In this document: one piece after another, positions 1-64,000 of the stretch
Layout of the letters: every line of letters starts with the position of its first letter
How positions within the stretch are numbered: position 1 is the stretch's first letter
Assembly: GCF_963527515.1 (NCBI RefSeq)
Contig: NZ_CAURTV010000007.1
Coordinates: 10,910-74,909, forward strand
DNA from: an uncultured Cellulomonas sp.
Lineage (GTDB): Bacteria; Actinomycetota; Actinomycetes; Actinomycetales; Cellulomonadaceae
DNA length: 64,000 nucleotides
Direction of reading: 5' to 3'
Notes under the pieces: model-generated
Told to the model about the DNA's origin: nothing
Databases searched by the model: none
What the model saw: only the letters and a program-made list of their open reading frames with translations
Program-made: the position numbers and the translations under genes

Positions 1-82
1 CCGGAAGTCGGGCCATGGGGTCCTCCACGTCATCGTCGTCGGTGCCGATGGTCGGGTCATCGGCACCGGAGCGACCGGACAT
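1..82 (-). CDS. Possible 5' end of a divergent gene running off the left edge
   Basis: ATG at 82 opens a minus-strand frame (MSGRSGADDPTIGTDDDDVEDPMARLP...) with no stop before the edge. Alternative ATG at 16. Too short to assign a product. Confidence 0.3.
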   Translation of the reverse strand, partial: MSGRSGADDPTIGTDDDDVEDPMARLP

Positions 83-189
83 GATCGGACGTTTGGATGA
101 ATCCGATTCAGTCCGTTCCTGCCCGTTCTGCCATCAGGGTGCCGCTCAGGTCCTGCGCGCCGGAGGGTTGCAGCGGGCTTGCGGGGATC

Positions 190-220
190 TTGACCCGTCG
201 GGAGCGTGCAATATATTGCA
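190..220 (+). promoter_or_regulatory. Sigma70-type promoter overlapped by a perfect 14-bp palindrome (operator)
   Basis: TTGACC at 190-195 and TATATT at 212-217. TGCAATATATTGCA (207-220) is a perfect AT-rich palindrome covering the -10. Confidence 0.6.
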
Positions 221-278
221 TATGTCCGTTGTTCCACTGACGTCAGAGAGCAGCACACCTCACGAAAGGGACGACACC

Positions 279-1004
279 ATGACCACCACCGCCAAGCAGA
301 CCATCGTGCTGGTCCACGGCGCCTACGCAGACTCGTCGAGCTGGAACGGCTCGATCGACGCCCTGCGCGAGGCCGGCCACCACGTCATCGCCGCCGCGAA
401 CCCGCTGCGCGGGCTCGAGAGCGACGGCGAGTACCTCCGGAGCGTTCTCGAGAGCATCGAGGGTCCGATCGTCGTCGCCGGCCACTCGTACGGTGCCTCG
501 GTCATGAGCCACGCGGCCGACGGCAACCCGAACGTCACCGCGCTGGTGTACGTCGCGAGCTTCCTGGCCGAGCCGGGCGAGAGCCTGGTCGACCTCGTCG
601 AGAAGTTCCCCGGCGCGCAGCTCGGCAGCGCCGCGCAGCCCGTCCCGTACACCACGCCCGACGGCGGGACGGCGCCGGAGCTCTACATCGACCAGGAGCG
701 GTACCCCGCGCTGTTCGCGGGCGACGTCGACGTCGAGGTGGCGCAGCGGATGGCCGTCACCCAGCGACCGCTGGCGCTGGCGGCGTTCGAGGCCCAGGCC
801 ACTCGTGCGGCCTGGAAGTCCATCGAGTCCTGGGTGCTGCTCGCGACGCAGGACCTCGCGATCCCCGCGGAGCTGTCGCGCTTCATGTCGGCGCGGGCGG
901 ACGCCCACCTCGTCGAGGTCGACGCGTCCCACGCCGTGACGGTCTCGCAGCCCGGTGCGGTCGCCGACATCATCCTCGAGGCCGCGGGCAAGACCGCGCG
1001 CTGA
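279..1004 (+). CDS. Alpha/beta fold hydrolase (Abhydrolase_6-like esterase)
   Basis: VLVHGA oxyanion motif, GHSYG nucleophile elbow, late His (ASHAV). GAAAGGGA SD before ATG 279. Confidence 0.9.
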   Translation: MTTTAKQTIVLVHGAYADSSSWNGSIDALREAGHHVIAAANPLRGLESDGEYLRSVLESIEGPIVVAGHSYGASVMSHAADGNPNVTALVYVASFLAEPGESLVDLVEKFPGAQLGSAAQPVPYTTPDGGTAPELYIDQERYPALFAGDVDVEVAQRMAVTQRPLALAAFEAQATRAAWKSIESWVLLATQDLAIPAELSRFMSARADAHLVEVDASHAVTVSQPGAVADIILEAAGKTAR

Positions 1005-1014
1005 CCACCCCGTC

Positions 1015-1049
1015 CGCAGCCCGGCCGCACCCGTGGCGGCCGGGCTGCG
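1015..1049 (+). terminator. GC-rich stem-loop downstream of the hydrolase
   Basis: CGCAGCCCGGCCGC pairs with GCGGCCGGGCTGCG (14 bp); weak U-tail. Confidence 0.6.
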
Positions 1050-1127
1050 TATCTCCTGTTCCGGGGACACCTCCTCCTCTGCAGGCGGCACATCGACGTG
1101 CGTGCCACGAAGCAGGGGGCAGAAGAG

Positions 1128-2981
1128 ATGGCATACGAGATTCGCGGGTCCCTGTGGGGGACGCTGTGTCACGACGTGCGGGAGCCGCTGGCCGGCCTCG
1201 AGCTGCGCGCGTACCGGTCGACGGGTGACCGGACGACGGAGCGGGCGGTCGCGGCCGACAAGGAGACGTTCCACGAGGTGACGGACGGCGAGCGTGCCGA
1301 GCCGCCCGTCGCCGTCGCCCGGGTCGAGGACTCGGGACGGTACGTCCTGACCATCGACGACGAGCGGTACGACGGCGGTGCGCTGGACCTCGACCTGTTC
1401 GTCGAGAAGCCTCCGCGACCCCGGCACGAGCCTGGCGCCGAACCGCGCCAGCTCGCCGTCACCACGCTCCAGCCGCGCTGGCGGCAGACGGAGAACGACA
1501 TCCTCGCGGTCTGGGAGTACGCGATCCCGAACCGCTACTGGTGCCACCTCCTGGCGCTCTTCGGCATCTGGACGATCAGCGGGCAGATCACCACGTGCGA
1601 CGACAAGAGCCCGATCCCGGGTGCCGTCGTCTCGGCCTTCGACGCCGACTGGCTCCAGGACGACCCGCTCGGCACGGCGACCACCGACGCGACGGGCCAC
1701 TACGTCCTCACGTACCTCGCCTCGGACTTCCGGCGCACGCCGTTCTCGCCCTTCATCAACGTCGAGCTGACCGAGGGTCCCGACGTCTACGTGACGGTGG
1801 AGCTCGGCGGGCAGCCGATCATCACGGAGACCCAGTGGGACGGCCGCCAGCCGGGTCGGCAGAACGTCGGGCACTGCTTCTGCCTGGACCTGTGCACCGA
1901 CAAGCTGGTCGGTGACCCGGAGACCGTGCCGCACTGGCAGCAGGTCGAGGTCTTCGACATCCACCCGGGCAACGGCCAGCCGGGCTCCACGTTCGACGCG
2001 CTCGGGTACGCGGACCCGTCGGGCGGCGCGTACGTCTTCGGCGGCACGGTGACGCTGCGGGGCAACTGCCCGCTCACCGACCTGGGCACCGGTCACCCGC
2101 TGAAGTACCGCTTCCTGGTGGGTGAGTACACCTGGACGAGCGGCGAGGACCCGGCGAACCCGCCGACCGTCGCGCCCGCCACCCTGACGCCGGTGACGTC
2201 GCAGTGGGCCCCGACGCACGTGGGCTACGTGTTCTACACGGACGGCAACGGCGCAGCGCAGTCGGCATCGGTGTTCGTCAGCGCGAGCGACGCGGACGCG
2301 GACGGGTTCGTGCAGGTGGACGGCACGGCCGTGACGGTGCCGATGTACAACCCGCCCGGCTCGACCGCCGTCGTCACCGTCAGCGGGTCGAACTTCCTGC
2401 GCACGTTCGACCTGCAGGAGCTCAACACCGCGGCGATCACCGCGTTGCACCCCACCAAGAAGCCGGGCGGCCTGCCCAAGGCGCAGGCGGGCGAGACCCT
2501 GCCGGCGGGCGAGCAGGAGCCGGTCCGCCGGTACCGGGTCGGCTTCGAGGTCCGCGACGCCGTCACGGACACCACCCTGCACACCGACCAGCTCGACTCG
2601 ATCATCTTCGACAGCTCGGCGGTCATCGCCACCCTCGACCTCGAGGAGCTCCGCCTGAACGGCTGCAACCCGCTGTCGGGCGCGACGACGATCCACCTGC
2701 TGCACACGGTCGACCACCCGCACCTGAAGACCTTCTCGGTGACGATCAACAACAACGGCGGCACCGTGCACGTGCCGCCGCAGACGCCGTCCGGGGCGTT
2801 CGTCGTCGGGGACTACTCGTTCCGGGGCGGCGCGTCCGGCCCGCACAACAGCACGAGCACCGGCGGGATCCCGATCGACGTCTCCGCCGACCCGGCGTGC
2901 GCGTACTCGGTCAACCTCAGCTGGGTGACCCGCCGGTACCTCGACACGGGTCAGACGATCCAGCGGCTCTACTGCCACTGA
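1128..2981 (+). CDS. Hypothetical 617-aa protein with transthyretin/prealbumin-like (carboxypeptidase-regulatory-like) beta modules, Cys-rich
   Basis: Strong GC3 codon bias. ISGQITTC...PIPGAVVSAFDAD...LGTATTDATGHYVLTY pattern. No signal peptide. Confidence 0.8.
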   Translation: MAYEIRGSLWGTLCHDVREPLAGLELRAYRSTGDRTTERAVAADKETFHEVTDGERAEPPVAVARVEDSGRYVLTIDDERYDGGALDLDLFVEKPPRPRHEPGAEPRQLAVTTLQPRWRQTENDILAVWEYAIPNRYWCHLLALFGIWTISGQITTCDDKSPIPGAVVSAFDADWLQDDPLGTATTDATGHYVLTYLASDFRRTPFSPFINVELTEGPDVYVTVELGGQPIITETQWDGRQPGRQNVGHCFCLDLCTDKLVGDPETVPHWQQVEVFDIHPGNGQPGSTFDALGYADPSGGAYVFGGTVTLRGNCPLTDLGTGHPLKYRFLVGEYTWTSGEDPANPPTVAPATLTPVTSQWAPTHVGYVFYTDGNGAAQSASVFVSASDADADGFVQVDGTAVTVPMYNPPGSTAVVTVSGSNFLRTFDLQELNTAAITALHPTKKPGGLPKAQAGETLPAGEQEPVRRYRVGFEVRDAVTDTTLHTDQLDSIIFDSSAVIATLDLEELRLNGCNPLSGATTIHLLHTVDHPHLKTFSVTINNNGGTVHVPPQTPSGAFVVGDYSFRGGASGPHNSTSTGGIPIDVSADPACAYSVNLSWVTRRYLDTGQTIQRLYCH

Positions 2982-2985
2982 GCCG

Positions 2986-3026
2986 ACGGCGGAGGGCGTC
3001 CGGGCGCACCGGGCGTCCTCCGCCGT
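2986..3026 (+). terminator. Stem-loop after the hypothetical gene
   Basis: ACGGCGGAGGGCGTCCGG pairs with CCGGGCGTCCTCCGCCGT (with GU pairs). Confidence 0.55.
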
Positions 3027-3127
3027 GTCCCGGGACCAAGGGCCCACCCGCTCGATTCGTCCCGGATGGACCATGAGATGGCCGGTCACCCCCGGCACCC
3101 CGTTCGCGTGCACCTACAGGAGCGCTC

Positions 3128-3337
3128 ATGTCCACCGCCCGCCCCACCGACACCCTCGACGTCCGGCTCCGGACCCTGAGCCACACCATCCGGTGGGCGC
3201 CCGCACCGCGCTGGGGCAGCACCGCCGGCGAGCGTGCGCGGTACTCCGGGTACCTCGGCGGCAGCATCATCGGGTGGACCGTGCTCGGGCTCGGCACGGC
3301 CGCCCTGATCGGCCGCGCGCTCGGCCTCGGCGGCTGA
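3128..3337 (+). CDS. Small membrane protein (69 aa)
   Basis: AGGAG SD before ATG; hydrophobic Gly-rich C-terminal helix. Confidence 0.55.
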   Translation: MSTARPTDTLDVRLRTLSHTIRWAPAPRWGSTAGERARYSGYLGGSIIGWTVLGLGTAALIGRALGLGG

Positions 3338-3358
3338 CGCACCGCTTCTCGACCCGGG

Positions 3359-3898
3359 TCAGCCGACCCGGCCCAGGGCGATCGCGGCGTACATCAGCGC
3401 CGCCACCGTCTCGCCGTCGGTGATCGTCCCGTCGGCCACGAGCGTCAGCACCTCGGGCCACGGCACGGTCCGCACCGCAGCGATGCCTTCGGCGACCTGG
3501 TCGGTCGGCAGGCCGGACGCCCGCAGGCCGCGTGCGAGGTACACGTGCTCCGGGGCGTGGCAGATCCCGTTGAGGGCGAACATCGACCCGACGAGCTCCC
3601 ACCGGTCCGCCTCCAGGCCCGTCTCCTCCTGGAGCTCGCGGCGTGCGGCCGCCAGCAGGTCCTCGCCGTCGGAGCCACCCGCCGGGACCTCGAGCGACGA
3701 TCCTGTGGTGTACCGCGCCACCTCGACCAGCACGACCCCGCCGTCGTCCGTCACAGGGACGACGAACACCGCCGGGTGGCGCACCTCCACGACGCCGTAG
3801 GTCCCCGGCGTCCCGTCCGGCCGGTCGACCGCATCCTCACGGACCCGGATCCAGGCGTTCTCGTAGACGGTCGTCGAGCCGTGGGTACGCCAGGTCAT
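3359..3898 (-). CDS. NUDIX hydrolase (ADP-ribose pyrophosphatase-like)
   Basis: Nudix box GGSDGEDLLAAARRELQEETG; VYENAWIRVRED N-terminus; ITDGET C-terminus. Confidence 0.9.
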   Translation of the reverse strand: MTWRTHGSTTVYENAWIRVREDAVDRPDGTPGTYGVVEVRHPAVFVVPVTDDGGVVLVEVARYTTGSSLEVPAGGSDGEDLLAAARRELQEETGLEADRWELVGSMFALNGICHAPEHVYLARGLRASGLPTDQVAEGIAAVRTVPWPEVLTLVADGTITDGETVAALMYAAIALGRVG

Positions 3899-3923
3899 GC
3901 CTCAGCGTCGCAGACCGAGACAG

Positions 3924-3975
3924 GGATTGCGCTTACCGAGTGTTCTGTGACACCGTGAGGAAACCGGTTTCTCAC
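3924..3975 (+). promoter_or_regulatory. LacI-family-type operators upstream of the pectate lyase
   Basis: Perfect GAAACCGGTTTC (3960-3971) inside GTGAG...CTCAC. Second imperfect palindrome GGATTGCGCTTACC (3924-3937). Confidence 0.6.
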
Positions 3976-4000
3976 TCTTCGTCGGAGACAAGGACGTCTC

Positions 4001-5983
4001 ATGAGAGCTCGTCGCACCCTCGTCGTCACCCTGGCCGCGGGAGCACTCCTGCTCCCGACGAGCGCCGCCCACGCCGCTCCCCCGCCCCCCGCCGTGGACC
4101 TGGGCAGGGAGGTGCTCCCGTTCGGTGACGGCTGGGCCTCGTACGAGGGCCCCACGGTCCCGGACGGCAGGCCGACGGTCGCCACCGGGACCACCGGCGG
4201 GGCCGATGCCGCGCCGTCCGAGATGTACGTCGTGGACACCTGGCAGGAGCTGCGCGACGCCCTCGCCGGCAGACCCGGCGGCAGCCAGACCGATGCCCGG
4301 CGCAACGTCGTCCCCCGCATCGTCTACGTGACCGGCACCATCACCGCGTTCGACCCCACTGCGTGCGACGCCTTCGCCGCCCAGGTGACCGTCTCCGACA
4401 GCGGCCGGCCGTTCCGGATGGCCGACTACATCGCCCACTTCGACCCTGCCGGGCCCTGGGGCCGAGTGAGGCCGAGCGGCCCGCTCGAGGACGCCCGCGT
4501 CGCCGCCGCCGCCGTGCAGGCGGCGCAGACGCTCCAGCACGTCGGCTCGAACGTCACGCTCGTCGGCGTGGGTGACGACGCCCGGATCGTCGGCGCGAGC
4601 CTGCGGATCCGCGACGCCCACAACGTGATCCTGCGGAACCTGACGATCGCCGACGCCTACGACTGCTTCCCGGTCTGGGACCCGACCGACACGTCCGCCG
4701 GCAACTGGAACTCCGCGTACGACAACGTCTCGGTCTGGACGTCGACGAGCGTGTGGGTCGACCACAACACGTTCGACGACGGCGCCCACCCCCACAGCGC
4801 GCTGCCCACCGTCTACGGCCGGCCGTTCGAGGTGCACGACGGGCTCCTGGACCTCACGCACGGCTCCGACCTGGTGACCGTCTCCTACAACCGGCTGGTC
4901 GACCACGACAAGACCGAGCTCATCGGGTCCTCCGACTCCCGCCTGCAGGACCGTGGCCAGCACCGGGTGACCCTGCACCACAACCACTGGATCGACATCG
5001 GCCAGCGCGCACCGCGAGTGCGGTTCGGCGACGTGCACCTGTACGACAACCTGTACACCCAGACCACCGAGGGGCTGTTCCAGTACTACTGGGGCGCCGG
5101 CATCGAGTCGAGCATCTACGCGGAGAACAACGCGTTCGAGCTGGCTCCCGGGGTGGACCCCGCACGGATCATCACGCGATGGGGCGGGACGCAGCTGTTC
5201 GAGACCGGCTCCACCGTGAACCGCCAGGAGACCGACCTGGTGGCCGTGTTCAACGCGACGGCGCCGGTCCCTCTCGCCGACGCCGCCCGATGGAAGCCGG
5301 CCGACGTGTACGACTACACGCTCGACCCCGTGCAGGAGGTGCCGGCGATCGTGCGGGCGCAGGCCGGTGCCGGGGTGCTGCGGTCCGGCACGCCGGTGGC
5401 CTCGTCGAGCCCTGGCGTCGCGACGCTCTCCGACGACAACGGGTGGGACACCGGGCTGCACGACGGCGACTACACGGTGACGGCCACGCTGTGGTGGGGG
5501 CAGAACGCGACGGTCGCCCGGCTCTACGAGAACGGGGTGCTCGTCGACTCCCGGTGGCTCACCGGCTCGTCGCCCCAGCGCCAGACCGCCGCGTTCCCGG
5601 TCACGGGCAGGGCGGACGGCAGCTACACCTACGTGGTCGAGCTGCTCAACCCGTACGGCACCAGCACGTCGCGACCGCACACCGTGGTGGTCACCGACGC
5701 CGCGCCGGCCCGCGCGGTGCTCAGCGACGACAACCGGGACGGTGACGGGTCGTTCACCGTCACGAGCACCCTGTGGTGGGGCACCAACGCCACCCACTAC
5801 GCGCTGTACCGCGACGGGCAGCTGGTCGACGAGCAGGACCTGACCGCGGCGACGCCTCGGCGGCAGACCATGCGGACCGTCGTCGCCGGACTCGAGCCGG
5901 GCCGGTACGTCTTCGTGGCGGTGCTCAGCAACGCCGCGGGCAGCACGTCGACGGCCGAGCGGGTGGTCACCGTGCGGCGCTGA
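4001..5983 (+). CDS. Secreted pectate lyase (PL1) with two C-terminal Ig/Fn3-like repeats
   Basis: Signal peptide (AHA|A). PL1 motifs NVILRNL, VWVDH, HDGLLD, DHDK, QRAPRVRFGDVH. Duplicated LSDDN..DG.(Y/F)TVT.TLWWG.NAT modules. Confidence 0.92.
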   Translation: MRARRTLVVTLAAGALLLPTSAAHAAPPPPAVDLGREVLPFGDGWASYEGPTVPDGRPTVATGTTGGADAAPSEMYVVDTWQELRDALAGRPGGSQTDARRNVVPRIVYVTGTITAFDPTACDAFAAQVTVSDSGRPFRMADYIAHFDPAGPWGRVRPSGPLEDARVAAAAVQAAQTLQHVGSNVTLVGVGDDARIVGASLRIRDAHNVILRNLTIADAYDCFPVWDPTDTSAGNWNSAYDNVSVWTSTSVWVDHNTFDDGAHPHSALPTVYGRPFEVHDGLLDLTHGSDLVTVSYNRLVDHDKTELIGSSDSRLQDRGQHRVTLHHNHWIDIGQRAPRVRFGDVHLYDNLYTQTTEGLFQYYWGAGIESSIYAENNAFELAPGVDPARIITRWGGTQLFETGSTVNRQETDLVAVFNATAPVPLADAARWKPADVYDYTLDPVQEVPAIVRAQAGAGVLRSGTPVASSSPGVATLSDDNGWDTGLHDGDYTVTATLWWGQNATVARLYENGVLVDSRWLTGSSPQRQTAAFPVTGRADGSYTYVVELLNPYGTSTSRPHTVVVTDAAPARAVLSDDNRDGDGSFTVTSTLWWGTNATHYALYRDGQLVDEQDLTAATPRRQTMRTVVAGLEPGRYVFVAVLSNAAGSTSTAERVVTVRR

Positions 5984-6105
5984 CGAGGCTGTGCACCGCC
6001 CATGCGTCAGTTGTGGAGACTCGCGACGGCGCTGCACACAACGTGCACCGGACCTGCTGGTCAAGTCCCGCACGCGCAAGGTCGCCGCTGTCTAGCCTGT
6101 GCCTC

Positions 6106-7656
6106 ATGGCCGACTCCGGAGCACCGATCCCCCCGACTCAGCCCGCCGTGCCCGGCCCGCCTCCCACCTGGGTGGCGGGCCGTGCTGTTGCCGTCACCCT
6201 CCCCCGGTCGCCGGGACCCCTCGGCCAGGCCCTGGCCGGGTTCTGGGCCGAGCGTCGGCGCCCTGCCGCGCTCAGCACGTTGCTCGCGTGCGGCGCGGTC
6301 GGCGTCCTGGGCGGCGCGCTGCTCGTGGGCCATGACCCGGGGCTCGGCCTGGCACTGGTCGGCCTCCTCGCCTGGGCGGGCGCCGCCCCGGCCCTGGTGC
6401 GCCGACGGAACCTGGACGACCTCGTCACCGCCGGGCTGTCGGTCGCCCTGCTCGCCGTCGTCGCCCTGCGCGACGCCGGATGGGTGGTGGCGCTGTGCGC
6501 GTTGGCGGCCGCCTGGGTCGGCGTCGTCGCGGTGACCTCCGCACGCTCCGCCCCGGCGGCGCTCATCGCCCCGCTGACCTGGGCCGCAGGCACGGCACGC
6601 GCGCTGCCCTGGGTGGCCAAGGGGTTCGAGACACTGGCGGGGAGCCGCCGCGGCCAGCTGGTGGTCGCGCTGCGCAGCGCCGCGATCACCGTCGGACTGC
6701 TGCTGGTGTTCGGGCTTCTGTTCGCCAGCGCCGACCGCGTGTTCGCCAGCCTCATGCCGCGCGTCCAGGCCGACCTGCTCCCGGGGCAGCTGGTCGTCGG
6801 CGCCATGGTGGCGGTCGTCGCAGCCGCCCTCGCGCACCTCGCGCTCGCGCCGCCGAGCTGGTCGGACGCCCGCCTCTCCCCCGGCACGCCGGCGAGGCGC
6901 GCCGAGTGGCTGGTGCCGGTCCTGGCGCTCGACGCGATGGTGCTCCTGTTCGTCATGGTGCAGGTCGGCGCGCTGCTCGGGGGGCACCGGCACGTGCTGG
7001 AGACGGCCGGGCTCACCTACGCGCAGTACGCACGGGAAGGGTTTGCCCAGCTCGTCGCGGTCACCGCGCTCACGCTCGTCGTCGTCGCCGTCGCCGCTCG
7101 CCGCGCCCCCCGCGAGACCGCCCGGGACCGGCTCCTGACCCGCGTCGCCCTCGGCGTCCTGTGCCTCGGCACCCTCGGCGTCGTCGCGTCCGCGCTGCGA
7201 CGGATGGACCTGTACGTCGACGCGTTCGGGCTCACGCGGCTGCGGGTGTTCGTCACGGTCGTCGAGATCGCCCTGGCCGCCGTGTTCGTGCTGGTCATCG
7301 TGGCCGGTGTCCGGTGGCGCGGCGCCTGGCTCCCTCGGGCCATCGTCCAGGTGGTCGCCGTCGCGCTGCTCGGCCTGGCGCTCGTGAACCCCGACGCGCA
7401 GATCGTCCGCCACAACACCACCGCCGACCTGGCGACCCCCCTCGACGTCGGCTACCTCGCGGGGCTGTCCGCCGACGCGGTGCCCGCGTACGACCGGATC
7501 GAGGGCGACCCCCGGCTGCGGTCCTGCCTCCTCGGGTCGTTCGTGCCCTCGACGGGCTCCGGCTTCGCCGACTGGAACCTGGGCCGCGAGCGCGCGGCCG
7601 AGGTGCTCACATCGCAGGACGTCACTGCCGACCCGGCCTGCACCTCCGACCGGTAG
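6106..7656 (+). CDS. DUF4153/DUF4173 multi-pass membrane protein
   Basis: LFASAD.VF, LTYAQYAREGF.QL, RMDLYVDAFGLTRLR, YLAGLSADAVP motifs. Leaderless start (TAGCCT 6093-6098). Confidence 0.85.
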   Translation: MADSGAPIPPTQPAVPGPPPTWVAGRAVAVTLPRSPGPLGQALAGFWAERRRPAALSTLLACGAVGVLGGALLVGHDPGLGLALVGLLAWAGAAPALVRRRNLDDLVTAGLSVALLAVVALRDAGWVVALCALAAAWVGVVAVTSARSAPAALIAPLTWAAGTARALPWVAKGFETLAGSRRGQLVVALRSAAITVGLLLVFGLLFASADRVFASLMPRVQADLLPGQLVVGAMVAVVAAALAHLALAPPSWSDARLSPGTPARRAEWLVPVLALDAMVLLFVMVQVGALLGGHRHVLETAGLTYAQYAREGFAQLVAVTALTLVVVAVAARRAPRETARDRLLTRVALGVLCLGTLGVVASALRRMDLYVDAFGLTRLRVFVTVVEIALAAVFVLVIVAGVRWRGAWLPRAIVQVVAVALLGLALVNPDAQIVRHNTTADLATPLDVGYLAGLSADAVPAYDRIEGDPRLRSCLLGSFVPSTGSGFADWNLGRERAAEVLTSQDVTADPACTSDR

Positions 7657-7780
7657 GCCGGCGGGCCGGCGGGCCGGGAACACGAGAGCAGGTCGCCCAC
7701 CGGGCGGCACCGGACCCGGTACCGTGCCCACCGACGCCACCCACCGCGAGCCCGCTCGCCTGCCCAGCCCGGGGGACCCG

Positions 7781-8929
7781 ATGCCGCAACGACCCGCCAC
7801 CGGATCGGTGCTCCTGACGCCGACGGACCCGCGCAAGCCGCCGCTGTGGCTCCCCCGTGCGCTCGTCATGGTGGTCCTCGCCGTGTTCGCCGCCGTGCTG
7901 GCGTGGGGCGCGCTGCGCCAGCTCGGCAACGTGATCTTCATCGTCGTGATCTCGTGGTTCCTGGCGCTCGCCATGGAGCCGTCGATCCGCTGGCTCGTCA
8001 AGCACGGCATCCGGCGCACGCGCGCCACCGGACTGGTCATGCTCGGGTCCGTGATCGTGGTCGTCGTGGTGATCGCGCTGTTCGGCGGCCTGTTCATCGC
8101 GCAGGTGGTGGACCTGGCGCAGTCGCTGCCGGACTACTACGAACGGCTGGCGACGTGGGCCGACTCGCAGTTCGGCTTCGCCCTGCCGGAGGTCGACGAG
8201 CTGCTGGTCAACGCGGGGAACAACTGGCAGGAGCTCGCACCCGGCGTGCTCGGCATCGGCTCCTCGATCCTGGGCGGCCTGTTCACCGCGAGCGCCGTGC
8301 TGCTGGTCGTGTACTACATGGCCAGCTCGGGTCCGCGGTTCCGGGCGGCCATCTGCCGGCTGCTGGCGCCGGCCCGCCAGCGCGAGGTGCTGCGGCTGTG
8401 GGAGGTCTCGCAGGAGAAGGTCGCGGACTTCATCAACTCCCGGATCGTCCTCGCGGCCCTCTCCACGGTCGTCACGTTCGTCTTCCTGACGGTGCTCGGG
8501 ATCCCGTACGCGCTCCCGCTCGCCGCGTTCACGGGCGTCGTCTCGCAGTTCGTCCCCACCATCGGCACGTACATCGGTGGTGCGCTGCCGATCGCCGTCG
8601 CGCTCGCCGTGGACCCCCTCAAGGGCCTGCTGGTGCTCGCGTTCATCCTGGGATACCAGCAGATCGAGAACCTGGTCTTCGCCCCGAAGGTGTCCGCGCG
8701 CTCCCTCGAGATCAACCCGGCGGTGTCCTTCCTCGCCGTGCTCGCGTTCGGTGCGGTGTTCGGGCCCGTCGGCGCGTTCCTCGCGCTCCCCGTCGCCGCG
8801 ACGATCCAGGCGGTCTCGTCTACCTACGTGCGCCGGCACGAGCTGGTCGACGACGAGCTGCTGAAGGAGGATGGGGCGGCCGTCGACGCGCCCGACGACG
8901 AGCCGGCCGAGCCGGCGGGTCAGCCGTAG
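7781..8929 (+). CDS. AI-2E family transporter (PerM/YhhT)
   Basis: FVPTIGTYIG, YQQIENLVFAPKV, G.FLALPVAA motifs; many TM helices. Alternative GTG at 7724. Confidence 0.9.
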   Translation: MPQRPATGSVLLTPTDPRKPPLWLPRALVMVVLAVFAAVLAWGALRQLGNVIFIVVISWFLALAMEPSIRWLVKHGIRRTRATGLVMLGSVIVVVVVIALFGGLFIAQVVDLAQSLPDYYERLATWADSQFGFALPEVDELLVNAGNNWQELAPGVLGIGSSILGGLFTASAVLLVVYYMASSGPRFRAAICRLLAPARQREVLRLWEVSQEKVADFINSRIVLAALSTVVTFVFLTVLGIPYALPLAAFTGVVSQFVPTIGTYIGGALPIAVALAVDPLKGLLVLAFILGYQQIENLVFAPKVSARSLEINPAVSFLAVLAFGAVFGPVGAFLALPVAATIQAVSSTYVRRHELVDDELLKEDGAAVDAPDDEPAEPAGQP

Positions 8930-11900
8930 AAGACGCGCTCGACCACGGCACGCGACCGCCGCGCGGTCCGCAGGTAGTCCTGCTCCAGCTCCCCGCCGGA
9001 CCCGGCCGGGTAGCCGACCACGCGCGCCAGCCCCGCGAGCGCCTGCCGGTCGTGCGGCAGCACGTCGGCGTGGGAGCCACCCCGGCCGCTCCACAGGACG
9101 TTGGCGTCCCGCAGCCGGCTGGCCAGCAGCCACGCCTCGGTGAGCACGCGCGCGTCGTCGCGGTCGAGCAGCCCGGCGTCCGTGGCCGCGTCGAGCGCGG
9201 CGAGCGTCCCCGTCGTACGCAGGCCCGGCACGCGGTGCGCGTGCTGGAGCTGCAGGAGCTGAGCCGTCCACTCGACGTCCGAGATCCCCCCGCGACCGAG
9301 CTTGAGGTGGCGGGCCGGCTCGACACCGCGCGGGAGCCGCTCGGCCTCGACGCGCGCCTTGATGCGGCGCACCTCGCGCTCGACGGCCGGCTCGACGCCC
9401 CCGGCGGGGTAGCGCAGCGGGTCGACCAGGCGCACGAAGCGCTCGCCCAGGTCCTCGTCGCCGGCCACCGGCCGGGCGCGCAGCAGGGCCTGGCTCTCCC
9501 ACGGTGACGACCAGCGCTCGTAGTACTCGGCGTAGGAGTCGAACGAGCGGACCAGCGGGCCGTTGCGCCCCTCCGGTCGCAGGTCGGCGTCGACCTCCAG
9601 CGTCGGCTCCGGACCGACGGTGCCGAGCAGCGACCGCAGTCGGGTGGTGACCTGCAGCGCGAACTCCTGCGCCGCGACGGGGTCCGCTCCGTCGACGGGG
9701 TCGTGGACGAACAGGACGTCCGCGTCCGAGGCGTACCCCATCTCGCCGCCGCCCCACCGGCCCATGGCCACGACGAGCAGGCGCGTCGGGCTGGCGTCGA
9801 GGCCCTTCTCCCGGCGCACCACCCACTCCGCCACCCGCAGCCCACCGGCCAGGACGACGTCGGCGGCGACGCTCAGGCTCTGCGAGGCGCGCTGGCCGGT
9901 GACCACACCGAGCACGTCCGCGGCGGCGGTGCGGGCCAGCTCGCGGCGGCGCAGGCCACGCAGCGCGGTCACGGCCGGGACCTGCTCCTCCGACCGCGTG
10001 AGGATGGAGTCCGCCTCCGCGCGCAGCCGCTCGAGGGTGCGGGGTACCAGGTCGGCGTCGTCGGCGAGCCACGTGACCGACTCCGGGGACCGGGTCAGCG
10101 CGTCGGCCACGTAGCGGGAGGTGGACAGCACGCTCGCCAGCCGGCGGGCCGCGGTGCCGGAGTCGCGCAGCAGCTTGAGGTACCAGTGCGTGGCGCCCAG
10201 CTCGTCCGAGAGACGTCGGAACGCGAGCAGACCACCGTCCGGGTCCGCGCCGTCCGCGAACCACCCGAGCATCACGGGCAGCAGCTGGCGCTGGATCGCC
10301 GCACGCCGGGAGACCCCCTCCGTGAGCGCGGCGATGTGTCGCATCGAGCCGGCCGGGTCGGTGTAGCCGATGGCGGCGAGCCGCGCCTTGGCGGCCTCGG
10401 GAGCGAGGCTGGCCTCGGCCGTGGACAGCTGGGCCGTCGCCGGCAGGAGCGGCCGGTAGAACAGCTCCTCGTGCAGGCCACGGACCTCTCGGCGCGTCGA
10501 GCGCCAGCGTTCCAGCAGCCCGTCGGCGCCCTCGGCACGCATGCCGACGGAGCGTGCCAGCCTGCGCAGGTCGGGCTCGGCGGTCGGCATGAGGTGCGTA
10601 CGGCGCAGCCGGTGGAGCTGGATCCGGTGCTCGAGGACGCGCAGCAGCCGGTAGCAGACGGCCAGCTGAGCGGCGTGCGACCGGCCCACGTATCCCCCGG
10701 CGGCCAGCGCGGCCAGCGCGGTCAGCGTGCTGGGGCTGCGGATCGACTCGTCGGCCCGGCCGTGCACCAGCTGCAGCAGCTGCACCGTGAACTCGACGTC
10801 GCGCAGCCCACCGACACCGAGCTTGAGCTGGCGGTCGGCCTCCGCCGCGGGGACGTGGCTCTCCACCCGTCGGCGCATGGCCTGCGAGTCCTCCACGAAG
10901 TGCTCGCGCGTGACGGCGCTCCACACGAAGGGCTGCGTCATCTCGACGTACTCGCGGCCCAGCGCCTGGTCCCCCGCCAGCGGACGCGCCTTGAGCAGGG
11001 CCTGGAACTCCCACGTCTTGGCCCAGCGCTCGTAGTACGCCTTGTGGCTGGCGATCGTGCGGACCAGCGGGCCGTCCTTGCCCTCGGGGCGCAACGCGGC
11101 GTCGACCGGCCAGAGCGCGGGCTCGGCCGACGGAGCGGAGCAGGCCCTCGCCAGACCGGCGGCCAGGCGGGACGCCGCGGCGAGCGCCTCGGCCTCGTCG
11201 ACCCCGTCCACGGGCTCGGCGACGTAGATGACGTCGACGTCGCTCACGTAGTTGAGCTCGCGGCCGCCGCCCTTGCCCATGCCGATGACCGCCAGCCGCA
11301 CGCCCCGGCCGTGGTCGTCAAGGTCGGCGCGGGCGAGCGCGAGCGCGGACTCCAGGGCAGCACCCGCGAGGTCGGCCAGCGCGGCGGCGACACCCGGCAG
11401 GCGGCTCAGCGGGTCCGTGCAGGTCAGGTCGGTCGCCGCGATGCGCAGCAGCCGGGTCCGGTAGGCCAGGCGCATCGCGTCGACCCCCGCCTGACCGCCG
11501 ACCGTGGCCACGGGCACGTCCGCGTCGGGGTCGGCACCGACGGCGTCGAGGAGCTCGGCGCGGACGGCGCCCACCGGCACGCCCGTGCCCAGGGTGTCGT
11601 CGAGCAGGACACGCAGGGTCTCCGGGTGAGCCACGAGCGTGTCGCCGAGGGCGACCGAGGCGCCGACCACGGCGAGCAGCCGTGACCGGCCGGGCCCGTC
11701 CTCCTGGAGGATGCCGGTGAGCACGGCGTGCAGGTCGGGGTCGCCGACCACGGCTCCGGCCAGCTTGGCCAGCGCCAGCAGCGCCTGGTCCGGGTCCGCG
11801 ACGTCCGCCAGCGGCCCGATGAGCACGTCCGCCGGCGACTCCAGGACACGGCGCAGCGCAGCGTCCGCGAGCAGCCGCTCGGCACGCACCGCGTCCGACA

Positions 11901-11958
11901 CCCCGGCCCTGGTGAGCCGACCGGCGAGCGTCGCCCCGCGGGCGTCGGGCGAGCTCAC
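8920..11958 (-). CDS. glnE: Bifunctional glutamine synthetase adenylyltransferase/adenylyl-removing enzyme
   Basis: Two nucleotidyltransferase domains (GMGKGGGRELNYVSDVD and MGRWGGGEMGYASDAD); VDA.LRPEG repeats. GTG start overlaps the glnA2 stop (GTGA). Confidence 0.95.
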   Translation of the reverse strand: MSSPDARGATLAGRLTRAGVSDAVRAERLLADAALRRVLESPADVLIGPLADVADPDQALLALAKLAGAVVGDPDLHAVLTGILQEDGPGRSRLLAVVGASVALGDTLVAHPETLRVLLDDTLGTGVPVGAVRAELLDAVGADPDADVPVATVGGQAGVDAMRLAYRTRLLRIAATDLTCTDPLSRLPGVAAALADLAGAALESALALARADLDDHGRGVRLAVIGMGKGGGRELNYVSDVDVIYVAEPVDGVDEAEALAAASRLAAGLARACSAPSAEPALWPVDAALRPEGKDGPLVRTIASHKAYYERWAKTWEFQALLKARPLAGDQALGREYVEMTQPFVWSAVTREHFVEDSQAMRRRVESHVPAAEADRQLKLGVGGLRDVEFTVQLLQLVHGRADESIRSPSTLTALAALAAGGYVGRSHAAQLAVCYRLLRVLEHRIQLHRLRRTHLMPTAEPDLRRLARSVGMRAEGADGLLERWRSTRREVRGLHEELFYRPLLPATAQLSTAEASLAPEAAKARLAAIGYTDPAGSMRHIAALTEGVSRRAAIQRQLLPVMLGWFADGADPDGGLLAFRRLSDELGATHWYLKLLRDSGTAARRLASVLSTSRYVADALTRSPESVTWLADDADLVPRTLERLRAEADSILTRSEEQVPAVTALRGLRRRELARTAAADVLGVVTGQRASQSLSVAADVVLAGGLRVAEWVVRREKGLDASPTRLLVVAMGRWGGGEMGYASDADVLFVHDPVDGADPVAAQEFALQVTTRLRSLLGTVGPEPTLEVDADLRPEGRNGPLVRSFDSYAEYYERWSSPWESQALLRARPVAGDEDLGERFVRLVDPLRYPAGGVEPAVEREVRRIKARVEAERLPRGVEPARHLKLGRGGISDVEWTAQLLQLQHAHRVPGLRTTGTLAALDAATDAGLLDRDDARVLTEAWLLASRLRDANVLWSGRGGSHADVLPHDRQALAGLARVVGYPAGSGGELEQDYLRTARRSRAVVERVFYG

Positions 11959-13292
11959 AGGACCGGCAGGAACCGCCGCAGCTCGTACGGCGTGACCTGC
12001 GAGCGGTACTCCTCCCACTCCTGGCGCTTGTTGCGCAGGAAGTAGTCGAAGACGTGCTCGCCCAGCGTCTCCGCCACGAGCTCGGACTTCTCCATGATCG
12101 AGATCGCGGCGTCGAGCGACGTCGGCAGGGGCTCGATGCCCAGCGCGCGGCGCTCGGCGTCGGTGAGCTCCCACACGTCGTCCTCGGCGCCCTCGGGCAG
12201 CTCGTAGCCCTCCTCGACGCCCTTGAGGCCGGCGGTGAGCAGCAGCGCGTACGCGAGGTACGGGTTGGTGGCCGAGTCGACCGCGCGGTACTCGATGCGG
12301 CTCGAGTTGCCCTTGCCCGGCTTGTACATGGGCACCCGCACCAGCGCGGACCGGTTGTTGTGGCCCCAGCAGATGTAGCTCGGCGCCTCGGCCCCGCCCC
12401 AGAGCCGCTTGTAGGAGTTCACGAACTGGTTGGTGACCGCGGTGATCTCGGCCGCGTGGCGCAGCAGGCCCGCGATGAACGACCGGGCCGTCTTGGACAG
12501 CTCCAGGTGGCCGCCGGCCTCGTGGAACGCGTTGCGGTCGCCCTGGAACAGGGACAGGTGCGTGTGCATGCCGGAGCCCGGCTGGTCGGCGAGCGGCTTG
12601 GGCATGAAGCTGGCGAAGACGCCCTGCTCGAGCGCGACCTCCTTGACCACGGTGCGGAACGTCATGATGTTGTCCGCGGTGGTCAGCGCGTCGGCGTAGC
12701 GCAGGTCGATCTCGTTCTGGCCCGGCCCGGCCTCGTGGTGGGAGAACTCCACCGAGATGCCCATGGACTCGAGCATGGTGATGGCGGCGCGCCGGAAGTC
12801 GTGGGCGGTGCCGCGCGGGACGTGGTCGAAGTAACCGCCCTGGTCCACGGGGACCAGCGGCAGCATGGGGTCCGCCGGGGCGTCGAACAAGTAGAACTCG
12901 ACCTCGGGGTGCGTGTAGAACGTGAAGCCCTTGTCCGCCGCCTTCGAGAGCGCCCGCTTGAGCACCGTGCGGGAGTCCGCGAGCGACGGCTCGCCGTCCG
13001 GGGTCAGCAGGTCGCAGAACATGCGGGCGGTCCCGTGCCGCTCGCCCCGCCACGGCAGGATCTGGAACGTCGACGGGTCGGGCTTGGCGATCATGTCCGC
13101 CTCGTACACCCGGGTCAGCCCCTCGATCGCGCTGCCGTCGAAGCCGATCCCCTCCGAGAAGGCAGCCTCGAGCTCGGCGGGGGCTACCGCCACCGACTTC
13201 AGGATCCCGAGCACGTCGGTGAACCAGAGACGGATGAAGCGGATGTCCCGCTCCTCGACCGTGCGGAGCACGAACTCCTGCTGCCTGTCCAT
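11955..13292 (-). CDS. glnA2: Type I glutamine synthetase family protein (actinobacterial GlnA2)
   Basis: MDRQQEFVLRTVEERDIRFIRLWFTD, FDGSAIEG, HHEAGPGQNEI, GSGMHTH, WGHNNRS; linked to glnE. Confidence 0.93.
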   Translation of the reverse strand: MDRQQEFVLRTVEERDIRFIRLWFTDVLGILKSVAVAPAELEAAFSEGIGFDGSAIEGLTRVYEADMIAKPDPSTFQILPWRGERHGTARMFCDLLTPDGEPSLADSRTVLKRALSKAADKGFTFYTHPEVEFYLFDAPADPMLPLVPVDQGGYFDHVPRGTAHDFRRAAITMLESMGISVEFSHHEAGPGQNEIDLRYADALTTADNIMTFRTVVKEVALEQGVFASFMPKPLADQPGSGMHTHLSLFQGDRNAFHEAGGHLELSKTARSFIAGLLRHAAEITAVTNQFVNSYKRLWGGAEAPSYICWGHNNRSALVRVPMYKPGKGNSSRIEYRAVDSATNPYLAYALLLTAGLKGVEEGYELPEGAEDDVWELTDAERRALGIEPLPTSLDAAISIMEKSELVAETLGEHVFDYFLRNKRQEWEEYRSQVTPYELRRFLPVL

Positions 13293-13372
13293 GCGGTACA
13301 TCCTGCCTGATGAACGGCCCGGCGCAGGCGCACCGTCCGGAGCGCGTCGCGCGAGATGGTTACGCTCGGCAC

Positions 13373-15061
13373 ATGCCCTCCCCCCGCATCGCCCTCGCGC
13401 AGATCGACACGCGCGTGGGGGACGTCGACGCCAACGCGCAGACTGTCCTCGACTGGGCCCGGACAGCCGCCCAGGCCGGCGCTCACCTGGTCGTCTTCCC
13501 CGAGATGACCCTGACCGGCTACCCCATCGAGGACCTCGCGCTGCGGGCGTCGTTCCGCCGCGGTGCCGAGGCGGCGCTGCAGCGCACGGCCGCCGCGCTG
13601 GCCGACGAGGGCCTGGGTGACCTCGCGGTGCTCGTGGGCACGGTCGGGGAGAAGCTGGTGACGCCGGTGCACGAGCCCGGCGCGCCCGAGGGTCCGCGGC
13701 GCCCCACCAACCAGGCGGTGCTCCTGCAGCACGGCCAGGTGCAGGTGCGCTACGACAAGCACCACCTTCCCAACTACGGCGTCTTCGACGAGTACCGGAT
13801 CTTCGCGGCCGGCGACGACGTGTGCGTGATCGACGTGCTGGGCCGCCGGGTGGGCGTCGTGATCTGCGAGGACATCTGGCAGGACGGCGGACCCGTCTCG
13901 CAGATGGACGAGAACGAGGTCTCGCTGCTGGTGGTGCTCAACGCGTCGCCGTACGAGGAGGGCAAGGGCCACCAGCGCGTCGAGCTGGCCGCCCGCCGGG
14001 CGCACGAGGTCGAGGCGCCGGTGGCGTACGTCAACCTCGTCGGCGGGCAGGACGACCTCGTGTTCGACGGCGGCTCGTTCGTCATCGCGACCGACGGCAC
14101 CGTGCTGGCGCGGGCCCCCCAGTTCGTGGAGCACCTGCTGGTGTGGGACCTGCTCGGGGACGACGACGCCCCCGCCCGGGGCACGGTGGCACCGCCGCTC
14201 GCGCCCGACGAGGAGGTCTACCGCGCGCTCGTCATGGGCCTGCACGGCTACGTGACCAAGAACGGGTTCCGTTCGGTCGTCCTCGGCATGTCCGGTGGCA
14301 TCGACTCGGCGCTGGTGGCGACCATCGCCGCGGACGCGCTCGGCGGCGAGAACGTGGTCGGCGTCTCGATGCCGTCGGTGCACTCGTCGGACCACAGCAA
14401 GGACGACGCCCAGGACCTGGCCAAGCGGATCGGCGCCGACTACAGGGTCCAGCCGATCAAGGCGATGGTCGACGCGTTCGAGGCGGAGATACCGGTCGAG
14501 GGCGTGGCCGCGGAGAACCTGCAGGCCCGCGTCCGCGGCGTCATCCTCATGGCGATCTCGAACCGCGAGGGCCACCTGGTGATCGCGCCGGGCAACAAGA
14601 CCGAGCTCGCGGTCGGGTACACGACGATCTACGACGCCGGCAGCATCGGCGGCTTCGCCCCGATCAAGGACGTCGACAAGTCGCGCGTCTGGGCACTCGC
14701 CCGCTGGCGCAACAACGCCGCGATCGACGGCGTCTTCGGACCGGGCGAGATCCCGCCGATCCCCGAGTCGTCCATCACCAAGCCGCCGTCGGCGGAGCTC
14801 CGTCCGGGCCAGGTCGACCAGGACTCGCTCCCGCCGTACGACCTGCTCGACGAGGTGCTCGACGCCTACGTCGAGCACGCCGAGGGCCGGGCGGAGCTGC
14901 TGGCCCGCGGGTTCGACCCCGCCGTCGTCGACAAGGTCCTTGCTTTGGTCGACCGCGCCGAGTGGAAGCGCCGGCAGTACCCGCCGGGCACCAAGGTGAC
15001 CGCGCTGGCGTTCGGCCGCGACCGTCGACTCCCGATCACCACCCGCTGGCGCGAGCCGTGA
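13373..15061 (+). CDS. nadE: Glutamine-dependent NAD+ synthetase
   Basis: Nitrilase domain (FPE, K, ICEDIW) plus GMSGGIDS and ENLQARVRG. Leaderless start (TACGCT 13361-13366). Confidence 0.95.
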
Positions 15062-15084
15062 CCACCCCGACAGGAGCTCCACGA

Positions 15085-15894
15085 ATGACGACCCCGAAGC
15101 GCGTGCGCGTGCACCACCTGCGCGAGGCCAAGGAGCGAGGCTCGAAGCTGACCATGCTCACGGCCTACGACGCCGTCACCGCGCGGATCTTCGACGAGGC
15201 GGGCATCGACATGCTGCTGGTCGGAGACTCGATCGGGAACACGATGCACGGGCACACCACGACCCTGCCGGTGACGGTGGACGACCTGATCCCTCCCGCG
15301 CGCGCGGTGGCCCGCGCGGCCCGGCGCGCCTTCGTCGTCGCCGACCTGCCCTTCGGGTCGTACGAGGCCGGCCCCGCGCAGGCGCTCGAGACCGCGGTGC
15401 GGATGATGAAGGAGACCGGCGTCGCCGCCGTGAAGTTCGAGGGCGGCAAGCGCGTCGTCCCGCAGATCAGGGCGCTCACCGACGCCGGTATCCCGGTGGT
15501 CGCCCACCTCGGCTACACGCCGCAGTCGGAGAACCTGCTCGGCGGCCCGCGCGTGCAGGGTCGCGGAGACCTCGCCGCCGAGCAGCTGTGCGAGGACGCC
15601 GTGGCGATCGCCGAGGCGGGTGCCGTCGCGGTCGTCCTCGAGATGGTGCCGGCGCCGGTGGCGGCGCGGGTCACCGAGATCCTGCAGATCCCGACCATCG
15701 GCATCGGGGCCGGGACGCAGTGCGACGGGCAGGTGCTGGTCTGGGTGGACATGGCCGGCATGACCGACTGGTCACCGCGGTTCGCCAAGCGGTTCGGTGA
15801 GGTCGGCGCGGCGCTGCAGGCGGCCGCCACGGCCTACGCCGACGAGGTCCGCTCCGGCACGTTCCCGGACGCGGACCACCAGTTCGACGCGTGA
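15085..15894 (+). CDS. panB: 3-methyl-2-oxobutanoate hydroxymethyltransferase
   Basis: [33 protein letters not shown]...DGQVLV; AGGAG SD. Confidence 0.96.
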
Positions 15895-16862
15895 CCACGG
15901 CGGCCCGGGTCCTCGTCTGGACCGTCGCGGTCGCGGTCGTCGTCGTGCTCGTCGCGCTGGCGGTACCCGTCGCGTCCGGCGCCTACGTCGTCGCCCAGCT
16001 CGTGTCGTTCCGCGCGGTCCTCGGCCTCGGCGCGGCGGCCCTCGCGACGTTGTTGCTCGCCGTCCCGGTGACGCGACGGCGCCTGCTGCCCGTGACGGTC
16101 GCGCTGGCGGTCGGCGCCCTCGCGCAGGGCGCGGTCCTGGTCACGCGATCGGTGCCGCAGCACACGTCCGCGCCGGACTCCGGCGACCAGCTGGTCGTGC
16201 TCTCCTTCAACACGCTGGACACGGTCGACGCCGGGCTGCTCGCCGCACTGGCGCTCGAGCACGGCGCGGACGTGGTGGTCCTGCCCGAGACCTCCGGCTA
16301 CACCGCCCGGATGACTGCCAAACGGCTCGCCGCCGCGGGGTCGCCCATGCAGCTGCTCGCCGCCGAGGGGAACACCTCGTTCATCGCCGGCACCGCGCTG
16401 CTGGTGGCCGGCCACGTCGGCACCTACCCGATCGCCGAGCCACTGCCGACACGCCTGGGGTCGCTCCGCGCGGACCCCGAGGACCCGCTCACCTCACCGG
16501 TGATCGTCGCCGCCCACCCGATGGCACCCGTCAGCCGCCGGGCGATGCCACCGTGGCGCACCGAGACCCGGCTGGTGGCGACGACGTGTGCCGAGACCCC
16601 GGGGGCGATCGTGGCGGGCGACCTCAACGCGACCCTCGACCACCCGGGCCTGCGGGAGCTCGGCCCGTGCGTCGACGCCGCCCGGGCCGCCGGCGCCGCG
16701 GCGCTGGGCACCTGGCCGTCAGACGTCCCGGCACTGCTCGCCGCACCGATCGACCACGTGCTCGTCGACGGCCGCGCCTGGCGGGTCGTGGCGTTCCAGG
16801 TGCTGCCGCGCACCGGTGGCAGCGACCACCGGCCGGTCCTGGCGACGCTCGCGCGCCGCTGA
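15891..16862 (+). CDS. Membrane-anchored endonuclease/exonuclease/phosphatase (EEP) family protein
   Basis: Three N-terminal TM helices; SFN, LPE, AGDLN, IDH, GSDHRP motifs; GTGA overlap with panB. Confidence 0.88.
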
Positions 16863-16866
16863 CCGG

Positions 16867-17037
16867 TCAGGACTGCTCGTCCTGACGCTCCCAGTCCTCG
16901 TTGCGGCGCCGGGCCTTCTCCAGCGCGCTCGTCGCCTCGTCGCGGGTCTCGTACGGGCCCATGAGCTTGGTCCAGTCGCTGTGCCGGCCCTCCTCGACCT
17001 CGTGGGTCTCGATGTTGAACCAGAACTTCTCCGCCAT
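16867..17037 (-). CDS. Conserved small actinobacterial protein (56 aa)
   Basis: [13 protein letters not shown]...[20 protein letters not shown], the typical small gene next to map; AAGGGAG SD. Confidence 0.8.
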
Positions 17038-17116
17038 GGTGCTCTCCCTTCGCCGGGGCGTCCTCGGCACCGGCCCTGACCGGCTCCGTCGCCCTCCTGT
17101 CCGTAGACTGCCAGGT

Positions 17117-17989
17117 ATGTCGCCCGTCCACGCGCCACGATCCGCCCTGGTCCCGGGCACCCTGAGCCCGCGCCGGGCGGTCCCCGCCGGCATCGCCCGT
17201 CCGGAGTACGTCGGCCGGCCCGGTCCGGCCCGCTGGTCGGGAAGCGACGTGCTGGAGCCCGAGATGATCGAGCGCGTCCGTGTCGCCGCCCGCCTCGCCG
17301 CCCAGGCGCTGCAGCTGGTGGGGAGCCACGTCGCCCCGGGCATCACCACCGACGAGCTCGACGCGATCGGCCACGAGTTCCTGGTCGAGCACGGCGCCTA
17401 CCCCTCGACGCTGGGCTACCGGGGCTTCCCCAAGTCGCTGTGCACGTCGGTCAACGAGGTGATCTGCCACGGCATCCCCGACTCGACGGTCATCGAGGAC
17501 GGCGACATCGTGAACATCGACGTCACCGCGTACATCGGCGGCGTGCACGGCGACAACAACGCGACGTTCCTCGCGGGGGACGTCGACGAGAAGTCCCGGC
17601 TGCTCGTCGAGCGCACGCAGGAGGCGCTGGCCCGGGCCATCAAGGCCGTCGTGCCCGGGCGCGAGATCAACGTCGTCGGCCGGGTGATCGAGAAGTACGC
17701 GGCACGCTTCGGGTACGGCGTCGTGCGCGACTACACCGGGCACGGCGTCGGCCCGGCGTTCCACACCGGGCTCGTGGTCCCCCACTACGACGCGGCACCT
17801 GCTCACGACACGCTCATCGAACCGGGCATGGTGTTCACCATCGAGCCCATGCTCAACCTCGGCACACCCGACTGGATCATGTGGGACGACGACTGGACGG
17901 TGCTGACCGCCGACGGTCGCCGCAGTGCGCAGTTCGAGCACACCCTGCTGGTCACCGACAACGGAGCGGAGATCCTGACCCTGCCATGA
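17117..17989 (+). CDS. map: Type I methionyl aminopeptidase
   Basis: [16 protein letters not shown]...HGD, GHGVG..FH, FTIEPM, SAQFEHT. Leaderless start (TAGACT). Confidence 0.96.
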
Positions 17990-18762
17990 GCGACCACAAG
18001 CACAAGAAGAACCCCCGGACGGCGTTCGGCATCGACATCGGCGGCAGCGGGATCAAGGGCGCCCCCGTGTCGCTGGCCGACGGTGAGTTCGCCGCCGACC
18101 GGCTGCGCATCCCCACGCCGCAGCCGTCCACGCCCGAGGCCGTCGCCGCCACCGTGGCCAAGGTCGTCGACTCGTTCGACCTGGCCAAGGACGTGCCGAT
18201 CGGGGTCACGTTCCCCGCGGTGATCCTGCACGGCGTCGCGCAGTCCGCCGCGAACGTCGACAAGTCGTGGATCGGCACTGACGTCGAGAAGGCGGTGCAC
18301 GGTGCAACGGGACGCCGGGTGCTCGCCGTCAACGACGCCGACGCGGCCGGGTACGCCGAGGTCCTCTACGGCGCGGCCAAGGGCGTCGACGGCGTCGTCC
18401 TCATCGTGACCCTCGGCACCGGCATCGGCTCGGCGCTCATCGTCGACGGGCACCTCGTGCCCAACACCGAGCTCGGGCACCTCGAGATCGACGGGCACGA
18501 CGCCGAGTCGCGCGCGGCCGAGAGCGTCCGCGACCGTGAGGGACTGGACTGGACGCAGTGGGCCGAGCGGCTGCAGCGGTACTTCACCGTCGTGGAGAAC
18601 CTGTTCTGGCCCGACCTCATCGTGGTCGGCGGTGGCGTGAGCAAGCACCACGCGAACTTCCTGCCGCTGCTCGACCTGCGCACCAAGATCGTGCCGGCCG
18701 AGCTGCGCAACGCGGCGGGCATCGTCGGCGCGGCGGCACTGGCGGCGGCCGCCCACGGCTGA
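17986..18762 (+). CDS. ppgK: Polyphosphate glucokinase (ROK family)
   Basis: [47 protein letters not shown] overlap with map. Confidence 0.93.
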
Positions 18763-19540
18763 CAGCCCGCGCTCGCTGGTCGAGGTCGCGCCCGGGGTCC
18801 ACGTCGCGACGAGCGCCGTCTACACGACGACGTCGACGGTGGTCGTCGCCGCGGACGGCACGTGCCTCGTGATCGACCCGGCTGTGACCGCCCCCGAGGT
18901 CGACGGGCTCGCCGCGGCCGTGCGGCACCGCGGCTGGACGCCCGTGGCCGTCTGGTCGACGCACGCGCACTGGGACCACACCCTGGACGGGAGCGGTCTG
19001 ACCCCTCTGCCGCGCTGGTCGTCGGGTCCGTCGGCCACGGACCGCGAGACGCTCGCCGCGGAGCGGGACGCCGACCCGGAGCTCGCGCGTTCCGGTGAGC
19101 CGGCGGCGCCGATCGCCGCTCCCGCCGTCGCATACCCCGCCCGGTCCTCAGGCGTCCTCGACTGGGCCGGCCCGTCCGTCCGAGTCCTGAGCCACGCCGC
19201 CCACGCTCGGCCGCACTCGGCCCTCGTCCTGCCCGAGCACGGGGTGCTCGTCGCGGGCGACATGCTCTCCGACGTGGAGATCCCGCTGCTCGACCTCTCC
19301 GCCGACGACCCCGTCGGTGACTACCTCGACGCGCTCGCGCTCCTCGAGGCCGCGCAGGCGGACGTCGTCGTGCCCGGGCACGGCAGGGTCGGGGGTCGCG
19401 ACGAGATCGCCAGGCGGCTCGGGGCCGACCGCGCTTACCTGGCCGCTCTCGTCGCGGGCGCCGAGACGGCCGACGACCGGCTCGCCCTGCCCTGGACAGC
19501 CGCCGCCCACGCCGAGCAGCGGGCGGCGGTGGGACGATGA
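18755..19540 (+). CDS. MBL-fold metallo-hydrolase (start uncertain: ACG 18755, CTG 18776 or GTG 18839)
   Basis: THAHWDH, AGDMLSD, VPGHG motifs. The frame stays open upstream of 18839 and encodes a typical MBL N-terminus (LVEVAPGVHVATS). Confidence 0.85.
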   Translation, partial: TADSPRSLVEVAPGVHVATSAVYTTTSTVVVAADGTCLVIDPAVTAPEVDGLAAAVRHRGWTPVAVWSTHAHWDHTLDGSGLTPLPRWSSGPSATDRETLAAERDADPELARSGEPAAPIAAPAVAYPARSSGVLDWAGPSVRVLSHAAHARPHSALVLPEHGVLVAGDMLSDVEIPLLDLSADDPVGDYLDALALLEAAQADVVVPGHGRVGGRDEIARRLGADRAYLAALVAGAETADDRLALPWTAAAHAEQRAAVGR

Positions 19541-19845
19541 GCAGCGTGGAGTGGCTGATCGCCGGGGCCGTCGTCGCCCTCGTCCTCGTGCTCGTCGCGG
19601 CCGACCGGATGGTGGCCCGCGGCTGGTTCGACCGGCGTCGACCACGCGAGCGCCGGACCGTCGGCGGGCGGACGGGCAGCGGCGCGTTCGGGGCGCTGGT
19701 CGACGTGTTCCAGCCGAACCACGAGTACCTCACGACGGAGCAGGACCGTCAGCGGCTCGACATCACGCAGACCGGGGACGCCGCCGGCCGGCTCGACCTC
19801 GACTCCGGCGTCGCGCACCTCGACCCCGGACCGCCACGGGAGTAG
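19537..19845 (+). CDS. DUF6191-like small membrane protein
   Basis: N-terminal TM helix, C-terminal LDLDSG motif; ATGA overlap. Confidence 0.7.
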   Translation: MSSVEWLIAGAVVALVLVLVAADRMVARGWFDRRRPRERRTVGGRTGSGAFGALVDVFQPNHEYLTTEQDRQRLDITQTGDAAGRLDLDSGVAHLDPGPPRE

Positions 19846-19884
19846 CCGTCGCGGATGTCAGTGGCGCCCTCTAGCCTGCCGGGC

Positions 19885-20295
19885 ATGGCACCTGTGGTCT
19901 CGCAGCTGACGATCGACTCCGCCGACCCGCACGCCCTCGCCCGCTGGTGGCGGGAGGTCCTCGACTGGTCGTACGCCTGGGAACCGGCGGACGACGACGA
20001 CGAGATTGAGATCCAACCGCCCGACGGAGCGGCGACCAGCTGGCTCTTCCTGAAGGTCCCGGACGTCAAGACGGTGAAGAACCGGCTGCACGTGGACCTG
20101 CGCCCACCCAACGGCTCCGACCAGGCCACCGAGCTCGAGCGGCTGCTCGCCCTGGGGGCCACGCGGGTGGACATCGGCCAGGGCGACGTCCCGTGGCACG
20201 TGCTGGCGGACCCGGAGGGCAACGAGTTCTGCCTGCTCCGCAGCACGCCGGACCAGCTGGCGGCGGCGGTCGCGGCCGAGGGGACCGGCGCCTGA
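19885..20295 (+). CDS. VOC/glyoxalase family protein
   Basis: IDSADP..LARWW, KNRLHVDL, VLADPEGNEFC. Leaderless start (TAGCCT 19872-19877). Confidence 0.92.
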   Translation: MAPVVSQLTIDSADPHALARWWREVLDWSYAWEPADDDDEIEIQPPDGAATSWLFLKVPDVKTVKNRLHVDLRPPNGSDQATELERLLALGATRVDIGQGDVPWHVLADPEGNEFCLLRSTPDQLAAAVAAEGTGA

Positions 20296-20376
20296 GCGCT
20301 CCCCCGCACGGGTGACTGCGGCGCGTCGTCCTCCGAATCGGACGAATCGGGCAGCAGTTGTCGGTAGGTTCCAGGG

Positions 20377-21261
20377 ATGGTCAGCGCCGAACTTCCGGTC
20401 CTGGGCGACGTCGCGTGGCAGGACTGGGAGCAGTGGGTGCCCCTGGCCGTCTCCGTGCTGACGTTGCTCGCCGCCCTCGGAGCATGGGTCCTCGCCGGCA
20501 AGGCGGCCCGACGGACCACCCGCCAGGCCGACGCCACCATCACGCAGGCGAAGGCGTTCGAGGAGCAGGTCGCCATCGCGCAGGAGGCCCTCGGGCTCGC
20601 GCGCCAGGAGGCCCAGAACGCGCGCGTCGACGCCGAGCGGCAGCGGTTGGAGACCGACCGGATCCGGCGGATGCTCGAGGAGGCGCGCCTCGACGCCCTC
20701 GCACCGACGATCGTGGCCCGCGCCCTGCCCGACGGGACCGGCTCCCCCGGTCGGCCCGCCCTCGAGTCCTGCCAGCTCACGGCGGGCGGCCAGGACAGGT
20801 GGCGCCCGGTGACGGGCCAGCTGCAGGTCGGACGCGACCAGACGTACGCCTTCCGCACCGCCCTGACCCTCTGGTTCGAGAACGTGTCCGACCGGGTCGC
20901 CCAGGTCGACATCCTCGACTCGGCCGGCGGGGAGCTCGACCTGCTGCCGGGGCACCCGCTGGTGGTGCCCGCCCGCGAGTCGCGCAGCGTGACCTGGATG
21001 CGGCTGTGGACCTCGCGCGACCTCGACAGCGACGCGCAGATCCAGGACCCTGCCGCGTGGCTGTTCAACCTCACGTTCACGGTGACGGACCTCGGCCTGC
21101 ACGTCCGCGACACCTACGCGTTCGACGGCGACCTGCGGTTCTTCGACCGGGACGGCTCGTGGCTGGTCGTCATGCCCGAGCCGCCCCTGCCGTGGACGTC
21201 CGACGTCGCGTCGATGCTCCCCGGTCGCACCTACCAGCGGCTGGACGCGACCGTCAGCTGA
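20377..21261 (+). CDS. Hypothetical protein: single TM helix, coiled coil, C-terminal beta-rich domain
   Basis: Good codon bias; TAGGTT 6 nt before ATG; hydrophobic helix then Q/E/A/R-rich heptads. Confidence 0.75.
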   Translation: MVSAELPVLGDVAWQDWEQWVPLAVSVLTLLAALGAWVLAGKAARRTTRQADATITQAKAFEEQVAIAQEALGLARQEAQNARVDAERQRLETDRIRRMLEEARLDALAPTIVARALPDGTGSPGRPALESCQLTAGGQDRWRPVTGQLQVGRDQTYAFRTALTLWFENVSDRVAQVDILDSAGGELDLLPGHPLVVPARESRSVTWMRLWTSRDLDSDAQIQDPAAWLFNLTFTVTDLGLHVRDTYAFDGDLRFFDRDGSWLVVMPEPPLPWTSDVASMLPGRTYQRLDATVS

Positions 21262-21703
21262 GCGCGGCCCGCACCAGCGTCGACAGCTTCTTGCCGTCCG
21301 CCGACGCACCGGCACGCGCCGTCGCCTCCTTCATGACCGCACCCATGTCCCGCACCGACGTGGCGCCGACGTCCGCGACCACCGCGCTCACCAGCGCCTG
21401 CAGCTCCTCGTCCGAGAGCTGCGCGGGCAGGTAGGTCTCGATGAGATCCGCCTCGGCGGTCTCCGTGGCCGCGCGCTCCGGGGCGTTCGCGTCGGTGTAG
21501 ATCTGGGCCGAGTCCCGGCGCTTCTTCACCTCGCGCGCGAGGATCTTGAGCACCTCGTCGTCGGTCAGCTCCTTCTCGACGCTCCCCGCCTTGGCCTCGA
21601 ACCGGACGGCGCCGATGATCTGGCGCAGGATGCCCGTCCGCTGGGTGTCGCGGGCCTTCATGGCGGTGGTCAGGTCGGACGTCAGCTGGTCGAGGGTGCT
21701 CAT
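21254..21703 (-). CDS. GatB/YqeY domain protein
   Basis: AMKARD, EVKKRRDS, YLPAQLS.EEL, DMGAVMK, ADGK motifs. Confidence 0.92.
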   Translation of the reverse strand: MSTLDQLTSDLTTAMKARDTQRTGILRQIIGAVRFEAKAGSVEKELTDDEVLKILAREVKKRRDSAQIYTDANAPERAATETAEADLIETYLPAQLSDEELQALVSAVVADVGATSVRDMGAVMKEATARAGASADGKKLSTLVRAALS

Positions 21704-21806
21704 GGGAGCCATCGTGCCCTGCGACGACCAGATCCACAGTCGCAATCCGCGGGCACCGTCGTCGTCGCGGGAGACCGGCCGTCGCGCTCGAGGCGGTGGA
21801 GCTGCT

Positions 21807-22652
21807 CTAGTCCGGAGGGAAGGGAACGGGCCCGAGCGAGGCATGGATCTCGCCGACGGCCCTCGACAGAGGGCCGAGGCCCTCGGCGAGACGGTCGATG
21901 ATCAGCTTGTCGACGGCCTCCTTGTCCGCCTGCGTCAGGACCGTGCTCGCCTGGTGCAGCGTGAGGAGCTGGTCGACGACGGTCGTGACCCGCCCGACGA
22001 TGAGGCGGTCGATCGCCTCGAGGTCTGCCTGGTTCAGTGGCATGTCCGCCTCCGGGAGGAACTGGACGGCGATCCCGTCGTCCGGGTCTGCTGTGTCGGA
22101 CCAGTGCCACGGCTCACCGATGGACCGGCCCTCTGCGTTCGAGAACGAGTGGCGGGCGGCGACCGCCGCGAACTGGTTGTACCGGGTGGTCGTCGGGTTG
22201 AACTGCTTGAGCTGACCCACGTCGACGACGTCGACGGTGGTACCGAGGCCGTGGTTCGACTTCCCGGGCACCGCAGCGGACGGCGTGCCCGCGGTCCTGC
22301 GCCAGAACGTGGTGCCGTCCACGACCTTGGAGGGACCGTGCCCCGTGTTCGTGGTGGTGTAGTTCCGCTCGAACAGCCTCCGCTGGCGTTTCACGTCCCG
22401 GTACCCGTCGCCGGCGGAGACGACCTCGGGCGACCAGCCGAACTCGTCCTCGACGCCTGCGCGGATCGCGGCCCACCGCTGCGCCGACCCGGGCCGCAGA
22501 CGGGCGCCCGACACCCCGGCCACCTGGACCAGGAGGACGACACCGTCGAGGGATCCGTTGACGAGCAGCACGGTTCAGGCCGTCCCGGGGTGGGCGTCCC
22601 GGGCGGCCGAGCCGCCGGTCGCCGTCGTCGGTGCGTCAGGGGTCGGGTCCAT
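21807..22652 (-). CDS. Peptidase M15B (VanY/endolysin-like Zn peptidase); N-terminal extension interrupted by an in-frame TGA at 22577-22575, intact ORF from GTG 22571
   Basis: GYR....Q..LF, AAVPGKSNHGLG.TVD and EPWHW Zn-binding motifs. ATG 22652 is in the same frame, with the stop at codon 26. Confidence 0.75.
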
Positions 22653-22732
22653 GTCTGAGGATGGCACGAACGCCGTTGTCGTGGTATATGCCCATACGTC
22701 ACCCAACGGGCGAAATATCCCTGTCGATCGGG

Positions 22733-23120
22733 GCGGATGAGTCAGTCGATACGCCGGGTTCTGTCCTCGCACGCGGTTGCCCGCACTGCGCGAGTGGCGG
22801 CCATCCCTCTACGACGTACGTTGCCGCACGCCTCCAGCGGCCTACCCGGGAGCTCGGGCGAGCAGCCCTCGAACGCTCCCTGTCTGACCTTGCTCCGGGT
22901 GGGGTTTACCTAGCCGCACCGGTCGCCCGGCACGCTGGTGGTCTCTTACACCACCGTTTCACCCTTACCCGACCGGCGGACCGGTCGGGCGGTCTGTTCT
23001 CTGTGGCACTGTCCCGCGGGTCACCCCGGGTGGGTGTTACCCACCACCCTGCTCTGCGGAGCCCGGACGTTCCTCGGCGAGCCCGAGGGCTCGACGCGGC
23101 CGCCTGACTGACTCATCCGC
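22733..23120 (-). ncRNA. rnpB: RNase P RNA, bacterial class A
   Basis: GAGGAACGTCCGGGCTCC, CAGTGCCACAGAGAACAGACCGCC and ACAGAACCCGGCGTA cores. Complementary ends GCGGATGAGTCAGTC / GACTGACTCATCCGC. TAGGCT -10 upstream. Confidence 0.97.
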
Positions 23121-23183
23121 GCCCCCAGCCTAGCCGCCCGGAAGAGCACCCATCCGCCGTGCGTCCTGCTCCGAACCACACGC

Positions 23184-23456
23184 ATGGAGACTGCCACCGG
23201 ACTGACCCGGCGCGAGCGCGTGATCCTCGCCCAGCTGGCCCTGCCACTCACGCTGAGCGAGATCGCCGCGTCGCTCTTCGTCACCCGCAACACCGTGAAG
23301 TCGCAGGTGCGCTCGATCTACCTGAAGCTCGACGTGGCCGACCGCGAGTCGGCCCTGGCCGCCGGCCGGGCACGCGGCCTCATCACCGAGTACCTGGGCG
23401 GTCCGGAGCCGCGTCGACAGCTCGTCGGCGTGGCGGCTCAGACGTCGAGGCGGTAG
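23184..23456 (+). CDS. Stand-alone LuxR-type HTH protein (MalT C-terminal-like)
   Basis: LTRRERVIL...LTLSEIAASLFVTRNTVKSQVRSIY.KL.V..R..A...R..GL. Confidence 0.85.
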   Translation: METATGLTRRERVILAQLALPLTLSEIAASLFVTRNTVKSQVRSIYLKLDVADRESALAAGRARGLITEYLGGPEPRRQLVGVAAQTSRR

Positions 23457-23821
23457 GTCAGCGACAGCTCGTCGCCAGAGACTCCTCGGATCCCCCAGTT
23501 CTCCGGCGGGCTCTCGATGATGATGATCTCGAGGTCGTCGGCGGAGAGGCCGAGGGTGGGAGCGACGTCGTCGTAGAACGAGGCGATCAGCGCCCGGCGT
23601 GCCGCGCGGGAACGACCTGTGAAGCAGAGGATCTCGACGACCAGGTAGTCCTTGCTCCGGGGGGCGACGAGGTCGTCGGCGTCGAGCAGCAGGAAGCGGT
23701 GGAACCGCTTGTCTTCGGGCAGTCCCCACGTGCCGACGAGCGCCCGGTGCACCGCGTCGGACACCGAGCCGCGACGGTCCTGCCACACGTCACGCCGGCC
23801 GTAGATCTTCACGTGCGCCAT
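23438..23821 (-). CDS. Tautomerase family protein
   Basis: LPEDKRFHRF, FTGRS, ENWGIRG..GDEL.L.Y; GAGGAGGA SD. Confidence 0.88.
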   Translation of the reverse strand: MAHVKIYGRRDVWQDRRGSVSDAVHRALVGTWGLPEDKRFHRFLLLDADDLVAPRSKDYLVVEILCFTGRSRAARRALIASFYDDVAPTLGLSADDLEIIIIESPPENWGIRGVSGDELSLTYRLDV

Positions 23822-23868
23822 CGGTCCTCCTCGCGGTCCACCGTCGCGCGGGAGCCTACAGTTCACGG

Positions 23869-24648
23869 GTGCTCGTGCTCCTGCCGCCCTCCGAGGGCAA
23901 GACGCCGCCGCGCGCCCGCGGCCCCCTGCTCGACCTCGACGCCCTCTCGGCGCCCGGTCTGGCACGGGTGCGGGAGCGAGTCCTCGACGCGTTGATCGAG
24001 GTCAGCGCGTCGCCAGAGGCCATGCGCGTGCTCGGCGTCGGCGCCAGCCTGTCCGCCGAGGTCGCGCGCAACGTGCACCTGCGCACGGCAGCGACCGCTC
24101 CGGCCCGACAGGTCTACACGGGCGTCCTCTACGCCGCGGCCGGCCTCGACCGGCTGACCCCGGCCGGACGGGCCCGTGCCGCGCAGAGCGTGCGCATCGT
24201 CTCCGGGCTGTGGGGGCTGGTCGCGCCCGACGACCGCATCCCCGCGTACCGCCTCTCGATGGGGACCGACCTTCCGGGGATCGGTCCGCTGGCCGGCGCC
24301 TGGCGCGACGCGATGGATGCCGAGCTGGACGCGCGTGCGGAGGGCGAGCTCGTGGTGGACTGCCGCTCCGCGACCTACCTGGCCGCGTGGCACCCGCCGC
24401 GGTCGGCCGACTGGGTGGCGGTGCGGGTGCTGCGCGAGATCGACGGGACGCGGGCGGTCGTCTCGCACCACGCCAAGCACACTCGGGGCGTGCTCACCCG
24501 GCACCTGCTGACCCGTCGCGGGCGGGCACCGCACGACGCGCAGTCCCTGGCGCGGGTGGCCGGCGAGCTCGTCGGCTCCGCTCTGCTCGCGGTCGAGCTG
24601 GGACCGGCACGGCGCGGCGCCCGCACGCTCGAGCTCGTCGTCGCCTGA
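23869..24648 (+). CDS. yaaA: Peroxide stress protein YaaA (DUF328)
   Basis: MLVLLPPSEGK, YTGVLY, SGLWG...P.D.IP.YRL, DCRS..Y, SHHAKHTRG. Confidence 0.9.
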   Translation: MLVLLPPSEGKTPPRARGPLLDLDALSAPGLARVRERVLDALIEVSASPEAMRVLGVGASLSAEVARNVHLRTAATAPARQVYTGVLYAAAGLDRLTPAGRARAAQSVRIVSGLWGLVAPDDRIPAYRLSMGTDLPGIGPLAGAWRDAMDAELDARAEGELVVDCRSATYLAAWHPPRSADWVAVRVLREIDGTRAVVSHHAKHTRGVLTRHLLTRRGRAPHDAQSLARVAGELVGSALLAVELGPARRGARTLELVVA

Positions 24649-24650
24649 GC

Positions 24651-25400
24651 TCAGGAGCCCGACGACCAGCCCTCGCTCGGCACGCCGACCACCGCGATCT
24701 CGTCGCGGCGGTCCTCGAAGAGCCGGATGATGCTCACCGACGCCGGCGCCACCCGCAGCTGGCTCCACGACGACGGCTGGGCGCCCATCGTCACCCCGAG
24801 CGCCGCGCGGATGGCCACGGCGTGGCTCACGACGACGACCGTGCGGTCGACGCCCGCCGCCAGGAGACCGTCGAGACCCTTCTGCAGCCGGCGCCCGACG
24901 TCCGCGATGGACTCGCCGCCGGGGGGCCGCAGGTCGGCCTCGGTGTGCCACGGCTCCAGCTGCCCGGGCCAGCGCTCCTCGATCTGCTCAGCGGTCAGCC
25001 CCTGCCACTCCCCGAAGTTCGCCTCCTGGAACGCGGCGTCCGTCCGGACGGGCAGACCCAGACGCTCGGCGATGACCGCGCTGGTCTCCTGCGTGCGCAC
25101 CATGGGCGAGGCGATGATCTCGCTGGGGTACGGGATGTCCCCCCACAGGTCCCGGCCCACGCGATCCACCAGGTCGGCGGCGTCCCGCGCCTGGCGCCGA
25201 CCGGTCTCGTCCAGCGACGGACCCGGCTCGCCGGAGCCCGAGTAGCCACGGGAGACCGTCATCGTGGTCTGCCCGTGCCGCACCAGCACGACCGTGACGG
25301 GTTGCTCCTCGTCGAAGCGCACCCCCGCACCGGACGGCCTCGGCGCACGCGCCGGCGGAGGGGACGAAGGAGTGCCCAGGGGTTCTGTGACGTCGCTCAC
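24651..25400 (-). CDS. Histidine phosphatase (PGM/CobC-like), stand-alone
   Basis: RHGQT, SPMVR..ET, E.NFGEWQG, PPGGES, VSH motifs. Confidence 0.9.
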   Translation of the reverse strand: MSDVTEPLGTPSSPPPARAPRPSGAGVRFDEEQPVTVVLVRHGQTTMTVSRGYSGSGEPGPSLDETGRRQARDAADLVDRVGRDLWGDIPYPSEIIASPMVRTQETSAVIAERLGLPVRTDAAFQEANFGEWQGLTAEQIEERWPGQLEPWHTEADLRPPGGESIADVGRRLQKGLDGLLAAGVDRTVVVVSHAVAIRAALGVTMGAQPSSWSQLRVAPASVSIIRLFEDRRDEIAVVGVPSEGWSSGS

Positions 25401-25443
25401 GCTGGCAGTCTGTCGCCCCCGCGCCGGGTGCGCGAGCGGCCGC

Positions 25444-26190
25444 TCAGCCCTTCGGGGGCTCGGGCAGCCGGACGAGGATGCGCCCGCACTCCTCGCAGCG
25501 CGCCACCTGGTCCTCGGGGGACTTGACGATCGCCTCGACATCGAGCGGGTTGAGCTCGAGCCGGCAGCTCTCGCACCGCCGCCCGCGCAGCGCGCCGGCA
25601 CCCTTGCCGCCCAGCTGGGCGCGCAGCCGCTCGTAGAGCGTCACCAGAGAGGCGTCGAGCCCGTCCACGGCCTTCGCCCGCTCGGCGCGCACCTGCTCGG
25701 CGTCGGCGTCCAGAGCAGCGAACGCAGCGTCCCGCTCCGCCTCGACCGCAGCCCGCTTCTGCGCCAGCGACTCGTGCGCGGTGGTGACCTCGGCGAGCGC
25801 CGTCTCGTGCGCCTCGAGGCGCTCCATGACGTCCAGCTCGACCTCCTCCAGCTCCGCCTGCCGGCGGCCGAGCGTGCCCAGCTCGCTCTGCAGGGCCTGC
25901 AGGTCCTTCGGGCTCCCGGTGCCGGAGTCGAGGCGGGCCTGGTCCCGCGCCGCGCGCGCCCGCACCTGCTCGACGTCCGCCTCCGCCTTGGTCAGCTCGC
26001 GCCGCAGGTCCCCGACCGCCGTCCGCGAGGTCACCAGCGCGGTGTGCAGGTCGGTCACCTGGGAGTCGAGCTCCAGCAGGCGGGCCAGCTCCGGCAGCGT
26101 GCGCTTCTTGTGGGCGATCTGGTCCAGGCGGGTGTCGAGAGCCTGGACGTCGAGCAGTCGGCGCTGGTCCGCTGCGGGGGCAGTCGTCAC
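25444..26190 (-). CDS. C4-type zinc ribbon coiled-coil protein (DUF164-like)
   Basis: Long coiled coil then CESC and CEECGRIL; GGAAGGA SD. Confidence 0.92.
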   Translation of the reverse strand: MTTAPAADQRRLLDVQALDTRLDQIAHKKRTLPELARLLELDSQVTDLHTALVTSRTAVGDLRRELTKAEADVEQVRARAARDQARLDSGTGSPKDLQALQSELGTLGRRQAELEEVELDVMERLEAHETALAEVTTAHESLAQKRAAVEAERDAAFAALDADAEQVRAERAKAVDGLDASLVTLYERLRAQLGGKGAGALRGRRCESCRLELNPLDVEAIVKSPEDQVARCEECGRILVRLPEPPKG

Positions 26191-27395
26191 GGGTGTCCTT
26201 CCGGCGGTGCTGTGGGTTCGAGAGCTTGAGGCGGTTCCGGGCTCGCGACGCGTCCTGTCCACGGGTCGGTGCTCACCGTGCTGACGCGGGTCTCCACCGT
26301 AGTCCCCGTGGCGGCGGCATCCTGCGCCAGCGCGCGGGCCGCATGGGCGAGCCACGGCCACTCGGAAGCGAAGTGCGCGACGTCGACGAGGTAGGGCCGG
26401 GCGGAGCCGTCGTGCTCGGCCCGCTCGCGCAGCTCGGAGGCAGGGTGGTGACGCAGGTCCGCGGTCAGGTAGGCGTCGACGCCGGACGCACGGACGGCGT
26501 CGAAGAACGAGTCACCGGAGCCGCCGACGACCGCGACGTGCTCGACGCGCCCGCCGGGGTCGCCCGCGAACCGCACGCCCTGGGAGGTCGGCGGCAGGGC
26601 CGCGGCCACGCTGGCCGCGAACGCGCGCAGGGTGGTCGCCTCGGGCAGCCTCCCGACGCGGCCCGCGCCGGTGGTGCCGGGCCAGGACGCGAGCTCGAGC
26701 ACGTCGAAGGCGGGCTCCTCGTACGGGTGAGCGGCCCGCATCGCGGCGACGACCGCGGCCCGCAGCCGCCGCGGGGCCACCATCTCGACGCGCGCCTCGA
26801 CCACGCGCGAGGTGTGGCCGGCGGACCCGATCGCGGGCGACGCGTCGGCGGACGGGGTGAACGTGCCCTCGCCCGTCGAGGTCCAGGCGCACCGCGTGTA
26901 GTGGCCGATCTCGCCCGCACCCGCCGCGGAGAGCGCATCGACCAGGCGCTCGGCGTCGGCGACGGGGACGAACACCGCGTGCTTGTCGAGCGCCTCCGCC
27001 GGCGCAGGGTCCAGCGGGGCGGTGTCGACGAGGCCCAGCGCCTCGGCGAGCGCGTCGTTCACCCCGCCGGTCGCCGCGTCCGCGTTGGTGTGCGCCGTGA
27101 ACAGCGCGGTGCCGGACCGGACGAGCCGGTGCAGGAGGGCGCCCTTGGACGTGGTCGCGGCGATGGAGTGCACGGGCCGCAGGAGCAGGGGGTGGTGCGT
27201 CACGACGAGGTCCGCACCCCACGCCTCGGCCTCGTCGACGACGGCGACGACGGGGTCGACCGCGAAGAGCACCCGCCGCACGGGCTGGACCGGGTCGCCG
27301 GTGACGAGGCCCACCGCATCCCACGACTCGGCGGTCGACGGCGGGTACCGGGCCTCGAGGAACCGGACGACATCGGCCAGGGCGGGGTCGGTCAC
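26187..27395 (-). CDS. Nif3-like dinuclear metal centre hexameric protein
   Basis: AESWDAVGL, THHPL, HTNAD, AHPYEEPA (PII-like insert), TADLRHH, HFASE. Confidence 0.94.
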   Translation of the reverse strand: MTDPALADVVRFLEARYPPSTAESWDAVGLVTGDPVQPVRRVLFAVDPVVAVVDEAEAWGADLVVTHHPLLLRPVHSIAATTSKGALLHRLVRSGTALFTAHTNADAATGGVNDALAEALGLVDTAPLDPAPAEALDKHAVFVPVADAERLVDALSAAGAGEIGHYTRCAWTSTGEGTFTPSADASPAIGSAGHTSRVVEARVEMVAPRRLRAAVVAAMRAAHPYEEPAFDVLELASWPGTTGAGRVGRLPEATTLRAFAASVAAALPPTSQGVRFAGDPGGRVEHVAVVGGSGDSFFDAVRASGVDAYLTADLRHHPASELRERAEHDGSARPYLVDVAHFASEWPWLAHAARALAQDAAATGTTVETRVSTVSTDPWTGRVASPEPPQALEPTAPPEGHP

Positions 27396-27405
27396 GACCC
27401 GCACG

Positions 27406-28278
27406 CTACCGGGCCGACGCCTCGACGCGGTCGCCCACGCTGATGCGGCCCCCGCGCACCGGCACCATCTGGATGCCGAACCACACCTCACCGTCGCGGC
27501 GCCGGTGCCGGGCCAGCGTCGCCAGCGGCTCCTTGCCCTTGACCTGCGTGTCCGGGTCGATGGTCGTGAGGACGCACCGGCCGCAGTGGTCCGCGAACCG
27601 CAGCTCCACGTCACCCACCGTCAGCCGGCCCCAGTCGTCCTCGGCGAACGCCTCGAGGTCCCCGTCGACCACCACGTTCGGCCGGAACCGACGCATGTCG
27701 AGCGGCTGGCGGGGGGCCGGGGCGGGCTCCCCCGCGGCCAGCGCGCGCCCCACCCGCTCGTCGTGGAGCTCCGCGGCCCAGGCGTCCAGCCGCGCGAGCG
27801 AGGCGGTCGTCGTGACGTGCACGGGTCCGGTGTCCGTCAGGGCCAGCGGGTCGGCCTGCGAGCCGCCGAACTTCTCCGACATCCCCCGCCGTGCCGGGTC
27901 GTCGAGCCAGAGCAGCCGCACGGCGCTGCCGAGCAGCTCGGAGCACCAGGCATCGGCCTCGGCACCGGCGCGGGTGGCGGTGTCGAGACGGCTCAGCCGC
28001 ACGGGGACGTCCGCCGGTCCGCTCGGCGGGTCGACGTCGAGCGTCGGCAGATCCGGCGCGCTCAGCCGGATCCCCGCGCCCACCGGTGTGGCGACCGCAG
28101 CGAGCATCCGCGGGTGGCTCCGCGCGGTCAGGGTGTCGCCGGCGGCGTCGACCACCATCCAGCGGCGGTCGGCCTGCGGACCCGCCGCGTCCACCTCGAC
28201 CGACCCGACCGCCGTCCCCGCGAAGGACTTCACCGGGTACACGGTGAGCCCGGAGACGACCAGTGGGGGCGCGAGCAT
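27406..28278 (-). CDS. MOSC domain protein
   Basis: YPVKS, DRRWMVVD, RRFRPN.V, CGRC..TT.DP.T. Confidence 0.92.
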   Translation of the reverse strand: MLAPPLVVSGLTVYPVKSFAGTAVGSVEVDAAGPQADRRWMVVDAAGDTLTARSHPRMLAAVATPVGAGIRLSAPDLPTLDVDPPSGPADVPVRLSRLDTATRAGAEADAWCSELLGSAVRLLWLDDPARRGMSEKFGGSQADPLALTDTGPVHVTTTASLARLDAWAAELHDERVGRALAAGEPAPAPRQPLDMRRFRPNVVVDGDLEAFAEDDWGRLTVGDVELRFADHCGRCVLTTIDPDTQVKGKEPLATLARHRRRDGEVWFGIQMVPVRGGRISVGDRVEASAR

Positions 28279-28314
28279 GGCTGGACCCTAACAAGCGTCC
28301 GTCGCGATCCTGGG

Positions 28315-28388
28315 TGGGCCCGGCCGGTTTCGAACCGGCGACCTCCGCGGTGTAAGCGCGGCGCTCTGACCAGCTGAGCTACAGGCCC
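28315..28388 (-). tRNA. tRNA-Val(TAC), CCA not encoded
   Basis: GGGCCTG/CGGGCCC acceptor stem, CCGCG-CTTACAC-CGCGG anticodon arm, GTTCGAA T-loop. Confidence 0.96.
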
Positions 28389-28447
28389 TGGCGGCCGCCC
28401 GGGGTGCGGGCTGCTCGACGGGCGCTCAGCCTACCGGCGCGCGCCGG

Positions 28448-28927
28448 TCAGGCGGTGAGCGCGGCGAGGGCCTCGCGGTACGCCCCGAAGTCGCGGGCAC
28501 GACCGGGGGGGTTCACGACGCTCCAGCGCAGCACGCCCTCCGCGTCGAGCAGGAAGCTGCCTCGGACGGCGAAGCCCTTGGCGTCGTCGAAGACCCCGTA
28601 GGCCTTGGCCACCTCGCCGTGCGGCCAGAAGTCGGACAGGAGATCGAAGCCGAAGCCCTCCTGAGCGGCCCACGCACGCAGCGCGTGCCCCGGGTCGCAG
28701 GAGATGACGACGACGTGCGCTCCGGCGTCCTCGAACTCGGCGATGTTGTCCCGCAGCTGGCACAGCTCTCCGGTGCACGTCGCGGAGAACGCGAACGGGA
28801 CGAAGACGATGACGACCGGGCCGCCTCGCAGACCGGCCGGCGTCACCGGCGTGCCGTGGGTGTCGGGCAGCGAGAACTCCGGTGCCGGGGAGCCCAGCGC
28901 AGGCGTGGGACGGGCGATGGCTTCCAT
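28448..28927 (-). CDS. ahpE: Peroxiredoxin (AhpE-like)
   Basis: FVPFAFSATCTGELC, LLSDFWPHG.VA..YGVF; conserved position next to tRNA-Val. Confidence 0.9.
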   Translation of the reverse strand: MEAIARPTPALGSPAPEFSLPDTHGTPVTPAGLRGGPVVIVFVPFAFSATCTGELCQLRDNIAEFEDAGAHVVVISCDPGHALRAWAAQEGFGFDLLSDFWPHGEVAKAYGVFDDAKGFAVRGSFLLDAEGVLRWSVVNPPGRARDFGAYREALAALTA

Positions 28928-29295
28928 GCCCGGGACTGTAACAACGGTTTCCCGGGCCACGTGTCCACATGCTGAACACCGGATCGACCGCTGTCCGGCG
29001 CCCGACCGGTGACGCGGGCAACCCTCTCCCAGGTCAGCGCCGTTCTTCACCCTCACCTGGGCGTCTATAACGATTCGGACACGGGATACCACGACGTGAC
29101 GGCGGGATTCAGGGCCAATCGGGTGAACCAGACAGCCCGGTCGCCACCAGGCGACCTGGACATCCGATCTACTCGTCGGCACCATTCTTGGCAACTCGCG
29201 CGCAGGACCGCGTCCAGCGCGATCGGGAGAGATGCCAGAACGACGCCCGTCCCACCGCCTGGCGGGGTCCCTGCCGCCAAGACAGAGGAATGTGC

Positions 29296-31191
29296 ATGCT
29301 GACTCGCTTCCGCAAGCTGATCGTCGCCACCGTGCTCGCCGCCGGCCTGGTCGCCATCCCCCTGGCGCTGCCGGAGCTGGCCCAGGCGGACACGGAGGCC
29401 TGTGCCCCGTCGAGGAGCGACCGGCTCATCCCTGGCGAGAGCCTGAGCCCCGGCGAGAAGATCAAGTCACTGAACGGCCGGTACACGTTCGGCCTGGAGG
29501 CTGACGGCACCGTCGCGATCCGCACCGCGGCGGGCGGTGCGCTGTGGAAGAAGGGGCCGTTCGGCGCCGGCTCCGAGCTCAAGGTCGAGGCGGGCAGCGA
29601 CCTGGTCCTGCGGGACAAGGCCGACGTCGTCCGCTGGCACACGGGGATCGTGTCCGACTGCGCAGCGGTCGTCGTCCTCGGTGACGGACGCGTCGTGCTC
29701 GCCGAGAACACCAAGGAGCTCTGGAGCGTCCCGGCAGCCCGGGCCAAGACCGTGGCGGTCGAGGGGTGGGACCCCACCAAGCCCTCCCCGGGAGCATGCG
29801 CGCCCGGCGCCACCGACCGGCTCGTACCGGGTCAGAGCCTCACCGTCGGCCGCCAGATCTCCTCGCCCCAGGGCGCGTACGCGTTCGCTCTCGAGGGTGA
29901 CGGCGACCTCGTGATCCGCACGGCGGCGGGCGGCGCGATCTGGAAGAAGGCCGGCGGCCCCGACGCGCGCCTCGACCTGACCGCCGGCGGTGACCTCCGC
30001 CTCCTCACGGCACAGGGTGCGCTCGTCTGGCACAACGAGGTCTCCTCCACCTGCGCCACGGTCGCCGTCCAGGACGACGGCCGCGTGGTCGCCCTCTCCG
30101 GCGGCAAGGTCGTCTGGGGCATCCCGATCGACCGCGGCGCGGTCATCCCGACGCCCACCCCGACACCGACCCCGACGCCCACGCCGACGCCGACCGTGAC
30201 GCCGACGCCCACGCCGACCCCCACGGCCACCGCGACGCCGAAGCCGACGACCGCACCGGCCCCCGCACCTGCGCCGGCCCCGGCGCCTGCTCCGGCCCCC
30301 GCACCGGCCAACCCCGGCTCCCGGAACCCCACGCACTACCCGTTCGCGTCGACCGCGCCGTGGAACATCGCGATCGGCTCGGGCGCCAAGTACGAGTCCG
30401 CATCGTCCCCGCGGACCGCCGACTTCCTGAGCGAGAACTCGGTCGTCAACCGCGCCAACTGGTCGATCGCGGTCAAGGTGGCCACGTCGAACGACCCGGT
30501 CGCGACCGTCACCAACATCAAGAACGGCGCGGTGTACAAGGTCCGGGTCCCCCGCGACACGACGGCGACGACCGGCACCGACATGCACGTGGGCGTGATC
30601 CAGCCCGACGGCGTCACCGGGTGGGAGTTCTACAAGTTCACCAACGTGGGCACCGACCAGTGGACGACGACCCGTGCGGTGCAGACGGACCTGCGGGGCG
30701 ACGGGATGGCCGACGGTGCCCGCGCCTCGGGCATCTCCTTCTACATCGGCCTGATCCGGGCCGAGGAGCTCAAGGCGCTCTCGATCAAGCACGTGCTGGC
30801 GATCGGGCTGCCGGACGAGCGGCTCAAGGACGGCCCGGTGTGGCCGTCACGCACCCAGGACGCCAACGGCGCCACGGCCTACTCGGGCAACGTCCCGATG
30901 GGCACCATGGCGGCGATCCCGCCGGACGTGAACATCGACGCGATGAAGCTGAGCCCGGAGGGCAAGGCGCTCGGCCACGCCCTGCAGGACTACGGAGCGC
31001 TGGTACTCGTCCGGTCGGGGACGGCCTCGCTGTTCTGCGAGCTGTCCTGCGACTCGGCTCAGGCGAGCGCGGCGAACGCCGCCTTCGACCAGCTCTACCC
31101 GCTGATGCGCGTCGTCACCAACAACACGGCGGCCACGCCCGGCGGCGGGGGCACCCCGCGCCAGCCGGCACTCCCGGGCCTCTCGAAGTAG
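29296..31191 (+). CDS. Secreted protein: two bulb-type (B-)lectin-like domains, PT/PA linker, uncharacterised C-terminal domain
   Basis: Signal peptide (AQA|D). Repeated DRL.PG.SL..G..I.S..G.Y.F.LE.DG....R.....(L/I)W modules. Pro/Thr/Ala linker. C-terminal domain of about 290 aa. Confidence 0.88.
   Translation: MLTRFRKLIVATVLAAGLVAIPLALPELAQADTEACAPSRSDRLIPGESLSPGEKIKSLNGRYTFGLEADGTVAIRTAAGGALWKKGPFGAGSELKVEAGSDLVLRDKADVVRWHTGIVSDCAAVVVLGDGRVVLAENTKELWSVPAARAKTVAVEGWDPTKPSPGACAPGATDRLVPGQSLTVGRQISSPQGAYAFALEGDGDLVIRTAAGGAIWKKAGGPDARLDLTAGGDLRLLTAQGALVWHNEVSSTCATVAVQDDGRVVALSGGKVVWGIPIDRGAVIPTPTPTPTPTPTPTPTVTPTPTPTPTATATPKPTTAPAPAPAPAPAPAPAPAPANPGSRNPTHYPFASTAPWNIAIGSGAKYESASSPRTADFLSENSVVNRANWSIAVKVATSNDPVATVTNIKNGAVYKVRVPRDTTATTGTDMHVGVIQPDGVTGWEFYKFTNVGTDQWTTTRAVQTDLRGDGMADGARASGISFYIGLIRAEELKALSIKHVLAIGLPDERLKDGPVWPSRTQDANGATAYSGNVPMGTMAAIPPDVNIDAMKLSPEGKALGHALQDYGALVLVRSGTASLFCELSCDSAQASAANAAFDQLYPLMRVVTNNTAATPGGGGTPRQPALPGLSK
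30148..30309 (+). repeat. Coding hexanucleotide-like repeats encoding (PT)n then (PA)n linker
   Basis: ccgacg/cccacc and gcaccg/gccccg arrays in frame. Confidence 0.85.
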
Positions 31192-31196
31192 CACCG

Positions 31197-31234
31197 ACGA
31201 CGACGGGGGTCCCGGTCGGGACCCCCGTCGTCGT
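31197..31234. terminator. Bidirectional 17-bp hairpin between convergent genes
   Basis: ACGACGACGGGGGTCCC-GGTC-GGGACCCCCGTCGTCGT. Confidence 0.8.
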
Positions 31235-31255
31235 GCTGCGCCTGTGCGGCTGCGG

Positions 31256-31678
31256 TCAGCGACCGCGTCCGCGGGCACCCAGGCGGGTCGCGGACCAGTC
31301 CGAGGCGATGGAGAACGTGCTCATCGCGTGCAGGCCGGACGTCGTCGCGGCCTCCTCGATGTCGCTGTGGGACACGTGGCCGGGGCGCCCGGCCTTCGGT
31401 GTGAGCACCCAGATGGGGCCGCCGTCGTCGAGCACCGTCATGGCGTCGACGAGCGCGTCCGTGAGGTCTCCGTCGCCGTCGCGGAACCAGATGACGGCGC
31501 CGTCCGTGACGTCGTCGTACTCCTCGTCGACCAGCTCGGTGCCGGTCACGGCCTCGAGACCGGTGCGCAGGTGGTCGTCGACGTCATCGTCGTAGCCGAA
31601 CTCCTGGATCACCTGGCCCGAGGAGAAGCCCAAGCGGGCGGCCGCCTGCGACGCGCCTTCGTCCGCGGTGGATGACAC
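31256..31678 (-). CDS. DUF3052 family protein
   Basis: VIQEFGYDDDVD, IWFRDGDGDL.DALVD, WVLTPK.GRPGHV. Confidence 0.92.
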   Translation of the reverse strand: MSSTADEGASQAAARLGFSSGQVIQEFGYDDDVDDHLRTGLEAVTGTELVDEEYDDVTDGAVIWFRDGDGDLTDALVDAMTVLDDGGPIWVLTPKAGRPGHVSHSDIEEAATTSGLHAMSTFSIASDWSATRLGARGRGR

Positions 31679-31846
31679 GTCCGGACCGCTCCCTTCCGTC
31701 TCGGCGTGCCCGTCGGGGGCCGCCTGCTCATTGCCGCACACGCTAGCCCACCGCACCCGGACGGGCGCACGCAAGACCTGCACAGATGATGGTGTCGGCG
31801 GCTGCGTGTGCCGATAGGTTCGAGCTCCACGGACCCTGGAGGGTGG

Positions 31847-32311
31847 ATGCGCCCGGAGACGCTCTGGTGGCTGTCCTGCCGCCTGCACCGCCGTCGCCTG
31901 ACCCTGCTCGCCCGTCTGCTCAAGGCGGTCAACTTCCTGCTGTTCCACGCCGTCCTGCCGTACGAGTGCGACGTCCCGCGGGACGTGACCCTCTGGCACC
32001 ACGGCCTCGGCACCGTCGTGCACCCGAACACGCGCCTCGGGCACCGCGTGAAGATCGGGCACAACGTCACGATCACGGCCGGGTCGCAGGCCCCGGGGTC
32101 GGACCTCGCCGTGCTGCTCGGTGACGACGTCGTCGTCGGGACCGGCGCTCTCGTGCGCCCCCGTCGGGGCCACCGGCTCGTCGTGGGGGCCGGGGCACAG
32201 ATCGGCGCCCACGCGGTCGTCGTGCGGGACGTGCCGCCCGGTGCGGTGATGGTCCCGCCCGTCGCCGAGATGAAATTCGCGGGCGGTCCGGTGGCACCCG
32301 AGGAAAGCTGA
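31847..32311 (+). CDS. Hexapeptide-repeat O-acetyltransferase (serine acetyltransferase/WcaB-like, short form)
   Basis: HHGLG.V.HP, VKIGHNVTI, LGDDVVVG.GA, IGAHAVVVRDVP; GGAGG SD. Confidence 0.82.
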   Translation: MRPETLWWLSCRLHRRRLTLLARLLKAVNFLLFHAVLPYECDVPRDVTLWHHGLGTVVHPNTRLGHRVKIGHNVTITAGSQAPGSDLAVLLGDDVVVGTGALVRPRRGHRLVVGAGAQIGAHAVVVRDVPPGAVMVPPVAEMKFAGGPVAPEES

Positions 32312-32497
32312 CTGTCACGGACGTCACGTGGACGTTCCTGGTACTCGGTGTGACTTTCGGGGCTCCGGGGTCCGAGAATGGGTCGACTACCCGCACGTGT
32401 CGCAGGCGCCACCCCGGTGCACGCCGACAGGTCCGGGCCAGATGCGCCGCCGATGCCGACCGGGCTCGTGCGCGCGGACGAGACGCAAGGAGCGCTG

Positions 32498-35242
32498 GTG
32501 GCTTCGATCGACGAGACGGGACCGCTCATCGGCGGCCTGCTCAGCCAGGTGCCGGACATCGACCCGGACGAGACCGGTGAGTGGGTGGAGTCCCTCGACG
32601 GACTCATCGACGAGAAGGGCGGCCCACGCGCGCGCTACGTGCTGCTGAGCATGCTGCGGCACGCGCGCCAGCGGAACGTGGCCATCCCGGCCTCCCTGAA
32701 CACCCCCTACGTGAACACCATCGCGGTGCACGACGAGCCCTACTTCCCGGGCGACGAGGCGCTGGAGCGCCGCTACCGCTCGTGGATCCGCTGGAACGCC
32801 GCCGTGATGGTGACGCGCGCGCAGCGGCCCGGGATCGGCGTCGGCGGGCACATCTCCTCCTACGCGTCGGTCGCGACGCTGACCGAGGTGGGCCTCAACC
32901 ACTTCTTCCGTGGCAAGGACCACCCCGGCGGCGGTGACCAGGTGTACTTCCAGGGTCACGCCTCCCCCGGCGTCTACGCGCGCGGGTTCCTCGAGGGCCG
33001 CCTGAGCGCCCACCAGCTGGACGGGTTCCGGCAGGAGCTCTCGCACCCGGGCGGCGGCCTCCCGTCCTACCCGCACCCCCGTCTCGCCCCTGACCTGTGG
33101 GAGTTCCCGACGGTCTCCATGGGTCTCGGCCCGGCGTCGGCCATCTACCAGGCCTGGACCAACCGCTACCTGCACCTGCGGGGCATCAAGGACACCAGCC
33201 AGCAGGACGTGTGGGCGTTCCTGGGCGACGGCGAGATGGACGAGCCCGAGTCCCGCGGCATGCTCCAGCTGGCCGGCCAGCAGGGCCTGGACAACCTCAC
33301 GTTCGTGGTGAACTGCAACCTGCAGCGGCTCGACGGACCGGTGCGCGGCAACGGCAAGATCATCCAGGAGCTCGAGGCGCAGTTCCGCGGCGCCGGCTGG
33401 AACGTCATCAAGGTCATCTGGGGCCGCGAGTGGGACACCCTGCTCAACGCTGACAAGGACCGCGCGCTCGTCAACCTGATGAACACGACGCCCGACGGTG
33501 ACTTCCAGACGTACCGCGCGGAGAGCGGCGCGTTCATCCGCGAGAACTTCTTCGGCCGCGACCCGCGGACCAAGCAGCTCGTCGAGAAGATGACCGACGA
33601 CGAGATCTGGGCGCTCAAGCGAGGCGGGCACGACTACCGCAAGATCTACGCCGCCTACAAGGCCGCCCGTGAGCACACCGGCACGCCGACGGTGATCCTG
33701 GCGCACACCATCAAGGGCTACGGTCTGGGCTCCGGCTTCGCGGGGCGCAACGCCACGCACCAGATGAAGAAGCTCAAGTCGGACGACCTCAAGACGCTGC
33801 GCGACTCGCTGCACATCCCGATCACGGACGAGCAGATCGACGAGAACCCGTACGTGCCGCCGTACTTCCACCCGGGTCCCGAGGACGAGGGCATCCAGTA
33901 CATGCTCGAGCGCCGGCGCCAGCTCGGCGGCTTCGTGCCGGAGCGTCGCACCACGCACAAGCCGCTGACCCTCCCGGACGCCAAGGTCTACGAGGGACTC
34001 GCCAAGGGCTCGGGGCACCAGGAGGTCGCCACGACCATGGCGCTGGTGCGCCTGTTCAAGGACCTCGTGCGGGACAAGGAGTTCGGCCACCGCCTGGTGC
34101 CGATCATCCCCGACGAGGCCCGCACCTTCGGTCTGGACTCGATCTTCCCGAGCGCCAAGATCTTCAACACGAACGGCCAGAACTACATGGCCGTGGACCG
34201 CGAGCTCATGCTCTCCTACAAGGAGTCCGAGTCCGGCCAGATCATGCACACGGGCATCAACGAGGCCGGCTCGGCGTCGGCGTTCCAGGCGGTGGGCACG
34301 TCCTACGCGACGCACGGCGAGCCGCTGATCCCGTTCTACTTCTACTACTCGATGTTCGGGTTCCAGCGCACCGGCGACCAGTTCTGGGCGGCCGGGGACC
34401 AGATGACGCGCGGGTTCCTCATCGGTGCCACGGCCGGCCGCACCACGCTGACCGGCGAGGGCCTGCAGCACGCGGACGGCCACTCGCCGCTGCTCGCCGG
34501 GACCATGTCGCACGTCGTGCACTACGACCCGGCGTACGGGTACGAGATCCGGCACATCGTCAAGGACGGCATCGAGCGGATGTACGGCGAGGGTCACGAC
34601 CGCGACCGCGACGTCATCTACTACCTCACGGTCTACAACGAGCCGATGCAGCAGCCGGCGGAGCCCGAGGGCGTCGACGTCGAGGGCATCCTGCGCGGCA
34701 TCCACCTGATCGCCCCGGCGGAGGGTGACGGGCCGCGTGCCCAGATCCTGGCGTCGGGAGTGGCGGTGCCGTGGGCCCTCGAGGCCAAGAACCTGCTGGC
34801 CGCGGACTGGGGCGTCCAGGCCGCCGTCTGGTCGGTCACCAGCTGGAACGAGCTGCGTCGGGACGGCCTCGCGGCGGACCAGCAGGCGTACCTGCACCCC
34901 GGCGAGGAGGAGCGCGTCCCGTACCTCACGCAGAAGCTGCAGGGCGCCGAGGGGCCGTTCGTCGCGACGACGGACTTCGACCACCTCGTCGCCGACCAGG
35001 TGCGCGCGTGGATCCCCGGCACGTACGCCACCCTGGGTGCCGACGGCTTCGGCTTCTCGGACACCCGCGCGGCCGCTCGTCGCCACTTCAAGATCGACGG
35101 ACCGTCCACGGTGGTCCGGGTGCTGCAGCAGCTCGCCCGCACCGGTGCCGTGAGCCCGGAGGCACCCGCGCAGGCGATCGAGCGCTACCGCCTGTACGAC
35201 GTCACGGCCGGCACGTCCGGCAACACGGGCGGCGACAGCTGA
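32498..35242 (+). CDS. aceE: Pyruvate dehydrogenase E1 (homodimeric)
   Basis: [53 protein letters not shown]. Confidence 0.97.
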
Positions 35243-35254
35243 GCTGACCCACCG

Positions 35255-35294
35255 ACGACGAAGGCCCGGGCTCCAGAGCCCGGGCCTTCGTCGT
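35255..35294. terminator. Bidirectional hairpin terminator
   Basis: ACGACGAAGGCCCGGGCTC pairs with GAGCCCGGGCCTTCGTCGT, between convergent genes. Confidence 0.85.
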
Positions 35295-35302
35295 TCCCGG
35301 CG

Positions 35303-35989
35303 TCAGGTGCCGGGGATGGTCTGCTCGGCGTGCGCGACGTCGCGCGCGAGCTCCGCCTTGAGCTCCGCGACGCGCTTCTGGTCGGGGTACAGGTCGAGCG
35401 CCGCGATGTGCTGCTTGGCCTCGAGGGGCCGGCCGGCCTCGATGGAGGCGAGCACCAGGTGGCGGGCGACCTCGGGGTCGTGCTCGCGCGGGCGCCAGTG
35501 GCCCACGCCGAGACCCAGGGCGTCCACGGGCAGCCCGGCTCCACGCAGCAGCGCCAGCGCCTCGACCAGGGCCTTGCCGGACGGGTCGCGCTCCGCCGCG
35601 GTGGTGAGGCGACGGACGGTGCCCTCGTGGTCGTCGTGCACGGACAGGCGCGCGACCTCGATGAGCGGGTACCAGGCCCGGGGGTTGCCGGCCAGCTCCT
35701 CGCCCAGCGCCCAGACGGCGAGGTCCGCGGCTCGCTGGCGCTCCGTCTCGTCGGCGGGCGCGGCGAGCGGGTCGGGGTCCGTGCTGGCCTCGGCGGCTCG
35801 GCGACGGACGATCTCCGCGAGGGCGACGAACGCGCGCTCGTTGTTCGGGTCGTCGCTGAGCATGGAGCGCAGCGCGTCCTCGTGGAGCGTGTCGCCGCGC
35901 CGCGCAGCCTTGGTGGGTCGACGTGCGCCGACCCGCGAGGCCGAGGTCGGCCGTCGCATGAGCTGTCGCAAACGGGGCAGAAGTGCCAT
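35303..35989 (-). CDS. TPR-like helical repeat protein
   Basis: All-helical composition, good codon bias, leaderless TAGGGT -10. Confidence 0.7.
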   Translation of the reverse strand: MALLPRLRQLMRRPTSASRVGARRPTKAARRGDTLHEDALRSMLSDDPNNERAFVALAEIVRRRAAEASTDPDPLAAPADETERQRAADLAVWALGEELAGNPRAWYPLIEVARLSVHDDHEGTVRRLTTAAERDPSGKALVEALALLRGAGLPVDALGLGVGHWRPREHDPEVARHLVLASIEAGRPLEAKQHIAALDLYPDQKRVAELKAELARDVAHAEQTIPGT

Positions 35990-36073
35990 GACGCGACCCT
36001 ATCCGGTAGGGGCGAGCCACACCCGGCCGACGACGCACCTCACATCCGGCGGGCGGCTGGCTGTGACCGCCAT

Positions 36074-36090
36074 TTGTCGACTTCCCACAA
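36074..36090. promoter_or_regulatory. FasR/MabR-type palindrome TTGT-N9-ACAA in the fasR promoter
   Basis: TTGTcgacttcccACAA, same layout as the site upstream of fabD. Confidence 0.65.
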
Positions 36091-36112
36091 TGCAGGACCT
36101 TATGCTCGGCCC

Positions 36113-37405
36113 ATGTCGAGCATCCCGCCCGGGACGGGCCCCGCACCCGCCGCCCGGTCGGAGCCGCCGACGTCGCCCAGCCGACCGCGCCGCTCGGCCG
36201 CCGCACGCCTGCGCACCCCGGTGCTCGAGGCGCGCGGGGGTCCCGAGACGCAGCGCAGGGTGCGCGACAGCGCCGGGCTGCTGTCGGCCGCCGCGATGCG
36301 CCGCCTCGACGACGACGTCGAGTGGTACCGCGCGCTGCCGGCCGAGGACCGTTCGTGGGTGGGGCTGGTCGCGCAGGCGGGCATCACCGCCTTCGTCACC
36401 TGGTTCGCCGACCCGACGCGGCCGCCGCACGGGGTGGGCGACATCTTCGCCGCGGCACCGCCGGAGCTGACCCGCTCCATCTCCCTGCAGCACACGCTCC
36501 AGCTCGTCCGGGTGGTGGTGGACGTCGTCGAGTCCCACTCCGACCGCCTGGCCGCCCCGGGTGACGAACGGGAGGTCCGCGAGGCGGTCCTGCGGTACTC
36601 CCGGGAGGTCGCGTTCTCCGCGGCCGAGGTCTACGCCCGCGCCGCCGAGGTCCGCGGCGCCTGGGACGCCCGCCTCGAGGCCCTCGTCGTCGACGCGCTG
36701 GTCCGCGACGACGTGGACGACGCCCTCCGCTCGCGGATCGCCGCGCTGGGCTGGAGCGGGCGCGGATCGACGCTGGTCATGGTCGGGACGACGTCGTCGG
36801 CCCTCGACGAGGTCAGGGGCGCCGAGCTGCGCCGGGCCACGCGACGTGCCGCCGACGACGCCCTGGTGGGCATCCAGGGCGACCGTCTGGTCGTCTTCCT
36901 GGGCGGCGAAGGTGACCTGCGCGCCGCGGCGAGCACGCTCCTGCCCCGGTTCGGCCCCGGTCCCGTGGTGATCGGACCCCTCGTGGGCGACCTCACCGAC
37001 TCGGCACGGTCGGCGCGCGCCGCCCTGTCCGGGCTGCTCGCCGCCCCCGCGTGGGAGCAGGCGCCGCGCCCGGTGCTGGCAGACGAGCTGCTGCCCGAGC
37101 GGGTCCTCGTCGGGGACGTCACGGCCCGCCGCGCGCTCGTCGCACAGGCGTTCGCGCCGCTGGCGGCCAGCCAAGGCTCCCTGCTCGAGACCCTGTCGGC
37201 CTACCTGGGCACCGGCCGGTCCCTCGAGGCGGCCGCCCGCACCCTGTACGTGCACCCCAACACCGTCCGGTACCGCCTGCGCCGGGTGTCCGACGTGACC
37301 GGGTGGGACCCGCTGGACGCCCGTGAGTCCTACGTGCTGCAGATGGCGCTGACGCTCGGCCGCCTCGACGCGGCAGAGGGTACGCCGGCGGTCGGCGCCC
37401 GCTGA
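36113..37405 (+). CDS. fasR: PucR-family regulator of the fab operon (FasR/MabR orthologue)
   Basis: AVLRYSREVAF.AA.VYARAAE.RGAWDARLEA; C-terminal HTH LYVHPNTVRYRL; directly upstream of fabD. Confidence 0.9.
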   Translation: MSSIPPGTGPAPAARSEPPTSPSRPRRSAAARLRTPVLEARGGPETQRRVRDSAGLLSAAAMRRLDDDVEWYRALPAEDRSWVGLVAQAGITAFVTWFADPTRPPHGVGDIFAAAPPELTRSISLQHTLQLVRVVVDVVESHSDRLAAPGDEREVREAVLRYSREVAFSAAEVYARAAEVRGAWDARLEALVVDALVRDDVDDALRSRIAALGWSGRGSTLVMVGTTSSALDEVRGAELRRATRRAADDALVGIQGDRLVVFLGGEGDLRAAASTLLPRFGPGPVVIGPLVGDLTDSARSARAALSGLLAAPAWEQAPRPVLADELLPERVLVGDVTARRALVAQAFAPLAASQGSLLETLSAYLGTGRSLEAAARTLYVHPNTVRYRLRRVSDVTGWDPLDARESYVLQMALTLGRLDAAEGTPAVGAR

Positions 37406-37431
37406 CCGGACACACGGGCCTGATCGGCGCG

Positions 37432-37448
37432 TTGTAGGAGTCGTACAA
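37432..37448. promoter_or_regulatory. FasR/MabR-type palindrome TTGT-N9-ACAA upstream of fabD
   Basis: TTGTaggagtcgtACAA in the fasR-fabD intergenic region. Confidence 0.7.
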
Positions 37449-37515
37449 GGGCGTCCGGCAAGGTTGGTGCACGCCGTAGGGCGGGTGGACGCGCTCGGCC
37501 GGGCAGAGTGGTCGC

Positions 37516-38490
37516 GTGCTCGCTGTCGTCTGCCCCGGTCAGGGCGCCCAGTCCCCCGGCATGCTCGCCCCGTGGCTCGAGCTGCCGTCCGTCGCCGAGT
37601 CGATCGCGCGGGCCTCCCGCACGGCCGGCCTGGACCTCGTCGCCCACGGCACCACCTCCGACGCGGAGACCATCCGGGACACCGCCGTCGCGCAGCCGCT
37701 CCTGGTGGCGTCCGCGCTGGCCAGCCTGCGTGCGGTCCTCGACCTGGGGGCCGACGACGCGCTGTCCGTGGCGGCCCAGGGTGCGGTCGGTGTCACGGCC
37801 GGGCACTCGGTGGGCGAGCTCGCTGCCGCCGTCGTGGCCGGCGTGCTCACCGACGACGAGGCGCTGCGCCTCGTGACGGTCCGCGGCGCCGCGATGGCCC
37901 GCGCAGCGGCGGTGACACCGACGGGGATGAGCGCCGTGCTCGGGGGCGACCCGGACGAGGTGCTCGCCGCCCTCGCCGCGCACGGCCTGCTCGCCGCGAA
38001 CGTCAACGGGGGCGGACAGGTGGTCGCCGCCGGGACGCTCGACGCTCTCGCGGCGTTCGCGGCCGCGCCACCGGCTCGCACCCGGGTCATCGCGCTGCAG
38101 GTCGCCGGCGCGTTCCACACCGAGCACATGGCACCGGCCGTCGCCGAGCTGCGGGCGGCTGCCGACTCCGTGGCTCCGGGCGAGCCGGTGGTTCCCCTGC
38201 TCACCAACTCGGACGGCACGGTCGCCGCCTCGGGCGCACGGGCGCTGGAGCTCGTCGTCGCGCAGGTCGCCAACCCGGTGCGCTGGGACCTGTGCCAGTC
38301 CACGCTCCTCGAGCTGGGCGTGACCGGCCTCCTCGAGGTCGCACCCGGAGGCGTGCTCACCGGGCTGGCCCGGCGTACGCTGCCCGGGGTCGAGACGGTC
38401 GCGGTCAAGACCCCTGCCGACCTCGACGCCGCGCGTGACCTGGTCCGTCGGCACGCCGGAACCCCCCAGAGCACCCAGGAGTCGTCGTGA
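37516..38490 (+). CDS. fabD: Malonyl-CoA:ACP transacylase
   Basis: PGQGAQ, GHSVGE, AFHT, PVRW. Confidence 0.96.
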   Translation: MLAVVCPGQGAQSPGMLAPWLELPSVAESIARASRTAGLDLVAHGTTSDAETIRDTAVAQPLLVASALASLRAVLDLGADDALSVAAQGAVGVTAGHSVGELAAAVVAGVLTDDEALRLVTVRGAAMARAAAVTPTGMSAVLGGDPDEVLAALAAHGLLAANVNGGGQVVAAGTLDALAAFAAAPPARTRVIALQVAGAFHTEHMAPAVAELRAAADSVAPGEPVVPLLTNSDGTVAASGARALELVVAQVANPVRWDLCQSTLLELGVTGLLEVAPGGVLTGLARRTLPGVETVAVKTPADLDAARDLVRRHAGTPQSTQESS

Positions 38491-39491
38491 CCCGTCCCAC
38501 CCTCACGCAGGCCACCGGTCCGGCGCACACCCGCATCCTCGGCCTCGGCGGCGTCCGCGGCGAGCGGACCGTCACCAACGACGAGCTGGTCGGCCCCATC
38601 GACTCCTCCGACGAGTGGATCCGCCAGCGCACCGGCATCATCACGCGACGCCGCGCCGAGCCGGGCACCGACGTGCTGGACCTCGCCGAGGGCGCCGCGC
38701 TGCAGGCGATCGCGAACGCGGGCCTGACCGGGGCGGACATCGACGTGGTGATCCTGTCGACGGTCACCTACTTCCACCAGACCCCGGCGGGTGCCGCGAT
38801 CATCGCGGACCGCATCGGCGCCACGCCCGCTGCGGCGTTCGACATCTCGGCCGCCTGCGCGGGCTACTGCTACGGGATCGGGCAGGCCGACGCCCTGGTC
38901 CGAGCGGGCAGCGCGCGCCACGTGCTCGTCATCGGCGCCGAGAAGATGAGCGAGTTCGTCGACCCGACCGACCGCTCCATCTCGTTCCTGCTGGGCGACG
39001 GTGCCGGCGCGGTCGTCATCGGTCCCTCGGACACGCCCGGCATCGGACCGACCGTCTGGGGCTCGGACGGCAGCCAGGCGCAGGCCATCCGCCAGACGCA
39101 CTCCTGGCTCGCCACGCGCGACGAGGGCCTCGGCTGGCCCACCCTGCGCCAGGAGGGTCCCAGCGTCTACAAGTGGGCCGTCTGGCAGATGGCGCCGGTC
39201 GCGCAGAAGGCCATGGACGCCGCGGGCGTGACCGCCGACGAGATCGAGGCCTTCATCCCCCACCAGGCGAACATGCGGATCATCGACCAGATGATCAAGA
39301 CGCTCAAGCTCCCGGACACCGTGGTGGTCGGCCGCGACATCGCCGACACCGGCAACACGTCCGCCGCCTCGATCCCGCTGGCGACCGAACGCCTGCTGCG
39401 CGAGGGTCAGGTGAGCAGCGGTGCGCTCGCCCTGCAGATCGGCTTCGGCGCCGGCCTGGTCTACGCCGCGCAGGTCGTCGTCCTGCCCTGA
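38487..39491 (+). CDS. fabH: Beta-ketoacyl-ACP synthase III
   Basis: DEWIRQRTGI, AACAG, HQAN, GNTSAAS, GFGAG. Confidence 0.96.
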   Translation: MTRPTLTQATGPAHTRILGLGGVRGERTVTNDELVGPIDSSDEWIRQRTGIITRRRAEPGTDVLDLAEGAALQAIANAGLTGADIDVVILSTVTYFHQTPAGAAIIADRIGATPAAAFDISAACAGYCYGIGQADALVRAGSARHVLVIGAEKMSEFVDPTDRSISFLLGDGAGAVVIGPSDTPGIGPTVWGSDGSQAQAIRQTHSWLATRDEGLGWPTLRQEGPSVYKWAVWQMAPVAQKAMDAAGVTADEIEAFIPHQANMRIIDQMIKTLKLPDTVVVGRDIADTGNTSAASIPLATERLLREGQVSSGALALQIGFGAGLVYAAQVVVLP

Positions 39492-39579
39492 CCGCCCGTG
39501 CGGCGCGACCGCCGGTTGTACCGTTCGTCCGACCCCAAGCGCTTCATCCCCGAAGCACGACCGACATGAGGAGACACCG

Positions 39580-39828
39580 ATGGCGTACAGCGAGCAGGAG
39601 ATCCTGGCAGGGCTGGCCGAGATCGTCAGCGAGGAGACCGGCCTGCCGACCGACTCCGTCCTGCCCGAGAAGTCCTTCACCGACGACCTCGACATCGACT
39701 CGCTGTCGATGATGACGATCGTCACGCTCGCCGAGGAGAAGTTCGACGTCCGCATCCCCGACGACGAGGTCAAGAACCTCGCCACCGTCGGCGACGCCGT
39801 CACGTTCATCACGGGCGCGCAGGCCTGA
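39580..39828 (+). CDS. acpP: Acyl carrier protein
   Basis: DDLDIDSLSM phosphopantetheine site; GAGGAG SD. Confidence 0.96.
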   Translation: MAYSEQEILAGLAEIVSEETGLPTDSVLPEKSFTDDLDIDSLSMMTIVTLAEEKFDVRIPDDEVKNLATVGDAVTFITGAQA

Positions 39829-39899
39829 GCCTGCCCCCGGGTCGGTCCCGGGCCGAGCGCCCGGGACCGACCACCCTCTCGACAGCCGATGGAGCACCG

Positions 39900-41144
39900 A
39901 TGAGCCACGTACCCGACGTCGTCGTCACCGGACTGGGGGCGACCACGCCCCTCGGCGGAGACGTGCCCAGCACCTGGGCCGCCGCGCTCGCCGGCGAGTC
40001 CGGTGCCCGACCGTTCGAGAACGACTGGGTGGAGGCCTACGGGCTGCCCGTCACCTTCGCCGCGACCATCAAGGTCAAGCCGGAGGAGGTCCTGCCCCGC
40101 CCCGAGATGAAGCGGATGGACCCGTCCGCGCAGTACGCGATCATCGCAGCGCGCGAGGCCTGGGCCGACGCCGGCTCCCCCGAGGTCGACGGCGACCGCC
40201 TGGGTGCGGTCGTCTCCTCCGGCATCGGCGGCATCTGGACCACCCTCGACGCCTGGGACACGCTGCGGGAGAAGGGCGCGCGTCGCGTCCTGCCCATGAC
40301 GGTGCCCATGCTCATGCCCAACTCGCCCACCGCCTACGTCTCGCTCGAGCTCGGCGCCCGGGCCGGCGCGCACGCGCTGGTGTCAGCGTGTGCCACCGGC
40401 GCGGAGGCCATCGGCTACGCCGTGGAGATGATCCGCACCGGCCGGGCCGACATCGTCGTGGCCGGTGGCACCGAGGCGTCGATCCACCCGATGCCCGTCG
40501 CGGCCTTCGCGGCGTCCCGCACCCTGTCGCTGCGCAACGACGACCCCGAGGGTGCCTCGCGCCCCTACGACGTCGACCGCGACGGCTTCGTGCTCGGCGA
40601 GGGGGCGGGCGTCGTGGTGCTGGAGAGCGCCGAGCACGCCGCAGCCCGTGGCGCGCGCGTCTACGGGCGCATCGCGGGGGTGGGCCTGTCCGCGGACGGC
40701 TACCACATGACCTCCCCCGAGCCCTCGGGCGACGGCCAGATCCGGGCCATGCGGGCGGCGCTCGAGGAGTCCGGGGTGGACCGGCTCGACGTCGTGCACG
40801 TCAACGCGCACGCCACCTCCACGGTGGTCGGTGACCTCATCGAGGCCCGGTCGATCCGCGGTCTGCTCGGCGACGAGGCGGACCACGTGGCCCTCTCAGC
40901 CACCAAGTCCATGACCGGGCACCTGCTGGGCGGGGCGGGTGCGCTGGAGACGATCTTCACCATCCTGGCGCTGCACGACCGCCAGGCACCCCCGACGATC
41001 AACGTGGAGAACCCCGACCCGGAGCTGGTGCTCGACCTGGTCCGCGACAAGCCCCGCGCCCTGCGCGACGGTGACATCGCGGCGGTCAACAACTCGTTCG
41101 GCTTCGGCGGACACAACGTCGCCCTCGTGGTGACCTCCGCCTGA
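39900..41144 (+). CDS. fabF: Beta-ketoacyl-ACP synthase II
   Basis: SACATG, NAHATST, KSMTGHLLG, NSFGFGGHN. Confidence 0.96.
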   Translation: MSHVPDVVVTGLGATTPLGGDVPSTWAAALAGESGARPFENDWVEAYGLPVTFAATIKVKPEEVLPRPEMKRMDPSAQYAIIAAREAWADAGSPEVDGDRLGAVVSSGIGGIWTTLDAWDTLREKGARRVLPMTVPMLMPNSPTAYVSLELGARAGAHALVSACATGAEAIGYAVEMIRTGRADIVVAGGTEASIHPMPVAAFAASRTLSLRNDDPEGASRPYDVDRDGFVLGEGAGVVVLESAEHAAARGARVYGRIAGVGLSADGYHMTSPEPSGDGQIRAMRAALEESGVDRLDVVHVNAHATSTVVGDLIEARSIRGLLGDEADHVALSATKSMTGHLLGGAGALETIFTILALHDRQAPPTINVENPDPELVLDLVRDKPRALRDGDIAAVNNSFGFGGHNVALVVTSA

Positions 41145-41152
41145 CGCACGAC

Positions 41153-41186
41153 AGAGCCCTGGGTGCCACGCGGCGCCCAGGGCTCT
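41153..41186. terminator. Hairpin between convergent fabF and DUF3145
   Basis: AGAGCCCTGGGTGCC-ACGC-GGCGCCCAGGGCTCT. Confidence 0.75.
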
Positions 41187-41201
41187 CTCGTACCCGACCG
41201 G

Positions 41202-41702
41202 TCAGCCCACGCGGTGCAACCAGCGGACCGGAGCGCCGGCGCCGGCGTAGCGGAACGGCTCCAGCTCGTCGTCCCACGCCTGACCGAGCGCCAGGTCCAG
41301 CTCGGAGCGCAGCCGCACCGGGTCGGCGGCGTGCTCGAGGGCGGCCCGGATGCGGTCCTCGGGCACGACGATGTTGCCGTGCACGTCGGTCGCGGCGTGG
41401 AAGATGCCCAGCTCCGGCGTGTGGCTCCACCGGGAGCCGTCCACACCGTGGCTGGCCTCCTCGGTGATCTCGTAGCGCAGGTGTGCCCAGCCGCGCAGCG
41501 CGGACGCCAGCCGCGCCCCGGTGCCCTGGGCGCCCTGCCACGAGTGCTCCGCGCGGTAGAAGCCCGGTCCCGCCGGCTGCGCCGTCCAGTCGAACGTGGC
41601 GCGGGTGCCCAGCACGTTGCCTGCCGCCCACTCCACGTGGGGGCACAACGCACGGGGCGCGGAGTGCACGAAAAGTACACCGCGGGTGATCGCACCTGCC
41701 AT
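41202..41702 (-). CDS. DUF3145 family protein
   Basis: GVLFVHSAP.ALCPHVEWA, LRYEITE, WDDELEPFR; standard position after fabF. Confidence 0.92.
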   Translation of the reverse strand: MAGAITRGVLFVHSAPRALCPHVEWAAGNVLGTRATFDWTAQPAGPGFYRAEHSWQGAQGTGARLASALRGWAHLRYEITEEASHGVDGSRWSHTPELGIFHAATDVHGNIVVPEDRIRAALEHAADPVRLRSELDLALGQAWDDELEPFRYAGAGAPVRWLHRVG

Positions 41703-41839
41703 GTCGTCCTCCTGAACGGGGCTCGAGGTTCGCCTTCCCCAACGACCTCAGTCACGTTCACAGGACTCGTATGACGTAGAAACAGCGCGCGCGGCGTGCT
41801 GGGGACAGCATGCCGGAGGAACGGGACGAGCGCCAGCGA

Positions 41840-42328
41840 CTACAGCGTGTCGCGGATCGCGCGCATCGCCTTCTTGCGCACGGAGCGCTCGAGGCGGTCC
41901 AGGTAGAGCATCCCGTCGAGGTGGTCGACCTCGTGCTGGAGGCATCGCGCCATGAGCTCGACGCCCTCGACGACGACCTCCTTGCCGTCCAGGTCGGTGC
42001 CGACCACCCGCGTGTACCAGGACCGGTGCGTCGGGAACCAGAGGCCGGGGACCGACAGGCATCCCTCGTCGCCGTCCTGGTACTCGTCCTCGGACAGCTC
42101 GACGATCACGGGGTTGAGCACGTAGCCCACCTCGTCGTCGATGTTCCAGGAGAACGCCCGCAGGCTCACGCCGATCTGGTTGGCGGCCAGGCCGGCGCGC
42201 CCCTCGGTGTCCACGGTCTCGAGCAGGTCCTCGACGAGCCCGCGCACGCGGTCGTCGACTGTCGTGATCGGGTCGCACGGGGTCCGCAGGACGGGGTCTC
42301 CGACAGTCCGGATCTCTCGCATCGCCAT
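41840..42328 (-). CDS. def: Peptide deformylase
   Basis: [22 protein letters not shown]. Confidence 0.95.
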
Positions 42329-42446
42329 GCGGCGATCCTCCCACGGCCTGCAGGTCGGCGAGGCACGCCGGACGGCGTCGCGCGGCTGCGCTCGGTACGG
42401 TGCACGAGGGCCCGGCCGTGACGGCCCCCGACGCGGAGGGACTGCG

Positions 42447-43700
42447 ATGCCGACCGAGGAACCACCACCGAACGGCGTGCACTCCGAGGTGGGGCGGCTG
42501 CGCAAGGTGCTCGTCTGCGAGCCCGGCCTGGCGCACCGGCGGCTGACCCCCACCAACGCCGGGGACCTGCTGTTCGACGACGTGCTGTGGGTCGAGAACG
42601 CGATCAGCGACCACCGCGCGTTCGTCGCGGAGCTGCGGTCGCGTGGCGTGGAGGTGCTCGAGCTGCACGACGTCCTGGCGCAGACGATGGCGGTGCCGGG
42701 AGCACGCGACTGGCTGCTGGACCGCAAGATCGTCGCCGACGACGTCGGCCTGGAGCTCGTCGACGACGCGCGCGAGTTCCTCGACAGGCTCGAGCCCCGG
42801 CGGTTGGCCGAGTTCCTCATCGGTGGCCTGGCGACCGTCGACATCACGGGCGGGTTCGACGACGGCCACTTCGCCCTCGCCGAGTACTCCCCCGACTCCC
42901 GCGAGTACGTGATGCCGCCGCTGCCCAACACCCTCTACACGCGCGACACCACGTGCTGGCTGTACGGCGGGGTCACGCTGAACCCGCTCTACTTCTCGGC
43001 CCGCCGCGACGAGACGCTGCTGATGAAGGCCGTCTACCTCTTCCACCCCGACTTCGTCGGCTCGACCGTGTGGTGGGGCGACCCCGAGCGGCACTGGGGC
43101 CGATCGACCATAGAGGGCGGGGACGTCATGCCCGTCGGCAACGGCACCGTGCTCGTGGGGATGAGCGAACGCACGTCCCGCCAGGGCATCACGCAGCTGG
43201 CCGCCGCCCTGTTCGCGCAGGGGGCCGCGGAACGCGTGGTGGTGGCGGGTCTCCCCCGGCTGCGCTCGGCGATGCACCTCGACACCGTGTTCACCTTCGC
43301 CGACCGCGACGTGGTGACGCTCTACCCCAAGATCGTCGACGCGATCCACCCGTTCACCCTGCGCCCTGGGGACGGCGGGGGCGCCCACATCACCGACGAG
43401 GGCGGCACCCCGTTCGTCGACGTCGTCGCGGGCGCCCTCGGGCTCCCCGGCCTGCGGGCGATCGAGACCGGCGGTGACGTGTACGCGTCCGAGCGCCAGC
43501 AGTGGGACAGCGGGAACAACGCCGTCGCCGTGGAGCCGGGCGTTGTGTTCACGTACGACCGGAACACGACCACCAACGCCCTGCTGCGGGCGGCCGGGAT
43601 CGAGGTGGTCGAGATCCGCGGCGCCGAGCTGGGTCGCGGTCGGGGCGGCGGTCACTGCATGACGTGCCCGATCTCCCGGGACCCGCTGCCGGAGACATGA
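42447..43700 (+). CDS. arcA: Arginine deiminase
   Basis: [41 protein letters not shown]. Confidence 0.95.
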
Positions 43701-43757
43701 GAAGAGCCCCTCCCGGGGTCGGGAAGGGCTCGTCTCGAGACTAGCGGAGCGGTGAGC

Positions 43758-43976
43758 TCACTCAGCAGCGCGCTGCGTGGGGACACCGGTGAGGAGCGAG
43801 CGCACCTCGGCCTCGTGGAAGCGGCGGTGGCCGCCGAGGGTACGGACGGCCGAGAGCTTGCCGGCCTGGGCCCAGCGCGTGACCGTCTTGGGGTCCACGC
43901 GGAAGAGCACGGCGACCTCGCCCGGCGTGAGCAGAGCGCCCTGCGAGAGGGGAGCGTCGGAAGTGGTGACAGCCAT
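43758..43976 (-). CDS. bldC: BldC-family transcriptional regulator (MerR-like small wHTH)
   Basis: LLTPGEVAVLFRVDPKTVTRWAQAGKLSAVRTLGGHRRFHEAEVRSLL, very close to the Streptomyces BldC core; AGGAG SD. Confidence 0.93.
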   Translation of the reverse strand: MAVTTSDAPLSQGALLTPGEVAVLFRVDPKTVTRWAQAGKLSAVRTLGGHRRFHEAEVRSLLTGVPTQRAAE

Positions 43977-43988
43977 GATGGTTCTCCT

Positions 43989-44069
43989 GTCGTTCGGTAG
44001 CTCGGCTGGCCATGTAGGCCCCGTGGCTTTGCGTCCCCGCCTTGCAGCGGGTTTGCCGTTGTCGCTGAC
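43989..44069 (-). promoter_or_regulatory. Cyclic di-GMP class I (GEMM-I) riboswitch
   Basis: GGCAAA-CCCGCT-GCAA-GGCGGG-GACGCAAAGCC-ACGGGGCCTACATGGCCAGCCGAGCTACCGA matches the GEMM-I consensus (GNRA-capped P2, GACGCAAAGCC junction, TACCGA 3' end). Confidence 0.9.
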
Positions 44070-44076
44070 AAACGGA

Positions 44077-44105
44077 ACTATGCCCGAATCTGGACGCTTG
44101 TGCAA
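44077..44105 (-). promoter_or_regulatory. Sigma70-type promoter of the riboswitch-bldC transcript
   Basis: TTGCAC-17 nt-CATAGT, ending about 7 nt before the aptamer. Confidence 0.7.
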
Positions 44106-44142
44106 GAACCACCCCCGCACGTTTCGCGCGCAAACGGGTGAT

Positions 44143-44940
44143 TTAAATGCGTCCGAACCGGGCACGGACGAACGAGTAGACACCGAACGCCATGAACCCG
44201 AGAGCCACCACGACCAGCATCGCGACGCCCGCGGGCTGGTCACGCAGGGTGTGGAGCGCACCGTCGAGGCCGGTGGCCTTGGACGGGTCGGCCTGGAGCG
44301 CCGCCGTGACGAAGAGCACACCCACGATCGCCAGCGCCACACCCTTGGCCACGTAACCGACCACGCCGAGGCGCCGGACGACAGGTCCCGCCTGGCCGGA
44401 GGGCAGCCGGTGCAGGTCCTCCAGGAACTTCTTCTTCCACCCCTTGACCACGTGGTAGGCGCCGACGGCGACGATCGCGAGCCCTGCCGCCCCGACCAGC
44501 ACCCGGCCCCCGGGCGCCGCCATGAGCCTGGCCGTCAGGTCCGACGTCTGCGCAGAGCTCGAGGATCCTCCCCCGCGCGCGAAGCCGAGGGCGGCCAGCG
44601 CCAGCGCCAGGTAGACGACCGCGCGTCCGGCCGACTTCGCCCGGTCACCCGCACCGCCCGGCGCTCCGGGCGCCCGCGACCCGCCGTGGATCGCGCGGGC
44701 CACCTGCCACGCACCGAGCGCCGCGAAGGCGACGACCGAGAACCAGAGCACGACGCTGCCGAAGGGGGTCGTCGAGATCGTGGCCAACGCCCCGGACTGG
44801 TCCGCCTGCTGGGAACCGCTGCCGAGCGCGAGGCGCAGCGCGAGCACCCCGATGAGGATGTGCAGGACGCCACTGACGGCGTAGCCCGCCCGTGCCGCCA
44901 GCTCCCAGGACCGTTCCGCGCTCACCGTGCTCGTGGTCAC
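44143..44940 (-). CDS. DUF1206 membrane protein
   Basis: ARAGYAVSG..H, QSGAL...PFG, G.VGY.AKG, GLDGAL..L..QP.G repeats; GAGGAGG SD. Confidence 0.88.
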   Translation of the reverse strand: MTTSTVSAERSWELAARAGYAVSGVLHILIGVLALRLALGSGSQQADQSGALATISTTPFGSVVLWFSVVAFAALGAWQVARAIHGGSRAPGAPGGAGDRAKSAGRAVVYLALALAALGFARGGGSSSSAQTSDLTARLMAAPGGRVLVGAAGLAIVAVGAYHVVKGWKKKFLEDLHRLPSGQAGPVVRRLGVVGYVAKGVALAIVGVLFVTAALQADPSKATGLDGALHTLRDQPAGVAMLVVVALGFMAFGVYSFVRARFGRI

Positions 44941-45026
44941 GACTGACTCTCCTCCTCGGACGACCCCCCGTCGCGCTGATCGTGGCAGGAGGGGCGCCGT
45001 CCGGCGACCGGAGAGACCGGGATGGG

Positions 45027-45100
45027 TGGGGCAGGTGGGGCTTGAACCCACGACCCACGGATTATGAGTCCGCTGCTCTGACCGGCTGAGCTACTGCCCC
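45027..45100 (-). tRNA. tRNA with CAT anticodon, probably tRNA-Ile2 (lysidine-modified)
   Basis: GGGGCAG/CTGCCCC acceptor stem, GCGGA-CTCATAA-TCCGT anticodon arm. Lacks initiator features (C1:A72 mismatch, three GC pairs). Confidence 0.9.
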
Positions 45101-45163
45101 GAGACACGGCACACCCTACCGACGCGGCACCCACCGCCCGGGCGACGCGGGTACCGTGAGGTG

Positions 45164-45676
45164 GTGTCCCTGTTCTCCCGACGCCGGCTCCCCGCCGCCG
45201 ACCGCGCACGCCTGGACCTGCCGTCCGGCGACACCGTGCTGGTGAGCACCCCGCTGTCCGACGGCCGCTGGGCGGTGGCATCCCGCAGCGCCCTGCACCT
45301 GGTCGGCACCGATGGCCCGGTGGTCCGGCACCCCTGGTCCGACGTCGACCACGGCTCCCTCGACCCGGCGACCCGCACCATGACGCTGCGCTGGGTGTGG
45401 GGCGAGTCCGAGCGGCTGACGTTCGCCGAGGCGCCCGGGTCGCTCGCGTTCGCGCAGACCTTCCGGGAGCGCGTCCAGCGGTCGGTCGTCCACGCGGCGG
45501 CCATCAAGCTGCCAGGTGGCCAGCGCGCCCGGGTGGTGCTGCGGCGCGGCGACACCGGCACGATGTTCACGCAGGTGCTCGGGGACACCTCCGTCGACCT
45601 GGCCGACCCCGCTGTCGCCGCTGCCGTGGACGCCGCCGAGAACGAGGTCCGCGACGCCGCCGGGCTGCCCCGCTGA
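45164..45676 (+). CDS. Conserved hypothetical protein between the two tRNAs
   Basis: HPWSDVD, FRERVQRSVV, good codon bias; TACCGT 6 nt before GTG 45164. Confidence 0.75.
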   Translation: MSLFSRRRLPAADRARLDLPSGDTVLVSTPLSDGRWAVASRSALHLVGTDGPVVRHPWSDVDHGSLDPATRTMTLRWVWGESERLTFAEAPGSLAFAQTFRERVQRSVVHAAAIKLPGGQRARVVLRRGDTGTMFTQVLGDTSVDLADPAVAAAVDAAENEVRDAAGLPR

Positions 45677-45724
45677 GCCGTCCGGGGCACCCTCGAACGG
45701 CTGCTAGAGTTTCTTCCCGCACGA

Positions 45725-45800
<76 letters not shown>

Positions 45801-46227
45801 GCAGGACCGCAGGTCAGGCCGCCTCTCGAGGCGGCCTTCGTGCTGTCGTGCCCGATGCGCTCCCGGACACACGGGCGATCGGTTCCGCGGGTGCTTTCCC
45901 GGCAGGGACAGGCCGGCGTCGGAGACCGGCTCGGGTGTCTTCGGTCACCACCTGCGATGCGGGGTTCGTGCGGCTGGGGGCCAAAAGGCCCACCGAGGAC
46001 GCCATCTGCTGCTCCAGTGTGGGGTCCGAGCGCTCGGTACCCGGCCCGCACGGCGACTCGCACGAGCGACGTCCCCGGGCCGGTCGCCCGGACCCGACGC
46101 ACCAGCGCTGCGTCGGGCGCCCTGCAGCCGTACTGACCCCTCGCCGAGCGCGAGCCCCTGTAGCGCCCGCCCTGCTGCACGACGACGCACACGCCTCGTC
46201 GACCACGTGATCCGACAGGAGAACCCC

Positions 46228-46923
46228 GTGACCACCACCGCCGTCGCCTCTCTCGACCCCGCCACGCTCGCCCGGTGCGTCGACCACACCCTGCTCGCGC
46301 CCGGGGCCACGGTCGCGGACGTCGCCGCCCTGGTGGTGGAAGGGGCGCTTCTGGGCGTCTACTCGGTGTGCGTCTCGCCGTCGTTCCTGCCGCTGGACCT
46401 CACCGAAGCGCCGAACCTGCGGGTCGCCGTGGTGTGCGGATTCCCTTCCGGCAAGCACCACAGCACCGTGAAGGCGGCCGAGGCGGCACTGTCGATGCAG
46501 CAGGGGGCCGACGAGGTGGACATGGTGATCGACATCGGCGCGGCCATCGCCGGCGACTTCACCGCGGTCGAGGCTGACATCGCCGCCGTCAGGGCCGCAG
46601 TGCCGGCTCCCGGGGTGCTGAAGGTCATCATCGAGTCCGCGGCACTCGACGACGAGCAGATCGTCGGCGTCTGCCGTGCAGCTGTGGCTGCGGGCGCCGA
46701 CTTCGTCAAGACGTCCACGGGGTTCCACCCGGCCGGTGGCGCCACGGTGCACGCCGTCGAGCTGATGCGCGCGACCGTGGGTCCCACGGTGGGCGTCAAG
46801 GCCTCCGGTGGCATCCGCACGGCCGCCGACGCCGCCGCCCTCATCGACGCGGGCGCAACCCGCCTGGGCTTGTCCGCGACCGGACGCGTGCTCGCCGGCC
46901 TGGACGGCGGCGCCGGCTACTGA
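46228..46923 (+). CDS. deoC: Deoxyribose-phosphate aldolase
   Basis: [39 protein letters not shown]. Confidence 0.95.
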
Positions 46924-47074
46924 CCAGCGCACCGGAGCGCGACGATCTGCCCGTGCGCCTCGGATATCGCCGGCGCGGTCCACGCGTGGCGGGTCACGAG
47001 CGGACGGAGGCGTTCACGGCCCTCCGGTGCTCGAGGTGCTCGCCGCCTCCGGCCGGTCCGACGGCCGGGACAAG

Positions 47075-47449
47075 TCATGCGAGGGTGGCGATGATCACGG
47101 CCAGGGCCGGGATGCTCTCGCCGAGCGCACTGAGCCAGAGCCGGCGCTCCGACACGTACAGCACGGCGCCGAGGAGCACGTGGCTCACGCACACGACGAG
47201 CACGAGTGCCCTGCCCACGTCGGGGTCTCCGACGTGGAGCAGGAGGACTCCAAGCAGGCCTGTCAGGCCGAAGCAGAGGTTGTAGAAGCCCACGTTGATG
47301 GCCCACATGCGGACCGCCGGCACGTCGGCCGGCTCGATCAGGAAGATCGGGTACAGCGCCTTGCGATCGTGGAAGAAGACCTCGAGGACCCACATGACGA
47401 CGAGGATCACCGACACGAGCACGGCGAGCACCTGCGCGAACGCGTTCAT
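47075..47449 (-). CDS. DUF1304 family membrane protein
   Basis: Four TM helices; WAINVGFYN motif. Confidence 0.8.
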   Translation of the reverse strand: MNAFAQVLAVLVSVILVVMWVLEVFFHDRKALYPIFLIEPADVPAVRMWAINVGFYNLCFGLTGLLGVLLLHVGDPDVGRALVLVVCVSHVLLGAVLYVSERRLWLSALGESIPALAVIIATLA

Positions 47450-48087
47450 GGATGTGCTCCTCTCGGTGCGACGAGCTGGAGGGCCGCCGTCCCCGGGGCC
47501 CGCCTGACGGCGGTGGTGCGGCCGGTGAGCAGCAGCAGGATGGCTTGGATGGGCCCCTCGACCGCCAGGCCCTCACCGGCGGACCAGGCGGTGTCGGTGG
47601 CGACGAGCCGGTACCCGCGCAGCCGCCGGCGGGCGCGGAACGGGAACGTCCGACGCCACACGAGCGCGGCCGCGGCCGCAGCCGCGTCGACGGGCATGGC
47701 GTGCACACGCCCGAGCGGGACCGCGATGTCCTGGGTGTGGACGAGCACGTCCACCAAGGGGTCGACGTAGGTGGTGCCCAGCGGGTGTCGGCGGCTGCCC
47801 GCCATGAGGTGGTAGTCCTCGATGATCTGCTCGGTCGGGCGCGCGGCCCGGCGTCGCGCCTCGATGTAGATGGCCCGGTCGAAGTCACCGCCCGCTCGCA
47901 GCATCGCGCGCACGACGTCCGTGGGGGTCGCCCGAGGTGAGGAGATGACGTGGGCGGCGACGTCCCGGACCGTCCAACCGGCGCAGAGCGACGGGCTCGC
48001 CCACTCGTCCTCGTCGAGCGACATCAGCAGCGACGCCAGGGCCGCGCGCTCCGCATCGATCGTCCGCCATACCTCGTCGCGGTCCAC
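47446..48087 (-). CDS. Mycothiol-dependent maleylpyruvate isomerase family (MDMPI/DinB-like) protein
   Basis: W..PSLC.GWTVRDVAAH, VHTQDI..PLG, LVATD..W..G.G..V.GP. Confidence 0.9.
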   Translation of the reverse strand: MDRDEVWRTIDAERAALASLLMSLDEDEWASPSLCAGWTVRDVAAHVISSPRATPTDVVRAMLRAGGDFDRAIYIEARRRAARPTEQIIEDYHLMAGSRRHPLGTTYVDPLVDVLVHTQDIAVPLGRVHAMPVDAAAAAAALVWRRTFPFRARRRLRGYRLVATDTAWSAGEGLAVEGPIQAILLLLTGRTTAVRRAPGTAALQLVAPRGAHP

Positions 48088-48121
48088 CCCGCACCCCCGT
48101 TAGTACGATACTCTGTCGAAT

Positions 48122-48142
48122 ATAGTCAGCGTATCTGACCAT
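48122..48142. promoter_or_regulatory. MarR-type operator in the divergent promoter
   Basis: ATAGTCAG-CGTAT-CTGACCAT near-perfect inverted repeat in an AT-rich spacer. Confidence 0.65.
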
Positions 48143-48157
48143 CGTCAAGGAGCCTGG

Positions 48158-48595
48158 ATGCCGTCGCCCGCACCCAATGTCGGTGTGCTGCTCTTCCTGC
48201 CATACCGCGCCATGGAGGCTCGCGTGATCGCCGCGCTGACGGCGGCCGGCTTCGAGGACCTCACCCTCGCCCAGGCGCGCGTGTTCCAGCGGATCGGGCC
48301 GGACGGTACGCGGCTCGGCGAGCTCGCCGAGCAGGCCCAGGTGACCAAGCAGACGGCCGGATTCCTCGTGGACCAGCTCGAGCGCGCGGGGTACGTGCGT
48401 CGGATGCCCGATCCCGACGACGGGCGTGCGCGGCGGGTCCACATCACCGCCCGCGGCGCGCAGGCGCAGACGGCTGCAGGCCGGGTCGTCGCGGACGTGG
48501 AGGCCGAGTGGGAGCAGCACCTGGGCAGCCGCCGCATGGCGATGTTGCGCGACACCCTGGTGCGGTTGCGGGAGATCACCGACCCCTACGCCTGA
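48158..48595 (+). CDS. MarR family transcriptional regulator
   Basis: ELAEQAQVTKQ....LVDQLE..GYV.R.PDP.D.RA..V.IT.RG; AAGGAG SD. Confidence 0.93.
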   Translation: MPSPAPNVGVLLFLPYRAMEARVIAALTAAGFEDLTLAQARVFQRIGPDGTRLGELAEQAQVTKQTAGFLVDQLERAGYVRRMPDPDDGRARRVHITARGAQAQTAAGRVVADVEAEWEQHLGSRRMAMLRDTLVRLREITDPYA

Positions 48596-48641
48596 TGTGC
48601 CGAGCTCGACGGGCGCTCGGTCCAGACGTGCGCGGGGCGCG

Positions 48642-48839
48642 TCAGCTCGCTCGGCGTGCGCGGAAGTCGTCGGCGATCTGCTGGGCCTGGCCCACCACCA
48701 GCTGGCGGTACGTGGCGTAGCGCCGGGCGATCTCGTCGTTGTCGGTGCCGTGGTCGGAGGCGTGGAGCCAGGCGCGCTTGGCCGCGCGGATGTCGTCGTC
48801 GGTCACCTCGACCCGCCACACCGTCTCGTCGTCGCCCAC
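48642..48839 (-). CDS. Small hypothetical helical protein (65 aa)
   Basis: Protein-like composition; good codon bias. Confidence 0.55.
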   Translation of the reverse strand: MGDDETVWRVEVTDDDIRAAKRAWLHASDHGTDNDEIARRYATYRQLVVGQAQQIADDFRARRAS

Positions 48840-49047
48840 GCGCCGAGCATGGCTGACGCAGGACAGTCATGGGACGATAGAGGGTCCTCTTCACCCCGTC
48901 GTTCACGCTCCCGGGGGACCGAGCTCATCCACCATCGGCGTGTCCTCGGCGTGTCGCGGTGCGCACCCGGGACCTCCGGCCCTGGCGTGCGAGCGCGATC
49001 GGCGCAGGGTGGAGCCAGGAGCGTCGCGGGCTCGTCGGAGGTGCATC

Positions 49048-49884
49048 GTGAGCAGTCCGGTCGTCGTCGGATACGACGGGTCGCCCGAGGCGCAGGAGGC
49101 GCTGCGCTGGGCGGCCCAGGAGGCCGGTCGAACGCACCGCCCGCTGCGGCTGGTGCATGTCGGCCTCGGGCAGGGCGGCGCGCAGTCGCTGTCCGACGGC
49201 GTCGAGCGCGCACGGACCGTGGCTCCGGGCGTCGAGGTCACCTCCGCCCTGGACCTGGGCGCCAGCATCGCCGGCGCGCTCGTCGACCAGAGCACCGGAG
49301 CGCACCTGCTGGTGGTCGGTGCGCGCGGCCTCGGTGGCTTCGCCGGGCTGCTGCTCGGGTCGGTGAGCACGGCGGTCGCGGCACACTCCCGGTGCCCGGT
49401 CGTCGTCGTCCGGCACCGGCCCGGACCGTCCGTGGTGCCGGAGGCGCGACCCGTCGTGGTCGGCGTGGACGGCTCGATGACGAGCCTGCGCGCGGTCGAT
49501 CTCGCGTTCGACCAGGCAGCCCAGCGCCGGGCTCCGCTCCGGGCGGTGCACGCGTGGCAGCTGCCCGTCCGGCTGGGGTCGGCACCGGTCTGGACGGGGT
49601 CGGAGATCGAGCAGCAGCTCGCCACGGAGAAGGCGCTGCTGGCCGAGAGCCTGGCCGGGCACATGGAGCAGTACGCCGACGTCGAGGTGCTCCCGTCGGT
49701 CGGCCTGGGCGGACCGGCCGAGGTCGTGCTCGCCGCGTCGGACGACGCCCAGCTGCTGGTGGTCGGCTCCCGAGGACGCGGAGGCTTCCGTGGCCTGCTG
49801 CTCGGGTCCGTCAGCCAGGCGGTCGTGCACCACGCCACCTGCCCGGTCGTCGTCGTGCACCCGGCGGAGCCACCCGCCGTCTGA
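49048..49884 (+). CDS. Universal stress protein, tandem USP domains
   Basis: Two VVVG.DGS ... LLVVG.RG.GGF.GLLLGSVS ... CPVVVV units. Confidence 0.95.
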   Translation: MSSPVVVGYDGSPEAQEALRWAAQEAGRTHRPLRLVHVGLGQGGAQSLSDGVERARTVAPGVEVTSALDLGASIAGALVDQSTGAHLLVVGARGLGGFAGLLLGSVSTAVAAHSRCPVVVVRHRPGPSVVPEARPVVVGVDGSMTSLRAVDLAFDQAAQRRAPLRAVHAWQLPVRLGSAPVWTGSEIEQQLATEKALLAESLAGHMEQYADVEVLPSVGLGGPAEVVLAASDDAQLLVVGSRGRGGFRGLLLGSVSQAVVHHATCPVVVVHPAEPPAV

Positions 49885-49944
49885 CCAGCGGCCCGCCGGA
49901 CGGCCCGGCGACCTTGTGCCCTGCGTGCAATCGGCCGGTGACGC

Positions 49945-51618
49945 CTATGCGGGCTCCGCGCGCCGGTCCAGAGGGTCGAGGACGTCCGCGTCGTCCCCCG
50001 GGCGGGCGGGCGGATGGAGCTCGGACGGTGCCGGACCGCGCCCCCGCATCAGGACCTCCGCCGCGTGGTCGGCGAGGGCGAAGCCAGCCGAGCCGTACAG
50101 GTGGAACACGGCGTCCGCGCCGTGCCGCTGCAGCTCGGCCACGTCGTCGTCGTACCGCGCGACGGCCGCGACCTTGCCCGTGAAGCCCGCCGCCTGGAGC
50201 CGGGTCAGGGCGATGAGGTTGGCGTTGTGGAAGGGCATCGCCAGGACCGCCACCTCCACCCGCCCGGCGCGCTGCACCCGGGCCCAGAACTCCAGGTCGG
50301 TCGCGTCTGCGCGGACCACCTCGAAGCCCTCGTCCTCGAGGGCGGCGACGCGGGTGCGGTCGTGCTCCACGCCGACGACGGCCAGCCCGTACTCGTCTCG
50401 CAGCCGCGCGTACGTCGCCGCGCCGACACGGCCGAGACCGAGGACCACGGCGTCCGCCTCGCCGATGTCGACCAAACGGTCGTCCGGGTGCAGCCGGTCG
50501 CTGTCGCGCGAGGGAAGCAGGCGGGACAGCCGTGAGGCCAGCTCGACGCCGCGACGGTTGACGATGGCCGACAGCCCGAAGCTGAACGCGACGGCGAGCG
50601 AGACGACCACCACCCACTGGTCGTCGAGCAGCCCGATGCTCGCCCCGACGGCCACGACGATGATCCCGAACTCCGAGAAGTTGGACAGGACCAGCCCGGC
50701 CAGGAACGAGGTGCGCCGGCGCAGCCGCATGAGCCACAGGACGAGCGCGTACGCCGCGACCTGGAACGGCAGGAGCAGCAGGAGCAGCAGCGCCAGGCCG
50801 ATCTCGAGCAGGTGCGGCGTGCCGTGCAGACCGATCTGCACGAAGAACGCCACCAGCATGAGGTCCTTGAACGTCATGAGGGACCGCGACAGCTCCCCCG
50901 CCTGCGGGTGCGAGGACAGCAGCACCCCGACGACGAGGGCCCCGACGTCGCCGTCGATGCCGACGAGCTCGAACAGCCCGAAACCCAGGACCACGGCGAC
51001 GCTCACCCCGAACAGCGCCTGCAGCTCACCGTGGCCGACGCGGTCCCAGACGCGGTGCAGGAACCAGGCACCCGGGATGAGCCCGAAGAGCAGCAGGGCC
51101 CACGGGCTCGGGGGTTCGCCGCTGGACATCGACAGGAAGACGACGGCGGCCACGTCCTGCATGACCAGCACACCCACGGCGATGCGTCCGTACAGGGACG
51201 TGGTGTCGGACCGGTCGTCGAGGACCTTGACGACGAACACGGTCGAGGAGAACGACAGCGCGAACCCCACCAGGGCCAGGGCGCCGAACGACTCGTCGGC
51301 GACGTAGCCGAAGCCGATCACCGCGAGCAGGCCGAGGAAACCGAGCGCCATCGCGATGCTCACCGCCATGTGCACGACGCTGGTCAGCCAGATCTCCCGA
51401 CGCAGCAGGGTGCGGACGTCCAGCTTGAGACCGATGGCGAACAGCAGGAGGACGACGCCGAGGTCCGCGACGGGCTCGAGGTACGGGAGCGCCGGCGCGC
51501 CACCGGCCCCGAGCGCGAATCCTGCGGCGAGAAAGCCGACGAGCGGGGGCAGGCGCAGCAGCACCGCGACGAGTCCGCCGAGCAGCGCGGCGCCGAGGTA
51601 GAGGGCTGCTGCTGCCAT
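49945..51618 (-). CDS. CPA2 (Kef-type) cation:proton antiporter with TrkA_N domain
   Basis: LPPLVGFL, SFSST..V.K, GVLVMQD, SEFG, then GLGRVG Rossmann domain. Confidence 0.92.
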   Translation of the reverse strand: MAAAALYLGAALLGGLVAVLLRLPPLVGFLAAGFALGAGGAPALPYLEPVADLGVVLLLFAIGLKLDVRTLLRREIWLTSVVHMAVSIAMALGFLGLLAVIGFGYVADESFGALALVGFALSFSSTVFVVKVLDDRSDTTSLYGRIAVGVLVMQDVAAVVFLSMSSGEPPSPWALLLFGLIPGAWFLHRVWDRVGHGELQALFGVSVAVVLGFGLFELVGIDGDVGALVVGVLLSSHPQAGELSRSLMTFKDLMLVAFFVQIGLHGTPHLLEIGLALLLLLLLPFQVAAYALVLWLMRLRRRTSFLAGLVLSNFSEFGIIVVAVGASIGLLDDQWVVVVSLAVAFSFGLSAIVNRRGVELASRLSRLLPSRDSDRLHPDDRLVDIGEADAVVLGLGRVGAATYARLRDEYGLAVVGVEHDRTRVAALEDEGFEVVRADATDLEFWARVQRAGRVEVAVLAMPFHNANLIALTRLQAAGFTGKVAAVARYDDDVAELQRHGADAVFHLYGSAGFALADHAAEVLMRGRGPAPSELHPPARPGDDADVLDPLDRRAEPA

Positions 51619-51759
51619 GGCGTGCCTCTCGCGTCGGCGTCGAGCCGTGAGGTACCCATCTTGCCTGGTCGGCGGAGCAGCCCTCGTGCCGACCGCGGTC
51701 GGTCAGGGTCGTGCACTCCCGCCGAACCCGTCCTAGCCTGGGTGCCGAGGTGATCGACG

Positions 51760-51942
51760 ATGCACGCTGAGGTGGGAGACAAGGTCGTCATCCACGGCCG
51801 GACGGTCGGGACGCCCGACCGGCACGGGACCGTGGTCGAGGCCCGCGGGACCGACGGTCCGTACGTCGTACGGTTCGACGACGGGCACGAGACGCTCGTG
51901 TTCCCGGGACCTGACCTGACGGTGGTGCCGGCCGCGTCCTGA
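51760..51942 (+). CDS. DUF1918 protein
   Basis: MHAEVGD.V.IHG..VG..DR.G..VE.RG.DGPY.VRF.DGHE.LVFPGPD. Confidence 0.88.
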   Translation: MHAEVGDKVVIHGRTVGTPDRHGTVVEARGTDGPYVVRFDDGHETLVFPGPDLTVVPAAS

Positions 51943-52032
51943 GGCCCGGCGGCGCCCGTGCACGACGGGCGGCTCCGTGTGATCCTGGCCTGGAGGCTGG
52001 AGAAGACGGGCCCGCACGTCTCGTCCGAGCGG

Positions 52033-52431
52033 ATGCCCCCCGTGATCACCGACGTCGTCAGCCGTACCGACTGCCCCGACCGCCCAGCCGCCGTGTGGGA
52101 CGCGCTGCTGCGCGCCGCCCGCTTCGACCCGGACACCCGGACCTGCCGGCTGGAGCACGCCGACCTGGTGGTGAGGTCCCTGTCCCCCGGCGTCGGCCTG
52201 CGCGGGTCGGCCCGCTGGGGTGACGTCACCTACCGCGTCACGGTGTACCTGGTCCCGCACCGCTCAGGGACCCGTCTGCTGGTGCTGGCGACCGTCGACC
52301 TGCGCGCGACGACCGCACGGCTCGGCCAGCGTCGGTCCTCGCGGCGGCTCGTCGGACGCGACCTGCGCGAGTGGATGCAGGCCACCCGGGTCGAGAGCGA
52401 GGGCCGCGCCGACCTGGGGCGGACCGCGTGA
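52033..52431 (+). CDS. Hypothetical protein (possibly SRPBCC-like; start uncertain)
   Basis: Open frame coupled to the next gene by a GTGA overlap; P.AVWDAL motif. Confidence 0.5.
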   Translation: MPPVITDVVSRTDCPDRPAAVWDALLRAARFDPDTRTCRLEHADLVVRSLSPGVGLRGSARWGDVTYRVTVYLVPHRSGTRLLVLATVDLRATTARLGQRRSSRRLVGRDLREWMQATRVESEGRADLGRTA

Positions 52432-53405
52432 CCTCGCGCGCTGACCCGACGGTCCGGGCCGAGTACGTCCTGCCCCTGCGCTGGGTGGACGACGACGAGC
52501 TCGAGGACCTGACCGCCTACCTCGAGATGCTCGCCTCGCAGCTGCCGGTGACGGTCGTCGACGGGTCGCCCGAGCCGCTGTTCGCCGCTCACGCGCGCCG
52601 TTGGCAGTCGTCGGTGCGTCATGTCCGACCGGGGAGGTGGCCCGGTCGCAACCGCAAGGTGGCCGGCGTCATGACCGGCGTGCTGCTGGCCGACGCCGAC
52701 GCGGTGGTCGTCGCGGACGATGACGTCCGCTGGGAGGTCGACCAGCTACGGTCGGCGGTCGCGCTGCTCGAGTGCGGGGACGTCGTCCGGGTGCAGAACG
52801 TGTTCGACCCGCTGCCGTGGCACGCCCGCTGGGACACGGCCCGCAGCCTGGTCAACCGCGGTGTGTCCGCGGACTACCCCGGGACGCTCGTCGTGCGCCG
52901 GTCGACGCTCCTGCGCGCGGGCGGGTACGACGGTGACGTGCTGTTCGAGAACCTCGAGCTGCTCAGGACGGTCCGGGCCGGCGGTGGCACCGAGGTCCTG
53001 GCGGACCACGTCTGCGTGCGCCGTCGGCCGCCGACGACCGCGCGGTTCTGGGGCCAGCGCGTGCGTCAGGCCTACGACAGCTTCGCCCAGCCGCTGCGCC
53101 TGCTGACGGAGGCCGCCGTCCTGCCCCTGCTGCTCTGGTCGACCGCGCACCGCCGCCCGGGGCCCGTGCTCGGCGCCTCCGCGGGCGTGACCCTGCTGGC
53201 GTGGGCCGGACGCCGTCGCCACGGAGGTCGCGCCGCCTTCCCGGCCTCCACCGTGGCCTGGGCTCCTGTGTGGATGCTCGAGCGTGGCGTGTGCACGTGG
53301 CTGGCGATCGCCCTGCGGCTCACGGGCGGGGTCCCGTACCGCCACCGGCGCATCGTGCGTGCCGCGTCGAGCGTCAGGGCGCTGCGTCGGCGGGCCAGCC
53401 TGTGA
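52428..53405 (+). CDS. Glycosyltransferase family 2 protein
   Basis: VTVVDGS, K..G...G, VADDD, ENLEL, QRVRQAYD, C-terminal TM helices. Confidence 0.82.
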   Translation: MTSRADPTVRAEYVLPLRWVDDDELEDLTAYLEMLASQLPVTVVDGSPEPLFAAHARRWQSSVRHVRPGRWPGRNRKVAGVMTGVLLADADAVVVADDDVRWEVDQLRSAVALLECGDVVRVQNVFDPLPWHARWDTARSLVNRGVSADYPGTLVVRRSTLLRAGGYDGDVLFENLELLRTVRAGGGTEVLADHVCVRRRPPTTARFWGQRVRQAYDSFAQPLRLLTEAAVLPLLLWSTAHRRPGPVLGASAGVTLLAWAGRRRHGGRAAFPASTVAWAPVWMLERGVCTWLAIALRLTGGVPYRHRRIVRAASSVRALRRRASL

Positions 53406-53603
53406 GGGCGCGGCGCCTCCTCGCCGCGGTCGCCGCCCTGTGGCGCTCGCAGAGCGTGCGTGCACTGCGCTGGCACCGCCGCGGGTGAGCGGGCCCGGCC
53501 CGCTCGCGCGGCCCCTGGGTGCGGGCACGCGCCGCGCCTGCGATGCTCGGGGCAGCCGGAGGAGACCGCCGCGGCGTGCCCGCACGACTGGAGACTGCGA
53601 CCG

Positions 53604-54392
53604 ATGGACGAGACGGCTCCGGTCGTCGACCGCGACCTGGTCCGGGTGCACACGCAGACGTGCACGGGAGTCGAGGGCGGAGCGCCGGAGTACGTGCTGG
53701 TCCACGGGATCGGGGCCTCGCACCGCTACCTGCGGCGCCTGCAGCACGCGCTCGCCGGCACCGGCACCGCGCACGCGGTGGACCTGCCCGGCTTCGGCGG
53801 CCTGCCGCGCCCCAGCGGGCCCCGGTCCATCGGGGACCTGGCCGACGCCCTCGGCCGACGCCTGGACTCCCTGGCCATCGGACCCGCCACCCTCGTGGGT
53901 CACTCGATGGGCGCCCAGGTGGTCGTCGAGCTGGCGCTCCGGCGACCGGCCCTCGTCTCGCACCTCGTCCTGCTCGGGCCCGTCACCGACCCGGAGCGGG
54001 CCACGGTCCCCCGCCAGGCGCGGGACCTGTTCCGCGACATGCTCCGGGAGCCACCGTCGGCGAACGCGCTCGTCCTCGCCGACTACCTGCGGTGCGGGCC
54101 CCGGTGGTACCTGACCGAGCTGCCGGCGATGTTCCGGTATCCCACGCTCGAGTCCGTCGGCCGCGTGCGCTGTCCGGTCCTCGTCGTGCGCGGGGTCGAC
54201 GACCCTGTCGCGCGGCACCGGTGGGCTGCCCGGCTCGCTCGGGCTGCGGTCGACGGGCACCTCCTCGAGGTCGCAGGCGCGCGCCACGTCGTGCAGCAGC
54301 GCCGGGCGCTGGAGACCGCCGCGGCGATCACGCGGTTCGCGGCTGCCGGGGCGCCCACGCTCGCGCAGCCACCCAGCACCACGACCCCCTGA
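53604..54392 (+). CDS. Alpha/beta fold hydrolase
   Basis: VLVHGIG, DLPGFG, GHSMG, RG.DDP, GARH. Confidence 0.9.
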   Translation: MDETAPVVDRDLVRVHTQTCTGVEGGAPEYVLVHGIGASHRYLRRLQHALAGTGTAHAVDLPGFGGLPRPSGPRSIGDLADALGRRLDSLAIGPATLVGHSMGAQVVVELALRRPALVSHLVLLGPVTDPERATVPRQARDLFRDMLREPPSANALVLADYLRCGPRWYLTELPAMFRYPTLESVGRVRCPVLVVRGVDDPVARHRWAARLARAAVDGHLLEVAGARHVVQQRRALETAAAITRFAAAGAPTLAQPPSTTTP

Positions 54393-54487
54393 CCTCCCAC
54401 GGTCCGCGCGCGCGGCGCGGTCGCGGGGCTTACGGTCGACAGTGCGCGAGGCAGGCGGCGCACCGGAGCTCCCCACCGGAGGTCACC

Positions 54488-55270
54488 ATGCCCGCCAGCA
54501 CGTCCCGCCCGTTCGCCGTCGTCACCGGAGCCTCCAGCGGGATCGGCCTCGCGCTCGCGGTGACCTTCGCCGAGCACGGGTTCGACGTCCTCGCCACGGC
54601 CGAGGACGAGAACGTCAGCACGGTCGCCGCGGAGCTCGGCCGCTCGGCAGTGGCCGTGCGGGCCGACCTGACCACCGCCAACGGCGTCCAGACGCTCGTC
54701 GACGCCGTCCGCGCCACAGGCCGGCCCGTCGACGCGCTCGCGCTCAACGCCGGCGTCGGCCAGGGCGGCCCGTTCGTCGAGACCCCGCTCGAGGGGGACC
54801 TGGAGGTGATCGCGCTCGACGTGGTCGCGCCGGTCCGGCTGGCGAAGGCGCTCGTGCCGGCCATGGTCGCGCGCGGCGAAGGGCGGGTGCTCTTCACGGC
54901 GTCGACCGCGAGCCTGATGCCCGGCCCGTACTACGCCACCTATGCGGCCTCCAAGTCGTTCGTCCTGTCCTTCAGCGAGGCCCTGCGCCACGAGCTCAAG
55001 GACACCGGCGTCAGCGTGACGGCCCTCCTGCCCGGGCCGACCGACACGGCGTTCTTCGAGCGCGCGGACATGACGAAGACGAGAGTGGGCCGTGGGCCCA
55101 AGGACGACCCGGCCAAGGTGGCCGCCGAGGCGTTCGACGCCCTGATGGCGGGGCGGGACAAGGTCGAGGTGCACTCGCTGAAGGTCCGCGCGCAGACCGC
55201 CGCCGCCGCGGTGCTCCCCGACCGCGCCAAGGCGGCGATGCACGCAGGGTTCACGAAGCCGACCGAGTGA
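54488..55270 (+). CDS. SDR family oxidoreductase
   Basis: TGASSGIG, NAG, YAASK, PGPTDT; GGAGG SD. Confidence 0.94.
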   Translation: MPASTSRPFAVVTGASSGIGLALAVTFAEHGFDVLATAEDENVSTVAAELGRSAVAVRADLTTANGVQTLVDAVRATGRPVDALALNAGVGQGGPFVETPLEGDLEVIALDVVAPVRLAKALVPAMVARGEGRVLFTASTASLMPGPYYATYAASKSFVLSFSEALRHELKDTGVSVTALLPGPTDTAFFERADMTKTRVGRGPKDDPAKVAAEAFDALMAGRDKVEVHSLKVRAQTAAAAVLPDRAKAAMHAGFTKPTE

Positions 55271-55775
55271 GCGCGGCCCGGAGGAGCTCGCGGCGTCCGG
55301 CCGTGTGCAGGGCCCAGCCGCCGGCGAGCAGGAGGGCGCCGAACGCGAGGAAACCGAGGTCCCACGACAGCGGTCCGCCGAGGTCGTCGCGCACGTGGTG
55401 CAGACCGAGCACGTGGTGGTCGACGACGCCCTCGACGAGGTTGAAGACTCCCCACCCGGCGAGCATGAGCCCGATCTGGAACCGCCACGTCGGAGCGAGC
55501 CGACCCTGTCGCCAGGCCGCGATCGTGGCCACGAGGCCGACTACGACGAACACCCAGGTGGCGCTGTGGAACAGTCCGTCGGCGAACGTGTTGGTCCGCA
55601 GCCCCTCGAGCGTGGTCATGGGATGGTCCACGGTGTCGCTGACCATGTGGTGCCACTGCAGCAGCTGGTGGATGACGATGCCGTCGACGAACCCTGCGAG
55701 ACCGAGCCCGAGGAGCAGGCCCGGCAGGACCGTGGGCGGCGATCCCTGCTGACCGACACGACGCTGGATCGTCAT
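55251..55775 (-). CDS. DUF2243 membrane protein
   Basis: GFVDGIVIHQLLQWHHM, ADGLFH, FNLVEG..DHH.LGLHHVR. Confidence 0.9.
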   Translation of the reverse strand: MTIQRRVGQQGSPPTVLPGLLLGLGLAGFVDGIVIHQLLQWHHMVSDTVDHPMTTLEGLRTNTFADGLFHSATWVFVVVGLVATIAAWRQGRLAPTWRFQIGLMLAGWGVFNLVEGVVDHHVLGLHHVRDDLGGPLSWDLGFLAFGALLLAGGWALHTAGRRELLRAALTRSAS

Positions 55776-56019
55776 CGACGTCCTCCTCGCACGTCGCACC
55801 GAGGCTCGACGGGGCTCCGCACCTGAACCCCGACCTCCCGGCCGCGCTCCGCCAGGCTAGGTCCCGGCGCGGGGCGTCGCGACCCGCGCAGCAGCCGGCG
55901 AGATGCGGGACGCGCCGGGCCGCCTACGATCGAGAGAGCCGGTCGACGCGACACGTCGGACCGCACCTGCAGGCGCAGCCACCGCCGTGCACCCTGGAGG
56001 ACCCACGGGAGGTGGGCTG

Positions 56020-56769
56020 ATGGGCGACGGTCTCACCGTGCTCGCCCGGCTCGCACGCGTCATCGCTGTGACGCCCGCCGACGACCCGCTCCCGGTCCGG
56101 CTGTGCCGCGCCTGCGTCGAGGTCCTGGGTGCCGACGGGGGTGCGCTCACGCTGGCGTCCACGACCAACCAGCGCCTCACCCTGAGCACCTCCAACGGCG
56201 TCTCCGCGCAGATCGAGGACCTGCAGGACGTGCTCGGCGAGGGCCCGGGCCAGGATGCCTACCGCGACGGGCGCACGGTGATCACCCAGGTCGACGGCTT
56301 CAGCGACGACGCGTTCCCCGTGTTCTCCGAGATGGCCGGGGACCTGACCGGCCCGCTGACCGTCTGGGCCATCCCGATGCACCCGGGCGGCGCGACCATC
56401 GGCGTGATCACCGTCTACCGGAGGACCGGGCAGCTGTCCTGCAGCCTGGAGGACGCCCAGCTCCTCGCCGACTCCGTCGGAGCGGCTCTGCTGGACGACC
56501 CCAGCGCCCACGGCCTCGCCCCGTTCTCCGGGTGGTCGGACCGGGCCCGGGTCCACCAGGCGACCGGGATGGTGGTGGCCCAGCTCGGCATCGGCGCCGA
56601 GGACGCGCTGGCGATCCTGCGGGCGCACGCGTTCGCGCGGTCGACCACGATGAGCCTCATCGCCGTCGAGGTGATCGAGCGACGCCTGGGCTTCACCCGG
56701 ACCGACTCGACGAGCGGGACGAGCTCCATCGACACGCCGGACGACTGCACGACGAAGGAGGAGCCATGA
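56020..56769 (+). CDS. GAF + ANTAR domain protein
   Basis: EDLQ..LGEGP..DAY (GAF) and VHQATGMV..QL....EDAL..LRAHAF (ANTAR). Confidence 0.9.
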   Translation: MGDGLTVLARLARVIAVTPADDPLPVRLCRACVEVLGADGGALTLASTTNQRLTLSTSNGVSAQIEDLQDVLGEGPGQDAYRDGRTVITQVDGFSDDAFPVFSEMAGDLTGPLTVWAIPMHPGGATIGVITVYRRTGQLSCSLEDAQLLADSVGAALLDDPSAHGLAPFSGWSDRARVHQATGMVVAQLGIGAEDALAILRAHAFARSTTMSLIAVEVIERRLGFTRTDSTSGTSSIDTPDDCTTKEEP

Positions 56770-57491
56770 GCGAGCGCACCCCCGAGCGGGCACTGGCCCA
56801 CCTGCTCGGTACCCTGGTGCGGGACCACGACGACGCCGACCTGTTCGCCGACCTGGTGCGCGACTGCGCCGCGCTGCTGCCCGCCGACGCCGCCGCCGTG
56901 CTCGTGCGGGACAGCCACCACGGCCTGGAGCTGCTCAGCTCGACCTCGCACCGCGCGACCGAGCTGGAGCTCTACCAGGCACAGGTCGGCGCCGGTCCGT
57001 GCGCGGAGGCCGCGCGCACCGGTGAGGCCGTCAGCGCCGTCGGCGCGGCGGACATCACCGCCCGCTGGCCCGACGTGGGACGCGCGATCGTCGACGCGGG
57101 GTTCCTGTCCGTCCACGCGTTCCCGATGGTCTGGCACGGGCGGCCGCTGGGTGGTCTCAACGTGTTCTCGAACCGGCCGGAGCCGATGACGCCTGCGTCG
57201 CTGGTCCTCGCGCAGAACTTCGCCGACGTCGCCGCGCTCAGCCTCGTGCAGCCGCTCGTGCTCAGTGACGCCGACCTGTCCGAACGCGTCGGGGCTGCCC
57301 TGCGGGGCAGGATCGTCGTGGAGCAGGCCAAGGGTGTCCTGGCCGAGACGCTGGGCGTCGACATGGGGACGGCCTACGACGACCTCGTGCACCGGGCGCT
57401 CGAGAACGGCTCGACACTCAGCGAGACCGCCCGCGCCGTGGTCCGCGACGCTCACCTGCGGCGCAGCACCACCGGCACGAACGAGGCGTGA
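56766..57491 (+). CDS. GAF + ANTAR domain protein
   Basis: LELYQ....GPC, GGLNVF (GAF) and AL.GRIVVEQAKGVLA (ANTAR); ATGA overlap. Confidence 0.9.
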   Translation: MSERTPERALAHLLGTLVRDHDDADLFADLVRDCAALLPADAAAVLVRDSHHGLELLSSTSHRATELELYQAQVGAGPCAEAARTGEAVSAVGAADITARWPDVGRAIVDAGFLSVHAFPMVWHGRPLGGLNVFSNRPEPMTPASLVLAQNFADVAALSLVQPLVLSDADLSERVGAALRGRIVVEQAKGVLAETLGVDMGTAYDDLVHRALENGSTLSETARAVVRDAHLRRSTTGTNEA

Positions 57492-57507
57492 CCGCCACAG
57501 CTGCCGG

Positions 57508-58494
57508 TCACCAGCCCCTACCGCTGGTGGCCGACGCCCGCGTCGGCCCGTCCGCCTCCGGACGCTCCTCCTCGGGCACCGTCCAGGCGTCATCGTCGTG
57601 GGCGCCCACGACGATGCGCATCGAGATGCCCCGGGCCTCGCCGTGCCGCCGGGCTCCCGTCACGACGGACCGGGTGACGCTCCCGTTCCGGTCGACGCCG
57701 GACAGGTCGACCACGACGCGCCCCCCGTCCTGACCGGCGACGAGAAGTCGGTTCAGCGCGCCGACCAGCTCGCCCATGGACAGGAGGTCGACGGTGCCGA
57801 CCACCCGCAGCGTCAGCTCGGGTGCGCCTCGGTCGAACGAGAGGTCGAGGCCGGGACGCTCTCCGTGCTGGTGCGGGATCACCGTGTCGTCGAGGACGGC
57901 CATGAACGTGTCGTCCACGCTCCGGCGGACCTGCGGACCGAAACCTCCACCCGCCTGGACCGCGGACATCAGCTTCTCGGCCACCGAGCGCAGCCGGACG
58001 TTGCGCCGCTGGGAGGCACGCCGCATCACGTCGAACGCCGCATCGCCGTCGACCCCGTAGACGGCCATCAGGAGGCCCTTGGCCTGGTCGATGACGGCGT
58101 GCGACTCGAGCGCGCGCGCGAGCTCGTGGTTGACGCCCTCGGCGACCGCGAGACGGTGTCGCTCGGTGTCGTCCACGACGACTCCCCACACCCGGGAGCT
58201 CTCGTCCTCGGGGCCAGGGGCGACGGCGACGAGCACGGTGCGCGTCGCACAGCCGAGGTCCACCAGCCGGTACTGCGTCGCCACGGGCACCCCGTCCAGC
58301 GCGCAGAGGTCGAGCTCCTGCTCCACCCGCACGCGGTCCTCCGGGTGGACGTGGCTCAAGAACAGCGCCCGGGTGGGGACCACCTCCCCGGGAGCCATGC
58401 CGTGCAGGGCGAAAAGCCCGTCGGACCAGGTCCAGCGGGACACTCCCGTGGAGAAGTTGAACGTGCCCACGGTCAGGCTCGTCGACGTGGTCAT
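57508..58494 (-). CDS. PAS + ANTAR + STAS-like domain protein
   Basis: WTWSD.LF.LHG..PGEVVPT..L.LSHVHPEDR (PAS_3); S.AVIDQAKG.LM..YG...D.AF (ANTAR); LRVVGTVDL...VVVDLSGV (STAS). Confidence 0.88.
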   Translation of the reverse strand: MTTSTSLTVGTFNFSTGVSRWTWSDGLFALHGMAPGEVVPTRALFLSHVHPEDRVRVEQELDLCALDGVPVATQYRLVDLGCATRTVLVAVAPGPEDESSRVWGVVVDDTERHRLAVAEGVNHELARALESHAVIDQAKGLLMAVYGVDGDAAFDVMRRASQRRNVRLRSVAEKLMSAVQAGGGFGPQVRRSVDDTFMAVLDDTVIPHQHGERPGLDLSFDRGAPELTLRVVGTVDLLSMGELVGALNRLLVAGQDGGRVVVDLSGVDRNGSVTRSVVTGARRHGEARGISMRIVVGAHDDDAWTVPEEERPEADGPTRASATSGRGW

Positions 58495-58837
58495 CCGGGC
58501 CTCCGACGCTCGGCACGTGGGCGGGACGCCGGTCGCGACGCGGCGAACCCAGGGCAACCCGCCAGGACGGCCCGAGGAGGCCGTCTCGTGCATGCGTGTA
58601 TACGTCCACCATAGGCCCGGACCACCACCAGAGCGGTCAACTCGGACGGATCGGGCGGATGTCCGCACCGCCGTGCTCCGCGTCCGCTCGGTAAACTCTC
58701 CCGGACCGGTACGGGTTTGACAGCGGTGGGCGGGTCGGTTTCACTGACCCGGAGCGTCGCTCTGACGCTCCTGCATCCGGCTGCCCGTGGCCAGGATGGC
58801 GCCGGCTCCCTTCCGGCGCACGACGAGAGGTCGACCG

Positions 58838-58939
58838 ATGGACGCGCGCGTGACCCGCACCCGGACTGCCGAGCCCGCTGGGCCGGCAGTCATGTGTGCT
58901 GTCCGCATGCGCTCCTGTCCGGCCTCCCGCCAGCACTGA
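58838..58939 (+). CDS. Putative leader peptide (33 aa, Met/Cys cluster) upstream of metQ
   Basis: GAGAGG SD, then MDARVTRTRTAEPAGPAVMCAVRMRSCPASRQH*. Not in the ORF track because of its size. Confidence 0.65.
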   Translation: MDARVTRTRTAEPAGPAVMCAVRMRSCPASRQH

Positions 58940-59069
58940 CCTGCTGACCGGGCCCCGCGCCCGACCGTGCCCACCGGGCACCCGCTCCCCCGCCCGCGCG
59001 ACCTCCCTGCGCCCGGCGTCCCGCACGTCCCACCGACCGTCGCCGCGACGGCCCTCCCCAGGAGCTGAG

Positions 59070-60026
59070 ATGACCGAGTCCGTCCCCGTCCTGCCCCCGA
59101 AGAACCGCACCAGCCGCACCGGCCTCATCGCCGCGATCGTCGTCGTCGCCGTCGTGGTGGTCGGCGTGATCGTCTACCTCACCACCCGTGGCTCCTCCGA
59201 GGAGCCCGGGGCGACGGTCGGCTCGACCGCGCCGACCGTGGTCCGGCTGGGCACCACCGACGTGGCGCAGCCGCACTGGGAGATCCTCAAGGACCTGGCG
59301 GCACAGGAGAACATCGAGCTCGAGATCGTCGGGTTCTCCGAGTACACCCAGCCGAACCCGGCGCTGACCGAGGGCGAGATCGACCTCAACGCGTTCCAGC
59401 ACCTGCTGTACCTGGCTGACCACAACAACAACACCGGCGACGACCTGCAGCCCATCGGCTCGACGCTGATCGTGCCGCTGCCCCTGTACTCCGACAAGCA
59501 CGACGAGGTCAGCGAGTTCACCAAGGGCGAGCAGGTGGCCATCCCCAACGACGCCACCAACCAGGCGCGCGCACTGTTCGTGCTGGAGAGCGCCGGGCTG
59601 ATCGCGTTCACCGGCGAGCCCAAGGTCCCGACGCCCGACGACGTCGACACCGCCGCGTCGACCGTCGTCGTCCGGTCCGTCGAGGCCTCGCAGACCGCCG
59701 GCCTGATCGGTGACCCGGACATCGCCGGGGTCGTCGTCAACAACAACTTCGCCACCGACGCCGGCTTCGACCTCGACGGCTACGTCTACGCCGACGACCC
59801 GACGTCGACCGGCGCGCAGCCGTACATCAACGTGATCGTGGCGCGACCGGACGACGTGGACAACCCGGTGTTCCAGCGCATCGTGGAGCTCTACCACGAC
59901 CCGTCGGTGACCGAGTCGGTCGTGGAGTCCTCGGGCGGCACCGCCGTCATCGTCGAGGGCTACGACGCGGCGAAGCTGCAGCAGGTCCTGCAGGACACCC
60001 AGGCGAACCTGACGACCGCCGGCTGA
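59070..60026 (+). CDS. metQ: MetQ/NlpA family ABC substrate-binding protein, TM-anchored
   Basis: FSEYTQPNPAL.EGEIDLNAFQH..YL, VAIPND.TNQARAL, PYINVIV; AGGAG SD. Confidence 0.93.
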   Translation: MTESVPVLPPKNRTSRTGLIAAIVVVAVVVVGVIVYLTTRGSSEEPGATVGSTAPTVVRLGTTDVAQPHWEILKDLAAQENIELEIVGFSEYTQPNPALTEGEIDLNAFQHLLYLADHNNNTGDDLQPIGSTLIVPLPLYSDKHDEVSEFTKGEQVAIPNDATNQARALFVLESAGLIAFTGEPKVPTPDDVDTAASTVVVRSVEASQTAGLIGDPDIAGVVVNNNFATDAGFDLDGYVYADDPTSTGAQPYINVIVARPDDVDNPVFQRIVELYHDPSVTESVVESSGGTAVIVEGYDAAKLQQVLQDTQANLTTAG

Positions 60027-60030
60027 CCGC

Positions 60031-60061
60031 GCGCCCGGGCAGGGATCCCCTGCCCGGGCGC
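60031..60061 (+). other. Intercistronic 14-bp hairpin between metQ and metN
   Basis: GCGCCCGGGCAGGG-ATC-CCCTGCCCGGGCGC with no U-tract; probably an mRNA-stabilising or partial termination element. Confidence 0.65.
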
Positions 60062-60083
60062 CCCCGTCCTGGAGAGGCAGTGC

Positions 60084-61103
60084 GTGTCCCCCATCATCGA
60101 GTTCCGCGACGTGAGCAAGGTGTTCGCGTCGCCGTCCGGCCCCATTCGCGCCGTCGACGGGGTCGACCTGGCCATCGAGGCCGGTGAGATCTTCGGGGTC
60201 ATCGGCTACTCCGGCGCCGGCAAGAGCACGCTCGTGCGCCTGATCAACGGGCTCGAGCGGGTCTCGTCCGGTCAGCTGATCGTCGACGGGTCCGACGTCG
60301 CCACGCTCACCGAGCGGCAGCTGGAGCTCAAGCGCCGCGACATCGGCATGATCTTCCAGCAGTTCAACCTGTTCTCCTCGCGGACCGTCGCGGGCAACGT
60401 CGCGTTCCCGCTCAAGGTCGCCGGCTGGCCGAAGGCGGACCGGGACCGTCGGATCGCGGAGCTGCTCGACTTCGTCGGCCTGCTCGACCGGGCGCACTCC
60501 TACCCCGACCAGCTGTCCGGTGGGCAGAAGCAGCGCGTCGGCATCGCCCGCGCGCTCGCGGCGTCGCCCAAGATCCTGCTGGCCGACGAGTCCACCAGCG
60601 CGCTGGACCCCCGGACCACGCAGGACGTGCTGCGCCTCCTGCGCAAGGTGAACACCGAGCTGGGCGTCACGATCGTCGTGATCACCCACGAGCTGCAGGT
60701 GGTCCGCGCGATCGCCGACCGCGTGGCCGTCCTGGAGAACGGGCGCGTGGCCGAGCACGGCACGGTGTTCGACATCTTCACCAAGCCGCAGGCGGAGGTC
60801 ACGCAGCGGTTCGTGTCCACCGTCGTGCACGACCGGCCGCGCGGCGCCGACCTCGAGCGCCTGCGGCAGACCCACGAGGGTCGCATCGTCACCGCGACGA
60901 TCGCGGACGGCAGCCTGCTGGGCAGCGTGCTCGCCTCGGCGGGCTCGCTCGGCGTCACGTTCGAGATCGTCTACGGCGGCATCGGCACCCTGCAGGACCA
61001 GTCGTTCGGCTCGCTGACCCTGGCGCTGGACGGGCCCGACGACGCGGTCGAGACGGTCGTCGGGCGGCTGCGCGAGGTCACGACCATCGAGGAGACACGA
61101 TGA
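60084..61103 (+). CDS. metN: Methionine ABC transporter ATP-binding protein
   Basis: GVIGYSGAGKS, LSGGQKQRVGIARAL, DE.TSALDP, C-terminal NIL-like domain. Confidence 0.94.
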   Translation: MSPIIEFRDVSKVFASPSGPIRAVDGVDLAIEAGEIFGVIGYSGAGKSTLVRLINGLERVSSGQLIVDGSDVATLTERQLELKRRDIGMIFQQFNLFSSRTVAGNVAFPLKVAGWPKADRDRRIAELLDFVGLLDRAHSYPDQLSGGQKQRVGIARALAASPKILLADESTSALDPRTTQDVLRLLRKVNTELGVTIVVITHELQVVRAIADRVAVLENGRVAEHGTVFDIFTKPQAEVTQRFVSTVVHDRPRGADLERLRQTHEGRIVTATIADGSLLGSVLASAGSLGVTFEIVYGGIGTLQDQSFGSLTLALDGPDDAVETVVGRLREVTTIEETR

Positions 61104-61798
61104 CCGCCACGCTGCCCGCGCTGCTGCCGGCCGCCAACGACTTCGACTGGCCGTTCCACGGGCCCAAGCTGGTCGAGGCGCTCGGCCAGACTCTCTACAT
61201 GGTGTCCGCGACCCTGCTCATCGGCGGGGTGCTCGGTCTCACGCTCGGTCTCGCCCTCTACACCACCCGGCGCGGCGGCCTGCTGGCCAACCGCGCGGTG
61301 TTCGGCGTCGCCAACCTGCTGGTCAACATCTTCCGGCCCATCCCGTTCCTCATCCTGCTCATGGTCATCGCGCCGGTGACGGTGGGGCTGATCGGCACCC
61401 GGCTGGGCAGCACCGCCATGATCGTGCCGCTGTCGTTCGCGGCGACGTTCGGGGTGTCGAGGATCGTCGAGCAGAACCTGGTGGCCATCGACCCGGGGAT
61501 CATCGAGGCGGCGCGGGCCACCGGCGCGAGCCGCTGGCGGATCGTCGGCACGCTGCTGGTACCCGAGGCGCTGGGGCCGCTGATCCTCGGCTTCACGTTC
61601 GTGTTCGTCGCCATCGTCGACATGTCCGCGTTGGCCGGCACCCTCGACGGCGGCGGGCTCGGTGCGTTCGCGCTGGACTACGGCTACAAGCGCTGGAACT
61701 ACGCGGTCGTGTGGATCACCGTGCTGGTGATCATCCTGCTGGTGCAGGCCGCCCAGGCGATCGGCAACCGCCTCTCGCGCCGGGTGCTGCGCCGCTGA
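61100..61798 (+). CDS. metI: Methionine ABC transporter permease
   Basis: VNIFRPIPF.IL, GIIEAARATGAS, PEAL, GGGLG..A..YGY.R. Confidence 0.94.
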   Translation: MTATLPALLPAANDFDWPFHGPKLVEALGQTLYMVSATLLIGGVLGLTLGLALYTTRRGGLLANRAVFGVANLLVNIFRPIPFLILLMVIAPVTVGLIGTRLGSTAMIVPLSFAATFGVSRIVEQNLVAIDPGIIEAARATGASRWRIVGTLLVPEALGPLILGFTFVFVAIVDMSALAGTLDGGGLGAFALDYGYKRWNYAVVWITVLVIILLVQAAQAIGNRLSRRVLRR

Positions 61799-61946
61799 CC
61801 GTCCACGTCACCCGGTCCGCCCCTCGGAGATCCGGGCATCGCGTGCTATACCGGACATCAGCACACTCGGGAAGCACCGGAGCACCCGCCGCCCTCGTGC
61901 GGTGACCCAGTCGGCCAGGCTCCCTGTGTGGCGGGCTGGGGGGCCC

Positions 61947-64000
61947 ATGGACCGACAGCGGAGCTCGTTCCTGCGAGCCGTGGCCGTGACGGTCGCGGCT
62001 CTCGTCCTGGTCGGGCTGGCGCCCGCCGCGGCCGGCGCCGGAGCGCCTTCCGGCGTCACTGCCGCGACGCTGACGGCGCCGGTGCCCGCCATCACGGGCA
62101 CCCCACAGGTCGGCCAGACCCTCACCGCCGTCCCCGGGCCCTGGGGACCGGCTCCCGTGGCGCTCACCTACCAGTGGCTCGCCGGCGGACAGGCGGTGTC
62201 CGGTGCCACCGCGACGACGTGGAAGCCGACCGTCGCGCAGCTGGGCACGACCGTCACGGTGCGGGTGACGGGCCGGAAGACCGGCTACACCACGGTGAGC
62301 AGGACGTCGGCGGCGACGGCCGCCGTGCTGGGCGCGTTGACGGGCACGAAGCCGACGATCCAGGGCACCGCGCGCACCGGCTCGATGCTGACCGCGGTGC
62401 CGGGCGCATGGGGTCCCGCTCCCGTGACCCTGGCCTACCAGTGGTTCGGCAACGGGGTCGCGATCGACGGCGCCACGGCGACCACCTTCACGGTCGGCGC
62501 GACCGAGTACGGGACGACGCTGAAGGTGCGCGTCAGCGCCACCAAGCCGGGTTACGCGCCCCTGTCCAGCACCAGTGCGGCGACCGCGGCGGTCAGCGGT
62601 CCTCCGGTGGTCCACGTCAGCGGGACCCTGAGCGGGCCGACGGTCTGGTCACCGACGACCGCGTCGGTCTACGTCGTCGACGCTCCCCTCCTGATCTCGG
62701 CGACCGGGAGCCTGACCGTCCGCGCCGGCACCGTGGTGAAGCTCGCGGCGAACAGCGGTCTGACGGTCCGTGGCGGCCGCCTGTCGATCGACGGAGCGGT
62801 GGGCAGCCGGACCGTCCTGACGTCGCTGGCCGACGACACGGTCGCGTCCGACACCAACGGCGACGGCGGCGCGACCAGCCCGTCCGCCGGCTCGTGGGGA
62901 CTGTGGGCCACCGACGCGACGAACGCCCGACCGTCGGTGTCGGTGACCCGAGCCGAGCTGCGCCACGGTCAAGGCGTGCTCGCGGAGAACGACGTCACCG
63001 TGCGGGTGCAGAGCTCCAAGGTCACCGGAGCGATCACGGCGGCCCGGGGGTGGAGCGAGGACTCCGCGCAGACGGCTGTCACGATCACCGACAACACCGT
63101 GACCGGCGGCCCGATCGTCGTCACGTCCACCAACGTGCACAGCGCCCGGCAGCCGATCGCCGTGCTGCGGAACGCGGTGAGCGGGTCGACCGCGGACAAC
63201 CAGCCCATCCGGGTCGACGACGCCGCCCTGCAGCCGTCCGCGCTCGCCGGCAACACCACGACCGGGAACCTCGTCGGCGGGATCGAGGTCAGCGGAGCGC
63301 TCGCGGAGAGCCTCTCGTGGCCGGGGTCGGGGGCGCAGCCCCCGTGGGTCGTCGGCGGCTTCGGCCTGCGGGTGCCGAGCGGTGTGACGATGACGCTGCC
63401 CGCCGGGGGCGTGCTGAAGGCCGAGGAGGGCGCGGCGTTGACGGTCGCCGGGACGTTGCGGGCGACGGGCACGGCGTCGTCGCCCGTCACGCTCACGGCC
63501 TACCGCGACGACTCGGTCGGCGGCGACACCAACGCGGACGGCGCCGCGTCGAGCCCGGTCGTCAGCTGGCGCGGGGTCGTCGACGCCGGCGGTGCCGTCA
63601 CCCTGACCTCCACCACCGTGAAGTTCGCGGCACCGGACGCGCCCCTGCGGCCGAGCACGTTCCGGGACCCCGGGGCGGGGACGCGCGCCTTCACCCCGCT
63701 GTTCACGACCACGTACACCGGGATCTCCAGCTTCGCGGTCGACGAGCGCTCGAACGTGTTCTACGGCGGGTCCCCGGAGGCGCTGACGAAGTACGACTTC
63801 GCGACCGGAAGCACGGCGACGATCCTGCCTCCGGGGGCTGGGGGGGCACACGTGTCCGTGTTCCCCGACGTCATCACCTTCCTGGGCGGTCCGGGGATCG
63901 TGCAGCAGCGCGGACCGGACAAGGTCGTCCGCACCCTCGGCGACTTCAGCGACTTCCTGCGGGCGACGCAGCCGACCGCGGGCTTCTCCTACGGGTTCCA
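61947..64000 (+). CDS. Large secreted protein (partial): signal peptide, two Ig-like repeats, beta-helix-type repeats, probable beta-propeller
   Basis: MDRQRSSFLRAVAVTVAALVLVGLAPAAAGA. Repeats P.I.GT...G..LTAVPG.WGPAPV.L.YQW. Two T(S/A)..DD..DTN.DG motifs. The frame appears open to the window edge, so it is absent from the ORF track. Confidence 0.85.
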   Translation, partial: MDRQRSSFLRAVAVTVAALVLVGLAPAAAGAGAPSGVTAATLTAPVPAITGTPQVGQTLTAVPGPWGPAPVALTYQWLAGGQAVSGATATTWKPTVAQLGTTVTVRVTGRKTGYTTVSRTSAATAAVLGALTGTKPTIQGTARTGSMLTAVPGAWGPAPVTLAYQWFGNGVAIDGATATTFTVGATEYGTTLKVRVSATKPGYAPLSSTSAATAAVSGPPVVHVSGTLSGPTVWSPTTASVYVVDAPLLISATGSLTVRAGTVVKLAANSGLTVRGGRLSIDGAVGSRTVLTSLADDTVASDTNGDGGATSPSAGSWGLWATDATNARPSVSVTRAELRHGQGVLAENDVTVRVQSSKVTGAITAARGWSEDSAQTAVTITDNTVTGGPIVVTSTNVHSARQPIAVLRNAVSGSTADNQPIRVDDAALQPSALAGNTTTGNLVGGIEVSGALAESLSWPGSGAQPPWVVGGFGLRVPSGVTMTLPAGGVLKAEEGAALTVAGTLRATGTASSPVTLTAYRDDSVGGDTNADGAASSPVVSWRGVVDAGGAVTLTSTTVKFAAPDAPLRPSTFRDPGAGTRAFTPLFTTTYTGISSFAVDERSNVFYGGSPEALTKYDFATGSTATILPPGAGGAHVSVFPDVITFLGGPGIVQQRGPDKVVRTLGDFSDFLRATQPTAGFSYGF

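Follow-up and report, generated by a model that had tools for sequence, protein, structure and literature searches.

A conserved class I c-di-GMP aptamer in the predicted leader of a bldC paralogue in Cellulomonas

The window analysed here, a stretch of 64,000 nucleotides from an uncultured Cellulomonas sp., carries on its minus strand a short unit in which a predicted promoter, an aptamer and a Shine-Dalgarno (SD) sequence lead directly into a small regulatory gene. A check of the sequence reproduced every coordinate given in the original prediction for the promoter, the aptamer, the AGGAG core and the start codon (ATG at 43976, minus strand). The DNA had also been attributed to a non-streptomycete actinobacterium, and the nearest named relatives are indeed Cellulomonas. 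In the direction of transcription, the features are as follows.

44135..44141, minus strand: conserved upstream element, a TCACCC core following an A/T tract (from conservation)
44100..44105, minus strand: predicted -35 hexamer TTGCAC (from sequence and the conservation of the TT(G) columns in 99 promoters)
44087..44096, minus strand: BldC-like box in the -35/-10 spacer (7 of 10 positions agree with the reverse-complemented whiI-opt repeat)
44077..44082, minus strand: predicted -10 hexamer CATAGT (from sequence and conservation)
43989..44069, minus strand: class I c-di-GMP (GEMM-I) aptamer (from Rfam RF03167 and RF01051 and covariation)
43984..43988, minus strand: SD core AGGAG (from sequence and pairing to the 3' end of the genus 16S rRNA)
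43758..43976, minus strand: bldC paralogue, here bldC2, encoding a 72-aa MerR-like winged helix-turn-helix (wHTH) protein without an effector domain (from NF033787, a PDB match and a tree)
43699..43736, minus strand: strong hairpin between bldC2 and the convergent arginine deiminase gene, a predicted terminator

The convergent gene downstream of bldC2 was recognized by its match to arginine deiminase. The segment 43690-43760 folds with -36.5 kcal/mol (z -4.57), and none of 200 shuffled sequences was equally stable. Because this strong hairpin parts bldC2 from the arginine deiminase gene, a monocistronic bldC2 mRNA is predicted. The next gene upstream has the same orientation and encodes a DUF1206 membrane protein (44143-45100), and two tRNA genes are found further upstream (45725-45797). 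In several relatives bldC2 is adjoined by tRNA-Met(CAT) and tRNA-Asn, and in Actinotalea-type loci by tRNA-Arg(CCG). The window also contains an RNase P RNA (class A; 22734-23115) and a further tRNA gene (28315-28388) on the minus strand.

Covariance models placed the aptamer firmly in a known class. The Rfam family c-di-GMP-I-GGC (RF03167) matched positions 44066-43992 over its full length with 68.7 bits (gathering score 59, E 3.7e-14), and its parent family RF01051 reached 65.7 bits against a gathering score of 35. This was the check that had been proposed for the aptamer, and both models passed their gathering scores. In the predicted fold, P1 is formed by GUC (44069-44067) and GAC (43991-43989) together with a CG/CG segment, P2 is capped by a GNRA-type tetraloop, and P3 completes the structure. 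The positions equivalent to those of the Vc2 riboswitch are G14 at 44063, G20 at 44057, G21 at 44056, C46 at 44031, A47 at 44030 and C92 at 43997.

Comparison of 32 diverse aptamers supported this fold. Within the alignment 98.1% of the cells were paired and 7 pairs showed two-sided changes; none of 500 shuffles scored as high, and controls in which the pairing was slid gave only 25-42% paired cells. Covariation thus bears out the P1/P2/P3 three-way junction. The swap of C-G for G-C in P1, present in 5 related sequences, is probably a single event. The outer P1 stem reads GUC/GAC in 83 of 101 leaders and GUUG/CGAC in another 14. The minimum free energy of the whole leader was no better than that of shuffled sequences (z -0.10), as expected of a ligand-dependent fold. 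The aptamer is an ordinary member of its class and probably carries an automatic annotation flag already.

The type example of the class is the Vc2 riboswitch upstream of tfoY in Vibrio cholerae, with which the bldC2 element shares the P1/P2/P3 fold, the G20, A47 and C92 contacts, the position in a 5' leader and, by prediction, a P1 that the ligand closes. The two differ in that the bldC2 aptamer takes up all of the leader between the predicted +1 and the SD, with no separate expression platform in evidence, and in that its target is an actinobacterial BldC-family protein.

Upstream of the aptamer, the -35-like TTGCAC and the -10-like CATAGT are separated by a spacer of 17 nt. A generic sigma-70 promoter scan left the bldC2 promoter under its threshold (0 found), and the support for it comes from conservation. 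A lenient xAxxxT hexamer occurs 6-8 nt ahead of the first G of the aptamer in 103 of 107 aptamer-bldC rows, most often as CATAGT (58 rows) or TATAGT (12 rows). A pyrimidine precedes that G in 104 of 107 rows, the leader is 86-99 nt long in all 107, and the two TT columns of the -35 hexamer are 87% and 80% conserved among 99 promoters. A chance expectation of zero for the exact promoter pattern was set aside as circular. From the -10 spacing, the preceding pyrimidine and the held leader length we infer that transcription starts at G44069, the first base of P1. RNA-library contigs of relatives (sharing at most 0.11 of words) span the aptamer and the gene, and some extend upstream past the promoter, which may reflect DNA carry-over or read-through.

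The gene itself belongs to the BldC family. On the HTH_BldC model (NF033787) its ORF scored 100 bits against a cut-off of 77, and the closest solved structures are those of Streptomyces BldC (PDB 6amk and 6ama, E ~4e-26). PMC5859096, in its available part, names the residues of BldC that contact DNA or build the head-to-tail oligomer; E16, F21, R22, K26, R30, W31, L43, G44, H46, R47 and R48 are all kept in bldC2, and only K33Q and the conservative I40V depart from the set so named. The likeness to Streptomyces BldC covers the effector-less MerR-like wHTH, the named residues and a C-terminal PxQR tail; of 104 riboswitch-linked BldCs, 76 have a [VI]PxQ motif in this tail.

This gene is not the canonical bldC. 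Two BldC genes in the genome score over the NF033787 cut-off, and the other one (L003, contig C16) lies beside purM/DUF3073 and has no riboswitch. The 31 best-scoring BldCs of the family all lack an upstream aptamer, and 27 are neighbours of DUF3073. Another 20 stretches contained bldC in 19 cases, 8 riboswitch-linked and 11 riboswitch-free; purM/DUF3073 was nearby in 0 of the 8, as opposed to 10 of the 11. In a quick tree (75 columns), one branch parted 91 distinct riboswitch-linked proteins from 19 canonical ones with an SH-aLRT of 96. Since it is absent from the purM/DUF3073 locus and separated in the tree, the window gene is, on this evidence, a bldC paralogue and not the canonical orthologue, and it is limited to one branch of Cellulomonadaceae. 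The original description of a "bldC regulator" thus holds for the family and fails for orthology. Besides its place away from purM/DUF3073, bldC2 differs from Streptomyces BldC in K33Q and Y49F, in its predicted control by an RNA sensor and in a host without a BldD match.

In two genomes, complete to 100% and 99%, respectively, the riboswitch-linked copy is the sole BldC over the cut-off (G238, C11:777321, L231; G271, C2:419361, L232). This suggests that bldC2 can replace the canonical gene. In some genomes bldC is riboswitch-linked twice, or there is an additional, divergent copy with FHV for FRV (L044 with L049; L067 with L075; L210 and L222). The genome studied here also encodes a third, weaker BldC-like HTH (G000:C1:82037, L005), which scores 52.8 bits, below the cut-off, and has no aptamer.

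An upstream survey of bldC had been proposed as a check, and it revealed the aptamer-bldC junction in all 91 genomes of the genus, 89 by two complementary exact patterns and 2 by inspection. With a looser pattern, exact matching recovered it in 0 of 400 other genomes of the phylum, a sample in which no further member of the family was present. A search of the GTDB species collection with the exact pattern yielded 106 stretches, with titles naming Cellulomonas, Actinotalea, actinomycete bins, one Brevundimonas and one Cellulosimicrobium. The Brevundimonas-titled contig (L073) carries a Cellulomonas-type aptamer-bldC2 locus and is probably a binning error. Class I aptamers as such were present in 49 of 150 family genomes and in 8 of 27 genera, and the riboswitch-bearing genera mostly have at least two bldC genes. 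Some genomes of the family contain up to 9 class I aptamers. The genes that flank bldC2 vary, the neighbours seen in the window recurring in 7-29 of 69 long loci.

The SD core AGGAG lies directly 3' of the 3' strand of P1, abutting the helix but not paired within it. As had been claimed, a scan of the interval between the aptamer and the ATG found no terminator-like site, which makes post-transcriptional control likely. To this extent the original proposal of control through the RNA is supported. The direction of control we can only infer, because the SD is unpaired in P1 and because folding and covariation across the leaders revealed no conserved base-pairing (anti-SD) switch.

Several observations bear on that direction. 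The distance from the end of P1 to the AUG is 11-15 nt in 55 of 63 distinct regions and 12 nt in the window, which we take to fall inside the 30S footprint. When 92 leaders were folded without constraint, P1 was unformed (median pair probability 0.0), so the ligand would be needed for its closure. In Vc2, according to the part of PMC11705072 available, P1 forms on ligand binding and translation is repressed, making it a translational OFF switch. With a 15-nt 16S tail taken from a relative, the SD duplex reached the 3' strand of P1 in 43 of 63 regions, and removal of that strand weakened it by at least 1 kcal/mol in 39 of 63 (in the window, from -9.2 to -6.9); with a 13-nt tail, the duplex overlapped P1 in 4 of 63 only. 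In several sister aptamers before other genes, inspection by eye indicates that the upstream leader can pair with the SD or its surroundings (L011, L143, L151, L153 and L162).

An extended P1 that masks the SD by means of the pyrimidine tract after the -10 hexamer was considered and rejected, as it lacked covariation. Positions 2-4 of such an extension paired no better than in shuffled sequences (101 leaders), and position 1 gave a weak signal (71 vs 64.7 of 101, uncorrected for kinship).

That bldC2 is governed after transcription starts by a functional c-di-GMP riboswitch appears highly probable. Given such a riboswitch, the held P1-AUG distance, the reach of the SD duplex, the pairing in sister leaders and the Vc2 precedent together favour an OFF switch that works by occlusion of the ribosome-binding site, and we consider this fairly probable. 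Binding of c-di-GMP would lock the short P1 helix against the SD; the locked helix, ending 12 nt ahead of the start codon, would hinder ribosome loading on the bldC2 mRNA. A class I c-di-GMP riboswitch acting as a translational OFF switch in the leader of a lineage-specific bldC2 is, as a whole, the best explanation we can offer, and we hold it with modest confidence.

In the main rival reading, the same aptamer and ligand would form an ON switch, in which closure of P1 draws the GAC strand and the 5' end away from weak pairings with the start region, or shields the 5' end of the mRNA, so that BldC2 rises with c-di-GMP. We regard this as possible but on the whole doubtful. When P1 was closed on top of a fixed P2 and P3, the ribosome site became easier to open, with a median shift of -0.91 kcal/mol over 92 leaders and a small gain in 72% of them. 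However, the shift was larger (-1.37 kcal/mol) in 368 controls in which the start region was swapped for that of other genes, so the native gain lies below that of random controls. A first folding test that had favoured ON in 82 of 92 leaders was discarded, as its forced pairs introduced a bias and controls abolished the signal. The free fold of the window leader pairs GACAG with CUGUC over the start codon, but such alternative pairings vary between leaders. Shielding would fit a transcript predicted to begin with the first base of P1, as its first nucleotides would be base-paired and the compact fold would be an obstacle to nucleases; aptamers that block scanning by RNase E are known (available part of PMC9943677). 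Protection of the 5' end alone, however, would not demand a P1-to-AUG distance of 11-15 nt. An ON switch would also match in sign the excerpted statement of PMC6428758 that BldC and c-di-GMP each delay Streptomyces development. It is improbable, in turn, that the aptamer has no effect on bldC2 translation and is part of a read-through transcript or a separate c-di-GMP-binding RNA, the gene being controlled by its promoter only. No expression platform was found, and the RNA-library contigs that run upstream through the promoter in some relatives would suit such a reading, if they stem from read-through and not from DNA carry-over. Against it, the spacing of promoter, aptamer, SD and ATG is held in 107 of 107 rows while the flanking genes vary, and unrelated genes are headed by the same layout.

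The identity of the ligand was judged from the aptamer and from the gene content of the host. G20 and C92 contact the two guanines of c-di-GMP (PMC11705072, available part). The original prediction had pointed to a G and a C at these positions, and the assignment to the c-di-GMP class holds: of 107 aptamer-bldC rows, 106 have G at position 20 and 106 have C at position 92, although the search pattern restricted position 92 to C or T and admitted A alone at position 47. Six GGDEF matches, two EAL motifs within GGDEF-bearing frames and one HD-GYP motif were found in the genome, so that, as predicted from domains and motifs, the host has a gene set to make and degrade c-di-GMP. A competitor is 3',3'-cGAMP or another cyclic dinucleotide, as the "GGC" variant family of Rfam scores slightly above its parent (68.7 vs 65.7 bits), variants of altered specificity can hide inside a class (excerpt of PMC5473149), and single metagenome-bin variants of the bldC2 aptamer have A20 (L096) or U92 (L071), which possibly mark a ligand change or a sequencing error. 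In the available part of PMC7288161, G20A is tied to cGAMP binding and a change of Asp to Ser marks the Hypr cyclases. The c-AMP-GMP (GEMM-Ib) riboswitches of Geobacter have the fold and the Rfam clan in common with the bldC2 aptamer but combine A20 with Hypr GGDEF domains. Here, G20 and C92 occur with Asp-type GGDEF domains: Asp is kept at the Hypr Ser position, which we placed by a sequence motif, in the five frames inspected of six (the sixth is a weak match). A search of the genome with the SMODS (CD-NTase) profile gave 0 matches. With G20, five frames free of Hypr-type GGDEF and no SMODS match, the locus departs from the GEMM-Ib pattern, and sensing of cGAMP or another dinucleotide is very improbable; c-di-GMP is the likely ligand of the bldC2 aptamer.

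BldC binds DNA as cooperative multimers and oligomerises on DNA only. As it also has no ligand-binding domain, its activity probably follows its amount, and the RNA would therefore supply the small-molecule input that the protein lacks. A riboswitch on bldC2 would thereby meet the need for concentration control implied in a question that PMC6428758, as excerpted, raises, namely whether the ligand-free BldC is governed by its concentration like Fis.

The BldC-like box offers a further layer of control. The whiI-opt repeat with which it was compared was taken from the available part of PMC5859096. At least 7 of 10 positions match within the spacer of 70 of 99 promoters, which are related sequences, as against 1.0% of 20,000 random genome windows. 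BldC requires direct repeats; the window promoter has a single box, and a second TGTCC at a distance of 19-20 bp was present in only 20 of 82 promoters, relatives that are not independent. The spacer box is predicted to be an auto- or cross-regulatory site, and BldC binding over it would add a feedback loop. In 55 of 101 leaders the TCACCC element precedes the aptamer by 60-85 nt, and it is possibly a BldC-type half-site. An A/T tract with TCACCC also occurs on contig C33 near 6816 (G000), after two BldC-like boxes. Prediction of a BldC regulon from repeats was abandoned, since 138 loose tandem matches genome-wide gave no discrimination. PMC6428758, in the part available, likewise cautions that BldC sites are not reliably predictable.

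The original prediction had c-di-GMP reach the Bld network through this RNA. A full network of that kind does not appear to exist here, as a profile search found BldD in 0 of 151 genomes of the family, while in a set of 151 genomes drawn from the order the same model matched 56. BldD of S. coelicolor represses bldC directly (available part of PMC4255298), and for this repression it requires c-di-GMP (PMC6428758, in part). An OFF switch would therefore keep the Streptomyces sign, and in both systems c-di-GMP would reach bldC expression. In Streptomyces this is achieved by a protein receptor acting on transcription, whereas the receptor predicted for Cellulomonas is an RNA acting after transcription start.

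A simple replacement of BldD by the riboswitch is made less likely by the canonical bldC, which the riboswitch leaves untouched. The idea that loss of BldD forces the riboswitch found no support: BldD is missing in all 27 sampled genera, but the aptamer is present in only 8, and one genome (G041) with 13 GGDEF matches has neither. As for the other known receptors, the best RsiG candidate in the genome scored 22.7 bits, under the cut-off of 27, and a regular expression found no MshEN motif.

Motility had been named among the possible outputs. It is not a required one, because flagellin-negative genomes keep the aptamer-bldC element: flagellin is present in 64 of 91 genus genomes, and the junction is kept in 27 of the 27 without it. 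The genome studied here also gave no flagellin match. Flagellar control was thus rejected as the necessary purpose of the element.

On the sequence evidence, the regulatory unit is real and genus-wide; the aptamer class is known, and what appears new is that it is linked to a paralogue of BldC in a family where BldD was not found. Literature searches returned no publication on a link between a c-di-GMP riboswitch and bldC; the likely source papers of the Rfam GGC variant, which possibly list gene associations, were outside these searches. Cellulomonas is named in a 2026 preprint about the control of WhiG by c-di-GMP in Actinomycetota, which, in the part available, contains neither "riboswitch" nor "BldC" (PMC12871210).

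In the literature consulted, signalling by c-di-GMP in actinobacteria is described through protein receptors (BldD, RsiG-WhiG). The bldC2 aptamer, present throughout the genus, is a candidate for an input to a Bld regulator at the level of RNA where BldD was not found. With about 370 nt and one gene, the circuit is small enough to test the role of BldC and c-di-GMP in non-sporulating actinobacteria, among which we count the Cellulomonas host. Its aptamer-only leader should also show cleanly whether an aptamer that folds next to the SD can regulate without a pairing switch.

A broader scenario, speculative and in our view rather unlikely in its entirety, is that a BldD-less branch of Cellulomonadaceae rebuilt the c-di-GMP-to-bldC link in RNA. 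In this scenario, bldC was duplicated and the copy came under a platform-free riboswitch that sets the amount of a filament-forming DNA-binder. BldC would also bind over the promoter of its own gene, and a sister riboswitch would drive a protein of 45-58 residues that has the C-terminal [VI]PxQR tail of BldC and would perhaps compete for the same partner.

That sister is the second class I aptamer of the genome (L001:1501-1745; G000:C72:3606 onward), which has the same order of promoter, aptamer and SD and precedes a 50-residue ORF. The ORF gave no Pfam match and no usable Atlas match. It contains a W-A-x-(L/I/M)-A segment and has its own conserved promoter, CTTCC ... TAATGT. The riboswitch-bearing genera contain homologues of about 43-58 residues, the majority with a C-terminal [VI]PxQR-like motif that resembles the BldC tail (L144, L203-L205, L209, L211, L212, L214, L215, L217-L221, L223-L225, L227-L230).

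Elsewhere in the order, class I aptamers head a variety of genes. L151 encodes a WxL-domain protein, to which L011 shows a weak match, L143 a lone receiver domain, L206 DUF4214 surface proteins and L155 a protein with RTX repeats; another locus of the order (L226) was grouped with those in which class I aptamers precede other genes. Type IV pilins are headed by a class I aptamer with an atypical 5' part (L158 and L164).
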